Both the position numbers and the translations under genes were made by a program. This document shows positions 1-16,369 of a stretch of DNA of 16,369 bases, in pieces. The number at the start of each line of letters is the position of its first letter. Within the stretch, counting starts at the first letter, position 1. Source of the stretch: an uncultured bacterium. Its GTDB lineage: Bacteria > Abyssobacteria > SURF-5. Location of the stretch: positions 1-16,369 of the forward strand of contig CAZSKP010000040.1 in assembly GCA_964607485.1 (NCBI GenBank), written 5' to 3'. Under the pieces are notes generated by a model. The model searched no databases, was not told the DNA's origin, and worked only from the letters and a program-made list of their open reading frames with translations.

Positions 1-1
1 G

Positions 2-1099
2 GACCAGTCGCAACCCGGCCTAAGCCCCAGCCAGCCGGACGGCCTCGATGAGGCGGCCAAGCTGGTCAACCGAATATTGGGCATGGAACGGCTCGAGGGC
101 AAGCTGAGAAAAGGCGGCATCGGTCCGGCCGAAGAGCCGCTTCTGGCCGAAATGCTCGGCCCCGATGCGCTCACGTGTCTAAACATGGTTGCAGAACTCC
201 AGGCCGAACTCCTGAGGGCCGGCTATCTGGAAAGCGGTCGCAACGGCTTGAAACTGACGCCGCGCGCGATTAGGCGAATCGCGCAGAAGGCGCTATCCGA
301 CATTTTCTCGAACCTGGACAAGAACCACCTTGGCGGACACGAAATCACCCGCAAGGGCGCCGGACAGCCCGACATGAGCGACACAAAGGCCTACGGCTTC
401 GGCGATTCCTTCAACGTTCACCTGAGCAGGACGTTGATGAACGCGCTCGTTCGCGACGCCAGCCGGATACCCCTCGATATCACCCCGGCCGACTTCGAGG
501 TCTATGATGAGCGGCGTATGACCGATTGCTCCAACGTCATCATGCTCGACCTCAGCTACACCATGTCGCAGAACAGGAAGCTGCAGGCGGCCAAGAAGGT
601 CGTTCTCGCGCTCGACAACCTCATCCGCAGCCGGTTCCCCAGGGACACCCTCCACATCGTGGGCTTCGCCACCTACGCGCGCGAGCTGACGCGCGAGGAA
701 CTGCCCCACGTGAGCCTCACCCTCGGCAACCCGTTCACAAACATACAGGACGGACTGAGGCTCTCCGAAAAAATCATCTCGCGCGAACGTGGAAGGAACC
801 GGCAGATTATCCTCATCACCGACGGCGAGCCTACCGCCTTCTGCAGGGACGGCGACCTCTATGTTGACTATCCGCCCACGCCGGAAATCTTCGCCGAGAC
901 TTTGAAGGAAGTGGCCCGGCTGACACGCAAAGGAATCACCATCAATACCTTCATGCTCGACGACCGGGCGCTGCTCGTCGATTTCGTCGAGCAGATGACT
1001 AAGCTGAACAAAGGCCGCGCCTTCTTTTCCACGCCTCACACGTTGGGGGAATACCTGCTTCTCGACTACCTCGCCCGCCGCCGACGTCTCATCAATTGA
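2..1099 (+). CDS. VWA (von Willebrand factor A) domain protein, 5'-truncated by the window edge
   Basis: Frame is open from position 2, so the true start probably lies upstream. MIDAS-like DLSYT, FTNIQDGL and ILITDGEPT motifs in the C-terminal half. Confidence 0.85.
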   Translation, partial: DQSQPGLSPSQPDGLDEAAKLVNRILGMERLEGKLRKGGIGPAEEPLLAEMLGPDALTCLNMVAELQAELLRAGYLESGRNGLKLTPRAIRRIAQKALSDIFSNLDKNHLGGHEITRKGAGQPDMSDTKAYGFGDSFNVHLSRTLMNALVRDASRIPLDITPADFEVYDERRMTDCSNVIMLDLSYTMSQNRKLQAAKKVVLALDNLIRSRFPRDTLHIVGFATYARELTREELPHVSLTLGNPFTNIQDGLRLSEKIISRERGRNRQIILITDGEPTAFCRDGDLYVDYPPTPEIFAETLKEVARLTRKGITINTFMLDDRALLVDFVEQMTKLNKGRAFFSTPHTLGEYLLLDYLARRRRLIN

Positions 1100-1168
1100 G
1101 AAGAGAAGTTGGCAGCGTTGTACTTTTGCTCTTTCATACATGATCGCTGATCGGGAAGGAGAGGAATC

Positions 1169-1966
1169 ATGACTGACCGTCTGAAGGGGAAAGTCGCAAT
1201 AGTCGTCGGCGCGGGTTCGACTCCCGGCGACACATTGAGCAATGGAAGGGCCACCTCAATGCTTTTTGCGCGCGAAGGCGCCTCGGTGATGCTGGTCGAT
1301 CGCCGGCGGGAATCGGCCGAAGAAACGAGAGAAATCATCGGCGCCGAGGGCGGCGATTCATTCGTATTCGAGGCCGATGTCACCCGTGCCGAGGATTGCA
1401 GGAAAATGGCGGAAAAATGCGTGGAAACATACGGCCGAATCGATGTCCTGCACAACAACGTCGGCATCGGCGAAGGCGGCGGGCCGGTTGAACTGAGCGA
1501 AGAGGATTGGGAGAAAGTGCTCGCTACCAACCTGAAAAGCATGTTTCTGACGTGCAAGCACGCGCTTCCACACATGGAAAAGCAGGGAAGCGGCGCCATC
1601 ATTAACATATCCTCGATGGCCGCCGTTCGCTTCGCGCCTTATCCCATGCTCGCCTACAGCGCATCCAAGGCCGGCGTGAACGCCCTCACCCGCTCAATCG
1701 CCATGCAGTACGCACACCACGGCATCCGCGCAAACGCCATCATGCCGGGCCTCATCAACACCCCGATGGCCATCGAGGGCATTTCCCAGCGCCTGGGTAT
1801 TGAAAAGAAAGACCTCATCCGAATGCGCGACGCGGCTGTTCCGATGAATCACATGGGCGAAGCGTGGGATGTCGCGTACGCGGCGCTCTTCCTTGCGTCG
1901 GACGAGGCAAAATACATCACCGGCGTCATCCTCCCTGTCGATGGCGGCCTCTCCTGCAAAGGGTAG
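1169..1966 (+). CDS. SDR family NAD(P)-dependent oxidoreductase
   Basis: Gly-rich VGAGS..NG Rossmann start, HNNVG, INISS, catalytic YSASK (YxxxK), C-terminal ITG..LPVDGG. RBS AGGAGAGG upstream. Confidence 0.95.
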   Translation: MTDRLKGKVAIVVGAGSTPGDTLSNGRATSMLFAREGASVMLVDRRRESAEETREIIGAEGGDSFVFEADVTRAEDCRKMAEKCVETYGRIDVLHNNVGIGEGGGPVELSEEDWEKVLATNLKSMFLTCKHALPHMEKQGSGAIINISSMAAVRFAPYPMLAYSASKAGVNALTRSIAMQYAHHGIRANAIMPGLINTPMAIEGISQRLGIEKKDLIRMRDAAVPMNHMGEAWDVAYAALFLASDEAKYITGVILPVDGGLSCKG

Positions 1967-2364
1967 CAGAATTTCCCCCACTGCTCCCTAAATGGGGTAT
2001 TGGGAGAGCAAATTTGGCCGCCGGACGCCTGCCGGACTGAACGTTAGCACCCTGCCATTGGACGAAACAGTCATACTGCAACAGGTTTCAAACCGCCGCC
2101 TCCCAGGTCATCTTTCGCCATCCGCACGAGAATCTCTTACCGTCCTTAAGTCTCTTCGGCCAAAGCACTTATTGGCATAAAGGGACGCTTCTTTCACCGT
2201 GCCAGACGCCCCTCGCTGCGTAATCCCCAGGACATTACAATTCGGATATTTTTTGTCATAATCGTTGCTAATTTTTTCCGGCCGGCCTGCGGGACGACAT
2301 GCGCGCATTTATTACAGATTGGAAATAAAGGAGATATGCAAGACGGAACGCTTGGTGAAACCGG

Positions 2365-2380
2365 TGGCATGATACTTGCC
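2365..2380 (+). promoter_or_regulatory. sigma54 (-24/-12) promoter
   Basis: TGGCATGATACTTGCC matches TGGCAC-N5-TTGC with exact GG-N10-GC spacing, in an intergenic region. Confidence 0.7.
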
Positions 2381-2390
2381 AAATACCGCG

Positions 2391-2480
2391 CCAAATAGGA
2401 AGTGCCATTAGCAGTGACTTTGGCGAGCCCGCTAATGGCACCCGGGAAAGCAAGGAATTCCCTTTTCCTTTCCCTTTTTT
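2391..2480 (+). ncRNA. candidate ~90-nt structured small RNA or attenuating leader
   Basis: Begins at the expected +1 of the sigma54 promoter. Perfect 11-bp stem GTGCCATTAGC (2402-2412)/GCTAATGGCAC (2431-2441), then a terminator-like hairpin with a T-run. Confidence 0.45.
2444..2480 (+). terminator. intrinsic terminator-like hairpin
   Basis: GGGAAAG (2444-2450) pairs with CTTTCCC (2468-2474), inner AAGG/CCTT pairing, followed by TTTTTT. Confidence 0.6.
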
Positions 2481-2629
2481 CATTATAGCCCCGGCTCGCT
2501 CGAAAGTCAAACGCGCATCAAGCGCGAATATCGGGAGGGGGGATGCGATAGCGACAAAATCTGCGACCTCTTTGCAGCAGAGCTCAGCATGAATCGACGA
2601 AGAATCAAGCAATCATTAGGAGGCGGACA

Positions 2630-2992
2630 ATGGGATTCAAACTCTTCGCGAAATCGCTCTTTTCACGCCCGGCACGTTGTCCTGCGGCCATGTTCACAAG
2701 GACAACCGCCGCGAGAGGATTCGTGACGCTGATGCTGGGGTTGGCTGCGGCAACAGTCTTGGCCGCTCCTTCCTCTGCGAGTATCGTGAACTCCGACTCG
2801 CGGCCAAACAGCTCCGGCGCAAGCGCGTCCTTGCAAGAGACCGAACTCTGTCAGTACTGCCATTCGTCTCGCAAGGCATCGAACCGGACCATCGGCGACG
2901 CGACGGAGGCATCTTGCCTGTTTTACGGTGAGAAGGTGATCGGCACGGTAAAGTGCTCGTCGTGTCACAAGCCCATCTGCCGGCAACCCTGA
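2630..2992 (+). CDS. small exported c-type cytochrome with two CxxCH motifs
   Basis: Strong RBS AGGAGG. Hydrophobic signal-like segment (FVTLMLGLAAATVLAAPSSA). Heme motifs CQYCH and CSSCH. Confidence 0.65.
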   Translation: MGFKLFAKSLFSRPARCPAAMFTRTTAARGFVTLMLGLAAATVLAAPSSASIVNSDSRPNSSGASASLQETELCQYCHSSRKASNRTIGDATEASCLFYGEKVIGTVKCSSCHKPICRQP

Positions 2993-3123
2993 CACTCTTT
3001 GCTGTCTGCAAAGTCGTCAAGAATGCCGGTCTCACGGTTCGGGTGCAATCCGGCTGTCGAGCGGTCGAGCATATTTACCGGGAAAGCCCGCTTCCAACCG
3101 AAAGATTCGGCAATATCGGCCGG

Positions 3124-3152
3124 TTGACAAAAGGGTTTACGTGAAATATAAT
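3124..3152 (+). promoter_or_regulatory. consensus sigma70 promoter upstream of iscU
   Basis: TTGACA (3124-3129), 17-nt spacer, TATAAT (3147-3152): a perfect consensus match. Confidence 0.85.
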
Positions 3153-3325
3153 GAGCGCGGTCGGACACCGTTTTCCCGGATGACTTGACCGACAATCGAG
3201 CAGTCGCTTGTTGGCCGATTCGCTCATCGATAGCCCGAGCGGCCGATTGGTTCCATACTGTAATGAGAAGGGCGAGTGGACGGAAGCCGCGCTCCCAGCG
3301 TCCCTTACGAACAAGAGGTGCATGA

Positions 3326-3712
3326 ATGTACAGCGAAAAAGTCATGGAGCATTTCTCCAATCCGCGCAACGTGGGCGAGATCCCCGATGCCGACGGCGTC
3401 GGCACGGTCGGGAATCCCGTTTGCGGCGACGTGATGAAGATTTTCATAACGGTCGAAGACGACCATCTCACGGACATAAAATTCAAGACGTTCGGATGCG
3501 GCGCCGCCATTGCCACCAGCAGCATGGTGACCGAGATGGCCAAGGGTAAGTCGCTCGATGAAGCGCTTGAAATCTCCAACAAGACGGTTGCCGAGGCGCT
3601 CGACGGGCTGCCCCCGCAGAAAATGCACTGCTCCAACCTCGCCGCAGACGCTCTGCATGCCGCAATAGATGACTATCGACAAAAGCACCCGGCGAAAGCC
3701 CCAACGGAATGA
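3326..3712 (+). CDS. iscU: Fe-S cluster assembly scaffold, IscU/NifU N-terminal type
   Basis: YSEKVMEHF.NPRNVG, GNPVCGD, FKTFGCGAAIA, LPPQKMHCSNLA: all three conserved Cys present. RBS GAGGTG. Confidence 0.95.
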   Translation: MYSEKVMEHFSNPRNVGEIPDADGVGTVGNPVCGDVMKIFITVEDDHLTDIKFKTFGCGAAIATSSMVTEMAKGKSLDEALEISNKTVAEALDGLPPQKMHCSNLAADALHAAIDDYRQKHPAKAPTE

Positions 3713-3857
3713 GGGTTTGCAGAGAAGCCATCGGAATGCGCAGACGGCCCGAGCGACCGAACAAGATGAGCCCTTTGTCCAGAATCCCCCGCAAAGCGAG
3801 TTGGAACGCGGAGCCGCGGCCGGGATCGGCTGCCGCGTTGTGAGGAACCCCGACTGA

Positions 3858-4712
3858 ATGTCGCTTTCAAGCGAGGTTGTCAAACTGTACCGCCGCATGG
3901 CGACCGACCTTTCGCCCGATATTTCCGACGGCCTCGCGAAGGCGCGCGCATCCGAAGAAAAAGACAGTCCCGCATACACGGCCATTTCCACCATAATCGA
4001 GAACGTCGAGCTTGCGCGGTCCGAGTCGAAGCCCATCTGTCAGGACACCGGGTATCCCGTGTTCTTCGTCACGATTTCCGAAGGCGCATCCATCCCAAAG
4101 GTCCGGGAAGCTATCGTCGAGGCCACCAAGGTCGCGACGGCCGAGATTCCGCTGAGGCCGAACGCGGTGGATTCTGTGACCGGCGCAAATTCTGGCGACA
4201 ACACCGGCACGCTCTGGCCGCTGATTTACTTCGAGGGCTGGCAGAACAACCACATACTCATTCGCGCAATGCTCAAAGGCGGCGGCAGTGAAAACTGCGG
4301 CGCAACCTACAAGCTTCCCGACCCCCGCCTCGGCGCCGCTCGCGACCTCGAAGGAGTGAGAAAAGTCGTGCTCGACGCGGTGCACGCTGCGCAGGGCCGC
4401 GCCTGCCCGCCATACGTGCTCGGCGTCGCGCTCGGCGGAAGCAAAGATGCCGTGGCACGGCTCTCGAAGGAGCAATTGTTCAGGCAGCTCGACGACTCCA
4501 GCCCTTCAACGGAACTCGCTGCGCTGGAGCGGAAGCTCCTCGACGAGGCCAATAGCCTCGGCATCGGTCCGATTGGCGTCGGCGGCAGGACATGCGTCAT
4601 GGGTGTCAAGATCGGAGCCGCCCACCGGCACGCGGCGACCTACTTCGTCGATATAGCGTTCTGCTGCTGGGCCGACCGCAAGGGCACACTCGAATATCAC
4701 GGGAAACCATAG
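3858..4712 (+). CDS. class I Fe-S hydro-lyase (fumarate/tartrate hydratase) alpha subunit
   Basis: PICQDTG, KGGGSEN, GRACPP, GIGPIGVGG and C-terminal CCWADR motifs. Confidence 0.93.
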   Translation: MSLSSEVVKLYRRMATDLSPDISDGLAKARASEEKDSPAYTAISTIIENVELARSESKPICQDTGYPVFFVTISEGASIPKVREAIVEATKVATAEIPLRPNAVDSVTGANSGDNTGTLWPLIYFEGWQNNHILIRAMLKGGGSENCGATYKLPDPRLGAARDLEGVRKVVLDAVHAAQGRACPPYVLGVALGGSKDAVARLSKEQLFRQLDDSSPSTELAALERKLLDEANSLGIGPIGVGGRTCVMGVKIGAAHRHAATYFVDIAFCCWADRKGTLEYHGKP

Positions 4713-4714
4713 CG

Positions 4715-5305
4715 ATGGCCGACTATCAGCTCAAAACCCCGCTCGCCGAAGCCGACGTGCGCGCATTGAAGGTTGGCGACACGGTCAGGCTGAGCGGTTC
4801 GATATTCACCGCTCGCGACCGGGCCCACAAGTACCTGATCGAAGAGGCGACACCCGAGACGCTCGAATTCGACCTCAGAGGCGGAGCGCTCTATCACTGC
4901 GGCCCGCTGGTTCGGAGGAAGAACGGGGGTTTCGAGCTCGTCGTGGCCGGCCCGACGACCAGCAATCGCATGAACCCGTATGAGGCCGACGTGATAGCCC
5001 GGTACGGCATTCGTGCGATAATAGGAAAAGGGGGGATGGACGACCGCACGCTCGAGGCGCTGGGGCGGCACGGCTGCGTGTACCTCTCGGCGGTGAGCGG
5101 AGCCGCGGTCGTTCTCGCGCGCTACGTGACGAGAATACTGAACGTGCACAAACTCGAGGAGTTCGGGATGCCCGAGTGCTTCTGGGAGTTCGAGGTGAAA
5201 GGGTTCCCGGCAATCGTTACCATGGACACACGCGGCGAAAGCATCCACAGGCTGGTCGAAACAGCTTCGGCTGAGAGGCTGAAAGGATTGTTGCGTACAA
5301 AGTGA
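4715..5305 (+). CDS. class I Fe-S hydro-lyase (fumarate/tartrate hydratase) beta subunit
   Basis: ATG at 4715, just after the alpha-subunit stop; the ORF-track start at 4592 overlaps alpha. TARDRAH, YHCGP, GPTTSNRM, IGKGGM and GMPE motifs. Confidence 0.93.
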   Translation: MADYQLKTPLAEADVRALKVGDTVRLSGSIFTARDRAHKYLIEEATPETLEFDLRGGALYHCGPLVRRKNGGFELVVAGPTTSNRMNPYEADVIARYGIRAIIGKGGMDDRTLEALGRHGCVYLSAVSGAAVVLARYVTRILNVHKLEEFGMPECFWEFEVKGFPAIVTMDTRGESIHRLVETASAERLKGLLRTK

Positions 5306-5365
5306 GCGGCGCTCCAAAGAACGCACGGGGAAAAACAGCGGGGTTAACTGTGAGGTGAGGAGACT

Positions 5366-5833
5366 ATGATCAAGATCGAGAAGATTCTGTTTCCGACCGA
5401 CTTTTCCGACCATAGTAAGAACGCTTTCCGCTACGCGGTCTCGTTTGCGAAGGAATACGGGGCGAAGCTTTACGTGCTCCACGTGATAGAAGACATACAG
5501 TACCTCGCAAACGCCTACATGTTCGACGTCCCCATAATGCCGTCGTTCGCAGATATGGAGCAAAACCGCCTGAAGGAGATGCAGGAGTTCATCGACCGAG
5601 AGGTCACCGACCCGGAGATAAAGATTGAAAAAGTGATACGGCGCGGACGGCCATTCATTGAGATAATTCAGATGGCGCGCGAGGAAAACATCGACCTGAT
5701 AGTGACCGCCACACACGGCCGGGGCGGGCTGGAACATGTGCTCTTCGGCAGCGTCGCCGAAAAAGTCGTGCGCAAGGCCCCCTGCCCCGTGCTCAGCATA
5801 CGGACGCCGGGCCAGGAGTTCTCCATGCCGTGA
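5366..5833 (+). CDS. universal stress protein (Usp family)
   Basis: KILFPTDFS, LYVLHV, ATHGRGG..FGSVAEKVVRKAPCPVL. RBS GAGGAG. Confidence 0.95.
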   Translation: MIKIEKILFPTDFSDHSKNAFRYAVSFAKEYGAKLYVLHVIEDIQYLANAYMFDVPIMPSFADMEQNRLKEMQEFIDREVTDPEIKIEKVIRRGRPFIEIIQMAREENIDLIVTATHGRGGLEHVLFGSVAEKVVRKAPCPVLSIRTPGQEFSMP

Positions 5834-5837
5834 AAAC

Positions 5838-5866
5838 TTGTCCGACACGCGATAATTTGGCATAAT
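5838..5866 (+). promoter_or_regulatory. candidate sigma70 promoter for the nfu gene
   Basis: TTGTCC, 17-nt spacer, CATAAT, with an extended -10 TG. Confidence 0.45.
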
Positions 5867-5905
5867 AGATTGGAAGAATTCGCAACTACGGAAGGAGGTT
5901 CAGGA

Positions 5906-6127
5906 GTGAAAGAAAAAGTTCAGGAAGCCCTTAACGGCATCAGACCCCAATTGCAGGCCGACGGTGGAGACATCGAGCTCATAGAGGTAACCGATGACGG
6001 TGTGGTGAAAGTGCGCCTCGTGGGCGCATGTTCAGGCTGTCCCGGCGCCCAGATGACCTTACAGCTCGGAGTCGAACGCGTGCTCAAGGCGCATGTGCCC
6101 GAGATCAAAGCGGTCGAAGCGGTCTGA
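5906..6127 (+). CDS. Nfu/NifU C-terminal domain Fe-S carrier
   Basis: IRPQLQADGGDIEL, GACSGCP (CxxC), MTLQLGVE. GTG start at 5906 chosen from RBS AAGGAGG and domain length. Confidence 0.93.
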   Translation: MKEKVQEALNGIRPQLQADGGDIELIEVTDDGVVKVRLVGACSGCPGAQMTLQLGVERVLKAHVPEIKAVEAV

Positions 6128-6149
6128 AGGACTCAACAGAAAGACACCT

Positions 6150-6188
6150 CGGAGAGAAGCGCGCCTGCGCCGGGTGCGCCTCTTTCCG
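6150..6188 (+). terminator. GC-rich hairpin after nfu, possible terminator
   Basis: CGGAGAGAA-GCGCGCCTG-cgc-CGGGTGCGC-CTCTTTCCG imperfect stem-loop; the U-tract is weak. Confidence 0.4.
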
Positions 6189-6379
6189 TAAATTGCATTT
6201 GTGCGCAAAGAGATTTTCGGTTCCTGTCTATTACCCCGAACTCATTAGATCAAGCGTGCGACAGCGGAGAGATAAGCCTTGCACAAATTTCTTGGCAAAC
6301 AGATCTCTCAGCGAGATATCCATACGCGCGCTTCAGTGAGGAATCATAACCGCGTGGAGTCCATCAAAGGAGCCATCGC

Positions 6380-7669
6380 ATGAAGAAGATCCTCTACATC
6401 GTCCTTGACGGTCTGGGTGACAGGGCCACGCCGGCCCTGGGGAACCGCACCCCGCTCGAAGCCGCGCACACGCCCGAAATGGACAAGCTCGCGCGCCGGG
6501 GTGAAAACGGAGTCATGTACACCGTCGCGCCCGGCATCGCGCCCGAATCCGACATAGCGGTCATATCCATCCTCGGCTACGACGCGTACAAGTACTACAC
6601 GGGCAGGGGTCCGCTCGAATCGCACGCGGTCGGGCTGAAAGTCAACACGGGCGACCTGGCGTACCGGGTAAACTTCGCCACGATGGGCGAGGGCCGCAAT
6701 ATCGCCGACCGACGCGTCGGCAGAAACCTGACCACCCCCGAGGCCGACGAGCTGTCCCGCGAAATAAATGCAAAGGTGAAGCTCACCTCGGTCCCCGGAG
6801 CAAGCTTTGAATTCAAGAACACCATCGAGCACAGAGGCGTGCTCGTCATCCGATGCGGCGGAAAGCTCTCCGCCGAGGTCTCCAACACCGACCCGGCATA
6901 CGGCCGAGAGGGCCTGCTCGGCGTGGCGCTCGAGAAATTCGAAGACGTCGTGCAGACGTGCGAGCCGCTCGACGGCGCCACCAACCTCAAAGCAGCGCAG
7001 ATGTCGGCCAAGTTGACAAACGAGTTCGTCGAAAAGAGCCATGAGACGCTGGAGGCATCCGAGGTCAACAAGAAGCGGCGGTCGCAGGGCAAGCTGCCCG
7101 GCAACCTGATACTCACCCGCGACGGCGGCGACCGGCTTCCGCAGATGCCGCCCATCAGCAAGCGGTTCGGCGTGCAGTTCGGCTGTTTCCAGGAGATGCC
7201 GGTGGAAAAGGGGATCGCCATGCTCACCGGCATGGACATCGTGCCGGTGCCCCAGGCGTCGGGCAACCCTGAGAGGGATTATCCCTACCTGGCCAAGCTG
7301 GCGGTGCAGGAGCTGCCCAAATACGGAGGCCTGTACATCCACATAAAAGGCCCCGACATCCCCGGCCACGACGGCAGGGCCGAGCAGAAAAGGGACATCA
7401 TCGAGGCCATCGACAAATTTTTCCTGGCCAATTTGGTTCCCGGCCTGGATTTCAGCGGCATTGTCCTCACATTGACCGCCGACCATTCGACGCCGTGCAT
7501 AATGAAGTCGCACTCGGCCGACCCCGTGCCGATCCTGATATTGGATTCTTCACTCAAGCCGGACGGCACGAAAGCGTTCACCGAGGCCGAATGCGCCAAG
7601 GGCAAGCTGGGACAGATAACCGGAGTGCAGTTGCTGCCGAAGCTGGTCGAGCTGGCCGGCGGCGGCTGA
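6380..7669 (+). CDS. apgM: 2,3-bisphosphoglycerate-independent phosphoglycerate mutase, archaeal type
   Basis: DGLGD, TPLEAA.TP.MD, PESD (catalytic Ser), YYTGRGPLE, KGPD.PGHDG, TADHSTP and HSADPVP metalloenzyme motifs. Confidence 0.9.
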   Translation: MKKILYIVLDGLGDRATPALGNRTPLEAAHTPEMDKLARRGENGVMYTVAPGIAPESDIAVISILGYDAYKYYTGRGPLESHAVGLKVNTGDLAYRVNFATMGEGRNIADRRVGRNLTTPEADELSREINAKVKLTSVPGASFEFKNTIEHRGVLVIRCGGKLSAEVSNTDPAYGREGLLGVALEKFEDVVQTCEPLDGATNLKAAQMSAKLTNEFVEKSHETLEASEVNKKRRSQGKLPGNLILTRDGGDRLPQMPPISKRFGVQFGCFQEMPVEKGIAMLTGMDIVPVPQASGNPERDYPYLAKLAVQELPKYGGLYIHIKGPDIPGHDGRAEQKRDIIEAIDKFFLANLVPGLDFSGIVLTLTADHSTPCIMKSHSADPVPILILDSSLKPDGTKAFTEAECAKGKLGQITGVQLLPKLVELAGGG

Positions 7670-7681
7670 AAGGAGCAAACG

Positions 7682-7888
7682 TTGCCAGACGAATCCTCTT
7701 CCGAACACTACACCACGAGCGAGTGGACGCGCGAGGAATGGGAGCGTGCGTGGAACCTCAAGGTGGGCACCGCGTATAGCTGCGCCAAGTGCGGCAACAT
7801 GATAATGATAACCAAGGGCGGCGTCGGTACGCTCGAGCCCACATGCTGCGACGAGCCGATGAAACCCACCCGGAGAGAGCAAACGTGA
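7682..7888 (+). CDS. stand-alone desulforedoxin-like (Cys4 metal site) protein with an acidic N-terminal extension
   Basis: RBS AAGGAG and TTG start. YSCAKCGN...TCCDEPM = CxxC-x17-CC-x2-PM. Confidence 0.8.
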   Translation: MPDESSSEHYTTSEWTREEWERAWNLKVGTAYSCAKCGNMIMITKGGVGTLEPTCCDEPMKPTRREQT

Positions 7889-7916
7889 CGGTTCAGCACC
7901 GCACAGGAGGTTCCCA

Positions 7917-8162
7917 TTGAAGCTCGGCCACACGTTTCGCTGCTCGGTGTGCGGCTCCGAAACGGTCGTCATCCGCGCGGGAAAAGGGGCGTTACGGCCC
8001 GTATGCTGCAACCAGCCTATGGTCCTGCTCAAGAAGAGGACCGAGATGTATCGCTGCCCCGTGTGCGGCTCCGAGGTTGCCGTGATAAGCTGGAAAACAG
8101 GCAACCTGCGGCTCGTATGCTGCAATGTTCCGATGCGAGCTCTCGTAGCAAAATCCGCTTAA
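7917..8162 (+). CDS. tandem double desulforedoxin-like domain protein
   Basis: RBS AGGAGG and TTG start. FRCSVCGSE...VCCNQPM and YRCPVCGSE...VCCNVPM. Confidence 0.82.
   Translation: MKLGHTFRCSVCGSETVVIRAGKGALRPVCCNQPMVLLKKRTEMYRCPVCGSEVAVISWKTGNLRLVCCNVPMRALVAKSA
7937..8135 (+). repeat. intragenic 114-bp-period imperfect tandem duplication
   Basis: TCGCTGCnnnGTGTGCGGCTCCGA at 7937 and 8051; CGTATGCTGCAA at 8000 and 8114. Confidence 0.85.
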
Positions 8163-8168
8163 GAGCCC

Positions 8169-8197
8169 TTGATTTTCGCGGTATTCGTGATTATACT
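8169..8197 (+). promoter_or_regulatory. candidate sigma70 promoter for hsp20-lon
   Basis: TTGATT, 17-nt spacer, TATACT. Confidence 0.6.
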
Positions 8198-8263
8198 TTA
8201 CCGTAAGGCTGTGAACAGTCTCCCTCCGCCCTCTGCTGCCGGATTTTTGAAAGGAAGTTGACG

Positions 8264-8707
8264 ATGGATGATCCTGCCAACCTGTTCGGTGACATAAAGC
8301 GCGCGCAAGAAGAGATGGAACACCTCATGCGGCAGGTGTTTGGACAGACGTTCCCGCTGATGCGCCCATTGGAGGGCAAGTGGCGGCCGAATGTGGATGT
8401 CTTCGAATGCGAGGACAGCATAATTGCGATCGCAGAACTCGCGGGCGTCTCGCGCGAGGACGTCTCCGTAACCTTCGACGACGGGAAGCTGCGCATAAGC
8501 GGAGTCCGAAGAGATGAGGCTCCCTATACATGCAGAAAATATTGCCAGCTCGAGATAAACTACAACGAGTTCGAACGCACAGTGTACCTGCCCGAGAATA
8601 TCGACGCCGACAAGATTACCGCCAAGCTCAGCAACGGCTTCATGATCATCGAGGCGCCCAAAATAAAACCCCAGAACCCGAAGAGTCAGCAAATACAGAT
8701 AGGGTGA
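8264..8707 (+). CDS. Hsp20/alpha-crystallin small heat shock protein
   Basis: WRPNVDVFE, AELAGV, LRISGVR, FERTVYLP, AKLSNGFM.I.APK. ATG at 8264 is better spaced from AAGGA than TTG at 8258. Confidence 0.93.
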   Translation: MDDPANLFGDIKRAQEEMEHLMRQVFGQTFPLMRPLEGKWRPNVDVFECEDSIIAIAELAGVSREDVSVTFDDGKLRISGVRRDEAPYTCRKYCQLEINYNEFERTVYLPENIDADKITAKLSNGFMIIEAPKIKPQNPKSQQIQIG

Positions 8708-8711
8708 TAAG

Positions 8712-11141
8712 ATGACGCCGACCTCAAACGACAGCTCTGCAAACGCCGTCACGACGGCGGAAGAGCCGAAGACGGACGAAACTCAGCGGATACCCGAAGT
8801 GCTGGGAATTCTGCCTCTGAAAAACACGGTAATGTTCCCCTTCACCGTCATACCGCTGTCCGTCGGCGAGAAAAGCTCGATCGCACTCATCGACGAGGCC
8901 GTTTCGGGCTCAAAAATCATCGGCTGCGCGGCCATGAAGGACGCAGCAGGCGAAAGAAAGCCCGAAAATGTTTACGAGTACGGGGCCGCCGTGACCATCC
9001 TCAGGATGATGAAGCTGCCCGACGGGTCCGCCGCCGTGCTCGTCCAGGGCATGTCGAAAATAAAGATCGAGCAGTACGTCTCCCTCGACCCGTTCTTGAG
9101 AGCGCGCGTTCAGACCATCGAGGAGAGCGACGAGCTCTCCACGCGGGGCGAGGCGCTGTTTCGCAACGTGCTCGCGCAGTGTCAGAAGATAATCTCGCTT
9201 ACTCCCTACCTGCCCGACGAGCTCCAGGCGACGCTCATCAACGTCGAATCGGGCATCCGGCTGGTGTACCTCGTGTGCTCCGTGCTCAAGCTCACCATCG
9301 AGGAAAAACAGCAAATCCTCGAGCTGACGACCGTGGAGGCCAAGCTCGAAAGGGTCAGCCATATGCTCAATCGCGAGATAGAGCTGCTCGAGCTCGGGGG
9401 CAAAATCAAGTCGCAGGTCGAAAGCGAAATGACGAAGACGCAGAGGGAATATTTCCTCCGCGAACAGCTGAAGGCGATACAGCAGGAACTCGGCGAGGGC
9501 GACGAACGTCAGGCCGAGATAAAGGAAATTCGGGAGAAACTGGACGCGAAGAAGCTGCCCGAGGAGGCGAAAAAGGAGGCCGAGCGCGAACTTGACAGGC
9601 TGGCCAAGCTCCCCCCTGCGGCGGCCGAATACCACGTCATCCGGACCTACCTCGACTGGATCATCGACCTGCCATGGAATGAATTCACGGAGGACAAGCT
9701 CGACCTCAAGCACGCGCAGGAAGTGCTCGACGCCGACCACTACGACCTCAAGGAAGTGAAGGAGCGAATCGTCGAGTACCTGGCCGTTCGAAATCGAAAG
9801 CCCGACATGAAGGGCCCGATCCTGTGCTTCGTCGGACCGCCCGGCACGGGGAAAACGTCGCTCGGCCAGTCGATCGCGCGCGCGCTCGGAAGAAAGTTCG
9901 TCCGCATGAGCCTCGGCGGCGTCCGCGACGAGGCCGAAATCCGCGGCCACCGCCGCACCTACATCGGCGCGCTCCCCGGCCGAATAATACAGAGCATCCG
10001 ACGCGCCGGCTCGGCCAACCCGGTTTTTATGATGGACGAAGTGGACAAAGTCGGCGCCGACTTCCGGGGCGACCCTTCCTCCGCCCTGCTCGAGGTGCTC
10101 GACCCGGAACAGAACAATTCGTTCCGCGATCATTACCTCGACTTGCCGTTCGACCTCTCGCAGGTCATGTTCATCACGACGGCCAACGTACTGCAAACCA
10201 TCCATCCGGCGCTTCAGGACAGGATGGAGATTCTCGGTCTGGCGGGCTACACCGAGGAGGAGAAGCTCTGGATCGCAAAGAAATATCTGCTCCCGCGCCA
10301 GTTGGAGGAGAACGGCCTCCAGGCGGAACACCTCGAATTCGACGACGCGGCCATCCGCAAGATATGCAATTCCTACACGCGCGAGGCGGGCGTGCGCAAC
10401 CTCGAGCGGACCATCGGAAAGGTGTGCAGGAAGGTGGCGCTCGAGATATCGACCGATAAGAGGAAAGAGGAAAAGATCACCGAGGACAACCTGCACCATT
10501 ACCTCGGTCCCGAAAAGTTCTTCCGCGAGGCCGCATTGAGGACATCCCATCCCGGCGTCGCCACCGGGCTTGCCTGGACCGAGACCGGCGGCGAGGTGCT
10601 CTTCATCGAGGCGCTCTCCATGCCGGGCGGGAAAACCCTCACGCTCACCGGTCATCTGGGCGATGTGATGCAGGAATCGGCCAAGGCCGCGCTCAGCTAC
10701 GTGCGCGCCAAGGCGAAGGACCTCGGGATACCGGAAAACTTCTTCGCGAGGCAGGACATCCACGTTCACGTGCCCGCGGGCGCAATACCCAAAGACGGTC
10801 CCTCGGCCGGCATCACAATGGCCGTGGCCATCGCCTCGCTCCTGACGGGCAGACCCGTCAACAAGGACGTCGCGATGACTGGCGAAATCACGCTCAGCGG
10901 GCTTGTGCTCCCCATCGGCGGAGTAAAGGAAAAGATCCTGGCGGCCAAGCGAGCCGGCATCAAGACGGTGATACTCCCCAAGAAAAACGAGAAGGACCTG
11001 TCGGAGATCGAGGACGAGCCTAAGTCGGGCCTCGAATTCGTCTTCGTCGAGAACATCGACGACGTCCTGAAAGTCGCCCTCACCGACGCGCGAGATGAGA
11101 CGACCCCGAAAAAGCGCGCACCAGCGGGAAAGGCAACGTAG
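8712..11141 (+). CDS. lon: ATP-dependent protease Lon (endopeptidase La)
   Basis: Lon N-domain ([10 protein letters not shown]), Walker [22 protein letters not shown], Walker B MMDEVDK, catalytic PKDGPSAG and GGVKEK. Confidence 0.98.
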
Positions 11142-11153
11142 GCTCGAAGCATT

Positions 11154-12380
11154 GTGGACAGAAAACGAGTTGAGGCGAGGCTTAACTTGGCCCGCCATTT
11201 CTTCCAGCATACGTTTCGCCGCCTGTTCGCACAGGAGGCGGCCGACGGGGTCGGCCTGAGCCAGTTCTTCTCGAATTACCGCGCGGACAACATATTCCAG
11301 ATCGAGGAGCACGAGCGGCAACGCTTTTCCACCTATTCGCGCTGTATCCAGTGCAGCATCTGCCAGCCCTATTGCGTCATGTTCAGGGCCGTCGGCTATC
11401 TGGAATTCCCCGGGCCGATGGCCGTCGCGAGCACCCTCTCGCGCGCCCTGTCCGAATTGGGCTCCGCCAGCGGCGTGATATACAACTGCACCCAGTGCCG
11501 CCTCTGCGAGACCGCCTGTCCCGAAAACGCACCCATCGCCGAAATGGTCGGCTTCATACGGAGGTACCTCTACGAGTATTCTCCCGAGTTGGTTCCGAAG
11601 CCGCTCAAAGAGCTCTGCGGCGTCGTGCGGCGGCAGGGAAGCATATTCGAAAAGCCGCCCCCCGACAACATTTACGAAAAGAGATCGGCGGAATATGTGC
11701 TTTTCCTCGGGTGTCAGAGTCGTTTCAAGCAGCCGCAAAGGGTCGAGGCGGCCGTATCGATGCTCAAACGAATTGCGGTCGATTTCACGACGATAGACGA
11801 ACTCTGCTGCGGCGCCCCCCTGAGCGCGGCTGGCTGCGACACCGCGGCCGACCTCGCGCGCGAGAACGTCGAACGCATCCGGGAAAAGAACACGGCGAAA
11901 GTCATCACGCTCTGCCCCCACTGCCTCGTCGAGTTCTGCGAGGGAAGGGAATATGCCGGCATGATCGAGCCGATACACATCGCCGAGCTGCTCCCCCAAC
12001 TGCACCCCGCGGCCACGGGCAGGGAGCCGATCACCTATCACGACCCCTGCATGCTGGGAAGGGCCTGCGGCATTTATGACGAACCCCGCAAGGCGCTCAA
12101 GCGGGCCGGCGCCAATCTGGTGGAAATGAGCTCCTCGAGAGAGATGGCGTTCTGCTGCGGCAACTGGGGAGGTCTCGGCCAGAGCGCGAGAGAGGTGGCC
12201 GAAGCGATAGCCGCGCGGCGTCTCGAGGACGCCCAGGCCGCCGGAGCCGAAGTGCTGCTGACCGAATGCCCCTGGTGCCTCGAAATTTTTCAATCAACGG
12301 CTCTGCCCCACGCCAAACCTCAAGGGGGCAAGCCTCGCGTACGGTCGGTCGTCGAGTATCTGCAAAATCCCGAGGCGTAA
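11154..12380 (+). CDS. (Fe-S)-binding protein with two 4Fe-4S motifs and two CCG domains (GlcF/HdrD-like)
   Basis: [50 protein letters not shown]. Confidence 0.9.
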
Positions 12381-12508
12381 TTCACCCGCCCGGCTCTCAC
12401 ACGCTCTATGGCGCAAAAGGGAGTCCGATGTCAACTTTAAAGGAGGACTCACGATAGTTTTGGCCGAAAGGGCGCCGATGTCCCATTGAAACCGATGGGG
12501 GCGATTGA

Positions 12509-13516
12509 ATGTCTTATCTCAGACATGTAATAATCGGAAGCGGCCCGGCGGGCGTCGAGGCGGCTCGTTCCGTCCGCAATCTGAGCGAACGAGACGAAAT
12601 TGCGCTCGTTACCGACGAGCCCCATCTGTCCTATTCGCGGCCTCTTCTTCCCGACTATGTGGCCGGAAGAGTGTCGCTCGACAGGCTCTGGCTGCATCCC
12701 GAGTCGTATTACAGCGACATCCGCATCGAGGTGCGGCTTGAGACACGGATCGTTTCGGTGAATCCCGACCATAATGTCGTCGTGACCGAGGCCGGCGAGG
12801 AGATGCCTTTTGACAGGCTGCTGATTGCATGCGGAGGACAGCCGAAGCTCCCGTCCATTGAGGGGCTCGCCGATGCCCATGCCGTGACGCTCAAGACGCT
12901 GGCCGACGCGCAGAACATCATCGCCCGCGCCAAGAGAGGCTCAAGCGTGCTCGTTGTGGCGCGCGACCTGGTGGGTGTCGAGATGACGCGCGCGTTTTGT
13001 CAGATGGGCATGAGAGTCACCTACATCGAATGGGGCGACGAACTTCTGCCCCATTTGCTCGACCCGGCCACCGCCGAGGAGCTGGTCCATAAGATGAAAG
13101 CGGCGGGAGTGCACGTCATCGTCGGCGAGAAGATACAGAGGGTCGAAGGCTCTCAGGGGAATGTTTCCGTTCACACGCTGGGGGGAACGCTCACAGGAGA
13201 CATCCTCGCTGTCGCCGTCGGATTGACCCCCGCCCTCGAATGGCTGAAATCGAGCGAAATACGGACCGATGCGGGCGTGGTCGCCGACGAGCGGCTGAGG
13301 ACGAATTACCCGAACATCTTCGCCGCGGGCGACGTCGCGCAGGTGTACGACCCGGGAATCGAGCGGCGACGGCTCCTCTTCGGCTGGAAGAACGCCGTCG
13401 AGCAAGGAAGAATCGCGGGCGCGAACATGTGCGGAGACAGCATCGAGTTCGCAGTCACTCACGCGCCCGGACTCAAACAAATCTTCGGCGTCGATGTGCG
13501 GCACAGGTGGAAATAA
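12509..13516 (+). CDS. FAD-dependent pyridine nucleotide-disulfide oxidoreductase-like protein (rubredoxin reductase/NADH oxidase fold), atypical
   Basis: IIGSGPAG, YSRPLL, FDRLLIACG, RT.YPNIFAAGDVA, W.NAVEQG.IAG.NM. Confidence 0.88.
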   Translation: MSYLRHVIIGSGPAGVEAARSVRNLSERDEIALVTDEPHLSYSRPLLPDYVAGRVSLDRLWLHPESYYSDIRIEVRLETRIVSVNPDHNVVVTEAGEEMPFDRLLIACGGQPKLPSIEGLADAHAVTLKTLADAQNIIARAKRGSSVLVVARDLVGVEMTRAFCQMGMRVTYIEWGDELLPHLLDPATAEELVHKMKAAGVHVIVGEKIQRVEGSQGNVSVHTLGGTLTGDILAVAVGLTPALEWLKSSEIRTDAGVVADERLRTNYPNIFAAGDVAQVYDPGIERRRLLFGWKNAVEQGRIAGANMCGDSIEFAVTHAPGLKQIFGVDVRHRWK

Positions 13517-13534
13517 AGGAAGCGGCGTCGGCCC

Positions 13535-13759
13535 ATGAAGATCTCGCATCAATACCCTCTCGTGGACAGGGAGCTGTGCATCGGGTGCGGCAACTGTCAT
13601 GGCTGCTGCCCCGCCGAGCCGAACGTGTTCGAGATACGCTTCGCTGAAGAATGGGACGAGGAGAAGTCGTTCGTCGTGGAGCCAAACGCGTGCATCGAGT
13701 GCGGGCTGTGTGTCGGTGAGTGCCCCGTGCAGGCCATCAGCCTGATTGGCCCCGACTGA
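13535..13759 (+). CDS. 2[4Fe-4S] ferredoxin
   Basis: CIGCGNCHGCCP and CIECGLCVGECPVQAI. Confidence 0.92.
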   Translation: MKISHQYPLVDRELCIGCGNCHGCCPAEPNVFEIRFAEEWDEEKSFVVEPNACIECGLCVGECPVQAISLIGPD

Positions 13760-13781
13760 AGAGAAAAGGGAGAAGGAAACC

Positions 13782-13949
13782 ATGCCCACAAAACGCAACC
13801 TGATGGTGAAAGTCGTCGACGCCCGCCCGGGCGAAGTCATGAAACTCCTCAAGAATGCAGGCATACAAGTCGTCAGCGTGGTCGAGGTCTATAAGGAAGA
13901 CATCCCGGAACAGGAAGCGGCCAAACCCGCCGACGCCGAGAAGGGTTGA
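13782..13949 (+). CDS. small hypothetical protein (55 aa)
   Basis: RBS GGGAGAAGGA, ATG at 13782, short gap after the ferredoxin, host-like codon usage. Confidence 0.65.
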   Translation: MPTKRNLMVKVVDARPGEVMKLLKNAGIQVVSVVEVYKEDIPEQEAAKPADAEKG

Positions 13950-14041
13950 CCCGCGGCGAAATCCTCACTCCTGAAGATGGCGGCGGCAATACGCATTTGA
14001 CGTCCATCGCGGGCAAATGCTCGGTCACTACCCGTGCGAAC

Positions 14042-14071
14042 TTGACTTTTCACTTTTTAGCACGGTAAGAT
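14042..14071 (+). promoter_or_regulatory. candidate sigma70 promoter
   Basis: TTGACT, 18-nt spacer, TAAGAT, in an AT-rich patch. Confidence 0.5.
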
Positions 14072-14207
14072 TTTATTCAGTTGACCACAGGCGATTTCCG
14101 GCGCGACACGAGACCATGACGCGACGAGTCGTCGAGGCGGGGTATTTCGACGTCCGCTGCGGTCCCCGTGGGAGGTCACGCTCAAGGCCTTCCCGAGGGG
14201 GAAACGA

Positions 14208-14516
14208 ATGAAAAAGCTTGTCTTCCACACCCTGGTTGCCGCCATGGCTCTCGGGCTGCTGTTGGCGCTCATCTTCTTTGGCGTGAGCGCGGCCCACCGG
14301 CCGTCGCACTCAGGGCCCAGCCACAGCGCTCTCCCCTCTCCACCCCTCCACAGCGCTATCGGCGACAGCGACATCTCCACATTGAATGCGCTCCCGGAAG
14401 GAAATGCTCACGCGGATGTCGTAGGGGCCGCAGACGGGCCGACACTCCCCCACGCGGCAGCGCCGCACGAAACCGAAACCGTAAAGTTCGTCGAGGGAAC
14501 AACGTCTGCAGAATAG
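14208..14516 (+). CDS. small exported or membrane-anchored hypothetical protein
   Basis: MKK followed by a ~22-aa hydrophobic segment and a His/Ser/Pro/Ala-rich tail. RBS GAGGGGG. Confidence 0.6.
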   Translation: MKKLVFHTLVAAMALGLLLALIFFGVSAAHRPSHSGPSHSALPSPPLHSAIGDSDISTLNALPEGNAHADVVGAADGPTLPHAAAPHETETVKFVEGTTSAE

Positions 14517-14524
14517 CTCTTGCC

Positions 14525-14908
14525 TCAGGCGCCGGCGGCGATGCGCTTCCTGAGGGCGCGAATGAGGTCGCGCACATCCAGCGGCCTGGCGAAGTAGTCG
14601 TGATTCTCGCCCTCGGAGTCCTGGATGTCGGTCGTGAACAGGATGGGAATATCGGACAGGCGGCGGTCGGCCTGCATGCGGGCGGCGATCTCGAAGCCGG
14701 ACAGCCCCGGCATTATGACTTCGACCACAACGGCGTCGGGAAGCTCTTCTCGGATTCGACCGAGGGCGCCCCGCGGCGAAGAGCACGACACGACACGAAA
14801 CCCCTCCTCCTGAAGCGGCCCCACAATCTCCTCGATGTGAGCCGGGTTAACGTCGATCACGAGCACCTTCGGAAGGGACGTCTTATGTGCGGAATCGCCT
14901 GTCGGCAT
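14525..14908 (-). CDS. single-domain response regulator receiver, atypical (pseudo-receiver)
   Basis: KVLVID, PDAVVVEVIMPGLSGFE, DIPILFTT, DYFARP. ATG at 14908 preceded by GAGGGT; TTG at 14926 is an alternative start. Confidence 0.85.
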   Translation of the reverse strand: MPTGDSAHKTSLPKVLVIDVNPAHIEEIVGPLQEEGFRVVSCSSPRGALGRIREELPDAVVVEVIMPGLSGFEIAARMQADRRLSDIPILFTTDIQDSEGENHDYFARPLDVRDLIRALRKRIAAGA

Positions 14909-14954
14909 CTGCGTTATCACCCTCAAATCGGAGTCACGTCGGCTCTTACATAGT

Positions 14955-15566
14955 TTAAAGCCGTATCTCTATTTTGGCAATCCTGTATATTTTCAGGTCG
15001 CTTCTTCGCTCGAGCAGAACCGGCCTGTAAGCGGGGTTCAAGGGCTCGAGCATCAATTGGTCGCCCTTTCTCGCGTAGCGCTTCACCATTATTCCCTCGT
15101 CCGACTTCGCCAGCACGATGTCGCCCGATTCGTACTGCATGTTGGGCGTGACGAGCAGATAGTCGCCCTCCTGGATTCTCCCCCCCACCATACTGTCACC
15201 TTCGGCGATAACGTAGAACGCGTTGGGGTCCTTCGAATCCGTCAGCTCATAATCCGCGCCGAACCCCGGGGGAAACTCGAGATCGCCGACGTCCAACCAT
15301 TCGCCGCACGACACCTTGTTGATGACGGGAATATACCTGTATCTCGAAGGAATCGGCTGAGGGGCGGAGCTCGATACAATCTCTGTCAGCGATACATTGA
15401 GAGCTCTGGCCAGTCGGGTAAGAACCTCAAGCGATGGATTTTTCTTTCCGCTCTCGATCTCGATAACGTATGACTGGGATATGTCGGCCTTCAGCGCGAG
15501 GTCGGCGCTCGTCATCTTGGGCCGCTTCGATTTTCTCAATGCTCTAATTCTACCACCGACTTGCAA
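14955..15566 (-). CDS. XRE-family HTH plus peptidase S24 (CI/LexA-like) repressor
   Basis: N-terminal HTH (LALKADISQSYVIEIESGKKNPS), IPVINKVSCG cleavage-site region, catalytic GDSM Ser and VKRY Lys. RBS GGGAGAAGG. Confidence 0.93.
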   Translation of the reverse strand: MQVGGRIRALRKSKRPKMTSADLALKADISQSYVIEIESGKKNPSLEVLTRLARALNVSLTEIVSSSAPQPIPSRYRYIPVINKVSCGEWLDVGDLEFPPGFGADYELTDSKDPNAFYVIAEGDSMVGGRIQEGDYLLVTPNMQYESGDIVLAKSDEGIMVKRYARKGDQLMLEPLNPAYRPVLLERRSDLKIYRIAKIEIRL

Positions 15567-15589
15567 CGCAACCTTCTCCCTTCATTTCG

Positions 15590-15618
15590 ATTGTACACGA
15601 GGCTGGCCCGTTTGTCAA
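15590..15618 (-). promoter_or_regulatory. sigma70 promoter for the repressor gene (leftward)
   Basis: On the - strand: TTGACA (15618-15613), 17-nt spacer, TACAAT (15595-15590). Confidence 0.8.
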
Positions 15619-15656
15619 CACAATTCGGCAATGTTTCTTTCGGTAGAAAAAAGCGC

Positions 15657-15685
15657 TTGACAGAATAATCGCTATATGTTATAAT
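15657..15685 (+). promoter_or_regulatory. consensus sigma70 promoter (rightward)
   Basis: TTGACA (15657-15662), 17-nt spacer, TATAAT (15680-15685), with an extended -10 TG. Confidence 0.88.
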
Positions 15686-15702
15686 AATCACCATTAGCGA
15701 TA
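15667..15702. promoter_or_regulatory. two 17-bp operator-like imperfect palindromes
   Basis: AATCGCTATATGTTATA (15667-15683) and AATCACCATTAGCGATA (15686-15702). Implied symmetric consensus ATCGCTA-N-TAGCGAT. They overlap the -10 and +1 of the rightward promoter. Confidence 0.6.
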
Positions 15703-15728
15703 TTATGTTGCGGGCCAATGGAGAGTTT

Positions 15729-15947
15729 ATGAGCGCGGATGTCGAGCAACACACCCTGGAGGAGCTCAAACGCCAGGTGCGGGCCTGGGAAGCCCATATC
15801 GATGAGCTCGGGCTAATCGAGCGGAAAGAGTTTGTCCTCTGGCTTTCCCAAGTCATTGTTCCACAGGAGTTTGCTCTTCTCGTCGACTCGGAGGTGGAAA
15901 GGGGGGCGCTGTGGAAGATCTACCTGCGCGAACGTTATGGGCCTTGA
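15729..15947 (+). CDS. small hypothetical protein (72 aa), first gene of the divergent operon
   Basis: ATG at 15729 after GGAGAG, directly downstream of the rightward promoter. No recognisable motif. Confidence 0.6.
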   Translation: MSADVEQHTLEELKRQVRAWEAHIDELGLIERKEFVLWLSQVIVPQEFALLVDSEVERGALWKIYLRERYGP

Positions 15948-16023
15948 GCGCGGCGGAGCGAGGAGGGCCGTTTCAGAGGAGGACGACCGCCAGGGAGACC
16001 CGGACAGACCGGAGGAGAGCGTG

Positions 16024-16369
16024 ATGGCCAATTATTTCAACGCGAGAGAGACCCTCCCGCCCGAGCTGATAGCGGAGGTAATGCGGCACATTCCAGAGGC
16101 GAGCCGAAGCGGCGCGATGATATATTTCAGCGAGGATTACTATGCGAGCCGGAATGCGGAGATCGGACGGAGCTTTGAAATACTCCAATCCGACCCTTCC
16201 TTCGGCAGCCACCTGGAGATTTACGAAGCTCTTTCGGAGCAATACGGGTTGACACCCCGGCGGATATGTGAGATCGTGAAAGGGGTACGGGGTCAGTGCG
16301 AGAGGCGCGGCCCGTCGAGGCGAAGGTACTCCGGCGTGCGCGTCGGACGGTCCTCGCGCAGGATGAGGG
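16024..16369 (+). CDS. Mor/CD3324-like HTH DNA-binding protein, 3'-truncated by the window edge
   Basis: Absent from the ORF track because it has no stop in the window. RBS GGAGGAG. Hand translation MANYFNARETLPPELIAEVMRHIP..GAMIYF..RNAEI...EALSEQYGLTPRRICEIVK fits the family pattern as I recall it. Confidence 0.7.
   Translation, partial: MANYFNARETLPPELIAEVMRHIPEASRSGAMIYFSEDYYASRNAEIGRSFEILQSDPSFGSHLEIYEALSEQYGLTPRRICEIVKGVRGQCERRGPSRRRYSGVRVGRSSRRMR

Follow-up and report, generated by a model that had tools for sequence, protein, structure and literature searches.

Results

A divergent module among host genes

The window analysed here is a stretch of 16,369 nucleotides, and at its right-hand end (14955–16369) lies a divergent module in which a repressor with an S24 domain is read leftward while orf72 and a Mor-like open reading frame, here called MorL, are read rightward (Table 1). 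The source lineage is an uncultured phylum of sediments and the subsurface. The rightward operon has two genes, the first encoding an acidic helical protein of 72 amino acids and the second a basic Mor/C-like HTH protein of ~121 amino acids. On the other side, 28 nt separate the stop codon of the repressor from the start of a receiver gene, and because the gap is so short there is no room between them for an integrase, a tRNA or a transposase; an earlier note on this DNA, which put the distance below 50 bp with nothing mobile in between, was thus correct. The left flank of the module is made up of receiver and redox genes.

Table 1. Features of the module and its immediate neighbour (positions in the window)
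Feature	Position	Strand	Remarks
Stand-alone pseudo-receiver, 133 aa	14525..14926	-	Pfam Response_reg 44.9 bits
CI-type repressor, XRE HTH + Peptidase_S24, 203 aa	14955..15566	-	TTG start, GGAG-type ribosome-binding site; predicted autocleavable
Leftward promoter of the putative repressor/receiver operon, TTGACA-17-TACAAT	15590..15618	-	11/12 consensus
Rightward promoter, TTGACA-17-TATAAT + TG extension	15657..15685	+	12/12 consensus
Putative operator O2, ATCGCTATATGTTAT	15668..15682	.	Covers spacer and -10 of rightward promoter
Putative operator O1, ATCACCATTAGCGAT	15687..15701	.	Between -10 and transcript start region
orf72, acidic all-helical 72-aa protein, first rightward gene	15729..15947	+	Family-less
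MorL, basic Mor/C-like HTH protein	16024..16369	+	115 codons in window; ORF cut by 10-N gap

The window ends at a scaffold gap, and the contigs of two runs (X1 and X2) end exactly at the gap edges, with none spanning it. Past the gap the MorL reading frame stops within a few codons: one frame there encodes MRVRTAAR-stop, and a 9-nt repeat makes it overlap with the ...RRMR on the near side of the gap. A strong hairpin comes next (14-bp stem, −38.6 kcal/mol, z −3.7 and −5.1 on the two strands), which is common to the rightward operon and the convergent pilQ, the first member met of a pilQPONM operon. Rightward of the module the contig continues for another 24 kb, which hold pil genes, terS-terL and host genes. 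They contain no integrase, tail or capsid gene, and no tailocin or contiguous GTA cluster; the single phage-derived exception is the lone terS-terL operon, 6.4 kb away. The phage-derived cluster that the earlier note placed to the right has therefore to be recast: the hairpin, the convergent pil operon and the content of the 24 kb speak against it, but terS-terL is phage-derived and is part of a scattered set described below. Phage-like genes immediately beyond the window's right edge are ruled out by the stop codon, the hairpin, the convergent pil operon and the same gene order in relatives.

Distribution of the module

Of the 11 genomes of the phylum that were examined, 10 carry the repressor/MorL pair, with MorL intact across two families. 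Receiver, repressor and MorL occur together in the same order in eight of nine relatives, the synteny check that the earlier note had proposed, and if the present genome is counted a pseudo-receiver follows the repressor in nine of ten. Beside the module, pilQ is found in four of the nine relatives, so that with this genome five genera carry the module next to a convergent pilMNOPQ operon; this adjacency has been lost in relatives G006 and G010, where the module is still present. The module is a permanent chromosomal fixture of the lineage with no prophage attached, in keeping with the earlier description of a phage-type module that is fixed in its host and lacks an integrase. The opposing case named in that note, an ordinary prophage or ICE downstream, is ruled out by the lack of an integrase in the 24 kb to the right, the host genes on both flanks and the same position in several genera. 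A search of the literature returned no report of this module in this lineage.

An S24 repressor with conserved catalytic residues, and a pseudo-receiver

The repressor scores 70.6 bits against Peptidase_S24 (PF00717; cut-off 23.3) and 55.4 bits against HTH_3, and its residues 2–193 match the PHROG family phrog_4, ‘transcriptional repressor’ (1.1e-33). Its best solved relatives are UmuD, LexA and lambda CI. Cys87-Gly88, Ser125 and Lys162, which correspond to the CG, GDSM and VKR motifs of the family, are invariant in 10/10 repressors (this one aligned with nine orthologues). The repressor thus retains intact S24 self-cleavage machinery, as the earlier note had observed for its Ser and Lys, and is predicted to be still cleavable. 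The N-terminus is an XRE-type HTH_3 rather than the LexA_DNA_bind winged helix (PF01726), and the score against TIGR00498 lexA (58.2 bits) is below the cut-off of 110.95. The genome, of 4.7 Mb, has two canonical LexA genes elsewhere; these rule out the S24 protein as the LexA of the organism and make the S24 unit of the module an accessory one. Comparison of the repressor with the PADLOC defence models gave generic HTH matches only.

The receiver gene is probably co-transcribed with the repressor. In its product, Glu69 replaces the phospho-accepting Asp and Arg114-Pro115 replaces Lys-Pro, positions that we presume to be equivalent on the basis of the general receiver consensus, and both replacements are invariant in 9/9 aligned orthologues.

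Conserved promoters and a pair of putative operators

The two divergent promoters, which the earlier note had called near-perfect, deserve that description (Table 1): promoter-like sites number three in the 1.7-kb region scanned, compared to 0.6 ± 0.6 in shuffled sequences. The −35 and −10 elements of the leftward promoter are kept in relatives, with a spacing to the rightward promoter of ~40 to ~600 bp, and the rightward promoter itself aligns without gaps across 10 genomes.

A 7-nt inverted repeat, ATCGCTA/TAGCGAT, is present at the locus. The operator-like sites noted earlier over the rightward promoter proved to be two dyads that keep the same positions in 10/10 genomes. Relative to ATCGCT-N3-AGCGAT, O2 has 2–4 mismatches and O1 has 0–3, with a perfect dyad at O1 in two genomes; in each case the offset is identical in all ten. 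Their centres are 19 bp apart, and the pair aligns without gaps in 10/10 genomes of different genera. This paired architecture occurs at two places in the whole genome, namely this locus and one chance-level place, against 0–1 in five shuffles. Single sites at ≤1 mismatch number eight genome-wide, which is close to chance, in a scan that is overly strict given that the locus's own operators carry two and three mismatches. The operators cover the rightward promoter only, and the repressor's own promoter has none, unlike the autoregulation seen in classical CI or LexA.

orf72 and MorL

Orthologues of orf72 are present at the loci of five of the nine relatives and missing from the other four. The protein (pI 4.9) falls into six database clusters with 17 invariant columns, and its AF2 model (pLDDT 83.7) has four helices. 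A fold search with this protein gave no match (best structural Z 4.1), nor did searches of Pfam, NCBIfam, PHROG and PADLOC (the last at E ≤ 0.001); the ESM matches were uninformative.

The orthologues of MorL are mostly 121 amino acids long and share 42–72% identity; 15 of their aligned columns are invariant, and the Arg-rich tail is conserved. Both rightward genes in the earlier note, an orphan and a Mor/CD3324-like HTH gene, are present, but the label given to the second stands for a distant likeness, with matches below curated cut-offs. MorL itself scores 13.6 bits against Pfam Mor (PF08765; cut-off 24.9) and 15.7 bits against NCBIfam CD3324 (NF040785; cut-off 65). At E ≤ 1, Pfam Mor is the top family for 29 of 32 MorL family members (best 2.1e-4, none over the cut-off), and the NCBIfam model CD3324 is likewise the top family for 29/32 (best 1.5e-5, all below the cut-off). 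Using hhalign, the MorL family gave 44% against the Mu C family (E 2.3e-4, 42 columns), and against single sequences 17% for Mu C and 1% for Mu Mor. The MorL family profile (A1) matches a six-repeat Mor protein at 4.4e-9, and the clusters nearest to MorL by ESM are Mor (0.88, 181–185 shared features). In a VIA comparison the MorL model (pLDDT 74) matched the C structure 9l0x_G with Z 6.6 and rmsd 2.1 over 48 residues (25% identity), and the Mor structure 1rr7_A with Z 5.7 and rmsd 2.3 over 46 residues; both stand amid many generic HTH matches, and their scores are of the size that such matches reach. Foldseek returned nothing for this model at E ≤ 0.001, a PDB sequence search with the family profile gave no meaningful match, the PADLOC defence models gave none for MorL at E ≤ 0.001, and the PrtN family in Pfam was matched by no MorL family member at E ≤ 1.

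Outside the phylum, MorL was matched in one of 50 genomes, weakly (25% identity, with an internal stop). No relatives were found in 2.9 million viral contigs, and among 1.84 billion cluster representatives there were only 10 clusters at E ≤ 1e-3. Judged by these sequence searches, the MorL-type activator family appears to be restricted to this lineage.

A scattered set of head and packaging genes

The genome carries a scattered HK97-type head/packaging set consisting of terS-terL, a portal gene that stands alone, and an operon of protease, capsid, connector and tail-like genes. On contigs other than that of the module are the portal, protease, capsid and connector genes. The terL product matches Terminase_6C (3e-11), psiM2_ORF9 (43.3 bits, above the 41.65-bit cut-off) and NCBIfam termin_lrg_T7 (2.4e-33, below that family's 150-bit cut-off), and a terS-like ORF is immediately upstream. 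In the other genomes of the phylum the protease was found in 10/10, terL in 9/10 and the portal in 8/10. As both the head set and the module are phylum-wide, their shared distribution says little. In two genera a member of the set lies ≤7 kb from the module (terS-terL in this genome and the portal gene in relative G004), where ~0.09 cases would be expected (P ~0.004, a rough Poisson estimate).

A 22-nt box is identical upstream of the portal gene and the protease operon, and a variant is found upstream of terS. In relatives the box precedes the portal at 6/10 loci, the protease at 8/11 and terL at 6/12, and there is none at the head genes of the deepest branch (G010). This genome has nine box sites at ≥20 bits, of which five are copies at contig ends and one precedes an oxidoreductase region; five relatives have 4–19 copies each, against 0–1 for a reversed control. 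One copy lies ~680 nt upstream of a TPP riboswitch, and the flanking sequences place the box within a longer dispersed repeat. An Rfam search of the terS region and 12 box loci identified the TPP riboswitch only; no tRNA was found. The box cannot be assigned to MorL, since it is not specific to the portal, protease and terS operons that share it, and no candidate MorL site emerged at the head genes. The box looks like a lineage-specific UP-element/−35 cassette.

Discussion

We consider on balance that the module is a phage-derived, chromosomally fixed two-step transcriptional switch, a domesticated one that is probably of the SOS type. With the S24 machinery intact, a two-step cascade triggered by DNA damage, as the earlier note suggested, would be its natural reading. 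Repressor dimers would hold the rightward promoter shut until, after DNA damage, RecA-ssDNA stimulated cleavage at Cys87-Gly88 by Ser125 and Lys162, whereupon the rightward promoter would fire; MorL would next activate promoters elsewhere on the chromosome. The best candidate for a target of MorL, which we put forward tentatively, is the scattered HK97-type head/packaging set. The link between this set and the switch is circumstantial, resting on shared distribution and on proximity in two genera. It is conceivable, with a similar degree of reserve, that the scattered head/packaging genes of the phylum are under the master control of this switch and that together they constitute a GTA-like system outside the Alphaproteobacteria. 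In that case MorL, perhaps together with orf72, might act in trans to turn on terS-terL, the portal gene and the protease-capsid-tail-like operon, dispersed as they are.

A different explanation, which we regard as rather unlikely, is that the module works by itself as an accessory SOS unit of the FddR kind, in which the phage S24 repressor controls its divergent neighbours only and MorL regulates the host damage response, for example repair, division arrest or stress genes. The confinement of the paired operators to this promoter and one chance-level place would fit such a unit, as would a phylum-wide module set amid host genes and the finding of a candidate MorL site at none of the head genes. 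However, the genome is already equipped with two canonical LexA genes, every measure of relatedness places MorL nearest to phage late-gene activators, and members of the head set lie near the module in two genera. It is improbable that the locus is an inert remnant of an ancient prophage immunity region, with the repressor kept for immunity to related phages and the rightward genes functionless. The phage CI type of the repressor, the loss of orf72 in four of nine relatives and the lack of detectable MorL relatives outside the lineage are what such a remnant might display, but MorL persists as an intact ORF in 10/11 genomes and two families, with its invariant columns and Arg-rich tail, and conservation of the promoter and of both operators extends to single bases. 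Were the locus decaying, it would not be expected to have kept all of these across genera. Regulation by MorL of the neighbouring pilMNOPQ type IV pilus operon, for instance for DNA uptake after damage, is very improbable: pilQPONM sits beside the module here and in 4/9 relatives, but it is convergent, its promoter is ~6 kb away, no shared motif was found, and the module outlasts the adjacency in G006 and G010.

If the two-step switch and the head kit are connected, they would amount to a possible GTA-like system in a phylum not yet studied, and a testable one: its inducer (DNA damage), operator and activator would all be defined, and assays in E. coli or in vitro would spare the need to culture the organism. 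If they are not, the module would still illustrate the conversion of a phage immunity region into an accessory SOS unit.

A few cultured Proteobacteria, and Bacillus, are known to govern domesticated phage parts through cascades in which a repressor gives way to an activator. In Pseudomonas aeruginosa, RecA-dependent derepression involves the autocleavable PrtR, which releases PrtN and thereby the pyocins. The module resembles PrtR/PrtN in its CI-type repressor, here predicted to be autocleavable, and its divergent activator gene; prtN/prtR have the pyocin genes as direct neighbours, whereas the operon described here stops at a terminator beyond which host genes lie. In phage Mu (NC_000929) the cascade runs from c/Ner through Mor and C to the late genes, the activator, a small dimeric HTH protein, being made only once the repressor has been lifted. 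MorL has its best sequence, profile and feature match in Mor/C, and shares with them the build of a small HTH activator with a helix and HTH near a basic C-terminus. Unlike them it has 11 extra residues inserted ahead of the HTH and an Arg-rich tail of its own, which is conserved, and it remains below the Pfam cut-off. The repressor of Mu is not known to belong to the S24 proteins, and Mu is a phage genome, whereas here there is neither transposase nor phage genome. The PBSX element of Bacillus subtilis, a host-fixed defective phage-like particle inducible by DNA damage, is governed by Xre, then Xpf, then a late operon; Xre lacks an S24 domain, Xpf is sigma-like and the genes form one contiguous cluster. 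The succession of a repressor and a positive factor, fixed in the host, is common to both.

In Francisella, FddR is reported to be a co-opted phage S24 repressor, conserved in its lineage, that acts through a palindrome on two divergent promoters (PMC13148647). Compared to FddR, the present genome has two canonical LexA genes, the operators lie on the rightward promoter only and the cargo is an activator. In Caulobacter, GafYZ are reported to activate both a GTA cluster and auxiliary loci elsewhere on the chromosome, and their genes are directly repressed by the LexA-like protein RogA (PMC9632790). The likeness lies in a repressor of HTH and S24 type set over small activator genes, all of them host-fixed; RogA of Caulobacter crescentus is reported to lack the S24 catalytic residues (PMC9632790), whereas Ser/Lys and Cys-Gly are invariant here. 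The activators are GafYZ in Caulobacter and the Mor/C-like MorL here, the phylum differs, and the head set is here a candidate target only. Should the switch be the master control of that set, it would represent a third, independently evolved case of ‘LexA-like repressor → small activator → domesticated capsid’, with a repressor predicted to have kept its catalytic activity and with target genes dispersed around the chromosome. The logic of PrtR/PrtN and RogA/GafYZ appears here in a new form, built from different parts and in an uncultured phylum.

A conserved repressor and its operators

The window belongs to a 40,454-bp contig (C40) of the source genome and its right edge lies at a run of ten Ns. 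The repressor encoded towards this edge scores 55.4 bits for HTH_3 and 70.6 bits for Peptidase_S24 in Pfam (cut-off for the latter 23.3), and the phage repressor family phrog_4 covers its residues 2-193 (1.1e-33); the nearest solved relatives are UmuD, LexA and lambda CI. The earlier note had described an S24 repressor with intact Ser/Lys residues, and this is borne out, as Ser125 and Lys162 are invariant in 10/10 aligned repressors, together with a Cys87-Gly88 pair. From what is known of LexA, CI and UmuD, we take Cys87-Gly88 to be the cleavage site and Ser125/Lys162 the catalytic dyad. Two canonical LexA genes are located at other places in the genome, and the repressor is therefore an accessory S24 unit. 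A fourth S24-domain ORF was seen at C27:23671-23946 on the minus strand.

The repressor stop does lie less than 50 bp from a receiver gene, as had been noted, and the two are probably co-transcribed. All nine receiver orthologues have Glu at the phospho-acceptor place and Arg-Pro replacing Lys-Pro, and the gene reads as a conserved pseudo-receiver.

The divergent near-perfect promoters of the earlier note were recovered by a promoter scan (three promoter-like sites in the 1.7 kb scanned vs 0.6 +/- 0.6 in shuffles). The rightward promoter region aligns without gaps in all 10 genomes, and its -10 element is flanked by a 7-nt inverted repeat, ATCGCTA/TAGCGAT. The operator-like sites seen there have likewise held up: two predicted operators, O1 and O2, are conserved in 10/10 genomes with their centres 19 bp apart; O2 overlies the spacer and -10, and O1 reaches from the -10 into the start region. 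The rightward promoter appears to be the one target of the repressor, because paired sites of this type occur in the source genome only in the module (receiver gene, repressor, orf72 and MorL) and at one other place, vs 0-1 in five shuffles. The leftward promoter is also conserved, at a distance from the rightward one that varies from ~40 to ~600 bp, and it carries no operator, so the repressor gene does not seem to be classically autoregulated. With its conserved residues, promoters and operators, we take the switch to be under selection.

Features of the module (window coordinates) and positions of the dispersed repeat that carries the promoter box
Feature	Position	Strand	Basis
Receiver-domain gene, 133 aa	14525-14926	-	28 nt downstream of repressor, same strand
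S24 repressor, 203 aa	14955-15566	-	XRE-type helix-turn-helix and Peptidase_S24 (Pfam)
Leftward promoter, TTGACA-17-TACAAT	15618-15590	-	Promoter scan, 11/12
Rightward promoter, TTGACA-17-TATAAT with TG	15657-15685	+	Promoter scan, 12/12
O2, predicted operator	15668-15682		2-4 mismatches to ATCGCT-N3-AGCGAT, 10/10 genomes
O1, predicted operator	15687-15701		0-3 mismatches to ATCGCT-N3-AGCGAT, 10/10 genomes
orf72, 72 codons	15729-15947	+	ORF
MorL ORF	16024 into gap at window end	+	ORF
Dispersed repeat with box, source genome (G000)	C11:53692, C52:11184, C40:22635, C8:43768, contig ends of C4, C17, C30, C62, C78
Dispersed repeat with box, relatives	L085-L114

The rightward genes

The rightward operon holds the 72-aa orphan and the Mor/CD3324-like helix-turn-helix gene that had been read there. 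The product of orf72 is acidic (pI 4.9), with four helices in the predicted model (pLDDT 83.7). As had been noted, it is not Cro-like, since it has neither an HTH-like match nor a family in Pfam, NCBIfam, PHROG or structure comparison.

MorL, the second product, is basic (pI 9.7 for P0001, a 121-aa orthologue), and in its family alignment, A1, 15 columns are invariant and an Arg-rich tail is conserved. This C-terminal tail, RRRYSGVRVGRSSRRMxVRT (window 16300-16369, A1 columns 101-130), recalls arginine-rich nucleic-acid-binding peptides. Pfam Mor is the commonest family in A1, matching 29/32 members at E <= 1 (best 2.1e-4), and NCBIfam CD3324 likewise matches 29/32 (best 1.5e-5), with no member above the curated cut-off of either. 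The A1 profile also reaches a six-Mor-repeat protein at 4.4e-9 and, at 8.7e-4, a protein slightly under the Mor cut-off. The likeness to Mor/CD3324 stands in part: a C-family alignment is matched at 44% (E 2.3e-4) over 42 columns spanning the helix R-N-x-E-I...F and the HTH, and Mu C at 17% (E 0.0014), but Mu Mor only at 1%, and no curated cut-off is reached. The language-model features of P0001 are closest to Mor clusters (0.88, with 181-185 features in common). An AF2 model (pLDDT 74) superposes on Mu C with Z 6.6 and rmsd 2.1 over 48 residues at 25% identity, and on Mor with Z 5.7, in both cases amid many generic HTH matches; Foldseek gave no match to this model at E <= 0.001. On our reading, MorL is distantly related to the Mor/C activators and specific to its lineage; by curated thresholds it falls outside the family, but there is a fair likelihood that it works as they do.

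The MorL ORF runs into the gap. The two sides of the gap most likely abut, with the ORF stopping a few codons past the window, because the 9 nt before the Ns recur directly after them (window 16361-16369, C40:16370-16388), the post-gap frame MRVRTAAR-stop overlaps the pre-gap ...RRMR, and the orthologues are mostly of 121 aa with a matching conserved end, ...RRMxVRT.... No contig of two public runs bridges the gap, the contigs stopping exactly at its two edges; that independent Logan contigs break at the same two positions points to a branch in the graph, or to variation among strains, at this place. Some 80 nt further on, where the rightward operon ends, comes a hairpin with a 14-bp stem (-38.6 kcal/mol; plus-strand z -3.7, minus-strand z -5.1); it separates the MorL ORF from the stop of an 848-aa secretin gene in convergent orientation.

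Distribution and flanks

Of the 61 genomes searched, 11 gave a MorL match, the source genome included. MorL occurs in 8/9 further members of the source genome's family, which represent different or nearly different genera, and in the sole genome of a second family; in all, 10 of the 11 genomes examined for the phylum have it. The exception, G008, is a 95% complete genome in 570 contigs. Outside the phylum, one genome in 50 gave a weak match, with 25% identity and an internal stop. A search of 1.84 billion representative proteins returned only 10 clusters at E <= 1e-3; the organism labels of related database records are Hydrogenedentota, Lindowbacteria, Poribacteria or Abyssobacteria MAGs. No MorL relative was found among 2.9 million viral contigs. 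Synteny is kept in related genomes, with receiver, repressor and MorL together in 8 of 9 relatives' loci (the receiver match is absent in G010, the deepest branch), and orf72 is present in five of the nine, missing in G003, G007, G009 and G010. The module is fixed across the phylum.

The earlier note had placed a phage-derived cluster to the right of the window, and this was not found. The remaining 24 kb of the contig hold pilQ, a pilP-like gene, pilN and pilM, all on the opposite strand, terS-like and terL genes, and genes for DJ-1/PfpI, ferredoxin, TPR proteins, a methyltransferase, an LPG-synthase-like protein and a glycosyltransferase, with no integrase, tail or capsid gene. Convergent pilQPONM follows MorL in four of nine relatives (G003, G004, G007, G009); the contig stops straight after MorL in G001, G002 and G005, and other genes lie downstream in G006 and G010. 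In G006 a TIR-NB-ARC-TPR (STAND-type) gene stands in place of pilQ (L019:10655-12862). The module is not a prophage, and it controls nothing adjacent. A separate small island of the source genome (L067, C24:33000-47000), with tyrosine integrase, excisionase-like, tape-measure-like and second HK97-type capsid genes, could represent either a satellite or a degenerate prophage.

Scattered head genes and a shared promoter box

The terS-like and terL genes form a lone operon (C40:22765-24562) 6.4 kb right of MorL, past the pil operon, between pilM and the DJ-1/PfpI gene. They belong to a scattered kit of head and packaging genes, with the HK97-type portal gene alone on contig C52 and an operon for prohead protease, capsid, gp6-like connector and large tail-like ORFs on C11. 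Of the 10 further genomes of the phylum, eight gave a match for portal, all 10 for protease and nine for terL. In G010 the kit is nearly contiguous (terS, terL, two carotenoid-type genes, portal, protease, capsid, connector and further genes); by their translations, the two genes between terL and portal (L122:8396-10938) look phytoene-synthase-like and amine-oxidase/desaturase-like. In the main family the kit is split in differing ways. G003 has a terS-like gene directly upstream of portal (L045:56645-57124, coordinates of G003:C77) and terL matches scattered across several short contigs; thus the arrangement of head genes differs among genera. In G004 the portal gene is ~4 kb left of the module, so that in two genera a kit gene, a different one in each, is found within 7 kb of it. 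As a rough estimate, with placement taken as random and contig breaks disregarded, ~0.09 such cases would be expected (P ~0.004). The link between module and kit is suggestive and unproven, and that MorL acts on the head genes is a hypothesis held with rather low confidence.

An identical 22-nt box lies upstream of the portal gene and the protease operon, just upstream of and including a weak -35 and followed by an extended -10, with a variant upstream of terS. Relatives keep it at the corresponding places (portal 6/10 loci, protease 8/11, terL 6/12), and all six sites in G004 carry a variant of that genome's own. The source genome has nine sites of at least 20 bits, five at contig ends and one before an oxidoreductase region; five relatives have 4-19 copies each vs 0-1 for a reversed control, and one copy lies ~680 nt upstream of a TPP riboswitch. 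Flanking similarity places the box in a longer dispersed repeat. This promoter-bearing repeat, with the core TTAACAA-N4-TTCSTTG and a -35, is often found at contig ends, and the leaders that follow it are rich in hairpins and lack clear ORFs. The box was considered as a MorL binding site and rejected: its copies are not kit-specific and it resembles a lineage-specific UP-element/-35 cassette, and it is therefore not assigned to MorL.

Discussion

The earlier note's observation holds in every item, its interpretation in part. We conclude that the module is a domesticated switch, probably inducible by damage. The sequences themselves establish the order of the genes, the intact cleavage and catalytic residues with their conservation, the promoters kept among relatives, operators on the rightward promoter alone, where the operon ends, and the fixation of the module. 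Of the damage-inducible two-step cascade proposed earlier, the domesticated and probably inducible switch stands, but not the phage-derived cluster directly to its right. Following the LexA/CI paradigm, a repressor dimer would close the rightward promoter until activated RecA stimulates repressor self-cleavage, upon which orf72 and MorL would be made. By analogy with Mor/C, MorL may then turn on other promoters in trans.

PrtR/PrtN, the Mu cascade and Xre/Xpf of PBSX are analogues of the module. Our literature search found no published account of it in this lineage. The closest worked-out parallel is the RogA/gafYZ/GTA system of Caulobacter (PMC9632790). There, a LexA-like protein without the catalytic residues, RogA, represses gafYZ, the products of which activate auxiliary loci as well as the GTA cluster (PMC9632790). 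The example of Francisella FddR demonstrates that co-opted phage S24 repressors can turn into lineage-wide regulators of divergent units (PMC13148647).
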